DNA from: Trichodelitschia bisporula
Lineage: Eukaryota
Assembly (NCBI GenBank): GCA_010356995.1
Contig: ML996703.1
Location: 434,001 to 498,000 of the forward strand
Length of the DNA: 64,000 bases
Direction of reading: 5' to 3'
Shown: positions 1 to 64,000 of the stretch, piece by piece
Numbering within the stretch: position 1 is the first letter of the stretch
Layout of the letters: each line of letters begins with the position of its first letter
Translations under genes and position numbers: made by a program
Notes under the pieces: model-generated
What the model was told of the DNA's origin: nothing
Databases searched by the model: none
The model's input: the letters and a program-made list of their open reading frames with translations, nothing else

Positions 1-340
1 GGGGCGGTCCGCGGGTTGGGGGCGGGTATATTACTCGTCGGTGGTACCGGTGGTTGGGACGGCGGTGTCGGTGGGGGGCACGTGGGGGGTTTACTGGCGG
101 GGTTTGGGTGTGGAGGGGGTGGCGATGAGGTGGCGGATGCGGGTTGATATTACCGCTTCAACGGTCGGGGAGGCGGGTTGACAGCAGACAGGCAGCGCGG
201 GTTTAACGGGGTCGGTTAACGGCACGTCTGCAGCGAGGAAGAAGCTTTTGATACTCATACCGAACCGCAAGTGTACATCATCCCATCGTCATAAGGTTCA
301 CACTCTGGACCCGTACACCACCCCGCCTCTCAGCTGCCAT

Positions 341-1299
341 TTAGAAGAATTTACTCGCAAGGCCCATGAGCGGATTCCCCGCTGCGCCGGATGCAGCCCC
401 GCCCCCGCTCACCTGGCTCTTCAGATACATCTTGAAGGCCATCTGCGCAGCCTGCGCGACGGCCGACTCCTTGGACTGTGCGGGTTGCTGCTCTCGTTAG
501 CTTTGCGTCAACCGTCAAGGGAAAGACGTAGACTGACTGACGACCCCGCATTCTGCTTCTCCCACAGCTTACTCGCCTCGCCCATCGCCATGCCAATAAG
601 CTGGTTATGCCCACCGGTCCCCGGCTCCCCCGCTTTCCCAGAGCCAGACGAGGTAAACATCTTGAGCGCCTGCATGGCCGCCGCAGCACCAATATCCCCC
701 CCACCACTCCCACCCTGACCCCCGCCACCATAAACCTTCTGATGTTGCTTCACCATATCCTCCTCATCCAACCCCTCCTCCTGCAGCTTCCCCTTCTTCC
801 CCGCAAGCATGCCGAGCACATTCCCAAACATTCCACTGTCCGCTGCATCGCCCGCATGCCGGGCAGCCGAGTTCGCCGCGCCCGAGAAGTCACTGTCGGA
901 TTGACCTTCCTGAGGCCGGGGTGCGGGACGTCCGCCCTGCGGCCGCGAGGGCTCGTCTTCGTACCGCGCGCTGCTGTCGTAGTAGTTCCCGCCTACGCTG
1001 CCACCGCCACCGTATTCACGCTCTTCGGTAGGCCGCGTGTAGCCTGACCCACTACTGCTCTGGTGCGGTGCGGGACGGCCGCTGTTGCCGTAGCCTTCTG
1101 AGGGACGCTCGTCGCGGCTGTGGCCGCCTTGTTGGCCGTAACCGCCTTGCTGTCGGTCATCGCCCCCGTATCCACCTTGCTGCCGGTCCGAGTCGCGACC
1201 GTATCCGCCTTCTTGACGGCGTTCGTCCCGGTCATCACGACCATAGCCACCCTGTTGACGGTCGTCATCACGCCCATAACCGGATTGATTGTACGACAT
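341..1299 (-). CDS. Gly/Gln-rich conserved fungal protein resembling the basidiomycete beta-flanking protein
   Basis: ATG at 1299 (MSYNQSGYG), GGYG repeats, then IGAAAAMQALKMFTS...QLIGMAMGEASKLW. One intron near 478-537 gives a last exon KESAVAQAAQMAFKMYLKSQ...LMGLASKFF* (TAA at 341-343). Family recognised from memory of motifs. Confidence 0.7.
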
Positions 1300-1983
1300 G
1301 CTGGATGTAGTCTTGATCCTGATTAGCACAGTCCTGGCGAGGACGAGAGCCAAATTCGACGGAAAGCCCACTTTTTTATCACCGCAGAGGAATTGAAGTC
1401 AGATCTGGTCGTGAAATCAGCAAAGAGGGGTTCTGAGGGGTTAAATGGGAGCCTTCCCCTCTACCCCTCAGCCCCGCACCAGCTTCAGCCCAACTCCCCA
1501 CGGCGCCTTCCCCAGACGGCGGCCAATGACATCACATTGCACCGCCATACCCCCGCTAGCGTGCGTCATACCCGCTGCTGCGCGCGATCGGCCAAGAGAT
1601 CCGGTTGTCTTGGGACGGGCGCTCCGAGACCGCTGTTAAGGCGTCAATGGTTTACGGCGAGGGGTGTGTAAGCGGTGCAGCGTTGGATGGGCATCATGAG
1701 CTGCTAATGTTATCTAGGGCGAAGGCGGAGCAGAGTAGAGAGCTGTGTCTCTGGATGTTGGCCAGGATGCGGGATTCCGAGCTTCTGAAAACGAAGAGAA
1801 GTTGAGCTACAGTAAATGAGCAGGTTTGCATTGCGGCGAAAGACCCGCTAACGAAGCTATATACAGCTGAACTATAACCAAAACCTCCACATATAGCCTT
1901 TTCACGTAGCACACATGATACATCAAGAGCCAGACCCAGCTGACCCTTTCGGGCTCAGCCCAAATCGGCAACAAACTCCTCAT

Positions 1984-4299
1984 CTAAATCCCCGAATCAT
2001 CAATCTGCACAATACCCTCAGTCGCAGCATACGTCGACCAAGCATCGCAAGTATCGCCCAGCAGCGTCTGATCAATCAGCCCCTGAGCCTTGATATCATC
2101 CTCGCGCTCCAAAAACTGCAGCGCAAAGCCCTCCAGCGTGTGCCACCCGATATGGCAGTGCATGAGCCAGGCGCCAGGGTTGTCCGTCTGCCACGCCAGC
2201 ACCACGTACCCACTACCAGGCAGGATCGCAACATCGCGGCGCGGCGGATTCGCGCGGTTCAGCGTCACGGTCGTCGGGTCGTAGCGCCCTGTCCCGCTGG
2301 CCAGGATGGAGAAATCATGCCCGTGGAGATGTAGCGGGTGCGGGACCGGAATCGCCGTCTCGACAATCAGGTAGATCCATTCGTTGGCGTTGGGCAGCGT
2401 GATCATGTTCGATTCCTGCGAGAAGCTGCCTGTGGCGTTGTTCTGCACCTGCATGAGGGTCTGGTGAGGGTTAGCCAGGTCGGGATGAGGGATGAGGAGG
2501 GACATACCGGGTTCTCCCACTTGATCAGCATCGACGTCCCGTTCAGGAACCACCGGAAGTAGTTCTCGGAGTTGCGCGCGACGGTGACCACCTCCTTCGT
2601 GGTCCAGAACTGGTCGCCTGCGGGTTTGGCGAGGGCAGGCACGAGTTTGGAGTCCACTTCGTCAATGCAAGCGTCCGTATACTCGGCCCCAATCGTGGTC
2701 GGCGTCCCGGTCGACGTCCCATAGTGCACGATGCCCTTGATGTTGTCCACGCTGTCATTGTCCGAGCAGGCAATCTGCGGCACGGCACGCAGCCAGAAGT
2801 CGCTTGCGATGGCGTCCTTGTTCGCGGTGACAATGACGTCGTAGCGCTGGCCTGGGACGGGTTAGTTACCGGGACAAGAGGGGACACAAAGGGAGGTGCA
2901 TACCCATTGCAATGTTGAGAATGTCAGTCTGGTACGGCTCGATGGGGACAAAGTCAGCTGCGACCACAGTCATGGTATGGTTGTCGATCATGAACTTGAA
3001 GTGCGTGTCGATGGCCACATTAACCAGGCGCAGCAGATGCGACTTGCCAGGCTCAAAGTTGACCTCGAACCGCTTACCCGTCTGCGCCGCATCGCCATCC
3101 GCGCCAAAAACGTTGGTCCCGTTGATGAGGCCGTTGTCCATAGCCGTGGGCCCGTTGAGCTGCGCCGACATGTACAGCTCATCGACAGTCTGATGGCTCC
3201 AATCCTGCAAAAACAGATTCCCAAGATCGACATCGTAGTTCGCCGTCGTCGGCCCGCGGATGACAATCCCGCCAAACACGCCCTCCCACGCCTGAAGCGC
3301 AAAGTGGCTGTGGTACCAGCTGGACCCGTACTGCGTCGCGCGCCACTTGTACGTGTACGTCGTGCCGGGGGCCGAAGGGCACTGAGTGACGCTGACCACA
3401 CCGTCGGCCTGCAGTGTCCCCTTCTGGTGGAGTCCATGCCAGTGGATGCTGCTGCCGTTCTTGCTCGCGGCCAGGTTGTTCGTGACATGAATGATGACCT
3501 CGTCGCCCCAGTCCGCGAAGACGGTCGGCCCCGGGATGGATCCGTTTACCGTCATGACCGGCCGAGAGAAGCCATCGGGCGCCATGTTGAGTTCTACGAG
3601 CTCAAACCAGTACTCCCGCGTCACGTTGGTGTCGGGCACTGTGGCGTAGTAGTCGGTCGAGATGTCAAAGTCGCACCACTGCGAGCGGTCATCGGCAGTG
3701 TTGCCTGGGCAGGCAGACCCGGTCGGCTCGCTAGCATCGATGGTGCTAGTGGAGTTTGAAGGGAGGGTGGAGGAGGCGGCGCTGGAGGAGACGGGGCTGG
3801 ACGAGATGCCCGAGGCGGCGCTTGAGGAGACGGGGCTGGACGAGATGCCCGAGGCGGCGCTGGAGGGGGCGACGGAGACGGGGACGCTCAAGCTGGTAGA
3901 GCTGGAACCACGGGTGCTCGAAACAGGAGCGCTGGAAGCAGGAGTCGATGTCGCGCCAGAAACAGAAGGACGAATGGTCATCGTCGAGATGGGGACCTTG
4001 GTCGTCCGAATAGGGATCGTAATGGTGGTGCACACCCGACCGAAGCAGTACTTCTGGGTGGTAACGACAGTGGAAGTACTGTAAATGGTCGTGGTTGTCG
4101 GCTTAGGCGTGGAGACTGGTTTGGCCACGCTGGTGACCTTAACCGTTGAGGACGACTTGGACGGAGGCTTCCCCGGAACGTTGACCTTGAGATGGCCAAA
4201 TGCCCCGGGAATAAAAACGTCGTCGGCATTCGCCGGCGGATGCCACGGCGCGGCGGAAGTGACGGCGACCAGGCCGGCTGCGAAAAGAAGGCTCTTCAT
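1984..4299 (-). CDS. Secreted multicopper oxidase (laccase-like, AA1) with long Ser/Thr-rich N-terminal extension; 2 introns
   Basis: Signal peptide MKSLLFAAGLVAVTSA. All four copper motifs present across ORFs 2866-4308, 2403-2783 and 1984-2553: HWHG, WYHSH, HPLHLHGH and HCHIGWH. Ends in DSGI. Introns have GTATG donors. Confidence 0.95.
3773..3865. repeat. 39-bp coding tandem repeat (~2.4 copies) in the laccase linker
   Basis: gaggcggcgc(t/g)..gaggagacggggctggacgagatgccc units at 3773 and 3812, partial third copy at 3851; encodes SSSAASGISSSPV on the minus strand. Confidence 0.85.
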
Positions 4300-4652
4300 A
4301 TCGACCAAAAGCTGAAGCGATTGACGGGAGCGAAAACGACAGTTCCCCGAATGGTAACGATTGTGAGGAGCGAACGACGAGCAAAGAATGGAAGCTTCAG
4401 ACCGAATGCTGAAGAGATGAGATGAGCTGATGATGGATCCGTTGGAGGAAAGAGTCCGGCTACTTATGGCGTTTCCATATCACCACCTGCTGGCTGGACA
4501 TAGTCGTGCGAAGCTGGAGTTCTCTTCCAGACCTCGGGCCTTCGCATCTCGAAGTCATGTTCCGCGTACGCAAAACGCCCGCTCCCCGCAGATAATGCAT
4601 GTAGATGCAAGCCTCAGCGCCCACGGAGCGTTATCGCGTTCTCGAACATGAT

Positions 4653-4708
4653 GATGCGACGCGGGCAACGATCAGGACGATGCGACGCGGGCAACGATCA
4701 GGACGATG
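4653..4708. repeat. Perfect 26-bp tandem duplication upstream of the laccase
   Basis: gatgcgacgcgggcaacgatcaggac at 4653-4678 and 4679-4704, followed by gatg. Confidence 0.9.
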
Positions 4709-5921
4709 AAACATTGAGCCATTGCAGTATACGGACGTAAAGGCACACAACTCGACGCAGCGTGAGAGTTACTCCATGGAAAAACGATAGCATTTCGGTC
4801 CGAATAGCCAAAGGGATATCAGGAGGTACACTGAATCGTTGAAGGCTATGCAAATACTCCGCATTAGGCTGTTCCAAAACGCAAAACGATAGTGGATAAA
4901 CCGAAAAGCTTGACGTTGACAGTTGCGCAGCCCCAGCCCCAGCCAGCCGCCCGAGAACCCGGAAACGGTCTTCTGGCTAAGAGCCGCACAACGTCCATCG
5001 TCAAGGTCCCGCATGTTTCGATTCGCCGGCTCGGAAGGAAAGCGCCGCGATAGTCATGCTAGGCCTGGCCCGTAAGGCTGGCGATCCTGGACCTCGAACC
5101 GCCGCATATACTATAATAGTCAAACCATTGCAGTCTAGTCATGGTCAGGATGAGATTTATAGATCTTACGATCAACAATGATGTCCCTGCAGTAGCGTTC
5201 GCAGTCGATCATAGCAACTGAATCGCAAGAAGGATACATCTCGAAGATGGTCTGGTAAACCCCCAAATCGGGGAAATTTGAGAGCGCTTTGAATCTGCGC
5301 ATTATGCGACGCCAAAGAACACGCCAACTACGGCCGGCTCATAGAGAGCTAGCATCGGTGGATTTGGGAAAAGAAGAGGTGGAGGGGAGGTCGAGAAGTC
5401 TACGTGGCTTGCCAGGAATCCCTTGCTCCACGTGAGGTTGATACCCTTTTTTGGCGGCCAAGCCACGAGCTGTTGACTTGAAGCCACCATCGGTTTCAAC
5501 CTTCCCCCACCATTCACAATCGCTCTCGCCCGCCACCCCCGCCTTGCCGCCATCGTCACGTCCATCATGCGCCGAGTTTCCTCTGTTTCCATCCCATGTG
5601 GGGTACGTAGACAGTTGCAGCAACGGCAAGCTGTGCTGGAAACACTCCGGTCTGTTTCCTATCATCGAGTCAGCTGTCGCTTGATGAGAGGAGACCGATG
5701 ATTACGTTGCCCTTTCTCGCCTATGGTCATGGTGAATCTAAACTACGTGCAAGCGCCAAACAAACAGCTTGGTTCCGTTGCTTCAATGTAGCTATATCTA
5801 TCTACCTGCGCCGCTCGCCTTGAATTGCTCATCAACATCACTGCAGTACTTGAAGCTCATATCCGCTCGTTTCGACTTTACTCAAACTTAAGTTTCCATT
5901 CTTGTACATTCTGTCGCTACG

Positions 5922-6638
5922 ATGCTCTCGAAGACGCTCGTTTCCTTTGGGCTCATGCTCGCTGGCGCAGCCATGACTGGCGCCCTGCCGCTCGACGAGC
6001 GCGCAAGCTCATCCACCTTCAAGCTCTACGCCTACGGGATGCAGAAGGAGCTCGGCGGCTTGCCCATGTACTACGCAGATGGTACCGTCCGTCGCTTTCT
6101 GGCTCTGGCAACGCTAATTGAATAAGGTCTTGCCTATGCCGGCGAAAAACTCAGCACCGCGTCTGTCATTTCCGACATCACTCGTAGGTCTTGCTTGAGC
6201 CTTCTCTTGCCGTCACTGACAATAGCAGTGGCTGCCAGTGCGAACGACGCGAAATCTTGGGTCATCCAGTCAGCTGCTTCCAATTCGACTGGTGCGGACA
6301 TCGTCGGCCAGGCCCTCTACATCTCGCCCAGCCAGAATGCGGCAGTGGGTTTTGTTTCCGGCACTCCGGACAGCGGCAAGACCACTACGGGATTTACCTC
6401 CTACGGCAGCCTAACCTTCTGGACCGATCCCTCGAGTGGTGACTGGAAGTCGTCGTTCTATGCCGTGCCTGTGTCAGGCCAGGACGGTATCTGGGCCATC
6501 AATTGGCTTGCCGACTCCAAGTCTGCGCCTGACAACGCCATCCCAATTGGGCTGAAGAGGACTGCTCCGGGCAGAAGTTCCGGTGCTGCTAGTCTTGCAA
6601 GTGCATCGGCTTGGAAGCGTGCGATGAGCTACATGTAG
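5922..6638 (+). CDS. Small secreted hypothetical protein; 2 introns
   Basis: Signal peptide MLSKTLVSFGLMLAGAAMTGA, FKLYAYG...GGLPMYYADG. Introns near 6082-6126 and 6185-6225 join it to ORF 6195-6638. Confidence 0.7.
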
Positions 6639-7438
6639 CGGTCTGGAAGTGCGGGGAACCGTGTAAAGTGGGGAAATGTGTATACGAGTGGCATGTGTTG
6701 TCCTCTTAACGTTAGTTCTCTTCTGGGGGTTTGGTTGCGGAGCATCACCAGCCCTCATGCACTGCTGGATCTTTCAGTGCATTTGCTACCATGAGCCAAT
6801 TGCAACCTTATGTTGCTAACATATTCTGAATTTTATCCATGTTGTTATTTCTGTAGCGATCCCAGTAACTGTAGCTACTCCGCAATTGCTCGTGGCAGCT
6901 CCAGGCCAGAGAGCTCTAGATGTCTCAGCCCCCGCTAAATTCTCACCCATATCCGAGCTATGATCCACCCTAACGACCCACCCCCACACACCAGCCACCA
7001 ACCACGTCACTAGGCGGACAGCAACCCCACATTCCCCTCACCGACCGGATGAAGTTTGACGAAGCAACATCTCAACTCTGTGCCAAAACCTGTCTTTGTG
7101 ACCGAAGCTGTGCCTCCCGGTCCTGTCATTGGCGAGCCGGGAATAAGGCTGATGCGAGGCACGCGTGAACCCGGAGGATCGTCGTCAGCCTAGCTCAACA
7201 ACGCTTAAACAGACGCCAGACCCCGCAAACCCGCGTGGAACATATGCCTCTCTCGGCTCCGCATATCCTGTCTTGGAGGCAATCGGATGCGCTCCGCGAC
7301 CTGCGCAATGGCGATGGTGGCATTTTCCCCGCATGTACCGCGGCTCCCCTGATGGGTTGTAGGTTCCATAAAGCCTGACATTCCCACCCTGGCGTTTGAT
7401 TCCGATCCAAAGGCAGATCTTCGAGCTCAATCGCCATC

Positions 7439-8692
7439 ATGTCCAAGCAGTCGGTTTCTCAATCCTCGTCCCACGCCCCTGTGGCCGATATCGAGGCCAA
7501 ACCTGCCCCCGCGCTCAATATCCCGGCGAGCAACACGACAGTCCGTGTGTCAATCATCAACACGACGACGGATATCGTCTGCCCGTCGAATGGCTTCATC
7601 AATCCCGTGTTGAAGGGTGGCGATTACCTTAGCCTGCCGACCTTCGCCTTCCACGTGGTGCACCCTTCAGGCAAGGAGCTGATGTTCGACCTGGGCGGGC
7701 GCAAGGACTACTGGAACTGGAGCCCGGCGACGTTCGAGAGCGTGCAGAAGCTGATTCCAGGTCTGAACGTGGAGAAGGGCATCGACGAGATCCTGAAGGA
7801 AGGCGGCGTCAGCCTCCAGTCCATCAACAGCATCGTCTGGTCCCACTGGCATTGGGATCACACCGGTGACCCGTCGCTCTTCCCCAAGCACGCCGAGCTC
7901 GTCGTTGGCCCTGGCTTCAAGAAGAACTTCATGCCGGGCTATCCTTCGCAGCCGCGCGCCGTCATGCTCGAGTCCGACTTCGAAGGTCGCAACGTGCGCG
8001 AGATCTCCTTCTCATCCAACTTCAAGCTCGGCCGCTACGAGGCCCACGATTTCTACGGCGATGGCAGCTTCTACCTGCTCAACGTCCCCGGGCACGCCAT
8101 CGGGCACATCTCAGCGCTGGCGCGTACCACGCCGGATACGTTCGTGTTTATGGGCGGTGACGTGTGCCACTTTGGCGGCTCGTTCCGCCCGTCGGAGTTT
8201 TCGCCCATGCCGGCCGAGATCCCCGCCGGCGTCCCGCTGGACCGGAAGCGCTTCCGTGCGCCTTGCCCCTGCGCACTGTTCACAGAGTGCCATCCCAACC
8301 AGGAGAAGGCGCGTACAGAGCCGTATTACAAGGTGTCGGCTGCGGAGGGAAGCTGGTACATTGACCCGGAAACCGCTCAGGTACGCGTACACAGTCATGA
8401 AATAGACACCCGCTAACAAAATCAGGAATCGATCAATAAGTTGGAGGACTTTGACGCTGATCCGAACGTTTTGGTGTGCATTGCACATGACGAGGGCCTG
8501 CTGGAAGTCGTGGACTGGTTCCCCAACGGCTCGCTGAACGACTGGAAGAAGAAGGGATGGAAGGAGCAGAGCCAGTGGGGATTCCTCAATGCGCTCCCGG
8601 TGAGCGGCAAGCCGCCTGGCCCGTGGATCACGCCTGGTCTCATGAAGGACGGGAAGCGGATGAAGGAGTGGGAGAAGTTTGTACCGTCATGA
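7439..8692 (+). CDS. Metallo-beta-lactamase-fold hydrolase (AHL-lactonase-like)
   Basis: SHWHWDHTGD (HxHxDH), PGHAIGH, GDVCH and IAHD motifs; intron 8381-8425 (GTACGC...CTAAC...CAG). Confidence 0.9.
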
Positions 8693-10662
8693 GCGTTTGA
8701 GCGATGCCAGTATGAGCTCCATAGGGATCGAGTTGGCTTGTGAATATATTTTTGGATCGATCCTAACATGTGCTTCTGGCTTAAGTCTAGGTGAGGTTCC
8801 TGCCTGTTCTGAGTGTGATCGTGGTGGAGAGTAAATTACAGCTCGGGCAAAGCCCCGGAGCAAACAACGCGTTGGAGTGCCAACTGAGACCTTCCGTTCG
8901 ATGCCTGATGATCGTTATGACGACGGCTATCAAAAGGATTGGCAAGATGAAGGGTTTTCAGAATCCGCAAGGCGAAGTGCCGTAAAAGTATGACCAGGAA
9001 ATGCTCTGCTGTGACCTAAACCATGCCGAAAGCAAAGGGTCTGCAACGTGCGCAAGGACGAGACCGCATAAGGATTGTGACTGAATCCAAAGCAGGTAAA
9101 CGCGTAGGTAGTCCCGTTTGTCACGGAGCTAACCGATGATGCACGCTACCCGTATTTCATGCGAAGGCCCTCAGGGATACCTTATCTCTAGTCGTCCTGA
9201 AGCAATCCGTTTAGCTGATCTTCCATGAAACGTGCGAAAATGCCTCCGGAGTACAAGTATATAATATGCTGGATCATCTTGGTGTCGATACCGGATGTCA
9301 TTCAACGTACATCATCGGGTCGGGCCTAAGGTTATTCTGAAGCCGGGTGCTAAAGCATTTAGCGCGATGCCAAGGCGGCCAGGATCAAGGGCGCTCGGGC
9401 CCCCGATCACCGCCAGCCTTTCAGCCTTGACCTCCACTTCACTTCTTCAGAGCATCTTCTCCACCCCATCCATTGAAGCGATCCACTGATTTATAAAGCG
9501 TATACTTATGGCAGTCTATAACCTCTTTCTCAATATATCCTGCCGCCAGCTGGAGGTCTACAGCGTCACCATCGGCAAATACAGCGCTCCCCATACGACC
9601 CATCTCTTCCCATCCAGCTCCTCCAGAATTCTGCCGTCACAGCCGTGGACATTGACATCAGTACCGCTGCCCCTTCTACTTCTTCCACCGTCAACAACAC
9701 TCTTATCATGTTCACAGCAACTACTCCTTAGTCCCTCATTGGGCAACTTGACTCAAGAGAAAGAGTTTCGCAAGGTAAGTCTAATTGACGCATTGAGACA
9801 TCTGGCATTTTGTTCTAACGGCTAAATCTAGGCGAATATTGCCACATGGGTAATACGCTGCCCGGTTTCGGTTGGCACCGTCGCCGCCGGCGCATTTTAT
9901 TTTTCTCGCGAACTTAGGTCCGTGAGGTGTCAGGGCGCAACGGTAGCAGCGATGTCGTAACCAAATATAGCGACGAGCTCACGGCGTGGACATCCTCTTG
10001 CAAAACGGTCGGTTTATAGCCAACAAGTCCGCCGGAATACTCTCCGTCACATATATATCGATATCGGTGCTTTGGCACACCTCCACGTTATACTGTGGAA
10101 TGGCCATTAAACTAGTGCGTTAAACATCATGGCTTCCATAGCTACCGCAAAGCGCGCTAATCGCCGTGCTCGTCACTCCGCCGTTCGTCAGGCTGTGGCG
10201 CGTTGCATCTTCCAGCATGCTCTCGCTGAAAGAAGGTACGTACATATAGATTTATGTTAGCATCGATGAATACATCGCGACTATTTTCTTAAGTCATACC
10301 TATCCGAAGATACTGCATGTGCTGTCACACGAATCCATTCACAAGGGCACTGTACCGTCACTCATTTCGTCTTCAACCTGTTTTACGGCAGGTTCTGGAA
10401 ACGGGCGCATCCTCTTGCTTGCAACTCAACTCTGAGTTTTTGTTGTGGCTCGTACATGTTGTCCCAATTTGTCTGGTGCGCTTTCATCCCGTATACTATC
10501 AAGTCTCGGACTCTCCTCTATGAGATTTTCCCGACTTAAGCTGACAGTGCGGTAGCAAACAACGACTCTCATATACACTTCCTGTAGCCGCACACTTACT
10601 GCTTCTCCATCCAACCCCATACTTCTACTATCCGACTCCGCTTGCTCCGCAGCACCACCATC

Positions 10663-12726
10663 ATGTCCACGCAACCGCATACAATTGGCTCCCTGCCGGT
10701 GCCACTCTTTGCCGGGCTCGTAACCACCGGCGTTATCATCGGCCTCCTCATCTTCGGAATTGCATACCGAAAGGTCATACGGGACTTCGGTCTGGCCATG
10801 CTCTACGCGCCTCCTCCTCGGCCGCGCCCGCAGCAAGCAGACCACGCCTCGGTGCAGGAGCTCATAGCGCTGCAAGCGAAGAACCGTGAGCGCATCCAAG
10901 CGCTGGCGACCCTGCTACCAGAAGAGGACATCCGCCGGATCAACCTGCAAGGCCGCTACGGCATGCGTTACGGCCCACAGCACTACCAGGTTGCGGAACC
11001 CCCTACGCCGCGCGTTTGGGAGGAGCTGCGCCCAAACCTTGAAAACGAGCTCCGCGCTGAAGGCTACTCAGAGCCCGCCATTCATGACGCCTCTGTCTTC
11101 CCGAGCAGCATTGCGCCACACGATTCCGCCAGCCAGGTTCCGCCTCGTCCCGAAAAGGCTACGCGCGTGCCTCCAGAGCGCATCCGGCAGTTTCTCAGGG
11201 CTGCCCTCAGTGATCTTATCAGCGAGCAAGACGCTCTGGATGCGCGTTCCGCCGCCGCCGCCGCCGCTACCCGCCACATCCCCATTACGCAGCTCTCTCG
11301 CTCTCTCTCCCGCAGCACGAGCAGCTATGCGCATGTTCCGCCGCACCGTCCGGACAGTTTCTGGCCTCTGGGGCATCCGCAGCAGGACTTGGAGTCGCAG
11401 ACCGGAGGGAGAGGGTTTGACCAACAGGATGCCTACGAGATGCTGGAACTACCCAGACCAGTTACTCATAGCTCGCCCCACCGTGCGGCTTCAGAACGCC
11501 GGCGGGAGCCTTTTCGTCGCATGAACTCCGGCTTCACCCAATATGAACCGCGCCGCCATTCCTCCCACATCGAGGGCGGACTGGCCCCTGGAGAGGGGTT
11601 GTCAGCCAACGATCGCATCAAGATCCATGCAGCATGTATTGCCGAGGAACAACGGCGAAAGGAGCGGGAAGAGGAGAAAGCGAGACTGGATGCTTACGAG
11701 CGCTTGAACATGGAAGCGCGGAAGCGTGCTGGGGAGGAGCTGCGGTTGGAGCGGGAGGAGGTGAAGCGCTATGAGCGAGAAGTGATGAAGGATCAGGAGC
11801 GGGAGGAGAGCATGCATCAAGAACAGAGAGAGATGATGGAACGGGAGGAACGGGAGGAGCAGGATTGGATGGCACGTCCTCCAACCGAGCGTCAGCGCCT
11901 TCCCTCAGTGCGTGAGGACCCTGTGTATGGGTACCCGGAGGCGAACTTTATGCTTGGAGACCCTGAGCTGAGCCCGAACGACGTCCACCCACGCTCGACT
12001 TTCCTTGACAGCGATTCCGAAGACGGCAAAGCGAACGTCCACGAAATGCCCGAACGCGCTCTCCCGACTGAGCCCGCTATGCCTGTCCCTCCCGAGCGGG
12101 CGTACACGGAGTCGGTCTATCCAGAGCCCGGCGAACCCGATTACCCTCCCACTCCGCGCAATCCCGGCTCGGACATCTACAAGAGCTCGACTTACTCAGA
12201 GCTCGTCCGCGAGACCCGCGCTGATCTCGATCGCCAGCCGGCGCCGCGTACTCCCTCACCGCCAGCTGAGCTGACACGCCACCCTACACTGCTCGAAATG
12301 GTGCGTCCGAACCAGAAACCTCGTCGCAAAATCGACCCCATCGACGAGATGCTGGCCGGCCGGATTGAGAGCGGGAGCGACATCACCAGCAACATCATTC
12401 CGCCGTCTAGCATCATGTACTCGCCGCGCAAGACGCTGCCGCCAGCGAAGATCCCGTCAGGTTTCCGTGTTTTGGGCATGGAGGTTGATTCCCAAGTCGG
12501 CATTCCGAAGAACAGTGAGCTTGAGCCGGAGCGGAAGAGAATGAGAGGCCACAAGGTGATGCGCAAGGCGGAGGAAAAGCGCAAGGCGCAGCTGGAGATC
12601 GAAGCGTATGAGACGCAGAAGCGAGCCAAGGCGATGGAACTGCTGGGCTTGAAGCCCACCCCGGGCGCTCCTGAACCGTCATCTGATGGTAGTGGGAGTG
12701 GCAAGGGGAAAGAGCGTGTACCGTAG
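10663..12726 (+). CDS. Hypothetical protein with N-terminal TM helix, central E/R-rich coiled coil and Pro-rich disordered regions
   Basis: Uninterrupted ~687-codon ORF; hydrophobic LFAGLVTTGVIIGLLIFGIAY; no recognisable domain. Confidence 0.65.
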   Translation: MSTQPHTIGSLPVPLFAGLVTTGVIIGLLIFGIAYRKVIRDFGLAMLYAPPPRPRPQQADHASVQELIALQAKNRERIQALATLLPEEDIRRINLQGRYGMRYGPQHYQVAEPPTPRVWEELRPNLENELRAEGYSEPAIHDASVFPSSIAPHDSASQVPPRPEKATRVPPERIRQFLRAALSDLISEQDALDARSAAAAAATRHIPITQLSRSLSRSTSSYAHVPPHRPDSFWPLGHPQQDLESQTGGRGFDQQDAYEMLELPRPVTHSSPHRAASERRREPFRRMNSGFTQYEPRRHSSHIEGGLAPGEGLSANDRIKIHAACIAEEQRRKEREEEKARLDAYERLNMEARKRAGEELRLEREEVKRYEREVMKDQEREESMHQEQREMMEREEREEQDWMARPPTERQRLPSVREDPVYGYPEANFMLGDPELSPNDVHPRSTFLDSDSEDGKANVHEMPERALPTEPAMPVPPERAYTESVYPEPGEPDYPPTPRNPGSDIYKSSTYSELVRETRADLDRQPAPRTPSPPAELTRHPTLLEMVRPNQKPRRKIDPIDEMLAGRIESGSDITSNIIPPSSIMYSPRKTLPPAKIPSGFRVLGMEVDSQVGIPKNSELEPERKRMRGHKVMRKAEEKRKAQLEIEAYETQKRAKAMELLGLKPTPGAPEPSSDGSGSGKGKERVP

Positions 12727-12885
12727 ATTCGACAGGTGGAGCTGGAGAACGATGTGATATCGAGAGTTTTAGAGAATAGAAATAGAGCTTAGACTAGGAT
12801 ATCCCAACGCCTGTAATGGTATCTGGTAGAACTGAGCCGCTAGGAACGCTCCAAGTGCCAATTTAGAACACAACCGTGTGCCAAA

Positions 12886-15092
12886 TCAATGTTGCTTCTC
12901 CCGCTGGCTTGCTTTGTCATCACTCCCCTTTCTCCCCTTCTGACTCGAAGGCCGGCGCAAGTCCGCGATGGAGATGGGAGGCTTCTCCTTCCTTACCTTT
13001 TGATCGTCCGAGCTCATCTTCCGCAACTCCTTCTCCAGAGTCATCCCCATCCGTTCAAGCAGCCACTCCGCCTCATTCTTCCGACCCATGAGCGGACTCC
13101 GCGTCCCAAGCCAGCTCCACTTCAAATTTTTCGACTCTTCGTCCCCATCCGCCTGTCCCAGATACTCCGAGCGCTTCTGGGTGGAGTCATTATGCACCTC
13201 TCCTGGGGCCGTCCGGTGCAGATCTGGCTTCGCTTCGTCCTGTCCGATGAGCTTCAGAAACCAGGCCCACTCGCTATACGAGTACTTCTTGGGCGGGCGG
13301 GCGTGTATGTCCTTTGCAAGGGTTCTCTGCTCCCGTGCCAGCACATAGTGGTAGAGGTGGATATCACGCTCCAGCGTGTCTCCTCGGTCGCTCGCTTCCT
13401 GAGCGCCGATGAGTTCGTCGATTTCAACCAGTCCAGCCAGACGGTCTAGAGCGTGTTGATGCACGCTGTCATGGCTCTCGTCCTCGGTGCTCTTCGAGGC
13501 ATTCGCCATGAAGCCTGGCGGCTTCTGCACCTCGATGTCACCGTCAGTGGCGGCGTTTTTGGAAAAGCCGTGAAGTGTCGCTTTGAAACGGGACCGAAAT
13601 CCACTTTCATCGGGCAAGATCGTGAGGCTGCCTGCCCAAATGATGAAATTCTCAAATGCTTTGATGACAGTTTCTCCCATGTTTGAGATGAGGACGGTGA
13701 GCGTTGGGACTGCAAGGAGGGACCAGAAGACGAACATGGGCTTGCCAGAGTTCGACATCGGGTATAAGTCGCCGTAGCCGATTGTCAGTAGCGAGGTGTA
13801 CGCAAAGTAGAGAGCTTGAAAATACGACCAGCCCTGCTTTTGCTCTGTCACCCAAAAGATAGCAGCTCCCACCAGCCATAGGCTCATGGCTGCAATACCA
13901 GACCATGTGAGAGCATACCAGCGGCGTTTCTGCATGGCGTAGTCCTGGATCTTGCGCATGGCCAGAAACTCCTGCTCTCGGCGCCGTATCTCGGACAGGT
14001 TGTGCTGCGGGAAGGTGTGTGTGTGAAACCAGCCGATCTTGATTGTTCCCTTGTCATGTTTGATGGATCTAAGAGCCTCCTCCCGTTTCTTCTCCATAAG
14101 GCGCGCCTCCATCTTGTTTTTGCCACGGTCGAGCACCAACGCGCGTATGGAACCGATGACCAAGCCGACGGAAACGATGCCACAGATCGCAAAGGGAAAC
14201 AACAGGGAGCGTCCAAGGTGCGTCTTCGGGGAAAAGTCGGAACCGAGCCCCACAGTCAGAAGCGTAACGTCGGCCCAATACAGGGCATCCAAATACTTCC
14301 ACCCCTCAACAAACTTGAAAACGCAGGCGCCAAGCAGGAGGTACATCAAAAGCATGATGGTTTGCAGCATCAGGGTGCGTTGGCTAACGGTCAACCGAAA
14401 TTCTCTACCGTAATGGCCTTTGTAAGTGCCATAGACGGTGATGACGAGGAGGAAGGAGACGACACAGTAGAGTACCGCAGCGAAGATGGCGTAGTAGTAG
14501 GCTTGAGTAAGGGTATACTTCTCACGAGGATAAAGCCGAAGCGCCGGGCTGTTCCCCGCAACAACAAGCGCGATCAAGAGGGCTGAGCTGAGCAACCATC
14601 CGCCGATCGTAATCGTGTGAGCTATGGCAAAGGGCAAGCGGCGGGCCATCTTCAGCAAGAGAGCCAGATTCGCCGCCAGCGAGAAGAAGAGTGACAGCGC
14701 GTTGATTGCAATTACCCTGGATTTGCTGTCAGTACAAACCGCGACAGAGAATACTCACTAACCATCCTGGGTCCTTAACCGGTTCTCCATGGTTTTCGCT
14801 ACTCCCTTCAGGAATGGAAGCCCTCCATGGCTCTACCAATGCGCATATGCTGAAGGCGTTGGCCATTGGACCGAATGTACCGGCGATCAGGGGACAAGCT
14901 GTGGATGCAAACCACCACCGGCTGTAAGCAGTTAGCACTGGCGCATTAGCTGTAAATGATATCGGCGCCGTAACTTGGGTCAAGGAAGTCCTGTTCAGCC
15001 TCTTCCTCATGTTCCTCTCCAGGCTTGTATGGATCCTTCTCGAGATCCTCTGCGAGCTTGTGGACAGGCGCGTCCACCCCAGGGTCGTTCAT
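12886..15092 (-). CDS. TOK1: Outward-rectifier two-pore potassium channel (TOK1-like); 2 introns near the 5' end
   Basis: Starts MNDPGVD...RWWFASTACPLIAGTFGPMA; two pore loops TLLTVGLG and SLLTIGYGD; multiple TM segments. Confidence 0.9.
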
Positions 15093-16673
15093 GGTGTGTG
15101 TGAGAGGAGTGGTGGACGAAATCGCTGACAGAAAACGGACACAACAAGAGCACTAAAAAGCATAAGGTTAAGGCTAGCGGTGGGGCATTCTAGGTTGTTA
15201 AGATCTGGATCTTCATTCCAGGTTAAAGCATAATCGAGACCACATGGTCTGCCATCTCGTGCACGATGACGACATGGCGGTTCTTGCGAAACAACTGTGG
15301 ACGCGCTTTCCCTGTTAGGTGGCTGGTGGCATTGGTGCATGGATGGCATGAGTGCATGGATGGCTCAGGCCACTTGGCGATACTGGTACACCTTTAACTC
15401 AACTTCATGTTGCTGGCGACCTGCTCTCTGCTGCAAGTTGACTTCTTACGCATTCTTCTCACGCATCCTTCTCATATCATTCTCATGCAATCTGTATTTC
15501 CCTGCTTACACTGGCTTATACGCTTCATAACTACAGAAACGGACAAGAACATGAGGTTATCCTTTCAATGCCGGCTATCTACCTTGCTCGCAATACCATG
15601 GAGCAAGGCAACGCGTCTTTGGTGAACAGAACTTCATTTTCCTCTGATGTACTGGGATCTGTCTGCTGGTGCCCTTTAAGTTCTGTTGCTTTGGTGCAGT
15701 ACCCGTGCAAACATCTGGCCTCCTACTCTCACCTGGCTAGGATACCTTAATGGGGTGCGGGTCGCGATCACCAGCTTACTACGGTACTGCATGCCCGCCG
15801 AAGGTATACACTGGTTTGCAATGTAAGAAGTCGGACGAGGATTTGTGTTTCGTATCGGGCTTGGCTTACGAATCTCATCATGATGCCGATGGGCACTCGT
15901 GGATATGCGGAATACTGGCCGGCTACGGCTGTTCTGGTTCTATGCCGTCTTCTTTTCATCTCTTCCTCCTTTGTTCAAATCGCTTATAGCATCTCGTAGC
16001 CCTTCGGTTGTAAACCGACGTAAGCAGGGCTCGGGCTGAGAGTAATTGCTGTGTCTCAGGGCTCCAATGCTGCGGAGCTTGTGGTGATGGCTGCCCGCCT
16101 GCCGGAGGCTTGGTGAAGCAAGCAGCACGCAGCGGAGGATTTGCCAGCTGTAAGCTCAGAAGCGTATCGTCCCGGAGCAAACACGGCAGTGAGCATTCAC
16201 CACCTCGTACAGCGCCGTACAGTAGCTTGGGTTCACTAGGCGGTTCTGTCTTGATACAAACTGGCCTCATTGCAAAACTCCTCGAGGCTTAACTATTCAA
16301 TTTGCACCTCCAAGTTCCATTGCTCGCCTACCGGCCAGGGCTAGGCGACAAAGCAAGCCGCGGTATCGCGGTACTCCACAGGTCTGGGTGGTTCCTTCCT
16401 CAACTGCTAAGAACTACTCCGTACCTTCCTTCCGTTGATTGATCCCCCCTTTTTCCAGCAGCTTCCAAGAAGCAACACCTTCACTTAAATTCCTTTCTCT
16501 GCCAAATCTCTTCTTTTTCCCTTGCACAACCCTCTAAATCCTCAACTCGCCCACCCCCATTTGCTTCGTCCATCTTCTGCATCGTTCTCCTCTCTATCAA
16601 CAGAAATCCAAGTGGTAAGGCTTCGCAGCCTTTGTCCTCTACAATTCATTTACTAACGTATGACAGCTTCAAA

Positions 16674-18583
<1,910 letters not shown>

Positions 18584-19087
18584 ACGAGCACTCGTCTCTC
18601 AGCCTCAGGATAGCACTCTCACGACAGCAGCTTCTATGATGCCTTACCTCTACTTTGACATATGTCTTTAGTTTCGGGAACTTGCCGCTAGATAGTTTCC
18701 ATTGGCAATGACAGAAACTGAAGCATACATTATGAGTGAATTGTAATGATCTGTTTGGCCTCTTCTAGTCTTTCAAAGCTAAGGCCGTTCGCTGTTCCAG
18801 CGTGATGGAAGGGACCCACGACGAAGCTTTGCCGGTGCCTCACTTCAAACGTCAATTCTCTTGCACTGCTTCCATGTCATTTACACCCCTATAAAGGTCT
18901 ATCGTGCTTCATCGGTGGACGCTCTGACAAGGCAGGTACCACTTGACGTCGTCGCCTTCTCCAGTGACGCTACCTAACTGGTCCGGCCCCGCGCTCCGGC
19001 ATCGGAAGCCATTATACCCAACCTTGCCGAGCTTCTCCCTACTTCCATCCCCAACCCACAGTGCTCAAGGTCCAAAAAAGAAGAAAC

Positions 19088-19097
19088 AAAAAAAAAA
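19088..19097 (-). terminator. Pol III oligo(dT) terminator of the tRNA-Leu gene
   Basis: T10 run on the minus strand, 3 nt after the discriminator A (19101). Confidence 0.8.
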
Positions 19098-19116
19098 TAT
19101 TGAGAGGAGAGGGGTT

Positions 19117-19174
19117 CTAACAGAGGATGTTAGTATGAGTTTTTGAGGCTCAGAAGATTTCGGTGTAAACTAAC
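19117..19174 (-). other. Spliceosomal-type intron (58 nt) in the tRNA T-loop / B box
   Basis: 5' GTTAGT, branch site TACTAAC, 3' TAG; splits GGTTCG|AACCC. Confidence 0.88.
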
Positions 19175-19200
19175 CGAACCCTCGCTCTTTCGAACTGCGG

Positions 19201-19214
19201 ATTTGGGCAAGAAG
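19201..19214 (-). other. Canonical tRNA intron (14 nt) at position 37/38
   Basis: CTTCTTGCCCAAAT lies one nucleotide 3' of the TAG anticodon; removing it gives a 7-nt anticodon loop. Confidence 0.85.
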
Positions 19215-19233
19215 CCTAAACACAGCGCCTTAA

Positions 19234-19288
19234 CTGGGAATGGGGGTTAGCGGGGTACAGGGGGCGATTGTTGGAGACAACTGCTTAC
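19234..19288 (-). other. Spliceosomal-type intron (55 nt) in the tRNA D-loop
   Basis: 5' GTAAGC, branch site GCTAAC, pyrimidine-rich CCCCATTCCC, 3' CAG; inserted after the D-loop GG. Confidence 0.88.
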
Positions 19289-19335
19289 CCACTCGGCCAT
19301 CCTCCCAGTGAAGGGTTGATGCCGAAGTTGCAGGG

Positions 19336-19349
19336 TTTAAAAAATATAA
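19336..19349 (-). promoter_or_regulatory. TATA-like element about -30 to -43 from the mature tRNA 5' end
   Basis: TTATATTTTTTAAA on the minus strand within GC-richer flanks. Confidence 0.5.
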
Positions 19350-19815
19350 CCCCCTGTTGCACTAGATGGAGGGCCGCACGGGAAGGCTTGATGGTTTTGG
19401 CCGTAGATACGTTGTGCAATAGCGACAGAAACTGCCGAAAGGAGCCATCGCAGGTGTGGACTGGCTATCCAGCGGATGCGGGCAGGTGAGAGCGGTGATC
19501 GTGCTCCTGGTCCGGCATCACATCAGGCAGGTCGTCACCCGCACATCCCACCCTTCCCACAAAACACAACAGCCCTACAGTAGCCTGCCATCGTCCCTCC
19601 CGTCAAACGCGGATGGCACCTGCCACCAAACGCAGATGGCACCCGCCACCAGTTTGTTCGGGCCAAGTGCGCAACAGCCAGCCTCGCGGCTACCCGCAGG
19701 ATATCGCTTGTATTGATATAGACCGCCCACGGCGGGCCACGTCACGTCTAGACAACGTGCATATCGACATTGCCAGAGCATTATCTCGTATTTTGCTACT
19801 GCTAGTACTGCTACT

Positions 19816-21721
19816 ATGAAGCTTTTGCACCTATCCCTCATCTTCCTCGCCCTCCTGCTCTCCGCCCTCGCCAGCACGCCCGAGCATCCCCCCGGTGGTG
19901 CCCCCCCAAACGCCCGCTGCGGCCCCGGCAATGCATGCCGGCTGTCGGAGTGTTGCTCCGCATGGGGCTTCTGCGGGACTACGTATGCTGCTTGTCCCCG
20001 CTGAGCTGCGCCGCTGACGAGCTAGGCCGATGCACTGCGGCGATGGGTGCGTGTCCGGGGCGTGCGAGCGCGCTGCGGGCCCGACAACTTTACCTGCCCC
20101 CACTTCAAGTTCTTCAGCGCCCCCTTCAAGTTCCTCAGTGGCCCCCCCAGGTGAACGATCCGCCTTCGCCACCGCGCCCGGAAGCTTCAACGTCAGTGGC
20201 ACATCCGGCGTGCCTGCGATGCATGCAGCGCTGCTGGCCGACGGGCGGGTGATGTTCCTGGACAAAGTGGAGAACTACACGCAGGTGCGGCTGGCGAGCG
20301 GTGCGTACGCCTACTCCGTCATATACGACCCGGACCGCAACACCGTGGCACCGTTAGCGGTGCGCTCGAACGCCTTTTGCAGCGGGGGCACGTTCCTTGC
20401 AGACGGGACACTGATCAGCGCGGGCGGGAACGATGCGCTGCCGAGTGTGGACCCCACCGTCGGGAACGGGTTCAGCGCAATCCGGTACCTCGCCCCTAAC
20501 GCCCTGGCGGCTGGGTGGACCGAGACCGGAAACAAGCTTGCGAGCGCGCGCTGGTATGCCAGCGTACAGATGCTGAATGACTCGTCCGTGTTCGTGGCGT
20601 CGGGGAGTTTGAATGGTTTGGACAGTGCGGCGCGCGCAAATAACAACCCCACGTACGAGATGCTGGACCCGGCGGGCGTGCCGAGCGGGGTGAATTACGT
20701 GATGGATCTTCTGCAGAGGAATGAGCCGTACTACATGTACCCCTTTGTGCACCTCCTGCTCGACGGCACGCTGTTTGTATTCGTCGCGCGCCAGAGCCAG
20801 ATCTTCGATCCGTACGGAAATCGCGTGCTCAAGGAGCTGCCGGACCTCCCGGGCCTGTTTCGCACGTATCCCAGCACGGGTACGAGCGTGCTGCTCCCTC
20901 TGTCGAGGGCGAATAGTTACTCACCCGAGGTCCTGATCTGCGGCGGGGGAGCTTCGCCAGACATCAACGCGCAGACAGATGCCTCTTGCGGACGTATCCG
21001 GCCGCTCGACGCCACCCCGAGCTGGGAAATGGACCACATGCCGTCGGGCCGAGTGATGGTGGAAGGCGTCCTGCTGCCGGACGGTACAGTACTGTTTCTC
21101 AACGGCGCGGGCCGGGGCGCGCAGGGCTTCGGCTTCGCCAGCGAACCGGCCCTGGCACCACTGATCTACAACCCAACAGCGCCGCTAGGTTCACGCTTCT
21201 CTGTCGGCGCGCCTTCGACCATTCCGCGCATGTACCACAGCGTGGCGCTACTGCTGGCAGACGGGCGAGTGCTGGTGGCGGGTAGTAACCCAGTCGAGCA
21301 GCCGGTGCTGCAGGCGTCGGCGGGCGTCCCATTCCCAACAGAGTTCCGGGTCGAGATCTACACGCCGCCGTACCTGGCGGGCGCAGCGGCGGGGCGGCGG
21401 CCGACGAATATCAGCCTCTCGACTAGTGATCTGTATCCCGCGGGCGACGCATTCGACATCGGCTTTGTTGCGCCACCGGGGGCGAAGGCACTGCGGGTTG
21501 CGCTATGTCACGGCGGCTTCGTGACGCACAGTCTGCACATGGGCCAGCGGGTTGTGATGCTCGACACCGTCGGCTTTGTGCCGGGTGCGAGCGCGCAGAT
21601 GATTACGGTGTCTGGGCCGCCGGGTGCGAATGTTGCGCCGGCGGGGCCATGGTGGGCGTTCGTTGTGGTGGATGGGGTGCCGGGCGTTGGGGTGCCGGTG
21701 AGGGTGTTGCCGGTTCAGTAA
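19816..21721 (+). CDS. Copper radical oxidase (glyoxal oxidase-like, AA5_1) with N-terminal chitin-binding CBM18/hevein domain
   Basis: Signal peptide, CCSAWGFCGT hevein motif, intron 19983-20025, and NAFCSGG, RWYAS, RMYHS, THS motifs. Confidence 0.92.
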
Positions 21722-24535
21722 GGGGGGGGAGGCGGTTATATCGTCATTTTATTGCATTGGTGTTTTGACGCTGTGGTTGTGCTCCGGAGGTGACGTAGCT
21801 AAGTGTCACCCGGAAAGGTCGCGGCTTCCTCCGTCCGCAAAGACGCTCAGGCAGGGCGGCCGTGCGCGTGTTCGGAGGTGACGTCGCCCGTCCAACGACG
21901 GCGGTCGGGTCCGTCGTTGATCTCCCGTTCTCCCGCTCGTTGCGCGAAACGAACCATCGTATCCGATCGCTCCGATCTGGCGATGGGCGGTTCGGATTAT
22001 GATTTGTCTCAGGAAGAGAGACGTCGATATTATCATCCTTGTCTATAATTGACCATCCGTCGGGCGGCCCGCCAAGGCGATGGGAAAACGAAGGGGGCCG
22101 GTTGTCGGGGGTCGTGATGGCGCATCGTGGAGCATGTACAATGGGGCGAGTCTACGGTACGTACCGTAGTAAAGCGGCACCAGCGGCTTGTGAATCTAGA
22201 GCGGCGAGCGTGGAGACGATTGCTTTTACCGGTAGTAGTCGTCGTGGCCATGTCCCTTTCCCCATGCAGTGCCTCAACCAAATTCTCGTGCTGATGTGGA
22301 GAGGATTAGCAATATGTCAACGTCACAATGGATGAGAGAATGGGAGTCGCAGTGAAGATCAAGCCGCTCTCCACCCACACACGAGCAACTTTTGCTACGA
22401 CGTTGATGCTCTGAGTGGCTGACTTAAAAGCTCGCTAGAGTAGCGGGGACCAAATCAGATCATCAGTTGATGCGGGCGAGGCCATCAGCGGGACCCCCTG
22501 CAACGCACGGATGAGCATACCGTATTCAACGTCTCGGAACATTTCCTCGAGGCCCGCGCCACCAACCGCTTAGGATTTGGAGTGCAAATATGCAGTGGAG
22601 TCTGCACGGCTAGTGCCATTCGGATCTCTCCTTGAGCAATGGGGATTTTGAGAAAAAGAATGGGCGTACAGAGGGCGGTTGTGCGAGGCTACAGTGAGGT
22701 GCATGAAGGTTCCGAATGGACGGAGGGGTGATGGAAATCGATGGCTCGCGTAGGGCAGGTCTAGTCGCGAGGCGCTCGAGGCGATGATAGCGACCAGCCT
22801 GGCCAGCCGCTCCCGCTGATTTGCCATGTGCTCGAGGGGTTTGGGGTAGAGCTTATTGGGAATGGGAGGCTCCGTATGGAAAGGCTGTGATAATGATTTG
22901 AATGCTACGCGGATGAGGCGTTGTGGTGATTGGCTGTACGTGGAGAGTCTGGGCTGGAGCTGCACAACTGAAACGCCTTTTTCTCTGTGCGCGAGTCAGG
23001 CATTACTGCTGTGCGCAGAGCTCGACGGTTTGGGGGGATTGTACGATGGGATTTTTGCTGCAGCTGGGTGGGACGGGATTGAATATTGAAAGTGGTGCAT
23101 ATGTACAGAGGTACCTGTGGTCGGTCTTGGGTGGTACGTCTTCTGCTGGTCCGTTCATGAGAGTTTTACCCCTCAGATTACCACAGTAAATGTTGACCGC
23201 AAGTCTCTTCGCTGTAGTCGGCTACGCGTCCTACATAGGCAATAGCAGCTTCCAAGCCCCGCGCCGAACGGGAGGGGCATCGGGGGTTGATGAGGGGTGG
23301 AGCTGTGCCTAATGATGCTTGATCCTCGCAGTGAAGCGTCGGTCAAGGTCAATCTGCTATTCTCGCTGGTGGAACTATGTGGGGGGCAAAGTGAGAGTGG
23401 TACGTATGAGAAGCAAGCGAGCAGTTCATTTAGCACATGCTTCTTTTTGTTGACTGTCGACATTTGAACTGTCGACTCTTTTCCTATCCCATTGACCACA
23501 ACTGCCCACTGCCTCCCCGGTGTTACCCGACCGACGTTCCTCTCTCGCTTCCTCTCCAAACGTCCGCTTCCATCACCACCACCATCACCCCAATTCAGAC
23601 AAGCTTCATCGTAGCGTCAGCCCAGCGCCAGCATCCTAGCATCCTGACTTCGGACCTTTTTGGGACCGGAGATTTTTACGAATTATGGGATCCCGGTCTT
23701 TGTAAGGCCAATGTTGGGATAGCTTGTCCATTCAAAGTCGGTGCATTGCGCATATCCCCCCTTGCCGCGACTCCATCCAGACCTCTGCAAGCGGACGCGT
23801 AAGGTAAGGTTGTTGTTGGCCGGTACGGAGGTAATCGCCGCGGCTAGCTACAAGTCCATCAACTCACAACCGTCCGCCAGCAAGCAGGCAAAGGAAAAAG
23901 GCGGAAACCTGAAAAGCAGCCCACGACCAACGCCCACCGACGCCAGCAACGAAGCTCTCGCCTAGCTAAACCACCAACACGCCCCCCACCTCTCCGCGTC
24001 CCTATCCACATCGACGCCCCCCTCCATCCCCCCACACCACCATCACTCACCCCAGGCGCCATCTCCCAGCTGCCTCCCACTACGCCCAAACCCCCCAGGC
24101 ACACGGCAAGCAAAGCAGACAGGGCCTCCCTGCGGGCGGTCTGCCACATTACAATAACCTTAATCGACCCGCGTGCTGCGCGCCCACCCGCCCGCTTGCT
24201 AGCTTACCCTCAGCCCACACGTCCGGGGCCTCGTTTGCACTATCTATACATACCTATATACCCGCCAGGGCGACCCAGAAACAGACCCGCCATGTCTTTG
24301 AAGGTTTAGCCTACGCATTTCGTGCGCCTGCAAGATGTAACAGCTTTGCCGTCAATCTTTCACAGCTTTTTTGGTACTGATACTTCCACAGTGGTGAGTA
24401 CTCGTACTTCCTGCCTTTCCTCGCGGCCTCACTCTCCGCCCGGCTGCTCTTTTCCCAGCCATTCGTACCATACCCACCCCGCATAGCTCCATTGCGCCTT
24501 CCGACCTCCAAGCTGACTCCCCTCAAAGCAGAACC

Positions 24536-26029
24536 ATGGCTCTCTCCTCCACCGCTCCCTTCGAACCAACCCCCACCTCGCTCACCAACCTCGCGCGCAT
24601 CCAGCTCTACACTTGCGTCCCGGATGTTGGGCCCTTTAGTCTTCAACCCTCGGCACCTAAAGAAGTACACTATACATTCGCGCTCGCGCGCTTCGAGCGC
24701 ACAGAGCGCGTCTTCGAGCAGCGCGCCTATGAGAAGGATGTGCTGCGCGGAAGGCGTGAGGTCAACCTCGATGACGATGCGGCGCTCCAGGCTGCGCTCG
24801 CCGGCGTGCCAAACACATGGGTGCTCGGAAAGCGGAAACGGCGGGCGATACACGCCCATGCACCACCTAACACCCACTTCCGAGCCCACCACGCGCATAC
24901 CCAGAGCCTCGACACCCATATCCACATACTCACTCACCCTATCGACCCGACCACCCTACCCCGCAAATCGCTCCCCGCGCTCCCCACCGCCTCCCCGCAC
25001 CGCACCTTCCGCCTCGCCGCGGCCCGTTCCTCCGTCGTCTCCTTTCTGTCCTCCAGCTCGCGCTCCTCGTGGGCCGCATCCCGCCCACGCAACCCCCTTC
25101 TACAGCTCTTCCGGCCCGCTGCCGTGCAAGCCATGCCGTTCAACCCGCCCCCCTCTCCGGTGACCACGCCATGCTCGAGCGCCGGCGACGCCGCGGTGGG
25201 CAGCTCCGTCGGCAGCAGCGAGGGAATATCGTCTGCGCGGACGAGCGTGAGTGGGTCATTGGGCTCGTTCGAGAGCGGGTTCAGCGCGGCCAACATGGCG
25301 CGATTAACCGGGATGTTGGCTGTGCGCGTCGAGTTCGTGGCGCTGAAGCGCGCGTGTGCGGAGGAGGCGCGCCGATTCGCGGATTTTGCCCAGCACCAGC
25401 GCGTTGCACTCGCACTTATCATGGGCCGTAATCGACTGTACCTCGAGGAGCGCAAGGAGAGCCGCGTGGCGGAGATGAGACGGAGGCATGAGCGTGCGCT
25501 GGAGCAGCTTGAGACGAGGCATTTGGAGCGCGAGCTTGCGGAGTCGGAGCGGCAGCGTGCGGTAAGGGAGGAGTATGCGGCGCGGAATGCCACAGCGCTC
25601 AAGTACGTCAATCGGAGGCTGAGTCTGCTCGGAGAGGCGGCGACGAGTGATCAGCGCTCCCGGCTAGCGGATGAGGAGGGTGGTGTCGAGCGGATGGCGG
25701 CGAAGCATGGCCGCGAGATGCGGGCATTGCTTCGTGCGCAGGAAAGGGAGAGACTCGATTTGCAGCGTGAGCAGGAACGCGAGCTCGCCGAGTTTCGGAC
25801 TGAGCTGGAGGGGAATATTGAAGAGAATTATCGCGGGAAGAGGGAGGGGCTCAGGGTCAATCAGATCCGCTTGGAGGGGTTGGTGGAGGAGCGACGGGAA
25901 CGGATGGTTGCGAGGTGGTTTTTGCGCCTGCAGGCGTTTAAGATGGAGGATCCAGAGTTACGGCCTGGCCCGCCGTTGCCGCTTGCGCTGCTGGAGTGTC
26001 CGGAGGGGTTTGTGGAGGACTGGGTTTGA
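24536..26029 (+). CDS. Hypothetical protein with C-terminal E/R-rich coiled coil (true start uncertain)
   Basis: 497-aa ORF with coding-like composition; no recognisable family. Confidence 0.55.
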   Translation: MALSSTAPFEPTPTSLTNLARIQLYTCVPDVGPFSLQPSAPKEVHYTFALARFERTERVFEQRAYEKDVLRGRREVNLDDDAALQAALAGVPNTWVLGKRKRRAIHAHAPPNTHFRAHHAHTQSLDTHIHILTHPIDPTTLPRKSLPALPTASPHRTFRLAAARSSVVSFLSSSSRSSWAASRPRNPLLQLFRPAAVQAMPFNPPPSPVTTPCSSAGDAAVGSSVGSSEGISSARTSVSGSLGSFESGFSAANMARLTGMLAVRVEFVALKRACAEEARRFADFAQHQRVALALIMGRNRLYLEERKESRVAEMRRRHERALEQLETRHLERELAESERQRAVREEYAARNATALKYVNRRLSLLGEAATSDQRSRLADEEGGVERMAAKHGREMRALLRAQERERLDLQREQERELAEFRTELEGNIEENYRGKREGLRVNQIRLEGLVEERRERMVARWFLRLQAFKMEDPELRPGPPLPLALLECPEGFVEDWV

Positions 26030-26764
26030 GCGCTGGATGGAATGGTTGGATGGTGGCACGTCGGGTTCGGGCCGGGTGGGCGACCACGCGATGGCGGACA
26101 ACGCCAGGCCTTGCAACACGAAGACCAACGCCGTCTGCGCGGCTTGTGCAGTGCGGCCTCCCGAACAACATACATATGCGGCATTTACACGCTACCCGCA
26201 GCGGCGCCGGATACCCTGGCTTTCCGCATTGCAGGCGACGAGAACAGAGATTACCCTATATGAAGCTGCCCAGAGGCACGAATCCTGGCGAGCGCAACAG
26301 CATCGCGTCTGGTGTTCGAAGCAAAGCGACGAGACCCGCGTCGGGACGTCGTGCGCGGATTGGAAACGCAGGTGCCGGCGTCGCGGCTCGGCGCCGGCTA
26401 CCTAGGGAATCTTGGAGAGGAAAGTGGAACGGCCCCGCCGTAATAAGTACACATGCACATGCACATACATATAGCAATGCTAATGCTAATTTCAATCCCC
26501 TATGACGATTTGGCTTGTGTTTCTTTGCGGCTCTGGACGACGACGTGAGATTCTCTCTTCGTGACCCTGGAACCGACGAGGCAAGGGAGCATTTCGCCAG
26601 CGTACCGCGCCTGCGGGAAATAACACAACAGAGACGGCATTCAAGGGCATTCCTGCGCGTCGCGGTCATCGTGGGGTGTTTGCTTGGGCTTCAAGCCTCC
26701 CTGATCCATCTTAATCCTCACCACGATCCTCACCATAACGACCACCACAACGACAATCCTCACG

Positions 26765-28483
26765 ATGCGCCCCCAAACGCTTCTCCTCCTCGCCTCTCCA
26801 GTCGTAGGAATGGCCCTCGCCTCTCCACAAACAACATACACCCACCTCACGCCCTCCCCCCTCGCCCCACCCATCGCCATAACCCAGCTCTACCAACCCT
26901 TCACCACCTACCTTCCGGGACTAACCATCTGTCCCTCCCCACCCACCAACTCTCCCCCCTGCACAACCCTCTACACTCCCTCCCCGACCCTCATCTGCGC
27001 CACTACCCTCGCCCTTCCGCCCCTCCATTACACCATCACAGCCTGCGACCAATGGATCCCCTTCTCCACCCAGCTAGGCTTCATCCTCCCGCCCTCCGCC
27101 ACCCGGGTCACCATCCTGACGAGCACCTTCCTCGCCCCATGGGCGCATCTCACGCACCCGCAGGCCCTGCCCACGGTAAGCGTAAGGGTGTGCTCGAGTC
27201 CGGCGGGGACGAATTCTCCCCCTTGCCGAACACGCACCGAGCGTTGGGGGATCACGACGAAGACGAGCACGGCGACGAGTACGCGCGCAGTGGATGTCAT
27301 GACGAGCGTACCCGGTCCGGCAACTATGCGGATTGGGGAGCGGACGTGGGATATTCCTCCCGGCGGCGAGGAGAGGAGGTGGACGGGTGAAGTGGTGGAG
27401 ACGAGGACGGTGAGGGAGGTGGGTGTTTCGCGGGTTGGGGTTTGGATGGTGCGTCCGACGCCGACTGCGCTGGCTACTGTGGAGACTGCGGCGTGGATGC
27501 TCGGTGTGCCGGTGTCGGTGGCTGCGGCTCCGGGGGCCGGGGAAGAGGCGAGGGTGGGGGATGGGGACAGCGAAGACACAACAACGAGTGACGATGCAAC
27601 GACCACGGTGACGATGACGCGCACGTTGACGCGCACGCGGATGGTGCGCTTGAGCCGGACCGGAGGGGCTCAGGCGGCACCGGTGGCGGTGCAGGAGCCG
27701 GGGCCGGGAGCGGTCGAGGCTCCCGAGGCTGTTCCCACGACGGCGGTGGGCGGAGAATCGGGAACGGGCACCGGCTCCGGCTCCCGAGGCCGTTGCCACA
27801 TTGGTTCAGGCGTCTGCGGAGTCGGAACCGGTGCCGGTACAGGAGGTGGCGACGGGGACGTCGGCTAGGTGAGTCGGGTATATTGTCTGGTTGGGAACGG
27901 GACTGATGTTGCTAGGTTCGTTGGGGGCGGTTCGGGTGTAGTCAGGGCTTCGAATGCTCTGCCGATGGTGGGTTCGGCGAGCGAGACGGGCTTGGCCAGT
28001 TTGGCAAACTCTATGAGTTCGACAGGCTCGGCAAGCTCGACAGACTCGGCAAGCGCAGCAAGTTTGACAGACTCAACGAGCTCGACAAGCTCGACAGACT
28101 CAACAAACTCAACAAACTCAACAAACTCAACCAACTCAACAAACTCAACAACCTGGACGAGTTTCACGAGTTCGACCAGTTCAATCAGCTCGAGCAGTCC
28201 GGATAGTTCAATGAGCTCCACAAGTTCATCAAGTTTGGCACCTTCGACAAGCTCGGCAAATTCATCAATCTCATCAATCTCATCAAGCATGATAAGCTCG
28301 ACAAGCTCAAGTCTGCAGTGGAGTACGCTGCGAGGCTGGAATTCTTCTTCGTCGGGCGTATATAAGTTATATGCAAACCGGTTCGCTTCGCTTCGGTTCT
28401 TGTTATTCATGATTGCTTATATGTATGTACTGAGTGAGGATTTCGTCTTCTTGCTAGGCTCTCGTCTACGTAATACCTATTGA
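26765..28483 (+). CDS. Secreted Thr/Ser-rich protein; ORF stops at 27868 but probably continues after a frameshift and intron into the Ser-rich ORF ending at 28483
   Basis: Signal peptide MRPQTLLLLASPVVGMALA; Cys-containing N-domain (ITACDQWIPFSTQLGF); see frameshift finding. Confidence 0.6.
28017..28312. repeat. Degenerate 9-bp tandem repeat array (core ACAAACTCA at ~28102-28150)
   Basis: Repeated acaaactca / acaagctcg / acagactca units; reads STNSTNS on + and VEFVEF on -. Confidence 0.8.
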
Positions 28484-28786
28484 AGCTTCAGCATGGATCT
28501 TTTCCGTTCACAAGAGTCTCATCAGTAGATGGTTGAAATCACGATGTTTGTTGGCTACAGCCAACAAGTGTGATCCTCACATCGCAAACGCCTACCATTC
28601 ACCCGCTGTTCGTAGAAGCTCACGGTACTAGATCCAAGATCCCTCCCTGTGATCTACCATCCATTCACTACTCCAGCACGGCATATAGGCCACATCAATA
28701 TGGCCACTCCCAATTCCCAGCTCCCAACTCCCAAACAATTTTCTACCACCAAGAAAGCTGCCAACCACAGCATGTGCAATCTCAAC

Positions 28787-29864
28787 ATGGTACGTTTCGC
28801 CTTCGCCATGGCGTGCTTTCTGCCCGTGGCTCTCGTATTGGCGAGCATCGTCCGGTCGTCGCCCCTGGCCCCAACTCCCACCGCGACCATCACCGTTGCG
28901 AAAACCTTTGTCGTTCGGGACTCAGTGTCAACCTTCTCGACGGTTTTAAGGCTCGGGATTGTGCGCAACAGGACCAAGGGTGGAACGCACATCTCAGTCG
29001 AGGTGCCCCGCTACGGGGGGGGCGGCAGCAGCGGCAGCGTTAGTCTCTCCATTTCACCTCTAATCCAATATCGACGCTGACACTTCACAGACCAAGAACA
29101 CCCCCACCCCGGCCGTCCTCGCGCACCTCCTGGCCCTCAATGTCCACCCGCAGCCTCCCCCTCTCACGCGCACAGCGCGCCTCACCGCCCGCGGCGCACC
29201 AACTCTCACCCGGAAAGGGATGACGACCTTCGCCGGGCACTCACCGGTTGACGGCAACGCCGAGCCAGACAGCAGCACATGGCTCTGCACCGGCCCAGAC
29301 CAGAATTCGCTGACTTGCGGGATTGCGCCGACACCCCTACCGACGGTGAATATACCGAACGAACGGATGTGGGTGTGCATGCGGAACGCCCTCGGGGACA
29401 TGGTGTGCACGGAATACCAAGCCGAGACGGAGACGCCGAGTACGTTCAATAAAAATACGGTCATGGTGGCCGTGGTTGCTGATACGCCTACGACTTCTCC
29501 TCCAGGCCCTCCTCCAGGTCCTCCTCCAGCGCCAAGCTCCGGTAGTGGAAGCCATTCCGGCAGCGGATCAGCCTCGCCTTCGGGTTCCGGGAGCGGATCA
29601 CATCCGGTTTCTGGATCGGGGTCGAGCTCGCACCCTACGTCTGGAAGCTCCAAGCCGGCTAACGGGACGGCGAACCCGACTGGTTCTGCTAAGCCTAGTA
29701 ATGGCACGCAAACTACTCCACCAAAGGTGACGACAACAACGACAGCGACTGTGACGCAAACTGTGCCGCCGTGGTCTTGGTATAATGGGGGTTCGACGGA
29801 ACATATTAACGGGGGGGTTACTGTAGGACTTGGTGCGGTGGTTTTTGCATTCTTACTGGTGTGA
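28787..29864 (+). CDS. Putative secreted/GPI-anchored cell-surface protein; 1 intron
   Basis: Hydrophobic N-terminus MVRFAFAMACFLPVALVLAS. Phase-0 intron 29039-29090 (GTTAGT...GCTGAC...CAG) joins in frame to ORF 29220-29864. G/S/P/T-rich stalk and hydrophobic C-terminus VTVGLGAVVFAFLLV. Confidence 0.65.
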
Positions 29865-30723
29865 GTGGGGGCAAACACTGGGCCGAGATGGAATCATAGC
29901 GACGAAGAAGCTGAGAAAGCATATCGAGGCTTGTAAACCACACCGGAAGCAGAGATGGTGCAATGTCTCAGGTGAAAGGTAGAATAGGATCGGTCCCCGG
30001 TAAAAATCCAAGTTTCTTCGAAATTCAATGTTCTTTTGTCCGTAGTCCGAAGCTGATTCCGCACGTCGGCTCCAGAACACCGCACATGATATGTTCAGCG
30101 TCAAAAGCGACTAATGAGCATGCGGCAGATAATCCGCGTATTAGGGACAGTAGAATTGACCAGAGACGATGAATCTAGCTTGCAGAGTTAGCTGATGTGC
30201 CTTCGTCGTCCAGTTAAATGGGTATTTATCATCTCAAAAGCAAAGTCGCGCATCGCCCGTCTCGTCCGCATGCATGGAAACGACGCCCAGAAGATGCGGG
30301 GACGGAGCTGATGTGCAGCAGAGGTGCATGCATGATACAAGAGGCTATTCGACACTAGAGCGACGGAAAGGAATGAAGATGGAATAGATGCAGAAGCGGC
30401 CGAAGCTAAAGATGAAGAGACGAGAATGGTCGGTGATCATTCACTCCCGCTGTTCGTTGGAGAAGTAACTGCCAAGACCATGGAGTGCCCGCATTGACTG
30501 GGATGGGAACGCGAGAGGGGAGGAGGCAGAGCTACCTATTCCCCCAGTCCACTACTCCTCCACATTGACCTCCGCATGCACCCCACCCCACGCGCCATCT
30601 TCTCCTCTTGCTCTGCTTTCCCTTCTTCTGTCACCTAATATTGTTTTGCATCTCCATCTCCTTGACCCCAGTACAGCGAACTCAAAAACTGCGCCCTCCA
30701 CTCGTACCGGCAGCTTCCACGCC

Positions 30724-33700
30724 ATGGCGCTGTACGGACCGTCCCGAAATGTGGACATGAACAAGTGAGGGCTTACACCCCCGGGTTTGATGATCGTCCA
30801 GGTTCCGCTGGCTAACGTCGGCTTCAGACAAGAATCTGAGCTTGCCATCAACATCCGCAAAGCTACGAGCATTGGTATGGCCGTCGTCCCCTAGAATTGC
30901 CGCTGAGGCTTGCTAACGCCCGGTCCCGCAGACGAGACCGCACCCAAACGTACGTCGACGGAGCACCACCACCACCACGAGGAAACTGACCGCGACAGGC
31001 AAGCATGTGCGGGCTTGCATCGTCTACACATGGGACCATAAGTCATCCCAGTCCTTCTGGGCTGGCATGAAGGTGTACGTTCATGTGTGGTCGCCTGGGG
31101 CTAGGCTTACCATATAACCAGGCAGCCAATCTTGGCCGACGAAGTCCAGACGTTCAAGGCCCTCATCACCATCCATAAAGTGCTGCAAGAAGGTCATCCT
31201 ATCGTGCTGAAGGAGGCCCAGTCAAATGTGGGATGGTTGGAGAGCTTGCGGCGGGGCGTGGCCGGTGCAGGCGAGGGCGTTCGAGGTGGGCAGCACGGAT
31301 AAAATAGTACAGTCGCTGGCAATTCTGACACGCACAGGCTACGGCAAGCTGATAGAGGAGTACATCTACTTCCTCCGCGCGAAGCTCGCCTTCCACCGGC
31401 AGCACCCCGAGTTCAACGGTAGGTGATATCGCCTGCTCCTGTGCTTGCTGACTCCGCAGGCACCTTCGAGTACGAGGAATACATTAGCTTGAAGAGCATC
31501 AATGACCCCAACGAAGGGTAGGCGGTATTGTCTACTGCGAGGCCTAGCTAACAACCGCAGCTACGAGACGATCTCCGACCTGATGACCCTCCAGGACCAA
31601 ATAGACTCCTTCCAAAAGCTGATTTTCGCTCACATTCCCCACTCCTCCCACAGCGAATGTCGCATATCCGCGCTCGTGCCGCTCGTACAGGAGAGCTACG
31701 GCATCTACAAGTTCATCACGAGCATGCTCCGTGCGATGCACACGACCCTGGGCGACGACGAGGCTCTAGCCCCGCTGCGGGGGCGCTACGACATGCAGCA
31801 CTACCGTCTGATCAAGTTCTATTACGAGTGTAGTCAACTGCGCTACCTCACCAGTTTGATCACGGTTCCGAAGCTGCCGCAGGATCCTCCGAACCTGCTG
31901 TCCGAGGATGAAGACCGGCCGTCGCTTCCGTCCCGCCCTGCGAAGGAAATCGAGAAGCCTCCGTCGCCTCCGCGCGCGCCTTCGGTGGACCCCGAGCCGA
32001 TCAACGAGTTTTGGAAGAATCAGCAGGCCCGCGAGCAGGACGCGTTCGCCGAGGAGCAGCGGAGACTCCAGGAACAGTGGGAGGCGGCGCGGCGGATGCA
32101 AGAAGAGCAGTCTATGAAGGCACAGCGCGACTTTGAAGAGCAACAACGCCTCCAGGCCGAGCAGCAGCGCATGGCTCAGGAGCAGCTTGCCCGCGAGCAA
32201 CTGCAACAACAAACCTTCGGCCGCATGGCGGACCTCGAGCGGGAAAACCTGAACGCTCGTGCCCAGTATGAGCGTGACCAGCTCATGCTCGAGCAGTACG
32301 ACCGGCGGATGAAGGCGCTGGAGACAGAGCTGGCGCAGCTAAGCGCAAACTACGCGCAGCAGAATTCGTCCAAGGACGATCAGATTCGCGCGCTGCAAGA
32401 GCAGCTCAATACATGGCGTAGCAAGTATGAAGCCCTGGCGAAGCTCTACGGCCAGCTGCGGACAGAGCATCTGGACTTGCTGCAGAAGTACAAGACCGCG
32501 CAGGCGAAGGCGGCGTCAGCGCAAGAGGCGATCGACCAGCGCGAGAGGCTGCAGCGCGATCTGAAACAAAAGAACCTAGACCTCGCGAACATGATTCGCG
32601 AGCGGGACCGTGCACTTCTTGACAAGGACCGGTCGACGGGATCGTCGAAAGAGGAGATCGAGAAGCTCAAGCGCGAGCTCCGCTTCGCTTTGGAGAAGGC
32701 TGAGAATGCCGAGCGCGCAAAGGGTGCAGAGCTGTCGGCGCTGCTCAACCGCCACAATCGTGAAGTTGCGGACCTGGAAGAGACGTTGCGGCAAAAGATG
32801 AACGCACTGGGTGAGATGCAGTCCCAGTACCGGGACCAGGATTCGGATCTTCTGCGCCAGCTGAGGGAGAAGGAAGACGAGTTGGACGTGTTCAAGGCGG
32901 GCATGGACCAGACGCTCATCGAACTCAACGACCTGCGGCAGCAGCATGAGGCCAATGACCAAGCCATTGATGGACAAATTGATACCGTGATCCTGGATAA
33001 CATCCGCAAGATCAACGCTATCATCGACTCGGTGCTGCAAAGTGGCGTGTCCCGCGTCGACGACGCCATCTACGAACTAGACTCGTCCATGCAGGCTGGC
33101 AACCAGAGCGCGTCCGGTGCATACGTGCTATCGCAGATTGAGAAAGCGGCGCAAAACGCCATGGACTTCTCGACGGCCTTCCGCGAGTTCATCGCCGACG
33201 GCCCGAACAGCGCGCACTCGGAAATCATCCGTACCGTCAATTTGTTCTCTGGCTCCATTGCCGACGTGCTGAGCAATACCAAGGGTCTGACGCGCTTTGC
33301 GTCGGATGACCGCAAGGCCGACCAGCTGGTGAATACGGCGCGCAAGTCGGCGCAGTCGGTCATCAAGTTCTTCCGCGACTTGCAGTCGTTCCGGTTGGCA
33401 TCACTCGAGGACGATCAGAAGCAAGACGTCATTATCCACAACAACGGCGACGTGCAGCTCAATCTGCAGAATCTGTCCAAGCTGGCAGATGCCTTCGCAC
33501 CGAAGTCCAAGATTACGAACCAGGCGGGTGACCTGGGTGACCTGGTTGACCGTGAGATGACTAATGCCGCCGCGGTCATTGATGCCGCTGTCGAGCGGCT
33601 GAATCAACTCATGAAGAAGCCCAAGGACCACTACTCGACATACGAGCTGCGGATTCATGAGTAAGACTCTTAACACCCTTTTTTTAGCGTCGCTAACGTT

Positions 33701-34331
33701 GCAGTTCTATTCTGGAGGCCGCCATCGCCGTGACCAACGCTATCGCGCAGCTGATCAAGGCCGCCACAGCCTCGCAGCAGGAAATTGTGCGCGAAGGCCG
33801 CGGCAGCTCATCGCGTGCCGCCTTCTACAAGAAGCATAACCGGTGGACGGAGGGCCTCATCTCGGCTGCTAAAGCAGTAGCCACGAGCACGAACACGCTC
33901 ATTGAGACGGCCGACGGCGTTATGTCTGGCCGCAACTCGCCGGAGCAGCTGATTGTCGCATCGAACGATGTCGCCGCATCGACCGCGCAGCTTGTAGCCG
34001 CCAGCCGTGTCAAGGCGAGCTTCATGAGTAAGACGCAAGACCGGCTGGAGGCGGCGAGCAAGGCCGTCACGCAAGCGTGCCGCAGCCTTGTACGCCAAGT
34101 GCAGGATATCATTGCGCAGAAGAACCGCGACGAGGATGGTGTGGATTATGCACAGCTGACGACACATGAGTTGAAGACGCAGGAAATGGAGCAACAGGTA
34201 TGTTGCTTGTCGTCAACGGCTTGAACCGGGCTAACTCCGCGCAGGTTGAGATCCTGAAGCTTGAGAACGCGCTGTCCCAGGCGCGTACCCGCCTAGGCGA
34301 GATGCGCAAGCTGTCATACCAGGAGGAGTAA
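30724..34331 (+). CDS. SLA2: Endocytic actin adaptor Sla2/End4 (ANTH, coiled coil, THATCH/I-LWEQ); many short introns
   Basis: INIRKATSI, ETAPKRKHVR.CIVYTWDH, FYKKHNRWTEGLISAAKAVA, STAQLVAASRVKA, ends LGEMRKLSYQEE*. Confidence 0.97.
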
Positions 34332-34663
34332 AAATTCTGTTATTGGGAGTTTGGCTTTCAGCAGCTCACGGGGCGCCTTGCCTTCTTGTTTACACGGTGC
34401 CTTGATCTCCATACTTCATGCGGCCTTTTGATTTCATGAGCCTTGTATTGGGGATACCAGAGATTGAACCTATCTTCTCGTCTGTACGCTTCTGCTTCGG
34501 GGCGGGGTGAAAGAGGTCGAGAGTAGTGCTTACTATGGGGATCGATATGAGCGGATTTTGGAGCGAGAGCAATGCATGTACTGACGTGTGCAACTCTTGA
34601 CACGAATCCCGATGTGAATGCTATCCTATGTCTATCCTACATGCAATTCCATGGCTCATGCAA

Positions 34664-36109
34664 TTAAACAATCTCATCACGCCCTAATAACGCCGCCATT
34701 GGATCCGCCGCATTCGTTCGCTTTCTCCGATACTCCTCCATGTCCTCCTCTGTGACCCCGTTGCGCATCTCGTCTAGGGTACGCTTCCGCCGCTCCGTAT
34801 CAGCTTCCACGTCGCGCTTGCGCGGTTTCTCCTTCGCGGGCGGTGGGCCCATAGCCCCCTCATCCCGCCATGCAATCGCTTTGGGCTCTTCCTCGGGTTC
34901 CGCGCCCTCCAGCGCCGCAGCAGTCTTCATCCGGGCCGCCTCGTCAAACGCATGCCTGCCCTCCTCGCCCGTACAGTAGCTATTTCGCACCGTAGAGTGG
35001 CAGCACGCGTATCCCCAGACAAAATCCTTCCACCAACTGCCCCACACAGCCGTGTGATTGTGCAGCAGCACGTCCTCGGGGTACTTGCTCTTCGGCACCG
35101 GCTTAGGCGCGCCCTTAACCAGCCCACGCTCATCGTACTCGACGTACCGCTCCGACTCCACGACGATCGCATCCTTAGCCGGCTTCGCGAGGTGCTCCTG
35201 GCCACCGTATTTAGCAAGCAAGGCCGCCTTCTGCGCCTCGCGCTTCTCAGACCGCACAGCCAGGTCCTTTTTCCGCGAGAGCTCGCCGCTGGTGGGGTTG
35301 GCTTGGAGATGTAGTTTCTCGCTGCCGCCGCGCTCCTGCGTCTCCCACGCATACCGCTGTGCCTTATCGAACTCCGCCGCGTCGCCGGAGCGCCGCACAA
35401 AGTCTTCCTCGGCCACCAGCCGCGCCGCCTCGTCCGCCACGGCGCCCGCGTCCGCCATGCTGCGCGTCTTGGGGTCGTATTTTGCGCTCTCCAGGTCCAG
35501 GTTCAGCAGGTACTTGGCGGTGTCTTCGCGAAGGCGCAGGGCGCGGGCCGAGGACTGTGTGCGGCCCATGGTGGCTTCCTCCTCGTAGCGATCACCGTCG
35601 GCCTCCTTGTTGCGCTTATCCGGGTCGTCGTTATCGTCTTCGCCCAGCGCTTTGGCACGCTCGCGCTTCAGCGCCTCCAGCTCGTTGTACTCCTGCACCA
35701 CGCCCTCGTATTCCGCGGGATCGTATCCGTTCCACCGGTCGCGCTTCGCGTCCCAGCCCAGTTGAACGTCCTGCACAATCTCGTCGGCTTGGATGTCCTT
35801 GCCCGTCCATTTGGCGCCGAGTTTGCGTGGTCGTGAGAGGCATTCTTTCGCTTTGTGGGTCATGGCGCCGCAGTTCGTGCAGGCGCCTTTGCGGAACTTG
35901 GTTGCGGCGGGGCCACGCTTGGCGCCGCGGTCGTACCATGTTTGGGAGGAGGTGGAGTGGGTTTGCTGGAGACGTTGATGCTCGAGGTAGTCGGCGGAGT
36001 CGGGACCTGAGTCTGGGACGTAGAAGGGCTTTTGCGCGATGAAGGCGGGGATGTATTCGTTGCGGTCCTTCGGGGTTGCGTCGGGTTTACGGGGCGGTGG
36101 GGGTCCCAT
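34664..36109 (-). CDS. SLU7: Pre-mRNA splicing factor Slu7
   Basis: RNEYIPAFI, zinc knuckle [34 protein letters not shown]. Confidence 0.96.
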
Positions 36110-36302
36110 GATGGGTTGTCCTGTGAGAGTGGATGGGCGTGAGGGTGGGTTTGGGATGGTTGATGGTGTGTGGTGATGCGGAGACGCGGAGGTGATGTCG
36201 TGCACCACTGTATGAAGAATGTGTGGCGCGTGAGTGGCTGATGAACCCCGGAACTAAAGAAGGCGCATCACGTCCCAGCCTTTAGGGAATGGAATACGAG
36301 GG

Positions 36303-36308
36303 ACGCGT
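36303..36308. promoter_or_regulatory. MCB-like (ACGCGT) element in the short divergent SLU7/REV3 promoter
   Basis: Exact ACGCGT ~130 bp upstream of the REV3 ATG, with further CGCG cores near 36185, 36227 and 36344. Confidence 0.4.
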
Positions 36309-36437
36309 TTATTGTTCATTGCAAGGTTACGACTCCGGACGACCGCGTTTTGGATTTCCCATTAGCACTGCCTAACCTCTGAAAGCAATGCAGTCCATCT
36401 CCCCAGACCACGAAATCGACTGCGCATCATTGCCGTG

Positions 36438-39400
36438 ATGGCAGAAACGCCTCTCCCGCAGCCATTCCGCTTCCGGCTCAACTGCGTCGACAGTTACCAG
36501 ACCTCGCCAACCCCGTTTGATCCCGAGATCCAGGCGAGTCGGGGCCTGACGCAGAAGTACAAGCCTCCGGTGCCGATTATACGCGTGTTCGGCGCGACGG
36601 AAACGGGGCAGAAGGTTTGCGCCCATATTCATGGCGCATTTCCATACGTCTATGTCCGCTACGAGGGCGGACTGGGCGACAGTGAAGGTGAGATACACAT
36701 AGAAATCGTCGACGGTAGCTCATATATGCGCAGTGCGCACCTACATCCAAAAGCTGCGTCTTTCCATCAACCAGGCCTTGACTGTCGCATTCCGGCGAAA
36801 CGACTACAACACAAGCACGGGCTCCTTCGTAGCGCACATCTCACTCGTGAAAGGCGTGCCATTCTTCGGTTACCATGTCGGCTACCAATTCTTCTTCAAA
36901 GTCTACCTGTACAACCCATCCCACACGACCCGTCTCGCCGACTTGCTTCTCCAAGGTGCCATCCTCGCCCGTCCGTTTCAGCCCTTTGAAAGCCACCTAC
37001 AGTTCGTCCCGCAATGGATGATCGACTACAATCTCTTCGGCTGCGACTATATCAAATGCGCAAAGGTGCGCTTCCGTGGCCCTCTACCCGACCAGGAGAC
37101 CCTTTCAACCCCGCACCACAAATGGCACAGCGGTACGGTGGACCCCTGGCGCATATCCGACAATAATGGCGCCTTCGCGCGGCAAAGTCTCTGCGAGCTA
37201 GAGGTCGACATATGCTTGTCAGACATTCTGAACCGGCATGAGCTGGCGCAGCGGCATCTGCACCAGGACTTCGACGAGCGGTTCCGAGTGCTGGGCGCGG
37301 ACGAGAAGTTTGTGCATTCAATGGCTCAGCTGTGGCGCGATGAGGTTCGGCGTAGACAGCGGAAGATGGGGGGGGTAGAGCCGAGGAGCAGCAGTAGCAT
37401 GTTTCCGCCTGAGATGCTGGTTAACATGAGTGCGGAAGCGAGAGCAGAGTCAGGAGGTTGGATTCATGAGGAGGAATATCGCGAGATGCTTGAGGGACTG
37501 ATGGAGGATGAGAGAAGAGAGGCGGATGTGGACTTCGATGGTTTCTTCGAGAAAGTTCCCGGTGAGGAAGGCGTTCAAACAGCATTCGAGAGTGTAGAGG
37601 ACTTGTATCCCGAGCGCCTGGCGCGAGAGCTCGCTGAAGCGGATTTGATGACGGATGAGCCGGATGAGGAATTGGTTCATGTGGAGCAGGTGCCGCTCGA
37701 GCCGCCCGAGGATGATGGATACCATTCCAAGGAAGAAGAGGAAGAGCACGTGGAAGAGAAGGGAGTTGGAGATGAAGATGAAGATGAAGCCGATGACACC
37801 AAAGATGAGCCGAGCGAAACCCATGAATCGAATGCCGATGTCGCCACAAGCAGACGCACACCCAGAACCTTGAAGCGGGCCTTTACTCGGGACGAGATTA
37901 TGCAAGAAGTGGCCACGATCAAGAAGCGAAGGCTTTTCCAGTCGCCCTCTTTCAACGTCGACACCAGCCTCTCCAGCGGCTTGGGCTCGGCTCAGGAGAC
38001 GCCTCGACGGGTCACCTTCCAGCTTTCCGGATCGCAGGAAGACGACGGCCCCCCCATTTCGAGCCAGTTATCGCAGACCAGTATCAAGGCAGGTGGAAGC
38101 AAGGACTCTAAACTTCAGGGATTTTCCGTTGTTAAGAACCCGACCGACTCTGAGTCCGATTTTCGACTCAGCCAAAGCGATGGCAAGGCTACGCCGAAGA
38201 CTCTTCATTCTCGAAAATCATGTTTCAAGGACGCTTCTTCTCCTGTCACTCCGCTAACTGCTCGATCACTGCAGATCACTCAAAATCCCCTGAAAGGCCC
38301 CGTTTCATCTCAGCTGGTTAAGGCCATCTCTCAGATTCCTGTTGCCTTTAGTACCTCATCGAAAATGTACTGCTTTGGCCAGCTTCCTCCTTCCACTGAA
38401 GAAATCACGGATACCTTGTTAGATTATGGCATTCCACCTGTTATTCATCAGGACGCATACTACAGCAATGAGCAGGATGTCCCCGATCGGGCCCGAGAGT
38501 ACGCCGGTCGAGAGTTCCGGCTAGAAAGCAACACTGTCCCCTTTCTTCCCGACTTCGATCCAACAGGCACGTCGCCTGCAACAATGGGCATGAAACCTGG
38601 GGTCGTGAGAGACAAGGTCAAGGAGGAGTTATTCTACAGCCATAAACGCGAAAGGTGCACGCTGCGGAACTGGGAAATTGCTGCCGCGCCCCCTACCTCT
38701 GCAGAGGTCGCGGCGTGGCTTGCCGAAGAGAAGGAGAGCAAGGTGGAAAAGAAAAAGCAAATGCCCAATGTTCAGCCTGCTCTGTCGCAAATCGATGGTC
38801 CGACACAGAGCAAAGGCGGTGCGAAGTTCTCGCAGAAGCAGAAGTCGAGCAGCGTGCAGCACGAGGTCCAGTACATGAGCGACATGAGTTTGGAAGTCCA
38901 CGTCAACACGCGAGACGACCTGGTCCCTGACCCTGCCCACGACGAGATTTCATGCGTCTTCTGGAGCGTCCAGGCAGGGGGCGCGGAGGAAAAGTATCAG
39001 TCGGGAATAGTAGCGCTTTCGACTCGGGACGGTATTGCCCAACTCATCGCCCGGCAAACCGCCGTAAAGGTCGACGCTGAGGAGAATGAGCTGGATCTAT
39101 TAAATCGGATGGTCGACATCGTCCACGAGCATGACCCTGACATCCTAACCGGGTACGAGGTGCACAACTCCTCGTGGGGCTACCTGATAGAGCGCGCGCG
39201 TCTCAAGTACGAGCTCAACATCTGCAACGAGTTCTCCCGCATGAAATCCCATTCGTTTGGCCGGTACGGCAAGGACTCAGACAGCTGGGGCTTCAACAAG
39301 ACATCCACGATCCACGTCACGGGTCGCCATGTCATCAACATATGGCGTGCAATGCGGGCCGAGCTGAATTTGCTACAGTACACTGTCGAAAATGTCGCGT

Positions 39401-41349
39401 TCCATCTACTCCACAAGCGCATCCCGCACTACCCCTTTTCCGACCTCACGCGCTGGTATCAGAGCGATGTTCCACATCACCTTCACAAAACAATAAAATA
39501 CTTCCTGTCCCGTGTCAAGCTGAACCTACAAATCCTCGAGGCGAATGAGCTCATCTCACGCACTTCAGAGCAGGCTCGGGTCCTCGGTGTCGACTTTTAC
39601 TCCGTCTTCTCACGCGGCTCGCAGTTCAAAGTCGAGTCGCTTATGTTCCGCATTGCCAAATCCGAAAATTTTATGCTCGTCTCGCCCAGCCGCAAGCAGG
39701 TCGCGGTGCAAAACGCCCTCGAATGCATCCCGTTGGTCATGGAGCCGCAGAGCGCATTCTACTCGTCACCGGTCGTCGTCCTCGACTTCCAGAGCCTCTA
39801 CCCCAGCGTTATGATTGCCTACAACTACTGCTACTCCACCTGCCTGGGTCGTGTAGCCACCTGGCGCGGGCAGAACAAGCTCGGGTTCGCCAACTTCCGG
39901 CGCGAACCCGGTATCCTCGAACTCATGAAAGACCACATTAACGTTGCACCGAACGGGCTAATGTACGTCCGTCCGGAAATGCGTCAAAGCCTGCTCGCAA
40001 AGATGCTGGGCGAGATTCTCGAGACGCGCGTCATGGTGAAGGCCTCGATGGCTGCGGACCGCGACGACAAGCCGCTGCAGACACTGCTCAACAATCGACA
40101 GCTGGCGCTCAAGTTCATCGCCAACGTCACCTACGGCTACACTTCTGCATCATTCTCCGGCCGCATGCCCTGCGCCGAGATCGCGGACTCGATCGTCCAG
40201 TCCGGTCGCGAGACCCTTGAAAAAGCCATCGCTCTGATCCACTCGCACCCCGCGTGGGGCGCGGAGGTCGTCTACGGCGACACCGACTCCCTCTTCGTGC
40301 ATCTCCCAGGCCGCACGCGCGACGCGGCCTTCACCATAGGCGCCGAAATCGCCGCCGCAGTCACAGCCGCCAACCCGCGCCCCATCAAGCTCAAATTCGA
40401 AAAAGTCTACCACCCCTGCGTCCTCCTAGCAAAGAAGCGCTACGTCGGCGCAAAATACGAATACCGTAATCAAGCCGAGCCAGACTTCGACGCCAAAGGC
40501 ATCGAGACAGTCCGCCGGGACGGCACACCGGCAGAGCAAAAGATCGAAGAGCGCGCGCTTAAGCTCCTATTCCGCACCGCCGACCTCAGTCAGGTGAAGA
40601 GCTATGTCCAAGCGCAGTTCAGCAAGATCATGGCCGGGCGCGTCAGCGTGCAGGACTTTGTGTTCGCGCGCGAAGTCCGGCTAGGCCGGTACTCGGACAA
40701 GGGTCCAGGGCCGGCAGGCGCGCTGATCGCGGCGCGGAAAATGGCGGCGGACGCGCGGCGTGAGCCGCAGTACGGCGAGCGAGTGCCCTACGTGGTTGTC
40801 ACAGGGGCGCCGGGTGCGCGGCTGATCGACCGATGCGTGGCGCCTGAGGTGCTCCTCCAAGGGGGCGGGATGGAGTTGGACGCGGAGTACTACATTTCAA
40901 AGAACATCATCCCGCCGTTGGAGCGGATTTTCAATCTCGTCGGCGCTAATGTGCGCCAGTGGTATGATGAGATGCCCCGGGTGCAGCGCGTGAGAGCCTC
41001 TGGTAGCTTAGGAAAAACGCTTGAGGCGTATATGATGTCTACTGCGTGTGTGGTTTGTCGCACCAGGCTGCCGCAGGGCAGTTCTGGGGCGTTGTGTACC
41101 GCGTGTGCGGGCCGCCCGGCAGCGGCGTTGTTTGCGCTTAGGACGCGGATGGGAAAGGCGGAGAAGCGGGTTCGGGAAGTGGAGGAAGTGTGTCGGAGTT
41201 GCACCGGGTCAGAGTTTGGGGAGGAGTCGAAGTGTGATAGTGGGGATTGTCCGGTCTCTTATTCGCGAGTGAAGGAGAAGGCTGGGTTAAGGGCGTTGCG
41301 GGATAAGGTTGGGGGTGTGGTTCAGGAACTGGAGGGGTTGGAATGGTGA
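36438..41349 (+). CDS. REV3: DNA polymerase zeta catalytic subunit
   Basis: AHIHGAFPY, intron ~36688-36733, RGSQFKVES, LDFQSLYPS, YGDTDS, KKRY and C-terminal Cys clusters. Confidence 0.97.
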
Positions 41350-41780
41350 AGGCTAGGTGGGGCGGGATTGAATTCGGTGTGGAGATACCCTGGAGTCGGT
41401 TATGATTATTATATGAGATGGCCAGTTTGCATAGAACCTAGAGGCTTGTCATGGTTAATTGATTGGGGGCTTGAGATGCCCTGGGAAGCAATATCGTTGC
41501 TTCAGTGCCAGTTCCATAGAGCATAGAGTATCGTCTAACGTACAGTTACAGTGGCCAGTAAATCCTCTAATGCGCCTGATATGCGGTACCCCTTCGAAAC
41601 GCCAACTCATGTCATTAACCACATTACCCCTAGAGCGAAACCACCTTTCGCCCTCCCTTTTATACAGTCCCAGAACGTCCGGGGCACAGTTTGATGTGCA
41701 GAGACGGGCAACTGGCTGGCCCTGAAGAATGTGAAGGCCTCGCTCCCGCAGCAAAAGAGGGGCCTCTTCCTTATTGCTTT

Positions 41781-43022
41781 TTAGATGGTGGGCGTCTCTC
41801 CCAGTACCCTCAATCCAGCTTCGTACACGCCAAACATAATGGCAGCGCTGGGGACTACGCGCATCATATGGGGAATCAACCCACCATACAGCCCAGCAAT
41901 ACCCTCTTCAATGAAGATGAGCTTGAAGCACTGAGCGAGGCCGGTATATTTGAGGCGCCCGTTCTGCATAGGAGCCTGACGGAGCCGTGTTCGCACCACC
42001 TAGGTATGTTAACATGACTTTATTCCTGGTCGAAGAGGTAAACATGCCTCGTGTGGATATGTGATGATAGCAGCGAACAGCTTAGCACTTCCTGCAACGA
42101 ACATGTTCCCAGTGTAAGACACAGTGTCGTCCCATGCTGTCCGCAGCCTTCCTGAAGCTACGAGACGCTCCTCTCGTAGTGCCAGCTTCCGCTTTCCTTG
42201 CTCGTACAGCACCCACTGAAGAGTGCTCTCAGATACACCGAGGTAGCTCGCACTCAACCCCCGGTAAAGGCCACGGATGCCTTCATGGCGCACGGTCTTG
42301 ACTACGCAGTCCAAAGCATTCTTATACTCCCGCCCCCCGCCTTCCCGCGCGTGCGACTTATCCAGCTGCAGTCGAGTCTTGACGAGCCATATCGGATTCG
42401 TAGCGGTCCCGGTTATGAGCCCCGCGGAAGCCGCAGCAATTAGATGTACCCACGCCGCCTCCTGTCCGTTATTGAAGTAGTTGCTGATGAACTTCTTGCC
42501 GTTCCCATAACTGTAGAAGTTGATAGCGCGCGCGGGCACAACGCCGATCAAATTCGGCCCCAGCCCTTTGAATAGCGCACGCCAACCTTCGGCGCGGGGA
42601 ATGGCAAAGAGTATTTGGAAGGTCTCACGAATGTGTAGGAGCGAGCTTCTCGTAAACGACATGGTAGAAGGGTTAGGGATGCCACGAGTGGCCCGCGAGG
42701 CTTGGAGTTGTTGCTTGTAGTAGTCTGACTGTAGCCTTGTCTTCAAGACGTCAAGAGGCGCGGTGAGAGTTGCTGAGGTCATACCACCAGCCCTACGTTG
42801 ATCAACGTCTACTCAGAATCGAGCAGCGCAAAGTGCTTACCCGCCCGCCAGAAAATGCGCCCATGACTTCCCGAAGGGAGACTTGCGATGCGCTACGGCC
42901 ACCGCAGGCTGCCTTGCGTCTCCGATTCCATCCCCGTTCTCCTGCAGCTGCGCAGATGTCTTTTTCTGCAGACCGAGGTTGGTACTCGGGATTTGATTGG
43001 GGTTTGAAGAAGGTAGTGTCAT
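41781..43022 (-). CDS. RIM2: Mitochondrial carrier, pyrimidine nucleotide transporter Rim2; 2 introns
   Basis: WAHFLAGG, PLDVLKTRLQ, GLGPNLIGVVPARAINF, PIWLVKTRLQ, YPHE|VVRTRLRQ. Confidence 0.92.
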
Positions 43023-43539
43023 GAACGTGTATGTTCGCCGGGCGCGTCGCTCGGGCTTCGAGGCTGCACCAGTGAATCTCAGAGATGTGGGTGTGTGTCG
43101 CGGTTGTTTGTTTTGGAAATAGGTAGGTCAAGTACTCTGATAAGACTATGCTGGTCGAGTAAGCCGAGAAATTGTGTTGGAGTGTGGGGAACGGTGTCTT
43201 TCGAGAATTGCGGGCAAGGCACACAAATTTTCGACGAGCGGAGGTGATGACGGAGGTCAAGGACGGGCAAAAACTCCAGGACATCCGTGCACACCAATCC
43301 GACCATAGCCACGCGAAAGCGCACCACCAAACGGTCGTATCCCCAACTGAGTGCTCCAGACGTCGCCTCTTCTCACCTTCTCATCTCTACCGGTATCGTG
43401 ACCGTCGCCAGCCAGGCCACGACCAGTCTGGTTACCAGCTTCTACCGTAATTGCGCTTCGTCGCAACGGTCTCCTGCGGCAAGCCTCTGCCTCCACATCC
43501 GCAACCCCACTTCTACTCCGCACCCCATTGCCAACCACC

Positions 43540-44365
43540 ATGCATTGCACGCATCAGCTGCGTGCTCCTCCTGGCTTCTGGAAGCGCAGCTTGGATGAGT
43601 TGGCGAGACTCTCAGGAATCGGTGCGTACGGTGACGGCCACTATTCCCAAGCTAATGCCATGACCAGCTATCCGATTCGAAGGCATACATAGACCAACCA
43701 AGCCTTTTCCTCTCATCTACTTTCACGATGCGAACTCCACAACACTTTGCAAGCGTATGTCAGATGCTGACATGGGCGGGTTTTCCCAGTGCAATGTCGA
43801 CTTTGTGCCAGCGAGCGGCTCGGAGCCCGCACATGCCCGCTTCCATGGCAACATCTCCACCGACCTTCCAAAGGACCGCCCAGAAATCGTGCGGACCGGT
43901 TATGCGGGGTGGAGAACGCTCGATCGGAAGTTTACGCTTTTCGGCAAGTCTCTCTGGGACATCGACCCCTATAGCTACATTGCGCTCCGCGTCAAGTCAG
44001 ACGGCCGGAAGTACTTTGTGAACCTTCAAACCGATTCCATTGTTCCCACCGACTTGCATCAGCACCGCTTGTTCACACGAAAACCTGGAGGCTGGGAAAC
44101 GGTGCTTATCAGCCTCAATGATTTTGTCAGAACCAATCACGGCACGGTTGTGGAGCCGCAGTCTGAAATCCTTCGACAGAAGGTAAAGAGTGTAGGTATC
44201 AGCCTGGTCGACCGAGTTCCCGGACCCTTCGATCTCTGCATCGAGCGAGTTTGGGCTACCAATGGCCTGGAGGAAGAGAATGCGAAAGACAGCGACTTCG
44301 CCCTCAGCGGACGGGAGGGAGGCCGCCAGGCGGATCCGAAGAAGCCGGAAAAAATATTAATATGA
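43540..44365 (+). CDS. CIA30: Complex I intermediate-associated protein 30 (NDUFAF1); 1 intron
   Basis: GFWKRSLDEL exon 1; SDADMGGFS, RTGYAGWRT, RVKSDGRKYFVNLQT. Confidence 0.92.
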
Positions 44366-45198
44366 AAGTTGGGGATCCACCATTGTTTGAGCTTGACTGT
44401 ACCTTGCGCGTTTCGGCCCTCGCTTCGACTCTCACCCCTGGCCAAGCCAACGGCGGGACCCCAAGTTAGAGGATTCAAATCTATTGCAGCTCGGAGCACA
44501 TCCGAAGCTGAACTTTGTGCGCACCCTACAGTAGGCCACCTCTTCTGATGCTCTCGATTGATCCGCCATCACGAGTCTTACTCGCTGATCGGACATCGCC
44601 AAGATAAGAAGGCGTCAGCAATATCCCTACGCCGAGCATCGCTCTGGGGCCCGATGTCTTCAGATTCCGCGGCAGATCTGACCCCGCTGCCGATATTGGC
44701 CTAACGATCATTTTGATGGGCTTCTCGTCGCTTGACACCGAGAAGTAAAATGCGAGCAATCTGCCTTACAATTTAACCCGCTCCGCTCACAGATCGGATA
44801 CCCTGGCAGCTAGCTTCCCCAGGATACAAGCGGGCGGTGAGGCGCGTGGAAGGCCGATTCACTGCATCGCAATGCTCCTTTCAAGCTTCGCCAGATGGCC
44901 CGCAGACTAGGCGACGCTGCAGACGACCCGAGGCGCGATATCCTAGATGCCGCTCGATGAGCATGTTCTCACCATGGCACTCACCTGACATCTGCATGGG
45001 CCACCGGGGTTTTTGTATCTATATTGCATTCGTTTTCATTGGGTTAGCGTGGGAGGTATAGTACGAAAGGTGGTAGCCAAATTCCGGTGATATATCTTTG
45101 CGCCGTTGCCCCCGGCTTTCCTCGTGTTGACTTGATTCTTTCAGCCTGAACACTCCCTTCCGTTCTGTCACTCATTTTTCTGAATTGAATTCTTCATC

Positions 45199-46140
45199 AT
45201 GAAGTTCCTCATCCCCAGCCTGGTGCTTGCAGGGCTCGCAGCCGCTCAGAGCTGCGTGACGTCGCCGCCGAAAGGCATGCAAAAGGAGCCGTGCAACAAG
45301 CCCGAGGACTGCAACTACTGCTATCTTACCATGCAGGACCTGAAGACCGGACCCTGCAAGGCCATTACTTGGATTTTTGCGCGCGCATCAACTGAGTTGG
45401 GTAACATGGGAGCGTCTGTGGGAACTTTGATCGCAATCAACCTTAATCAAACCTATGGTGCGGCCAACGTTGCTGTCCAAGGTGTCGATTATCCAGCTGC
45501 CCTGATGGACAACGTGGGAGGCCAGGGCTGCGCTGCGAAGGGTATCAGCGGGGCCGTTGAGCTGTTTAATATGGCGAGCACCAAATGCCCGAACACCATC
45601 GTGGTTGCCGGTGGCTACAGGTACGGTTCACGCAGCCTCCACTCATGGCATCGCTGATTCCCGTATAGCCAAGGCACAGCCTGCATGCATGCTGCGATTC
45701 CGCAACTCAAGGAGAATGTGCGCCAACAGATTGCTGCCGTCGTCCTCTTCGGCGACACCAGGGCAAAGCAGACCGGTCGTACCATCAAAGGTCTCGACGC
45801 GTCGAAGTACAAGATCTTCTGCAACAACGACACGGATGCGGTTTGCAAGGGGACTCTGAGGTTCGTATCTTTGTTCTCCTCGAAATCAGACCTGACCTTC
45901 ACTAGCATCACGCAAGCGCATTTCGGCTATGCCCCCTTCGTTCCGGAGGCTACCGCCTTCTTGAAGGAGCGCATTGCCGCTGCCAAGGGTGGATCGAGCA
46001 TTAGCAGTGCTGAAGGTGCCGCCAGCGCACCCGCACCCAAGGCGCCGAAGGCGCCGAAGGCTGCCAGCCCGAAGGCAAGCCCGAAGAGCATGGGCGGTGC
46101 TATGGAGGGTGATGGACACAGCCATGGCCATAGTGGATAG
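45199..46140 (+). CDS. Secreted cutinase (CE5); 2 introns; Ala/Pro/Lys-rich tail
   Basis: Signal peptide, IFARASTELGNMG, GVDYPA, GGY|SQG nucleophile elbow across an intron, VLFGD, CNNDTDAVC, H. Confidence 0.92.
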
Positions 46141-46756
46141 ACCAGCAACTATGTAGGAATAGATGAGACTCTTTTAAATCTCCGCATAGTGATCGTGTAT
46201 CGAGGTTTTTGTGGTCCAAAAGGGTCATCCGCGGATTTTGTGGACCAGTTTTAACCTCAGTACGGTTACATCCGTATATGGACGAGGAAAATCTGCGTAC
46301 AGCCACTGTTGGCTTTCATGATCACGAATGGGATATAGTTTCAGCAGACTCTCCATCTCGGGTGGCTCAAGCCAGTTTAGCCTTCGAATTACCGCAGGGA
46401 TTACAGGTATGTACGCGTATGGGTCGAGTTTCCTGGCCTTTGAAGTCGAGTGCCAAGGAATGAGACGACTTCACGGCAACAACGGTCACGCAGCGCAAGT
46501 GGTAAAGTCGACTATGACTCCCCGAGATCAGACATATTCTGATCTGAAAAGTGTGGTGGCTACTCGGATGAAAGGTCCAAGGATTACATGAGCGCGTCTA
46601 CCACGTTCCGCGAAGTGTTGGCCCGAACTGCTGGAGCTGGCCGCCGCAACTGCCTCGCCATAAACATCAACAGATGTCTGCCATCGCATTCCTAACCTGA
46701 CCACCAAAAAAATCTCTGCTTTTCCATTCAAAATTACGTCAGACATTCGGCCGCAA

Positions 46757-49419
46757 ATGACGCGCTATCTGACGCCCTCGAAGGTAGGCCTCCTGGTCCT
46801 CGTCTCCATGTACGGCGACGGGGATCTCTGCAACCATGCGATCAGGAAGTTTCTCAAGTTCATCACCCTTCGAGTCGCAAATTCCTCGACTCGGACCAGC
46901 GCCTTCAAGTCCACCGATCCAGCGGACCCCACAGTCACAGTGGAGGAATTGCTGCAACTCGCCTCTCCATACGCCTCACCCCTCCCGGGGCGGTCTCTGG
47001 ACTACTTCGTTTTGAAGAAGCTCTGGTCCATCACCAGCATCCACAGCCTCCACGAATTTTTCGATAGCCTACAGGGTCTTCTATTCAAGTCAGGCGATCG
47101 TAGGAACGAATCTCCAAACTCCAAGGCTACTCGTCGGATCCTCTTTCTGGACGTCTCGCCCTTGGGGCTCTTCATCCGTCGCGCTCGAGTGGAGCACGAT
47201 CGGATGCAATTTGAAGATGTAATCAAGCTCTGGAACGCTTTTCGAGCGTTTCGCGCACCCACTGAAAAGGCCTGGATGGAACTCAGCGGTAAGCCTGCTT
47301 TACAGGGAGAGGTCGCAGTGGACGAGGCTTGGACCCAATATACGTATCTCGGAAACTTCGAGCCAAATAAGGCAGAGACAACCAACAGCGTAGAGGACGT
47401 TGAGAAAAGCTTGGAGTTTCAGTTGGACCGTTTGCAGCGTTTGTCATTCCCCGTTCGAACTCGAATTGCGTTTACCATGAATAGGCTATGGCATCCGTGC
47501 TCCTTACGAAGTAAGAGAGCGCTTGAAGAGGCTGACTTTGGTGCCTTCTGCACCTACGCTCACGTTCTTCGTCAAGTGAGTGGGAATAGGAAGCATTAGT
47601 TAGCGATACTGATATTCATAGATTTTATGACGCATGGAAAGCTGGGGACTTCACCAGCGCCCACGAAAATCTGCACCGGTATTTTGACTACACCATGCAG
47701 ACGGGGGCCAAGAGCAACTATCAGTACGCCTTGCTCCACAAGTCAATGCTGCAAGTCGATTTTGGGCGCTTCTCCGAGGCGATAAAGGTCTTGAATGAAA
47801 CGATTGCAATGGCTCGAGAAAATCAGGACGCCGAGTGCCTGAACCTCAGTCTTAGTTGGCAGAATCATCTCCTTCGTGCCTATCCGAAGCACATGGCCGC
47901 TATGTTTATGGCGGGATCCGAAAAGGAAAGCCTGTACTTTCTGAAGATGAAGGCTAAGGAGGGGAAGCTGTGGAGTATCCTCAGCTCATCCCTTCTCAAC
48001 GAGGCCAAGATCTTGTTGTCCTCCGTACGTATTGCGCAACTTGCTGGGATACCACTGATCACGGAGTAGGGCGGGGGCGTTCCGACAGCGATCAGCCTCC
48101 TCTCAGAAGTGTCTAAGCTAAACACCCAGCACCACATCGTGGGCAATTGGAACTCGCATGCCATGACGCTCTCGACGATCATGGGCCGCCTTGGTATATC
48201 ATTTACACATCACGCTCTTTCGCTAATGTTCATAGGTCTCGCCAGCCTTACGCAGTCATACTGCGAGCTATCGTTCCACGGCTATTCGGCCTGCGCCGCT
48301 ACGGATGAGACTCTACGGGCAGTCTGCCTCTCTGCCTCCCTTGCAAGTCTTCCGGAGTTTTGCACAGCATCTGCTAACGATTTTAGGCCAATTGTGAGGG
48401 AGACTACGAAAAGTCCGAGCAGCTGCTGAGCAATGTCGACGGCAATGTTACCGGTTTGATGAAGCTGAACCAGTTTCTCCACACCTACAAAGACCTGTTG
48501 AAGTTGAAGCGGCTTCTCCATAAGTATGTACACCCGACGCATGGCTGCATAAGCTAACCAGTGGCTAGTAACGACATCCAAGCGGCATACCGCATCATGG
48601 CGGAGCTGAATGTGAGGCCGTATCAGGACACTGACATACAGTTTCACGTTGCTATTCTCAACATCGAGTACCTTTGCAAGTCGAGTAACTTCCCTCAGGC
48701 CTATGAAGCCATCGAAGACTTGGGTCACAAGTTGCAGGAGGAGGACGGCGATGTCTTCCAGCGCGTCACGGTGCTACTCCAGAAGGCCCATCTCTTCGAA
48801 GCGGTGGGACGCCCCGCTCAAGGCTTCACCGTGGCGCTTCGTGCAGCCAACAGCGCCTATCGCGCACGGCTTCTACCGTCCTTGTGGGAGGCTGTCGGCC
48901 TAATGGCGAAGATTCACAGCTCACTGGAGCAGTTTGAGGCTGCTCGTCGGCTGCTCGAAGCCGTGCTGCCCCAGGTACGCTAGCTTTGACTGCAGTGACG
49001 TGACTAACACTTTCAGACACTAACTGGCGGTGATGCCCACCTCTGCGCCCAGTTGTACATGTATCTCGGCGACGCCTTTATGGGCCTGGCTGGGACGCAA
49101 CAGGGCGATGCACGGATCGCCTCATTGTCGAAGGTCGAACACAGCATTGACCGGGCTCAAGCTTGTGAGTAGCCTGTCATCTCCTTCAAGGCCCCTGTGA
49201 TGCCTGGGAGATTACTGTCTTGTTTCTAAGCTAATGTATGTCTCAGACAGTGCTAAACTCGGCGATTCGAAGACCGAGCTGGAGGGCATAGCGAAGAAAA
49301 TGCTCGTTGCCGAGGTCCTGGGCCAGCATGGACAGACGGAGGAGCGCGCAAACGAGTATATTAGGCTCCATGTGAAGCATTCTCGGCTGCTGAAGACTGC
49401 CTCTGCGCAGGTTGCATGA
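46757..49419 (+). CDS. APC5: Anaphase-promoting complex subunit 5; multi-exon
   Basis: MTRYLTPSKVGLL, SPLGLFIRRA, AHENLHRYFDY, YQYALLH; position next to COX13. Confidence 0.9.
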
Positions 49420-49618
49420 GTATCATTGGTACCTCTGGGGTGGTCATCACGTGTGCTCGGGTGCAAACAAAGGAGATACATGGTGTCTATCCTTGAGCTA
49501 TGTACATGGAGATAAGCAGAGCAGTACCATCGGCAGTGGACGTAAATGGCTCCATGTTCGAAGAACCGTCAAATGCCCCTCCAATGATGCCGAATGTGAA
49601 ACAGACGCAATACCAAGC

Positions 49619-50186
49619 CTACTCGTCGTTGGCGGCCTTGTAGTTAATCTCATCGTTCCAGAAGAGCGTCTAAAGATTATTAGTTGTGTTCCAAGCTCGC
49701 AACGGGGTAAATACCTTATCACCATTGCCCCACGGGAATGCTTTCGCACGAAGATTCAGGTACTCGTACTGCGGGCGCTCGGAAGGCGGCGGGCGGTGAG
49801 ACTCATGCTCCCAATGCTCATGCCACAGCTTGTAGGCATTGGCACCAGCAAGCAGGAGGGCGGGAACGACGGCACTGCGTCTGTTAGCACCGACTGTGAC
49901 CTGGCAAAATAGTGCGAAGCTTAGGGGCACTTACTAAATGGACAGCTTGCGCCAGAGACCTATTCTCAATTAGCGACCGTCCGTAGCGCATTTAAGCTAA
50001 CGAAGCTGCCATACCCGAGGAGTCAGCGGCGTGCTGCTTCACAGCGGCCCGCTCGCGGTTGAACGCATTGTCCTGGGCGCCGTGGAGGTTCGTCTCGGCC
50101 GACGAGTACGTGCGATTGCCGGAGCGGATGAGCTGCGACTTGACCGGTACGCGGCGGGCGGTGCCGAGGAGAGTGCGAGACAGCAT
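49619..50186 (-). CDS. COX13: Cytochrome c oxidase subunit VIa; 3 introns
   Basis: NAFNRERAAVKQHAA, LWRKLS, YLNLRAKAFPWGNGDK|TLFWN. Confidence 0.95.
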
Positions 50187-50645
50187 TGTGGTCCAGAGGG
50201 TGTGTCAATGGCGTGGTGAAAGTGGGTTGTGGGAGCTGTGGTGGTGATGTCGTGGTGCAGCGTGCAGTGAGCTGATCGCGAATTCTCGGGTGATGAATTG
50301 TCCGTCCCGCGGTAGGAAAGTGTTTATGCCTGAGGAAGCATGGCAAAAACTGCCCAGTATGATGACATAATGCAGCACTCCAAGCGCCGGGTCGAACCGT
50401 GCCAAGCCACGGTGCACATGCCCACGCGCTCAGTCGCGCCTCCCCAGGATCTTCGGCTGCCTTGCCAGGTCCGCTTCAACATCACAACTCCAATGGTCCA
50501 GCAGCCTTGTTGGGACGATACCTAGTGGAAAATTACGGCAAAGGGCAACATAATTGTCTCAACACACTTCGGCGATGATGTGATATTCACTCGCAAACGT
50601 TAATACAAACTCCACATGACCTTATGAATTTGCCCCACCGTCATC

Positions 50646-52590
50646 ATGGGGACCCGCATAACGACGTGGAATGTGAACGGCATCAGAAACCCATTTGGGT
50701 ACCAGCCATGGCGGGATATTCGCACGTTTGAGGGCATGTTCGACATTCTTGAAGCCGATATCGTCGTCATGCAGGAGCTCAAGATTCAGCGCAAAGATCT
50801 CCGCGATGACATGGTTCTGATTCCTGGCTGGGATTGCTTCTTTAGCCTGCCGAAGTACAAGAAAGGTATGGCAAGTCTTATGATATGGACTGTAACTCAT
50901 AAATCAGGGTACTCTGGCGTGGGAATTTACACGCGTCAGACGGCATGCGCTCCCATCCGCGCTGAAGAGGGCGTTCTAGGTGTTCTCTCGCCACCGGGTA
51001 GCTCAACTGCGTACCGTGATCAACCACCGGAAAGTTGTATCGGTGGATATCCAGATCTTGAACCGCTCGCAGAACTCGACGTTGACCCGGCCTCGCTCGA
51101 TGCGGAAGGCCGTTGCGTGGTACTCGAATTTCCCGCCTTCGTGCTCTTCGGGGTGTACAGCCCGGCCAACAGCAACGGTATGCGAGACGAGTTCCGGTAT
51201 GCGTTCCTCACGGCCCTGGAGACGCGCCTCCGCAATCTAGATCGCATGGGGAAGCGGGTCGTGCTCGTGGGCGATTTGAACATCACCCGTACGGAAGAAG
51301 ATTCCGCGGCCGGGTTGCTCGATGTGAAAAAGATGGTTATGACGCATGAGGAATTCATATCGACACCAAACAGGCGACTCTTCAATCAACTGATTGAAGG
51401 CGGTGAGGTTGTCGGTGACAGAGACGGAGGCCGGGAGAACCCGATTCTATGGGATGTCTGCAGAGGATTTCACGAGGGCAGACACGGCATGTACACTCAT
51501 TGGGAGCAGAAGATTAATGCTCGCCCTGGAAACTACGGTTCGCGCATTGACTACGTGCTCGCCAGCATCAGCATGAAGTCATGGTTTTCGGAGTCAAACA
51601 TTCAAGAGGGACTGCTGGTGAGCAAATCAGGAGCTTTCTTCAGGTTCCACCACTGATTTACGCAGGGATCCGATCATTGTCCTGTTTACGCTGATTTCAA
51701 GGATATAATCCAGCTAGAGGGCAAGGAAGTTTTCTTCCGTGACCTCATGACCCCTCCAGGAACGTTTGTGGACGGACAGCTGGCCAATTCTGGCGTTACG
51801 AAGTCAATCCCAGCACTGTCTGGAAGACTGCTGCCAGAATTCGATCGCAGACAAAGTATCAAAGATATGTTCACTCGCAAAGCTGCTATCAAGGCCCCAG
51901 CGAGCTCACCACCTGAGACACGCACGGGGAGTCAGGTACCTGCCCAATTTCTAGCCTCTAGCCCGGCTTCGGCGAGCCTAGGTACAAAGCGCAAGGGAGC
52001 GCCCTCTAAAGCGACTCCGGCGCTCAAGCACACAAAGATTGTGGGCTCGAATCCGCAACATAATGCCAAAAATGGTCAGCTCTCTCTGAAAGGCTTTTTC
52101 GCCCCGAAGGTTGCATTGAGTTCAAAGACCGGAGCAACCAATGTAGAGACGGAGTGTTCCACCACCGAAGTCGGCCAGCAGCCACCCGACGCAGCCGAAT
52201 CTCAAGCCATGCAGACCGAGACAATTCTCACTGAATCCGATCGCGATGATACTGCCTCACAAAGCGAGGGTCCGCTCCTATTTCCCTCCGAGGCGGCGAA
52301 AGAGGGCTGGTCCAAATTGTTCACTAAGCGCGGCCCGCCCTTGTGTGACGGCCATGGGGAGCAATGCATCACATACACCACCAAAAAGAAAGGGCCTAAC
52401 TTTGGCCGGAGCTTCTGGATATGCCCCAGGTCAGTAATGCCTATGGACCTTCATTTTGTCCCGACTAATGCGTATCAGACCTGTTGGCCCAACAGGGACC
52501 TCTGAAGTTAGCGGCGAATGGCGTTGCAAGACTTTCATCTGGACGAGCGACTGGAACCGGGAGGGAAAAGAACTGGCGGCATCCAAGTAG
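50646..52590 (+). CDS. APN2: Class II AP endonuclease / DNA lyase Apn2 with C-terminal GRF zinc finger
   Basis: RITTWNVNGIRN, QELKIQRKDL, GDLNI, SRIDY, GSDHCPV, CDGHGEQC...NFGRSFWICPR. Confidence 0.96.
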
Positions 52591-54094
52591 CCCTATCAAT
52601 TGCATGCTATGAATAACAATGACCTGTATTGTGTTTGCTTGCATCCTTGAAGTGTTTGTACTCTCTTCGGTCGGTATTTTGCTCCTCGTCTTTGACCCAC
52701 CTTTCACTCTCTCCATCCTGTCAGTCCTCGCGTTTCACATTGTCCAACTGACGGACCAAAACCCCATATATGCGCCTATGCCCTACGGATTGAAACCCGT
52801 AGTACACGGCCTCGAAGGTCCCAGTAATGGAAGGCAGGAAACTGACAGAGGACTGACGTATCCATCCATTCGCCACTCATCAGAAACTGGCGTCTTTCGA
52901 GGTGATTTCAGCGTGCGTTCAGTTACACTTGGTAAGGGTGTGTCCCATTTCTCAGAGTATTTTTTTACTACGACAGACCAACCGCGGGCAAATAATCTCC
53001 TCGTGATCAATGGAGGTAACTGGATCTAGTTTGAGATGTCTGAGCGAGGCTTGATGCCCATTGAGAACCACTTTCCCCGGTCCCTATCTTTGAGCGAGTT
53101 CAATAATAAGCTAAGGCGGCCAGCCGTTTCCGTCAATATCTTACGCCAAATGATAGGTTTTGATAAAAATGGGTGATGGTTATATGCGAGAAAGTGGCAT
53201 ATGGGGCTTCATCATTCTATTTATCCCACATATATGTTTCCAGCGCTTTTTGCTGCGCATCAAACTTCTCCGGTCATGCCAAGTGGAACGCAGGAAATTA
53301 AAATGGCTTATACACTCTAAGCGCCGAAGGAAGACTTGGATAGTTGCTGGGCTGTAGAGAATAGCAATCCTGAAGAGTTGATGTGCCACGATATGGATCG
53401 TTTATTCGGTCAAGATATCTGCTTGGCCTTGGAATTGAATTTTGTAACTGTGGACTGACATCTACTGATACCGCCGTAGGCACTTTCCCGGAATGTCCTA
53501 TTGACATACTATTGAGACTTGACATATTGAGCAAAGGCCAATGTACGGATAGACAATTCTCAGAGATTCTCTCGCCCTCTCTTCTTCCACAGTTCATACA
53601 ATTTCCTTTCGCATCGCTGGTGGCATACATGTCTGTGTGCTGATAGGAACTTTGAACTCTTGAACAACAGACGATTCTAGATTGTGAACGATATCGAAGT
53701 AAGCTAGATGGGTACAAACTAAAAGTGCCAAGAACTGTCCTTTTGTTACAGATGCTGATGGACCGGCGGCTGAGCTCCTGCCTAATTTGGCAGTCGCCAA
53801 GTCCCAAACTTCCCCCAAATGCAGCAAAGCGAGTCGCTAAATTTACCGAAATGGCCTGTGCTCACTCGCCGAATAGTTACCCTTCTTTGTTCTGTTCATC
53901 TTCCACAACCCACATCCTCTACAACACAAACCCTCACCATCCTCAGGCTTTGTCTCTACCAATCTTTGTTCCCACATTCATATACAGCAACCCATCTTTG
54001 TACCCCTCGGAATCGCATCACCAACTCCAACTTGTCAATAGGTAAAAGTGCCGCAATCGAAACCATTAATTCCGCTAACCTCTTATTAGTCGCA

Positions 54095-55448
54095 ATGATG
54101 TCTTATCCTCTGGCTGGGACGGACAACAACGCCGCTTCTGTTGACTTTCGGGTTGCTGGGGCTCAAGATCTCTTTGAGCTCCTATCTGCAATTCTCCCCC
54201 ATGTTCCTGAATGGATCATCTTCGAAATCACTCGCGTCGCGAAGTACGGCAAGGCTGCGACCGATCTGCGGAATTTCATCGAACGCATCCTCAACCTCGC
54301 CGAAGTTCCTGTACATTGTTCCATTCTGGACCATGCCGTCGACCAGGTTTCCAATTTCAAGCGGAATTTCACATTCACTTCGACACAGAGTCGCAGCCGG
54401 GCCTTGAATGTCATTGACAGCGGTGTCACCAACTGCACCGGGATCATCAACATCACCAACAATGTCATTGAAAGCACATCCATCACTAAGGCCAAGCGCC
54501 CCGTCAACTCCTACATGGCCTTCCGCTCCTACTATCGCGTCATGTTCCGGAATCACCAGCAGCGAGACATATCCGGCTTCATGAAAGTCATGTGGGATTC
54601 TGACCCCTTCAAGGCCAAGTGGTCCATCCTAGCTAAGGCTTATTCGACCATCCGCGATGAGGTCGGCAAGACTGCGGCTCCGCTGGCTGGATTCCTTGAC
54701 AAGGTTGTGCCCCTTGTTGGTATTGTTCCTCGCAACATGTATCTGGAAACCATGGGCTGGACCATGTGCCACGACAGCAAGACACTTGCTCGCACTTTCA
54801 TTCCTAACATGGATAACTTTGATGAGATGTATCTCAAGACTGGCATGACCTCCGAGTTCGTTGTCACGTGGTACAAAGCAAAAAAGGACAACCCAGGTAA
54901 GTAGCAGTTGCAGCTTGCTTTTCTGAACGAAACTAACCCATTTCCCCCAGATGCGGTGTTCGAGCGCAAAGTGCATCATAACCCTCCGGACTTTGTCCTC
55001 TCGCCTGCTCTGCGCAAGGAAGCCAATGAGCTTGCGCGCTCAGCTGGCTTTGAAGACTTGTGGGCGTTTAATGCGGCCATGCCCCTTGCGCCCTTCAGGA
55101 ACGCCGCGATGACTGCACAGGCTGAAACCCGAGCTCGTGCCGCCAAAGAAGCTTACGTGCCTACAGAGGTAAGTTGATACACTTCCTTAGTTCTTCGCTT
55201 TCACTTACTAACTGCTCTAGGCTGAACTGAATGAGTCCTTGAAGGACTCTCTGAACAGGATGTCACCTGAGGTCATGCGCCAGGTCGATGCCATTGGAAA
55301 GCGGTTCAGCAGCCCAGAGCTTCTGGATCCCTATCCCGTGATACGGAAGCCACCAACAACTTGGATCACATGTTTGACCCGAACAGTTTTCCTTTCCTCG
55401 AGGACATCCACCAGCCCCCTTTGCGCTAAAGCTTCGAGTCCCAACTGA
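54095..55448 (+). CDS. MAT1-1-1: Mating-type alpha-box transcription factor
   Basis: KRPVNSYMAFRSYY...QQRDISGFMKVMWDSDPFKAKWSILAKAYSTIRD alpha box directly downstream of APN2; introns 54897-54950 and 55169-55220. C-terminus less certain. Confidence 0.93.
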
Positions 55449-56228
55449 TGGAAGTTGGACGGCGTCGAAATAAGTTTGGCGTTTCGGGAGAATGTGTTGT
55501 GTGTGGTGCTTTTTTAGCAGCCCATGTTTGCTTGACGTCTTCAAGGTATGGACTTGGTTCATACTCGCTCAGGTTTTCATACCTCGTCGATGGTGCGTTA
55601 AGCCTGGGGTCTGGTCAATGGTTGGGATATTGAAGCGGATGATTGTACACTATGAATGATTCCCGCGGAACGATGTACTCTAGTTATGTGTGGCCAATGG
55701 AGTGATACAGATCACCTAATTTCAAATGAAGTGCAGCTCATGCCCAGTACGGACTGGTACTATGGCTTTGCTCACACTCCATGTTGTACACAAACTTCAA
55801 CCCTCAGAAACAATGCACTTTGGCCCTTACTTCAGCTTTCGGCATCATGTAAGCAAAGGAGCGAACTCCAAAGATTCTAGAAGCACTTTGGCGCATGCGA
55901 GGTGAATGTATATAGGTAAAGTGCGTATTTCCGCAAAGCTTATTGTTGAGGGTTCGGATCTCCGGTGAGGAGCCCCACGCTGCCTAAGCGTAACCGGATC
56001 ATCGACGCATAGTGATACGAAGTACTCATTCGGCAGGAAAGTCAAATTAGGGGATGGAAAACCTTCTAAGTGTGCCGCTTTACGACCTTATCACACTGAA
56101 AATATCTTCCGAGCATCCAAAATTCCCCAAGCCTCACACCAACCTCACCCAACCTCACCCCGACCCTCAGAAAGCACACGCAGACCTCTTCCCGACAAAT
56201 TCCACACGTACTGAAATTTCTTTTTTTG

Positions 56229-57317
56229 ATGCGCAAAAGCCCCGCTGAAAACATGGACGAACTCGGAGATCCAGAAAATATTACTCGTCTGCTTGATGCA
56301 GTGAGATTACCGGAGGGTCGGTTTGAGCCATACACTCAGCATGTCGATCAGGTGGTTAAGGATGCCTACGCTCAGCTTTTTCCAAATGCGAAGGCCGAAA
56401 ACTCGGCAGCCACGGCAGATAAATCTGATTGCCTCGCTGAAATTTGGAAACTCCAAGAGGGATACAAAACGGAAGTCCTTTCTGTGATATGTACATCTCA
56501 GCCGATGCTCGAAGACGCGCCTGGGTTTTCGCAGTTCAAGGAGGACTTAATGGCTGAAGCCGTGCAGTGCTCGTTTGATCAGTATGTTTATACCTATGTG
56601 GCATGTCTATACTTACGGAACTCAAGGACGAATGCGGACTTGAAGCCGGAACGGCATAATGATATCTACCCTGAAGGCACTACCTCCATGTGCGCAACAA
56701 GACGTTTGTGAATGAGTTCATTCGAGACTACCCTGCCTGGCGTAAAGAGCCTGAGGGTGATCTTGAAGTACTGGCCAGAATCACGGGGAACAATCGTCTC
56801 GCTATCGAAAACTACAGTAAGTAAAACACACTGCCTTCACAAGTTCCCCGTTAGCTATGCTGACGCCCTTGTGTAAAACGTTTTCACTGATATTCCGACT
56901 ACAGTCAGGTCAAAGACTCCCGGGGCGCGCAAAGGGAATGCACATTTGCCGTCCGTAGAAGACCCTATCCGCGAGTATCTTGCAGGCGACTTTTGCGGCC
57001 TGAAGAGAGCTCACCGGAGACAGCTTTTACAGACTGCCGACTTCGACACCATCCGCGCGCTCTATCCAGAGCGCTTCAATACAGATCAAGTCTCTGATTC
57101 TCAGTCCTCCGCCTCGATTAAAACTCCGCCTTTTACCTTTGTAGACCCAGAGATGAATCTCGATGAAATCGAGGTGGAACTACTGGAGAATGGCGAAGAG
57201 GTGGATGTTGACGTGGAAGAGGCCGAGCAGCAGTACCTCGAAGAACACGCTGATGACGACGATGCTTCCTACGGTCTTCAACCCAGCAACACCGACAACC
57301 AGGGAAACAATCCGTAG
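56229..57317 (+). CDS. Orphan 3-exon gene (~301 aa, acidic C-terminus); candidate secondary MAT1-1 idiomorph gene
   Basis: Exons 56229-56581, 56677-56816 and 56905-57317 splice in frame (906 nt); donors GTATGT and GTAAGT; lies between MAT1-1-1 and NVJ2. Confidence 0.6.
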
Positions 57318-58354
57318 GGTAGAGCGAGGCGAAATCTGGAGGACTGACAGATGCACAGTGCGGAGGATCCGGATAGATGGAGACATTGGTTTCCACTCCG
57401 TAGTCAATGTCCGACCCGCAGGTCTGAGAGAGGGAATCTATCTGTACTATCAACCTACTTCGTTCATATCTCCGAGTAACCCGAAAATCCTTTCATGACC
57501 TTTGAAGGAAGAGAAAAGGCACAGCAGAGATGACTGGAATGATGGGCAGACGATGGGATGGACCTCGTCACAGCGATTTATCATTGGGCGATATCCCCGG
57601 ATTGCAGCACACCGCGCTCACTTCATCTGAGCTGAAAACTGCGCCGCGTCCCCAGCCAGGCGAACTTTTAACACCTCCGAGAGGGATTTGTCTACACACT
57701 GGCAAGAGAGAATGCGGTGGTCGGTTCGGAGGGAACTGCTGGCCAGACGCTTATGAAGCCAGCAGAGCTCAGAGTTCACTGTGGCATGAGGGTTAAGCTG
57801 AAATAGTTTGGCCAAGCGATGTCAGGAAGATCGGCTGGAATCCTCGAAGGAAGAAGAAAGGATGGTTGCCGGATTGTGCACTACACGGTGTCTCGCGTCT
57901 CGTCCCTGAACAAAGAAAAGGTGTCGTGCACAAGCTCGCGGAGCCGGAAAAACAAAACAGCCTAGCACAGCTTCACGTGCCTAGGGTAGGCCTCGCTGAT
58001 GTCAATGCCCGGGTTGGCATGCAAGGCGACGTTAACTGGCATCTTCATATCGCTCAGACCTTGGAGCTGAGCTTTCCCATCTCCAGCTTTGTGATATGCC
58101 TCCGTGAACTCTAATACTGTCTTAGTCAGTATCTCAAACTCTCGGCCTTCATGCGGCAAGAACTTTGTTGAATTGGTGGGAGCTCTTCCGGTGGACCAGC
58201 TTGGTACAAATGGGCCCTTGATTTACTCCAGCGGTGACAACTGACACTGATGCCCAGAAGCCAACCGATTCCTCCGTAAACTCATTACAGAGAGTACCCT
58301 CCGCACTCGATTCATGGCGTATCACAGCCCCGAGCTTCCACCTCCACTGAAGCC

Positions 58355-61214
58355 ATGTCATCGTTTGGTGCTTTCATCCTGACCTATCTTCTCGGCGGCC
58401 TCACTTTCATTCCGCTAGTCCTCATAGCTGTGGTGTGCCATGGCTATATCACGTTTCCCATTCGCAAGGGAGACACCGCTTCGCCAGTGGAAGAGACACG
58501 CACGGAACCGGGTGCGTTGGACGCGTCGAAGCTTGAACTTGCGGCCCTTCCCTCAGAAGTAAACGCGCGAGAGCACGAACCGGATGTGGCAGCCGGCTTT
58601 TTTGCGGTTTGTCGCGAATTCATACCAGGCGGCATCAGCGGCAAGCCGCCAGAACGCGGTGCTCCTGCCGGTTCCGCGACTGGCGTGGAGAGCCCAAGTG
58701 TGTATCAGAATATGTATAGAAGCATATTCGAGCGCAACAAGGCGCAGAGTCCTGCTCTCGACGCCTCTAATGACGGGGGGAAGGTTGCCAAGAGGTCCAG
58801 GAACGTCTTTTACGTCGTCCTCAGGTCAGTTCGGTGTGACTACCCTCGGAGCGTCGCTGAGGTGCCATAGACACGGGCATTTAATGCTGTACGATGATGA
58901 CCACCAGCTCGAAGTTCGTCATGTAATTTCTCTTGCACTATACGACATCGATGTCTACGCTGGAGGCGGGGAGATTCCCGAAGGGGAGCTGTGGGTAAAG
59001 CGCAACTGCATTCGACTGCAGCGGAGGAACATCGAGCCAGACATGCATCATGACCCAAAACCATACTTCATGTTCGCAGAGAATTGCTCAGACAAGGAAG
59101 ACTTCTACCATGCCCTTCTTCTGAACCAGGAACGCACTGCCGGAGTGTCCGGTGGACCACCTCGGCCTCAACCACTTTCGTCAAAGGACGTCGTAAAGCT
59201 GGTGCAGCTCTTGCATGCCAGCGAAGAGAACATACAAACCCGGTGGATTAACGCATTGATTGGACGCTTGTTTCTGTCGCTGTACAAGACCGCCGGCCTG
59301 AAGAAATTTGTCCACGGCAAAATTTCGAAGAAGATCTTACGAGTCCAAAAGCCGGCATTCATAACCTCCTTGCAGGTCCGCAACATCGATATGGGCGACT
59401 GCGCGCCACTCATCACCAACCCACGATTGAAGGAGCTAACATTAGACGGCGATCTCACGGTCGAGATGGATGTAAAGTACCACGGCAACTTCAGGCTCGA
59501 GATTGCGGCGGTTGCGCGCATCGAACTCGGGAGCCGATTTAAGGCTCGAGAGGTTGATTTGGTGCTCGCAGGTATTTGCAAGCGGCTCGACGGCCATCTT
59601 CTTGTGAGGATTAAGCCTCCGCCGAGTAATCGCATCTGGATATCCTTCGAGCACATGCCGACGCTGGAAATGTCCATAGAGCCGATTGTCAGCTCAAGGC
59701 AGATCACATATGGCGTCATTCTTCGCGCAATCGAAAGCAGGATCCGAGAGGTAATCGCTGACACTCTTGTTCTTCCTAACTGGGACGATGTACCCTTCAG
59801 CGACACCGCTGCGCAGGCTATCCGAGGTGGAATTTGGATGGATGAAACAGCTAGCCCCCTGTTTTCCTCTGAAAACCTTGTGGGGACGGATGGGGCGGAG
59901 GACGATGTCGCGAAGGGTAGCGTAGATGCGACCCCGAACACAAATGCGGCGGCTTCATCAGACGACCTTCAAGAGCCCCCGACTTCAAGCAGACGGAGAC
60001 GAACGAGCCCAGCTCCCCTCGTGCCTGACGATATCAATATTTCGACAGATACTATAGGTTCGGTTTTGACCGCAACGGGCTCGGAACATTCCGGCGTAAA
60101 ACCCAAGCCAATGAGATCCAGATCGTTTGCTACTACTGCCTCGCCAGTAGTGGACATGGATCCGGCAACGGTACAGGCCATCAAAGATCATGCCCGGAAA
60201 GGCCAAGATGCAGCCTCAGCCATGAAGGACATAAATTTCCGCTCCAATCCGACATCGCCCTTCGAGTCACCAGTTGGGTCTCTCCCTGAGGATGATCCTA
60301 GCAAATCATTCCCCAAGACACACCGTCCATCCGACTCTCCTTCAGAACAGCCACCAAATGCAGATCAATCCGACCTTCCCTCCTACGGTTCTGACGTGGA
60401 CCCCGTTACGCATGGCAAAGCAAAGCGCTCAAACACGTCAGGCAGCTCTGACTCGCCCCCAAAATCCCCTGCGCCATCGACATCAAACAAGCGCCAGCTC
60501 ATAGCAGGTGCTGCCTCTGCAACCATAGCAGCTAAGCGCTGGGGTTTTGACTTGGTCGCAAAGCGTTCAGCCGCCGCTTCGAAACCAGCGCCCGGGCGGA
60601 GCAGTGAAGGCTCCAAAGATACCACCCCGCTCCAGTCGTCGTCATCGCAGGACTCTTTCAAGCCCCTACCCGGCACTGCTAAAGAGCCGCGCACTCAGCC
60701 TCTCGGACGTGGTCAGCCGCTTCCACCGCCAGGCACGCCGCTCCCCGGACCGCCGAGAACGGGGAAGCTAGGCTGGAGTACCCCACTCGCCGGGTGGGCG
60801 AAGAGGAAGCCCGTGCCTGAAGCGGACTCGCAGGCCTCGAAGGCGTTTTCCGAGCGCGCAGCTGAGGAGAGGTCTGAAAATCCCCATGAGCCTGAACATG
60901 TCCTCTCGCCACCTGCCTTGCCTCCGCGGGCAGTGCGCGCATCTTCGTCATCGGCAGATTTTTCACCATCGGTGCCACGCCCAGTCCCTAAGCCGCCACT
61001 GCCGCGGAGGAGGGAACGATCATCGACAAAAGCGTCCGATGCGGACAAGGCTAAGGACGAGGTACTTGTTGTCAAGGCGCCGGAAGTCGACATGGACACC
61101 GATCCTGGAACTCCAGCGACTGCAGAGGAAAACTTGTTTGTTACAGAGCTCGATGACCATTTGAAGGCACTACAGGCGCAAGCGGTGGGTGGATTGGAGG
61201 ATCATACAGAGTAG
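58355..61214 (+). CDS. NVJ2: ER contact-site lipid transfer protein Nvj2/TEX2 (TM, PH, SMP); 1 intron
   Basis: TYLLGGLTFIPL, FYVVLR|HGHLMLYDD (PH), TRWINALIGRLFL and KPPPSNRIW (SMP), VLPNWDD. Confidence 0.88.
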
Positions 61215-61460
61215 TTATGGTCGGATCACATGGAGTATTGGTATTGGAGTTGGGCGTATATTCACAATGTCGGACATTCGATATTAGCACATTTGCATCT
61301 TGTACAAGCCGGTCAATGGCATCAATCAGGATTCGGGTTCAGTCATACATTTGACGCTCAAGATATCATTTTATTCACCGTGTACCTCAACCACGTAAGT
61401 GATCAAGTGAAACCGCAACCTATTCGCCGTGTGCATGTTGAAACCATGGGTGAAGAGCGT

Positions 61461-62209
61461 CTACTCCTCCTCTTCATCACCGGCATCATCATCCTTCTTC
61501 TCCGCAGCCTTGGCCTTCTTTCTACGGACACGGCCAGGGCGGCCGCCACCGAAGGGCGAAGTCAGGGCGAAGTCAATGTGCTTCTGGGAATCCAGGCGCA
61601 CAATGAACGAGGGCACGTTGACGATCTGCTTGCCGACACTAGCAGACTCAGCATTGGGATGTAGAGCGAACCACATAAGACCTACCGGATGTGGCGCTGC
61701 TTGATCAGGACGCGAGCATGGTGGATCGACTTGGCGAGACCGAGCTGGTAGACGCAGGTCTGGAGGCGGCGCTCAAGGAAGTCCTCGACCTTCAGGGCCA
61801 GGACGTAATCGAGCTTCATGCGGTTCTCATCGAGCACACCAACACGGACAAGACGGCGGATGAGCGCATTGCCCTCAAAGAGACGCTTGGGATCCTTCTC
61901 GTCAAGAGTAAGGAGCTGACTGCGGGATGTTAGCTCGACTTCCTTGGAAAACCGCAATTGCAGATGCTCACCGGGCAGCACGACGAATCTTCGACAGGGT
62001 GAGCTGGACGCGCCAGACCTCACGCTTGTTCCGGAGACCGTACTCGCCGACAGTCTTCAACTCGCCGTCCCTATATTTCCATCAATCCATGATCAAACGA
62101 CTTGAGCAGAGCAAGCTCCGTCTCAGTGGCCGAATGAAACGTACAGGCGAGCGGACTCGAAAGGCCGACGAGGGACCTTGTAGGTCTTGGAGTAGCTGCG
62201 CGGCGCCAT
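61461..62209 (-). CDS. RPS9: 40S ribosomal protein S9 (uS4); 3 introns
   Basis: [58 protein letters not shown]. Confidence 0.97.
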
Positions 62210-62521
62210 TTTGTCGAGAACCTACAACGTCGATGAAAGTTGGAGGTCGGGGTTGGCGATGTCGAGGCGAAGTGTTTGGCTTTTCGCGGAGGGAATGGTT
62301 GTGGGCCAAGCCGGGCGCTTGGGCCATGCAGCGCCTCGCTTGCGTGTGGGGCCGAAGTTTTTCCGGCACACCAAACACCGATTCCAACATCCACCAAAAT
62401 CCCGAGTTGTGAACAAGACACCCACTACTAACCCGCTGAGCAGCTGAACTCTGTAAGTTTTTCTCTGTATACGTACTGTCTAAGAAGTTAATAATTATCG
62501 CAAGTCTCGCAACTTCTCACA

Positions 62522-63098
62522 ATGGGTCACTCTGGAGGGTATATTCGACCACGCATTTGAAGCCATCAAAATACTGACTACAACAGTCTTCGGTCCGGTA
62601 CCCGCTATGCCTTCTCTCGGGACTTCAAGAAGCGCGGTGCGATCGCCACGTCCATCTACCTGAGGCAGTACCGGTACGATTTGCGCTCCCCTCCATCAAA
62701 CAGCCGCTCACAATGCTAGGGTCGGCGACATCGTTGACGTCGTCTGCAATGGTGCGGTACAGAAGGGTATGCCGTACAAAGTCTACCACGGCAAGACCGG
62801 CGTTGTCTACAACGTCACCCAGAACGCCGTTGGTGTGATCCTCTACAAGCAGGTCGGCAACCGGTACCTCGAGAAGCGCGTCAACGTCCGCATCGAGCAC
62901 GTCAAGCACTCCCGCTCTCGCGATGAATTCCTCGTCCGTGTCAAGGAGAACGCTGAGAAGCAGCGCAAGGCCAAGGCCGAGGGCACCACCGTTCACCTCA
63001 AGCGCCAGCCCGTCATGCCGCGTGAGGCCCGCACAGTCAGCCTGAAGACAAACTGGCCGGAGACCATCACAGCCGTGCCGTACGAGACGACTATTTAA
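62522..63098 (+). CDS. RPL21: 60S ribosomal protein L21 (eL21); 2 coding introns
   Basis: [52 protein letters not shown]. Confidence 0.97.
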
Positions 63099-63570
63099 GG
63101 GCATATGGGTCGGGCGTTTTGTTTTCTCTACTGGCTTTGAGACTCCGCTACGTGTTTCATCGGCCGGGGGATTCATGAAGGAGTGAAAAGCACGTAGAGG
63201 AAGATTCAGCAGGTTTTCTCCTGGGCTATCAGGGATGCGGAATACCAGTCTGCATGTTCCTCCATGCCTTTTGTTGCCCATGATGCCGCGTACAGTGAAC
63301 CGACCTATCTTGATTTACTTTGGGGATCGGTGCTGCACAAAGGACACTAAATTCGACAGGCGAGAAATTATTCCCAAGCCTTAGGTCACGCCTCCTTGCG
63401 GTAAAAGCAGAAAGACAATATTCCCCCAAAGGAGGAACTCCCGAACCCCGTCGCTCCGATCCACATGAAGATTTCCAAGCCAGGAAATAAACAGATGGCC
63501 CGATCCGAACGCCAATGCAAACAACCCTTAAAGCAGATAACCAAGCAGATTCACCGCTGCCTAGATCATC

Positions 63571-64000
63571 TTACATGATAGCGCATCCACGAGCATTGTC
63601 GTTGGGATCCTTGACAGTCAGGGCAACCCGCGCGGCCTCTGTGAATGCCTCGTTGACGCCACGATTCTTCATCGCAGAACATTCTATATCTCGTAAGCAC
63701 TGGGTCACCGCACAGTAGTCACAACCTACCGAGGTAACGGAGCGCCTTGATCTTCTGAGCCACCTGCAGACCTTGCTTGTACTCTATCATGGGCCGCTTG
63801 GGTTCCGTCGATTCTTCCTGGTCATGGTCCTCGCTCGGCTCGCCCCGGAGATCGCATTTCAGCGCAACCAGAACCAGCTTAACGCCAGGACAGTTCTCAT
63901 CGATCTCGCTCTTCCATTTCGTTTCAATGTTTTCCAACGAATCGGGGGAATCCACCTGCCAGCGTATCAGCACGGCCACTGGTATTCAACAATACATACG
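63571..64000 (-). CDS. RHO3: Rho-family GTPase (Rho3-like), 3' part only
   Basis: SLENIETKW...CPGVKLVLVALKCDLR, RYL|ECSAMKNRGVNEAFTEAARVAL, CAAX end CAIM* (TAA 63571-63573). Confidence 0.85.

Follow-up and report, generated by a model that had tools for sequence, protein, structure and literature searches.

In this study, we show that a fungal genome carries a tRNA-Leu(UAG) gene that lies in three pieces on the minus strand (19306-19101 of the 64-kb window, the window being the whole stretch of DNA that was analysed), and that RNA-derived contigs lack both of its ectopic introns exactly, retain its tRNA intron and continue past the T runs that follow the gene. It seems that a single gene combines an ordinary tRNA intron with two spliceosomal introns, which interrupt the D loop and the T loop respectively. 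Our tentative reading, to which we give a probability of about 45%, is that this is a working, expressed gene which RNA polymerase III (Pol III) still transcribes from a shifted promoter that is TATA-assisted and uses the A box; here we infer the polymerase as well as the roles of TFIIIB, TFIIIC and the TATA. In textbook tRNA genes the promoter is internal to the coding sequence, and a dedicated endonuclease takes the introns out. A spliceosomal intron inside the B box that is exactly removed in RNA-derived contigs amounts to a natural experiment, which raises the question of how large a loss of its A/B promoter is tolerable for a tRNA gene. No printed report of such split fungal tRNA genes was found in the literature.

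Anatomy of the split gene

All elements of the gene are on the minus strand. Exon 1 (18 nt, 19289..19306) holds the acceptor 5' strand and the start of the D arm, and is closed by the A box TGGCCGAGTGG (19299-19289), the two sharing their final base. Ectopic intron 1 (55 nt, 19234..19288; GTAAGC ... GCTAAC ... CAG) begins directly after it, in the D loop between positions 19/20. Exon 2 (59 nt, 19175..19233) comprises the 3' part of the D arm, the anticodon arm with anticodon TAG (19218-19216), the variable arm and the 5' strand of the T stem. It also contains the canonical 14-nt tRNA intron between positions 37/38 (19201..19214; i(38,14) in ARAGORN notation) and the variable-arm motif GTTCGAAAG (19187..19195), which lies in a 3-bp stem with a GAAA loop, and it ends with the 5' half of the B box, GGTTCG (19180-19175). 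Ectopic intron 3 (58 nt, 19117..19174; GTTAGT ... TACTAAC ... TAG) lies in the T loop between positions 57/58 and splits the B box. Exon 3 (16 nt, 19101..19116) supplies the 3' half of the B box, AACCC, the 3' strands of the T stem and acceptor, and the discriminator A. An earlier note on this DNA had named an A box, a cut B box, an upstream TATA-like element, a near-B-box in the variable arm and an oligo(dT) terminator, and a check of the sequence finds each of them on the minus strand where it was placed. Beyond that note, the locus holds the 55-nt GT..AG insert (19288-19234), a second T run (T6, 19079-19074) and the canonical tRNA intron (19214-19201).

In the unedited genomic sequence ARAGORN finds 0 tRNA genes in the 64-kb window, and Rfam finds 0 families there at the gathering score. 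Once 19288-19234 and 19174-19117 are cut out, ARAGORN calls a tRNA-Leu(tag) whose 14-nt intron sits at 37/38, and the product freed of both inserts is a perfect cloverleaf: its 7 acceptor pairs are all formed, its T loop reads TTCGAAC and its discriminator is A. Since ARAGORN and Rfam are blind to this gene, and tRNA finders miss genes split like tRNA-Leu(UAG) here, the tRNA gene sets and codon-decoding inventories compiled for fungi may be incomplete. The gene occupies a 1.45-kb spacer, with a convergent DEAD-box helicase gene on one side and a divergent glyoxal-oxidase-like gene on the other; it is intergenic with a TATA of its own and is not embedded in a Pol II transcription unit.

Both ectopic introns carry the signals of U2-type introns, for which we took as fungal criteria a GTRNGT-like 5' site, a CTRAY branch site placed 10-20 nt ahead of the 3' end, a 3' site YAG and a length of ~45-60 nt. 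They are GT..AG inserts of 55 and 58 nt with a GTRNGT-like 5' site, CTAAC/TACTAAC and YAG, and the branch A lies 13-14 nt before the 3' end in both. The neighbouring helicase gene has two inferred introns, 44 nt each, with the same signals (GTATGT..GCTAAA..CAG and GTAAGT..GCTAAC..CAG).

Internal promoter and flanking elements

The A box in exon 1, which had been described as intact, matches exactly (19299-19289) the sequence TRGCNNAGTGG, which we take to be the A-box consensus (tRNA positions 8-19); it is the sole 0-mismatch match in the window, which has 19 matches at <=1 mismatch. The B box is indeed cut by the 58-nt insert, as had been claimed: the DNA reads GGTTCG|GTTAG at 19180-19170, 58 nt before AACCC, and the contiguous B box GGTTCGANNCC at positions 52-62 is absent from the DNA. 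The T-loop intron thus destroys the B box in DNA and leaves TFIIIC without its main anchor. Among the matches listed, there is no B box with 0-1 mismatch in the introns or downstream, the nearest such boxes being several kb off at 15936 and 50388, and none at <=2 mismatches lies wholly within either ectopic intron. With the B box interrupted and no replacement (0-1 mismatch) listed in the introns or downstream, the standard A+B type-2 promoter is not present.

Upstream, the TATA-like element proposed earlier is borne out as the A/T-only stretch TTATATTTTTTAAA at 19349-19336, that is -43 to -30 from the mature 5' end, with the TATA start at -42. Downstream, the oligo(dT) terminator is retained, as had been stated, in the form of a T10 run of the Pol III terminator type (19088..19097) that starts at +4, 4 nt past the tRNA 3' end, followed by a T6 run (19074..19079) at +22, 22 nt past it. 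The T10 is the only T run of at least 8 in the 64-kb window on both strands (128 kb of strand), where 14 runs of at least 6 occur. Only 3 A/T-only runs of at least 13 nt are found in the window; 2 of them flank the tRNA-Leu gene, and the TATA-like element is one. A TATA start is present in 2.8% of 21-nt windows, and a T run of at least 6 in 0.27% of 25-nt windows. Neither the T10 nor the TATA-like element is random, both being far from chance. An argument for continuing selection on Pol III signals comes from the intact A box, the position of the TATA and the uniquely long T run. The lack of a T run of at least 4 inside the gene is uninformative, 76% of 127-nt windows being likewise free of one. 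Bacterial promoter/terminator models gave no match, which is irrelevant for a eukaryote.

A metagenome scan by a variable-arm/T-stem pattern returned 27 tRNA-Leu loci, which were grouped into lineages by blastn of their flanks. A T-loop insert is present in 0/27 of them, as is a second tRNA gene, and a separate scan of the metagenome for the D-loop intron design (A box + GT, 30-60 nt, AG + TTAAGGCG) gave 0 matches. GT..AG inserts in the D arm occur at 6 metagenome loci (2 lineages); all six have a T4-T5 run within +2 to +15, and all six have a TATA at -36 to -32. Against the T10 of the tRNA-Leu gene, the 27 related loci have T runs no longer than T6. A TATA at -45 to -25 is found in 3/3 split lineages, the tRNA-Leu gene included, against 2/9 unsplit ones (hypergeometric P 0.045 by hand, or 0.09 counting the TATA of L019 at -46), a contrast of marginal significance across 12 lineages of mixed and unknown taxa that were ascertained through one variable-arm/T-stem sequence.

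RNA-derived contigs and the choice of polymerase

The RNA evidence comes from X3 and X4, two libraries of one sample that are labelled "RNA?" by guess, with X1 as a DNA run. Record 2 of X3 (345 nt) consists of 18851-19116, then, with 58 nt skipped, 19175-19234, and then 19 nt identical to 19290-19308. Intron 3 is removed exactly: X3 (side 60) and X4 (side 29) both have the joint 19116|19175 ("skips 58, CT..AC"), and the DNA run X1 has no such joint. Intron 1 is absent as well; after 19234, X3 continues with 19290-19308 and X4 with the first 8 bases thereof, then adapter, both continuations (19 nt and 8 nt) being shorter than the 31-letter bridging rule of the tool. The contigs that lack both ectopic introns keep the canonical 14-nt tRNA intron, 19175-19234 being covered free of gaps. 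The tRNA-Leu gene is therefore expressed and spliced despite its broken B box, as seen in these RNA-derived contigs, whose RNA label is a guess.

The spliced contigs run through T10 and T6 and ~230-250 nt beyond (3' extension 18851..19100), X3 to 18851 and X4 to 18896, so that the tRNA forms in X3 and X4 are 3'-extended with the tRNA intron in place. In X4 the contig depth of the tRNA body (79.3) and that of the extension (48.9 + 24.9) are similar. Towards the 5' side an RNA contig extends to -2 and no further. X3 and X4 have no cover at 18700-18835 and 19312-19700, where the DNA run X1 covers all, which fits RNA-derived libraries and a short leader, although the uncovered parts prove nothing. 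Contigs of this kind show neither RNA ends nor strand, nor the share of transcripts that cross the T runs, and no RNA with its end at a T run was seen, such an RNA being beyond what contigs and ordinary libraries could show. The 3' extension matches no Rfam family at E up to 10, and an Rfam E-value scan of 18500-19500 gave two chance-level miRNA matches only (E 0.12 and 0.98). A TGTAAAT motif lies near the points where the X3 and X4 contigs stop (18851 and 18896), with TTT runs directly after them; as a contig end does not mark an RNA end, no conclusion is drawn from this. X4 also shows T10/T11 heterogeneity, which may stem from slippage or be a library artefact and was given no weight.

Under the reading we prefer, in which Pol III is assisted by the TATA, the strong upstream TATA-like element (-43 to -30) would directly place TFIIIB/TBP, while the intact A box would serve as the remaining contact of TFIIIC (tauA) and would put the start a little upstream of +1. 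Release and re-initiation may be aided by the T10 plus T6 terminator, which is unusually long. The spliceosome would act first, twice, restoring both loops (D and T) at the RNA level; the tRNA would then be completed by RNase P, RNase Z and tRNA endonuclease/ligase, the order of these later steps being presumed, and a mature charged tRNA would probably be the product. The 3'-extended spliced RNAs may represent a read-through fraction captured by standard libraries. It has been documented that yeast tRNA genes and SNR6 can be transcribed independently of TFIIIC in vitro via TATA-like elements, and that TATA-like elements matter for tRNA genes of S. pombe (PMC11346459, in the excerpt used here). 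At the locus itself, the exact A box, unique in the window, and the placing of T10 at +4 and T6 at +22 speak for Pol III, and the reach of the contigs to -2 fits a short leader. Against Pol III stands the RNA of X3 and X4 that runs through both T runs, with body and extension at similar depths in X4. In yeast, Pol III read-through reaches 50-200 nt past terminators, and it falls with U-tract length, 60% of the genes with <5% read-through having 8U tracts (PMC4937561, as excerpted). Pol III passing T10 and T6 should therefore be rare.

A real possibility, though not the one we would expect, is that the gene has moved to RNA polymerase II (Pol II). TBP would then sit on the TATA-like element, transcription would start just upstream of +1 and ignore the T runs, and a capped precursor of ~450 nt or more would be spliced co-transcriptionally and probably polyadenylated, with RNase P and RNase Z freeing the tRNA; T10 and the A box would be relics or have other roles, e.g. 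nucleosome exclusion. If this were true, the "wrong" polymerase would make this tRNA, and both splicing systems of the nucleus would act on it. The option gains some support from the fact that spliced RNA contigs cross T10 and T6, above all from the single spliced X3 contig that leads from -2 through exon 3, T10 and T6 to 18851, and the similar depth of the X4 extension and tRNA body points the same way. The B box, moreover, is destroyed with no replacement among the matches listed, and the TATA is followed by a C/T-rich stretch up to +1. A TATA and then a C/T-rich stretch resemble fungal Pol II core promoters. Spliceosomal introns normally belong to Pol II transcripts (PMC12530127, in part), and a tRNA made by Pol II has a precedent in the tRNA-Sec of Trypanosoma brucei (PMC2943599, in part). 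However, the T10 at +4 is unique among runs of at least 8 in the window and longer than in the 27 related loci, and unless selection for Pol III termination is assumed, its length and place have no easy explanation. The A box matches exactly, and the split loci of two other lineages keep T runs directly 3' of the gene. Neither a cap nor a poly(A) tail was seen, in contigs that reveal neither ends nor strand. Furthermore, the excerpt of PMC4937561 describes Pol III read-through products in yeast and reports that they can be adenylated.

The suggestion of the earlier note that the gene has a non-standard promoter, relying on a TATA plus A box, a surrogate B box or Pol II, thus stands in part: the B box is broken, the spliced RNA contigs exist and the TATA is non-random, whereas the surrogate B box finds no support in the form proposed. 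Such a substitute, on which Pol III would act with TFIIIC in a stretched A+B promoter, could be either GTTCGAA in the variable arm (19195-19189) or the half-rebuilt box TGTTAGAACCC that the last bases of intron 3 form with exon 3 (TGTTAG|AACCC, 19122-19112). We think this unlikely. The GTTCGAA has the G53-A58 core including C56, and just 6 copies of this 7-mer exist across the 128 kb of strand; nevertheless, the variable-arm motif GTTCGAAAG that had been put forward has 3 mismatches to GGTTCGANNCC, as does the cut B box itself, and lacks C61 and C62. With 206 matches in the window against 212 expected at <=2 mismatches, neither the near-B-box nor the cut B box is above chance by consensus count. 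The motif is an ordinary tRNA-Leu arm, and the same arm is found in 27/27 metagenome tRNA-Leu loci with intact T loops, a figure that shows co-occurrence and not frequency, the search pattern having required the arm. Its presence beside intact T loops indicates that the arm is ancestral and not compensatory. The rebuilt box matches 9/11 consensus positions across the 3' splice site and exon 3, but an A replaces C56, one of its 2 mismatches, and 3/4 of the free intron positions match, for which we estimate by hand P ~0.05. C56 is the most critical base of the B box. On the other side, TFIIIC at yeast SNR6 tolerates an A-B spacing of ~200 bp (PMC5855946, in the excerpt used).

We consider it very improbable that this is a decaying or non-productive tRNA gene in which introns were gained by chance and transcription and splicing are noise yielding no functional tRNA. 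The RNAs seen are 3'-extended and still have the tRNA intron in place, with no mature tRNA among them, as such a reading would have it, but both splices give a perfect cloverleaf and the flanking TATA and T10 have been maintained. A contig from a relative, X5, keeps both inserts (share 0.10, depth 3.1) and served solely as a diverged copy, with nothing on habitat or expression drawn from it. Against the window, its intron 1 shows 9 differences over 55 nt, made up of 4 substitutions and 5 indels, whereas no difference is listed for its exon 2, which would be the pattern expected under selection on the tRNA. Scarcely credible, finally, is the view that the tRNA splicing endonuclease and not the spliceosome excises the inserts as bulge-helix-bulge (BHB) introns, in the manner of Cyanidioschyzon merolae or nucleomorphs: D-/T-loop ectopic tRNA introns with an upstream TATA and a T-stretch are known there (PMC3978253, in part), and RNA contigs reveal junctions and not machinery, but both inserts have spliceosomal ends, 5' sites, branch motifs and lengths, the contigs lack both and yet hold the 37/38 intron, and no BHB motif (two 3-nt bulges, 4-bp helix) is predicted at either splice-site pair when the precursor, or each insert together with 14 nt on either side, is folded at minimum free energy. 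That both inserts are gone while the 37/38 intron stays points to two machineries acting at different times.

Comparison with known systems

A close likeness is seen in the U6 snRNA genes of S. pombe and other fungi, Pol III genes with mRNA-type introns, for which the excerpt of PMC5855946 was used. Like the tRNA-Leu gene, they specify a small stable RNA, have the Pol III layout of upstream TATA, internal A block and T run, and contain a GT-AG spliceosomal intron that has to be taken out of the transcript. However, the S. pombe U6 intron holds an intact B block (PMC5855946, same excerpt), whereas here the intron cuts the B box, and among the matches listed neither intron nor the 3' flank of the tRNA-Leu gene has one. 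Moreover, the product here is a tRNA, for which the tRNA endonuclease is required as well, and Pol III transcription, shown for U6, is only proposed for the tRNA-Leu gene. The comparison raises the question of whether Pol III transcripts besides U6 feed the spliceosome or whether a tRNA has switched to Pol II.

The nuclear tRNA genes of C. merolae have A and B boxes broken by up to three introns, some genes also being permuted, with a TATA within 50 bp upstream and a T-stretch downstream, and TFIIIC-independent, TATA-directed recruitment of TFIIIB has been proposed for them (PMC3978253, in the excerpt used). The same layout is found here, with a TATA at -42, T10 at +4 and an interrupted B box. 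In contrast to the BHB introns of C. merolae, which are cut by the tRNA endonuclease, the tRNA-Leu introns have spliceosomal signals and no predicted BHB. The alga is described, in the same excerpt of PMC3978253, as having no recognisable TFC1 or TFC3, whereas the host of the tRNA-Leu gene is a fungus-type genome, presumably with TFIIIC.

A lack of reliance on internal A+B boxes is shared with the tRNA-Sec of T. brucei, which is transcribed by Pol II, and with vertebrate tRNA-Sec, which has an extragenic Pol III promoter (PMC2943599, in part). Unlike the former, which lies inside a Pol II polycistron, the tRNA-Leu gene is intergenic with its own TATA and T-run terminator, and unlike both it has putative spliceosomal introns.

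In TATA-dependent tRNA genes, namely those of S. pombe, plants and silkworm, and of yeast in vitro, an upstream TATA at about -30 to -42 likewise serves TFIIIB; as far as the excerpt of PMC11346459 goes, the B box is intact in these genes and independence from TFIIIC is confined to in vitro conditions. Here the B box is absent from the DNA, so any TATA dependence would be obligatory in vivo, and the gene bears on whether a TATA can assume control in vivo, as has to date been demonstrated for yeast in vitro only. The TATA-like element of budding yeast tRNA genes lies at -42 (PMC11346459, same excerpt), and the TATA start of the tRNA-Leu gene is likewise at -42.

Gene structure and nature of the inserts

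The tRNA-Leu(UAG) gene lies on the minus strand (19306-19101), where a class II tRNA is divided into three segments. Exon 1 (19306-19289; 18 nt), whose final base is also the terminal G of the A box, is followed by a D-loop insert of 55 nt (19288-19234; GTAAGC ... GCTAAC ... CAG), exon 2 (19233-19175; 59 nt), a T-loop insert of 58 nt (19174-19117; GTTAGT ... TACTAAC ... TAG) and exon 3 (19116-19101; 16 nt), which ends the gene. ARAGORN called no tRNA on the unedited genomic sequence of the gene or across the whole window, and no Rfam family reached its gathering score in the window. When both inserts were deleted by coordinate, ARAGORN returned a tRNA-Leu(tag) with seven acceptor pairs, the T loop TTCGAAC, discriminator A and a canonical 14-nt tRNA intron at 37/38 (19214-19201, minus strand). 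Deletion of the 58-nt insert alone gave a forced tRNA-Trp, and deletion of the 55-nt insert alone gave no call.

Both inserts (55-58 nt) run from GT to AG, with a GTRNGT-type 5' site and a CTAAC or TACTAAC motif whose branch A lies 13-14 nt upstream of the 3' end. These signals are shared by the neighboring DEAD-box helicase gene, which provides a local reference; on the basis of its reading frame, both frame and DEAD motif are kept only with two 44-nt plus-strand inserts removed (17565-17608, GTATGT..GCTAAA..CAG; 18035-18078, GTAAGT..GCTAAC..CAG). In minimum-free-energy folds the splice sites of the tRNA inserts were not in a bulge-helix-bulge. Taken together with the contigs described below, the signals, the helicase introns and the folds lead us to conclude that both inserts are most probably spliceosomal introns.

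Contigs matching the locus in public sequencing runs

Part of 18950-19460 was found in five public runs, four of which were compared over 18700-19700. In X1, a DNA run which may be the source of the window DNA, one contig spans 18700-19700 with no joints. X3 and X4 derive from a single sample of the same organism, sequenced as two libraries that are not mutually independent; their label as RNA is a guess, the library type being unrecorded, and the RNA evidence covers one organism and one sample. In X3, a single 345-nt contig covers 18851-19116, then 19175-19234, and then 19 loose letters. Its joint omits exactly 19117-19174 ('skips 58, CT..AC', side 60), and the loose letters, read on the plus strand, match 19290-19308 exactly, 19234 taking the place of 19289. 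They correspond to exon 1 plus two bases upstream, indicating that both inserts are missing from this contig, each at its predicted borders. The exon 1 side of the 55-nt insert is shorter than the 31 letters required by the bridging rule of the tool. The 14-nt tRNA intron is retained on the contigs without the two inserts, this one included, consistent with two machineries that act at separate times.

The X3 contig extends ~250 nt past the tRNA 3' end, across T10 and T6, though the contigs are uninformative on RNA ends, strand and level. X4 has the same joint for the 58-nt insert (side 29), followed by the first 8 bases of the exon 1 continuation seen in X3 and then Illumina adapter, while 18896-19116 is covered by another X4 contig, in which T11 replaces T10. 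RNA-derived contigs of one sample therefore differ in the T run (19088-19097), which is T10 in X3 but T11 in the main contig of X4 (depth 48.9 of 73.8); slippage at this homopolymer, whether of polymerase or library origin, may account for the disagreement.

X5, a soil metatranscriptome contig of 181 nt (depth 3.1), is a diverged copy covering 19165-19295. No differences from the window are listed for exon 2, for the stretch of exon 1 that it covers or for the opening 10 nt of the 58-nt insert, as against four substitutions and five indels in the 55-nt insert; by our reading of 30 printed letters, its loose end past 19165 resembles a diverged continuation of the 58-nt insert. The relative therefore retains both inserts, with exons conserved and intron sequence drifting. 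The 14-nt tRNA intron shows no listed X5 differences compared to nine in the 55-nt intron, and may be under constraint.

Promoter and terminator elements in the gene and in metagenome loci

Every element named in the earlier note was found in its place. The A box TGGCCGAGTGG (19299-19289), intact as claimed, is the sole exact TRGCNNAGTGG match in the window, among 19 at no more than one mismatch, and the D-loop intron begins immediately 3' of it. The B box is indeed cut by the 58-nt insert, the genomic DNA reading GGTTCG|GTTAG. The flanks also hold the upstream TATA-like element and the retained oligo(dT) terminator described in that note. T10 (19097-19088, at +4) is the only run of at least eight T on both strands of the 64 kb, runs of at least six number 14, including T6 at +22, and of the three A/T-only runs of at least 13 nt, one is the TATA-like element (19349-19336) and another the terminator region. 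These flanks are far from chance. No run of at least four T occurs inside the gene, which is uninformative since the same holds for 76% of 127-nt windows.

Scanning metagenomes for the architecture of the D-loop intron gave no matches. A second scan, using the 22-nt variable arm plus T stem as pattern, gave 27 loci, all of which we read as tRNA-Leu (anticodons CAG, TAG or GAG), several being labelled otherwise by ARAGORN because the canonical intron was placed differently. The T loop is intact in all 27. In six, from two lineages, the A box is broken by a GT..AG insert in the D arm while the B box is left intact: 52 nt after G13 in L002 (~430-600, oriented to match), L004 and L023 (GTCAGT..CTGAC..TAG), and 53 nt after G15 in L009 (~490-640, oriented to match), L014 and L018 (GTCCGT..CAG). 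With the insert deleted, each of the six is called a tRNA by ARAGORN (tRNA-Leu, CAG by our reading), and all six have a TATA between -36 and -32 and, shortly 3' of the gene, a run of T4-T5.

A TATA at -45 to -25 is present in all six split loci and in this gene (-42), versus 4 of 21 unsplit loci (L005, L006, L008 and L015; that of L019 lies at -46). Grouped by flank similarity into 11 lineages, two split and nine unsplit, the comparison becomes 3/3 split lineages, this gene included, versus 2/9 unsplit (hand hypergeometric P = 0.045, or 0.09 with the lineage of L019 counted), a small comparison of loci ascertained through one sequence motif. A run of at least four T lies within 60 nt 3' of the gene in 26 of the 27 loci, the exception being L011; their longest is T6, so that T10 is the longest of the 28. 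At the canonical 37/38 site, L005 and L016 carry unusually long inserts, which ARAGORN puts at 57 and 59 nt, as long as the spliceosomal introns of these fungi.

Transcription of the split gene

We tentatively favor TATA-assisted transcription by Pol III, at a probability of roughly 0.45, because the A box is exact, the TATA lies at a position that Pol III genes use, and the terminator, the only one of its kind in the window, exceeds in length that of any relative. Without selection homopolymer runs decay, and the introns are sufficiently old that a diverged relative shares them. Moreover, split genes in two other lineages keep T runs and have strong TATA elements, and U6 sets a precedent for spliceable Pol III transcripts. 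TATA-like elements matter for tRNA genes of S. pombe, plants and insects, and in yeast tRNA genes and SNR6 they allow TFIIIC-independent transcription in vitro, not seen in vivo; TFIIIC-free recycling works with short templates (Pol III chromatin review, PMC11346459). In C. merolae, where introns often interrupt A and B boxes and tRNA genes are flanked by a TATA-like sequence and a T-stretch, TFIIIC-independent transcription has been proposed (permuted tRNA gene review, PMC3978253).

Transcription by Pol II is possible, if somewhat less likely. The B box is gone, and the only RNAs seen pass T10 and T6 and continue for ~230 nt more at a depth near that of the tRNA body. Precursors of ~100-220 nt with an oligo-U end would be missed by ordinary libraries, and the RNAs that are visible may therefore be a minority. 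On many yeast tRNA genes, Pol III continues 50-200 nt beyond the terminator, with read-through that falls as U tracts lengthen and products that are scarce decay targets (Turowski et al., PMC4937561). Pol II transcribes the tRNA-Sec of T. brucei (Aeby et al., PMC2943599), and the three types of intron have been presented as unrelated to one another, with the spliceosomal type in Pol II transcripts (van Hoof et al., 2025, PMC12530127). Our literature search, which left subscription journals mostly uncovered, turned up no report of tRNA genes with spliceosomal introns. A TATAAT in the 3' extension (19012-19017, minus strand), ~85 nt past the tRNA 3' end, could possibly provide a second minus-strand start adding to the downstream RNA cover.

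A substitute B box is unlikely. The yeast U6 gene combines a TATA and an A block with a B block located downstream, the S. pombe gene has its B block within the intron, and U6 promoters of fungi are flexible (U6 review, PMC5855946). In contrast, among the matches listed none at 0-1 mismatch to the B box lies in the introns or 3' flank of the tRNA-Leu gene, so solutions of the U6 type are not used here. The near-B-box GTTCGAAAG in the variable arm, offered earlier as a surrogate, has three consensus mismatches and builds the 3-bp stem and GAAA loop of that arm. It stands beside normal B boxes in the 27 loci and is therefore an ordinary tRNA-Leu feature, not a compensation, although its frequency cannot be judged from a scan whose pattern demanded it. 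The small remaining probability falls to a non-productive gene or to introns of the endonuclease type, the latter facing the splice-site signals and folds of the inserts.

At no more than two mismatches, GGTTCGANNCC has 206 matches in the window versus 212 expected, and among the matches listed only two lie in or beside the gene, TGTTAGAACCC (19122-19112) and one on the plus strand (19313-19323). TGTTAGAACCC joins the final six bases of the intron to exon 3 and reads TGTTAG|AACCC, with A replacing C56. The T-loop intron (19117-19174, minus strand) has GTTAG at both its start and its end, and the TGTTAG|AACCC 3' end may reflect either selection for residual TFIIIC contact or a trace of intron origin.

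Follow-up and report, generated by a model that had tools for sequence, protein, structure and literature searches.

The minus strand of the window (the whole 64-kb stretch of DNA analysed here) carries a split tRNA-Leu(UAG) gene at positions 19306-19101. Exon 1 (19306-19289) is 18 nt long and supplies the 5' strand of the acceptor stem, U8, G9, the 5' strand of the D-stem and the D-loop as far as G19. Between G19 and U20, within the D-loop, lies insert 1 (19288-19234), a 55-nt sequence of the form GTAAGC..GCTAAC..CAG. The A of its branch sequence, CTAAC, is at 19247, 13 nt before the 3' end of the insert. Exon 2 (19233-19175) spans 59 nt and is itself divided by a canonical tRNA intron of 14 nt. 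According to the ARAGORN cloverleaf, the first part of exon 2 (19215..19233) contains the remaining D-arm, the 5' strand of the anticodon stem, the anticodon UAG and G37. The 14-nt intron (19214-19201) then occupies position 37/38 (ARAGORN notation i(38,14)). The second part of exon 2 (19175..19200) contains C38, the 3' strand of the anticodon stem, a long variable arm, the 5' strand of the T-stem and the T-loop as far as G57. Insert 2 (19174-19117; 58 nt) separates G57 from A58 in the T-loop and has the form GTTAGT..TACTAAC..TAG. Here, the branch CTAAC has its A at 19130, again 13 nt before the 3' end. Finally, the 16-nt exon 3 (19116-19101) provides the remaining T-loop, the 3' strands of the T-stem and acceptor stem, and the discriminator A73. 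The tRNA position numbers given for the insert sites derive from the ARAGORN drawing.

Elements that resemble those of RNA polymerase III (Pol III) genes can be read from the DNA sequence around and within the exons. The trailer consists of ATA and a terminator-like T10 tract (19088..19100, of which T10 is 19097-19088), and a second run, T6, is located downstream at 19079-19074. Neither insert contains a run of T4 or longer, as had been claimed in the original prediction. An intact A-box-like sequence, TGGCCGAGTGG, lies inside exon 1 (19289..19306) and ends exactly at the boundary with insert 1. The B box is interrupted by insert 2. Both boxes were recognised by their consensus sequences. Further upstream, on the same strand, is the TATA-like element TTATATTTTTTAAA (19336..19349), 43 to 30 nt from tRNA position 1, which may act as a promoter.

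The locus appears to stand alone between two protein-coding genes, both on the plus strand. A DEAD-box helicase gene is convergent with the tRNA and its RNA contig ends at 18705. A glyoxal-oxidase-like gene is divergent from the tRNA and its RNA contig starts at 19841. Among the contig pieces listed, which leave out 25 pieces including those between 18705 and 19841, none runs from either neighbour across the tRNA locus. The gene content of the window is fungal and includes an ORF for a Slu7-like protein, the nearest Atlas clusters of which are mostly from Ascomycota.

In-silico removal of both inserts restores a class II tRNA-Leu

We joined the three exons by their coordinates and examined the product with ARAGORN, allowing introns. 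The joined sequence was called as tRNA-Leu(tag), of 79 nt, with intron (38,14). No ARAGORN tRNA call was obtained for the genomic stretch with the inserts kept. When a single insert was removed, the outcome was no call at all or a poor one, of tRNA-Trp with a 71-nt intron. In the joined sequence all stems are paired, the variable arm is long, and U8, A14, G18, G19, A21, U33, G37, G53-T54-T55-C56-R57-A58, C61 and A73 are all present. These are the features of a class II tRNA-Leu with the anticodon UAG and they came together solely after removal of both inserts. The coordinates, the insert sizes, the 14-nt intron, the 79-nt type II fold, the intact invariant residues and the T10 tract are all as first proposed. 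The two inserts are also unrelated to each other, as was thought; their local alignment score of 6 was matched by 425 of 500 shuffles.

It had further been suggested that standard tRNA finders may overlook such a gene, and this is what we observed. ARAGORN found no tRNA in the whole 64-kb window, although it called the joined form. Similarly, there was no match to the Rfam tRNA model in the window, at gathering thresholds or at E values up to 5. When ARAGORN was run at 90% thresholds, 20 calls were returned for the window; with introns of up to 1976 nt, these were disregarded as implausible.

The likelihood of recovering a tRNA by chance was assessed by scanning the two strands of the 64-kb window; each GT..YTRAY..AG candidate between 38 and 131 nt long was excised and the product was given to ARAGORN. 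This amounted to 51701 excisions (6051 single and 45650 of neighbouring pairs). All eight ARAGORN hits that crossed a junction were at 19117-19288, and there were none elsewhere. A stricter version of the scan left two hits, both at the tRNA-Leu(UAG) locus. The recovery of tRNA-Leu(UAG) on excision is beyond chance. Within the 64-kb window, the scan detected no second gene of this split kind.

A second split tRNA-Leu(UAG) gene occurs in a metagenome contig

The original prediction anticipated that further tRNA genes might be found in fragments separated by GT..AG inserts. We scanned a metagenome collection for a pattern in which the end of exon 1 and the start of exon 2 are separated by GT, 36-66 nt and AG. 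One locus, referred to as L001, was found. The gene starts with an 8-nt exon (1447-1454) and a 46-nt intron at 8/9 (1455-1500; GTGAGT..CTAAT..TAG). A 10-nt exon (1501-1510) and a 64-nt intron at 19/20 (1511-1574; GTACGT..CTGAC..TAG) follow. The latter intron occupies the same site as insert 1 and is unrelated to it in sequence. The rest of the gene (1575-1698) contains a 63-nt intron at 37/38, which is not of the GT..AG type, and the T-loop is uninterrupted. The trailer after 1698 is TTC and then seven T. As for the window gene, ARAGORN made no call on the genomic L001 sequence and called tRNA-Leu(tag), of 79 nt, once the exons were joined in silico. The 64-nt intron contains a T4 run, and the B box is intact. 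We make no claim for a 38-nt GT..AG piece (1601-1638) within the 63-nt intron, which is without a good branch motif.

The mature sequences of the window gene and of L001 have the same residue at 71 of 79 positions, and six of the eight differences form three compensatory pairs: 56:70 in the T-stem (A-T to T-A), and 46:51 (C-G to G-C) and 45:52 (T-A to G-C) in the variable stem. The 19-mer that makes up the first part of exon 2 (19215..19233) is identical in L001. The introns of the two genes are mutually unrelated. That the exons are conserved and covary while the introns between them are unrelated points, as judged from this single relative, to selection on the product of splicing. The T tract also begins 3 nt after the discriminator in both genes. 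Comparison of the L001 flanks with the window, by blastn or tblastn, revealed no similarity or synteny, and a Pfam search with seven L001 ORFs gave no match. The organism from which L001 derives could be a close relative. Note that the shared D-loop site is partly by design, since the search pattern required a GT..AG insert in the D-loop. The exon 2 19-mer has one match in bacterial and archaeal genomes (L002). The match falls within the coding region of a bacterium, where no tRNA surrounds it, and was set aside as chance.

Both inserts are absent from RNA-derived contigs

Four public sequencing runs cover the stretch and all were compared, as contigs rather than reads, over positions 12000-27000. 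Runs X1 and X2 are DNA, and the window may derive from them. Runs X3 and X4 are from one sample of one study, other than the study that provided the DNA, and their RNA label is a program's guess. Seven joints in neighbouring genes are present in X3/X4 and absent from X1/X2; after small permitted shifts, six of these seven are GT..AG on the strand of the gene. Thus, X3 and X4 hold cDNA, because introns of the neighbouring genes are spliced out in them, unlike in X1 and X2.

In the tRNA gene, X3 and X4 both contain the joint 19116>19175, which the contig-comparison program labelled 'between: not known'. The joint skips 58 nt that are bounded by CT..AC on the plus strand and correspond exactly to insert 2. 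The CT..AC configuration therefore identifies spliced RNA from the minus strand, the strand of the tRNA. At the other insert, the X3 and X4 contigs depart from the genome at 19234. The 19 loose letters of the X4 contig are those of the plus strand at 19290-19308. Hence, 19233 is joined to 19289 and exactly insert 1 has been removed. This contig reaches 2 nt into the region upstream of tRNA position 1 and stops there. The loose letters in X3 match 19290-19297 and then give way to Illumina adapter sequence. No contig of the DNA runs X1 and X2 has the joined form. Both splice junctions in this one RNA sample are exactly those predicted.

No 14-nt gap was evident among the listed X3/X4 contigs that are without both inserts and so the 14-nt intron was retained. 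The RNA form seen is consequently a spliced intermediate, with the trailer, the 14-nt intron and a leader of at least 2 nt. The spliced RNA also runs through the T10 tract; the X4 contig continues for 60 nt or more 3' of the joint, and X3 contigs that cross 19087 have a depth of 73.8. A T11 variant is present in X3 too.

Apparent joints might be produced by an error of assembly, or by template switching of reverse transcriptase, and those described above are known from contigs, not reads, of a single sample. We consider such an artefact extremely improbable. In X1 and in X2 the locus is unjoined and lies within one long contig, with no differences. The two sides of the insert 2 joint have one letter in common, too few for template switching, and the boundaries are exactly GT..AG. 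Furthermore, the same kind of gene is found in L001, an independent metagenome contig.

The inserts have the signals of spliceosomal introns

The inserts had been likened, in size and in signals, to the mRNA introns of the window. We made the comparison with six RNA-verified GT..AG mRNA introns from positions 12000-27000, and the likeness holds. The mRNA introns are 44, 44, 46, 46, 52 and 135 nt long and begin with GTAAGT, GTTAGT, GTAAGG, GTACAA, GTATGT or GTGAGT. In five of the six, CTRAY is found 9-12 nt before AG; in both tRNA inserts, CTAAC is 13 nt from the end. A GTRNGY-like extension at the 5' end and YAG at the 3' end are common to inserts 1 and 2 and to both non-canonical introns of L001. 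We saw no sign of introner-like copies; when the four inserts were compared by short-word blastn with the 64-kb window and the L001 contig of 3 kb, only chance matches, of 15 nt or less, were produced.

At sites away from 37/38, the tRNA splicing endonuclease would need a bulge-helix-bulge. By this we mean two 3-nt bulges, at the two cut sites, with a 4-bp helix between them (the geometry is our own reading of the motif). At insert 1, two of four positions are paired in the central helix and none of four in the outer helix. The equivalent values for insert 2 are three of four, all G-U, and one of four. These pairings bear on an alternative explanation, namely that the tRNA splicing endonuclease removes the inserts, as tRNA introns of a non-canonical type, by way of a bulge-helix-bulge. 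Red-algal, nucleomorph and archaeal tRNA genes are the model for this; they are known to carry several introns outside the canonical position, some of them in the D- and T-arms (PMC3978253 and PMC4090602). For the gene described here we regard such cleavage as highly unlikely. The bulge-helix-bulge is not formable at insert 1 or at insert 2. All four non-canonical inserts (two in the window and two in L001) are GT..AG sequences with CTRAY at 10 to 13 nt. Neither of the 37/38 introns, in the window or in L001, is GT..AG. In addition, the signals of the inserts are those of verified mRNA introns in the window. Because of these signals and sizes, the exact removal from RNA and the lack of a bulge-helix-bulge, we infer that the spliceosome is the agent and that inserts 1 and 2 are U2-type spliceosomal introns. 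The central proposal, of two spliceosomal-type introns together with a canonical tRNA intron, is thus upheld by the RNA contigs, the shared signals, the failure to form a bulge-helix-bulge and the second locus.

Either RNA polymerase III or II may produce the precursor

The gene has some of the features expected for Pol III: the A box is intact and the T10 tract comes 3 nt after the discriminator. However, insert 2 interrupts the B box, which makes binding of TFIIIC doubtful. A passage of PMC3978253 notes the importance of an upstream TATA box to the tRNA genes of some fungi, and the ability of such boxes to bypass TFIIIC in vitro. Read-through of T10 by the spliced RNA is unexpected for Pol III. 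Either Pol III or Pol II may make the precursor, since the spliced RNA seen runs past T10.

If Pol II were responsible, the productive precursor would be a short mRNA-like transcript, spliced during transcription, from which RNase P and RNase Z free the tRNA; the T tract would be a relic. Such a route is a real possibility, but on balance we doubt it. Transcripts in X3/X4 that pass the whole T10 tract and continue beyond it speak for Pol II, as do the split B box and the TATA-like box at -43 to -30. There are also precedents. In Trypanosoma brucei, tRNA-Sec is made by Pol II (described in part of PMC2943599) and, in Arabidopsis, the Pol II transcript GUT15 yields a tRNA-like RNA (described in part of PMC6152437). 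Conversely, the T tract has been kept 3 nt after the discriminator in the window gene and in L001, despite flanks that are otherwise unrelated. Inserts 1 and 2 are free of T4 runs, the A box is intact in the window gene and the B box is intact in L001. If the libraries were made by poly(A) selection, they would show read-through molecules only. Moreover, a Pol III transcript can be spliced; U6 of fission yeast is the example given in PMC5855946, as far as that text was available.

A probable working tRNA gene and a proposed order of maturation

Taken together, we think it likely that the locus is a working nuclear tRNA-Leu(UAG) gene of an ascomycete fungus, with U2-type introns at G19/U20 and G57/A58 in addition to the usual 37/38 intron. 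We propose the following pathway. A promoter directly upstream, with the TATA-like box at -43 to -30, would give rise to a precursor that starts near tRNA position 1. The spliceosome would take out both GT..CTAAC..AG introns in the nucleus, and the elbow between the D-loop and the T-loop could form only then. RNase P and RNase Z would trim the ends after this spliceosomal step. The tRNA splicing endonuclease and ligase would then remove the 14-nt intron.

That the spliceosomal-type introns leave first was part of the original prediction. The order of spliceosome before tRNA endonuclease is supported by the RNA contigs, in which an intermediate without the inserts keeps the 14-nt intron. Trimming of the ends probably follows splicing, because the intermediate still carries a leader of 2 nt or more as well as the trailer, and because the elbow requires both inserts to be out. 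In yeast, the tRNA endonuclease acts after nuclear export, which fits the order proposed. A mature, charged tRNA would be the product.

The RNA form seen is the spliced intermediate only, and the same data might reflect a dead or dying tRNA gene. The locus would then make a non-coding RNA, its inserts would be spliced through chance splice signals, and there would be no functional tRNA. The split B box and the blank returned by standard tRNA finders at the locus would be in keeping with decay. An uninterrupted Leu(UAG) gene is also possible elsewhere in the genome, the tRNA finders having been run on the 64-kb window. Even so, we judge a dead gene to be improbable. With the inserts excised, all stems are paired and none of the invariant residues checked is missing. 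Both pairs of splice sites exactly restore the D- and T-loops, and of the 51701 excisions tried in the window, the only ones to give ARAGORN hits were at this locus. L001 has other introns and yet keeps 71 of 79 positions, with three stem pairs changed on both sides.

Discussion

One small RNA appears to use both splicing machines, and for the spliceosome-type step there is RNA evidence. Whether the window gene and L001 represent something wider is, in our estimation, evenly balanced. An ascomycete lineage may possess a hidden class of tRNA genes with spliceosomal introns at 8/9, 19/20 and 57/58, some of which need the spliceosome as well as the endonuclease. The precursors of such genes could be TATA-driven or made by Pol II. 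Members of the class would be invisible to all standard tRNA finders, might be the sole source of an isoacceptor, and would tie the decoding of CUA and CUG to the spliceosome.

If this is true, several consequences follow. Counts of tRNA genes in some fungi would be incomplete, because ARAGORN and the Rfam tRNA model miss the gene. The supply of one leucine tRNA would be linked to splicing capacity. Such genes would also offer a natural test of whether the spliceosome can handle RNAs that are very short and highly structured, that may be made by Pol III, and that have terminal exons of 16-18 nt and, in L001, an internal exon of 10 nt. They would have a bearing on the gain of spliceosomal introns too: a 79-nt RNA is interrupted at three different sites, including two in the exposed elbow, a pattern that would be in line with the reverse splicing of introns into an abundant RNA.

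We searched the open-access full-text literature, with subscription journals outside the scope, and found no description of a spliceosomal intron in a tRNA gene. The original prediction, which knew of no earlier account in tRNAs, agrees with this. In the parts available from PMC12530127, PMC13149111 and PMC10275265, tRNA splicing is presented as independent of the spliceosome and spliceosomal introns are placed in Pol II transcripts, with tRNA introns left to a protein endonuclease. The available text of PMC6108506 states that fungal tRNA introns longer than 100 nt are not known, and the word 'spliceosomal' is absent from the portions available of PMC4090602 and PMC8450103.

Three groups of known genes invite comparison. 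The first is disrupted tRNA genes, with several bulge-helix-bulge introns or a permuted order, in Cyanidioschyzon merolae, nucleomorphs and archaea (described in part of PMC3978253). Like the window gene, these can have several non-canonical introns each and are missed by standard finders. In both cases, where internal promoters are broken, TATA-like promoters further upstream may make up for them. Their introns differ in being recognised by structure and cut by the endonuclease, whereas the window inserts fail the structure test and carry the signals of mRNA introns. A further parallel, should the spliced read-through RNA be the productive precursor, would be T. brucei tRNA-Sec (PMC2943599) and Arabidopsis GUT15 (PMC6152437), although, in the available text of these sources, there are no spliceosomal introns inside the tRNA body.

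The second group is canonical tRNA introns. The Leu(UAG) genes of Saccharomyces cerevisiae also have an intron at 37/38. The 14-nt intron of the window gene, and the 63-nt intron of L001, are found at the same position and are without GT..AG, as in other fungal tRNA genes. Canonical eukaryotic introns at 37/38 are removed by the tRNA splicing endonuclease and ligase (PMC10275265, PMC13149111 and PMC12530127, each in the part available). Unlike these, the D-loop and T-loop inserts of the window gene have spliceosomal signals and no bulge-helix-bulge.

The third group is the introns of fungal snRNA genes. Spliceosomal-type introns occur in structured RNAs of other kinds too, namely the U3 snoRNA and the rRNA of lichen fungi. 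Among snRNAs, spliceosomal introns interrupt U6, a Pol III transcript, in Schizosaccharomyces pombe (Tani and Ohshima, 1989, 1991) and U2, U1 and U5 in Rhodotorula hasegawae (Takahashi et al., 1993, 1996), all as cited in a passage of PMC5855946. In these genes, as in the window, a short GT..branch..AG intron sits in a structured non-coding RNA gene and is removed exactly. The Pol III-like features of the window gene, a TATA-like box and a T tract, extend the likeness. The difference is that the host here is a tRNA, with two such introns and a third of another class. Unlike the snRNA cases, this third intron, at 37/38, needs a second splicing machine. An origin by reverse splicing in the active site, as proposed for U6, is not obviously applicable because the tRNA is outside the spliceosome. 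Spliceosomal introns in non-coding RNA genes are known; in the gene described here the host is a tRNA, and they lie beside a canonical tRNA intron.

Location of introns within the tRNA body

In the split tRNA-Leu(UAG) gene of the window, on the minus strand, the two spliceosomal-type introns are inserted after G19 (19288/19289) and after G57 (19174/19175). These positions adjoin at the elbow of a folded tRNA, at the G19-C56 contact. In the second tRNA-Leu(UAG) gene, carried by metagenome contig L001, spliceosomal-type introns are at positions 8/9 (1454/1455) and 19/20. Thus, counted over both genes, a single 79-nt RNA has three distinct sites of this kind.

The two spliceosomal-type introns of L001 flank a predicted internal exon of just 10 nt (1501–1510), an unusually small size for an exon in spliced RNA. 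The canonical intron at 37/38 also differs in size, being 63 nt long in L001 (1594–1656) compared to 14 nt in the window. An excision scan picked up a GT..AG piece inside this longer intron (1601–1638); the piece has no good branch motif.

Sequences at the end of the tRNA gene

Insert 2, the intron following G57, has the pentamer GTTAG at both its start (19170–19174) and its end (19117–19121). Furthermore, the last bases of the insert, together with exon 3, recreate a near-B-box sequence. The repeat and the near-B-box may reflect the intron's origin or may provide a substitute promoter element.

Downstream of exon 3, the tract of ten T residues (window 19087–19097) has an eleventh T in a contig from RNA run X3 whose depth is 48.9 out of 73.8. 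The tract is ten T long in X4, derived from the same sample, and in both DNA runs. The extra base may be due to homopolymer slippage, either in transcription or in library preparation.

Other genes in the window

Contigs from both RNA runs skip 52 nt of the window (14922–14973) in a minus-strand potassium-channel-like gene. No GT..AG ends were found for this skip in any register within 4 nt; the boundaries are TT..AG or GT..CA. Possible explanations are non-canonical splicing at this site and an alignment that is ambiguous by 1 nt.

The same 64-kb window encodes a Slu7-like second-step splicing factor (34664–36253, minus strand; Pfam E 9.3e-85). Its proximity to the split tRNA gene is probably a coincidence.

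A cDNA end adjacent to G9

The X3 contig lacking both inserts terminates at 19297, corresponding to G10, and Illumina adapter sequence follows directly. Hence, many cDNAs stop just before G9. One possible, if speculative, explanation is that reverse transcription halts at a modified G9. If so, and this is equally speculative, the spliced precursor would already be undergoing modification. A modification of this kind, m1G9, is known from yeast tRNAs.
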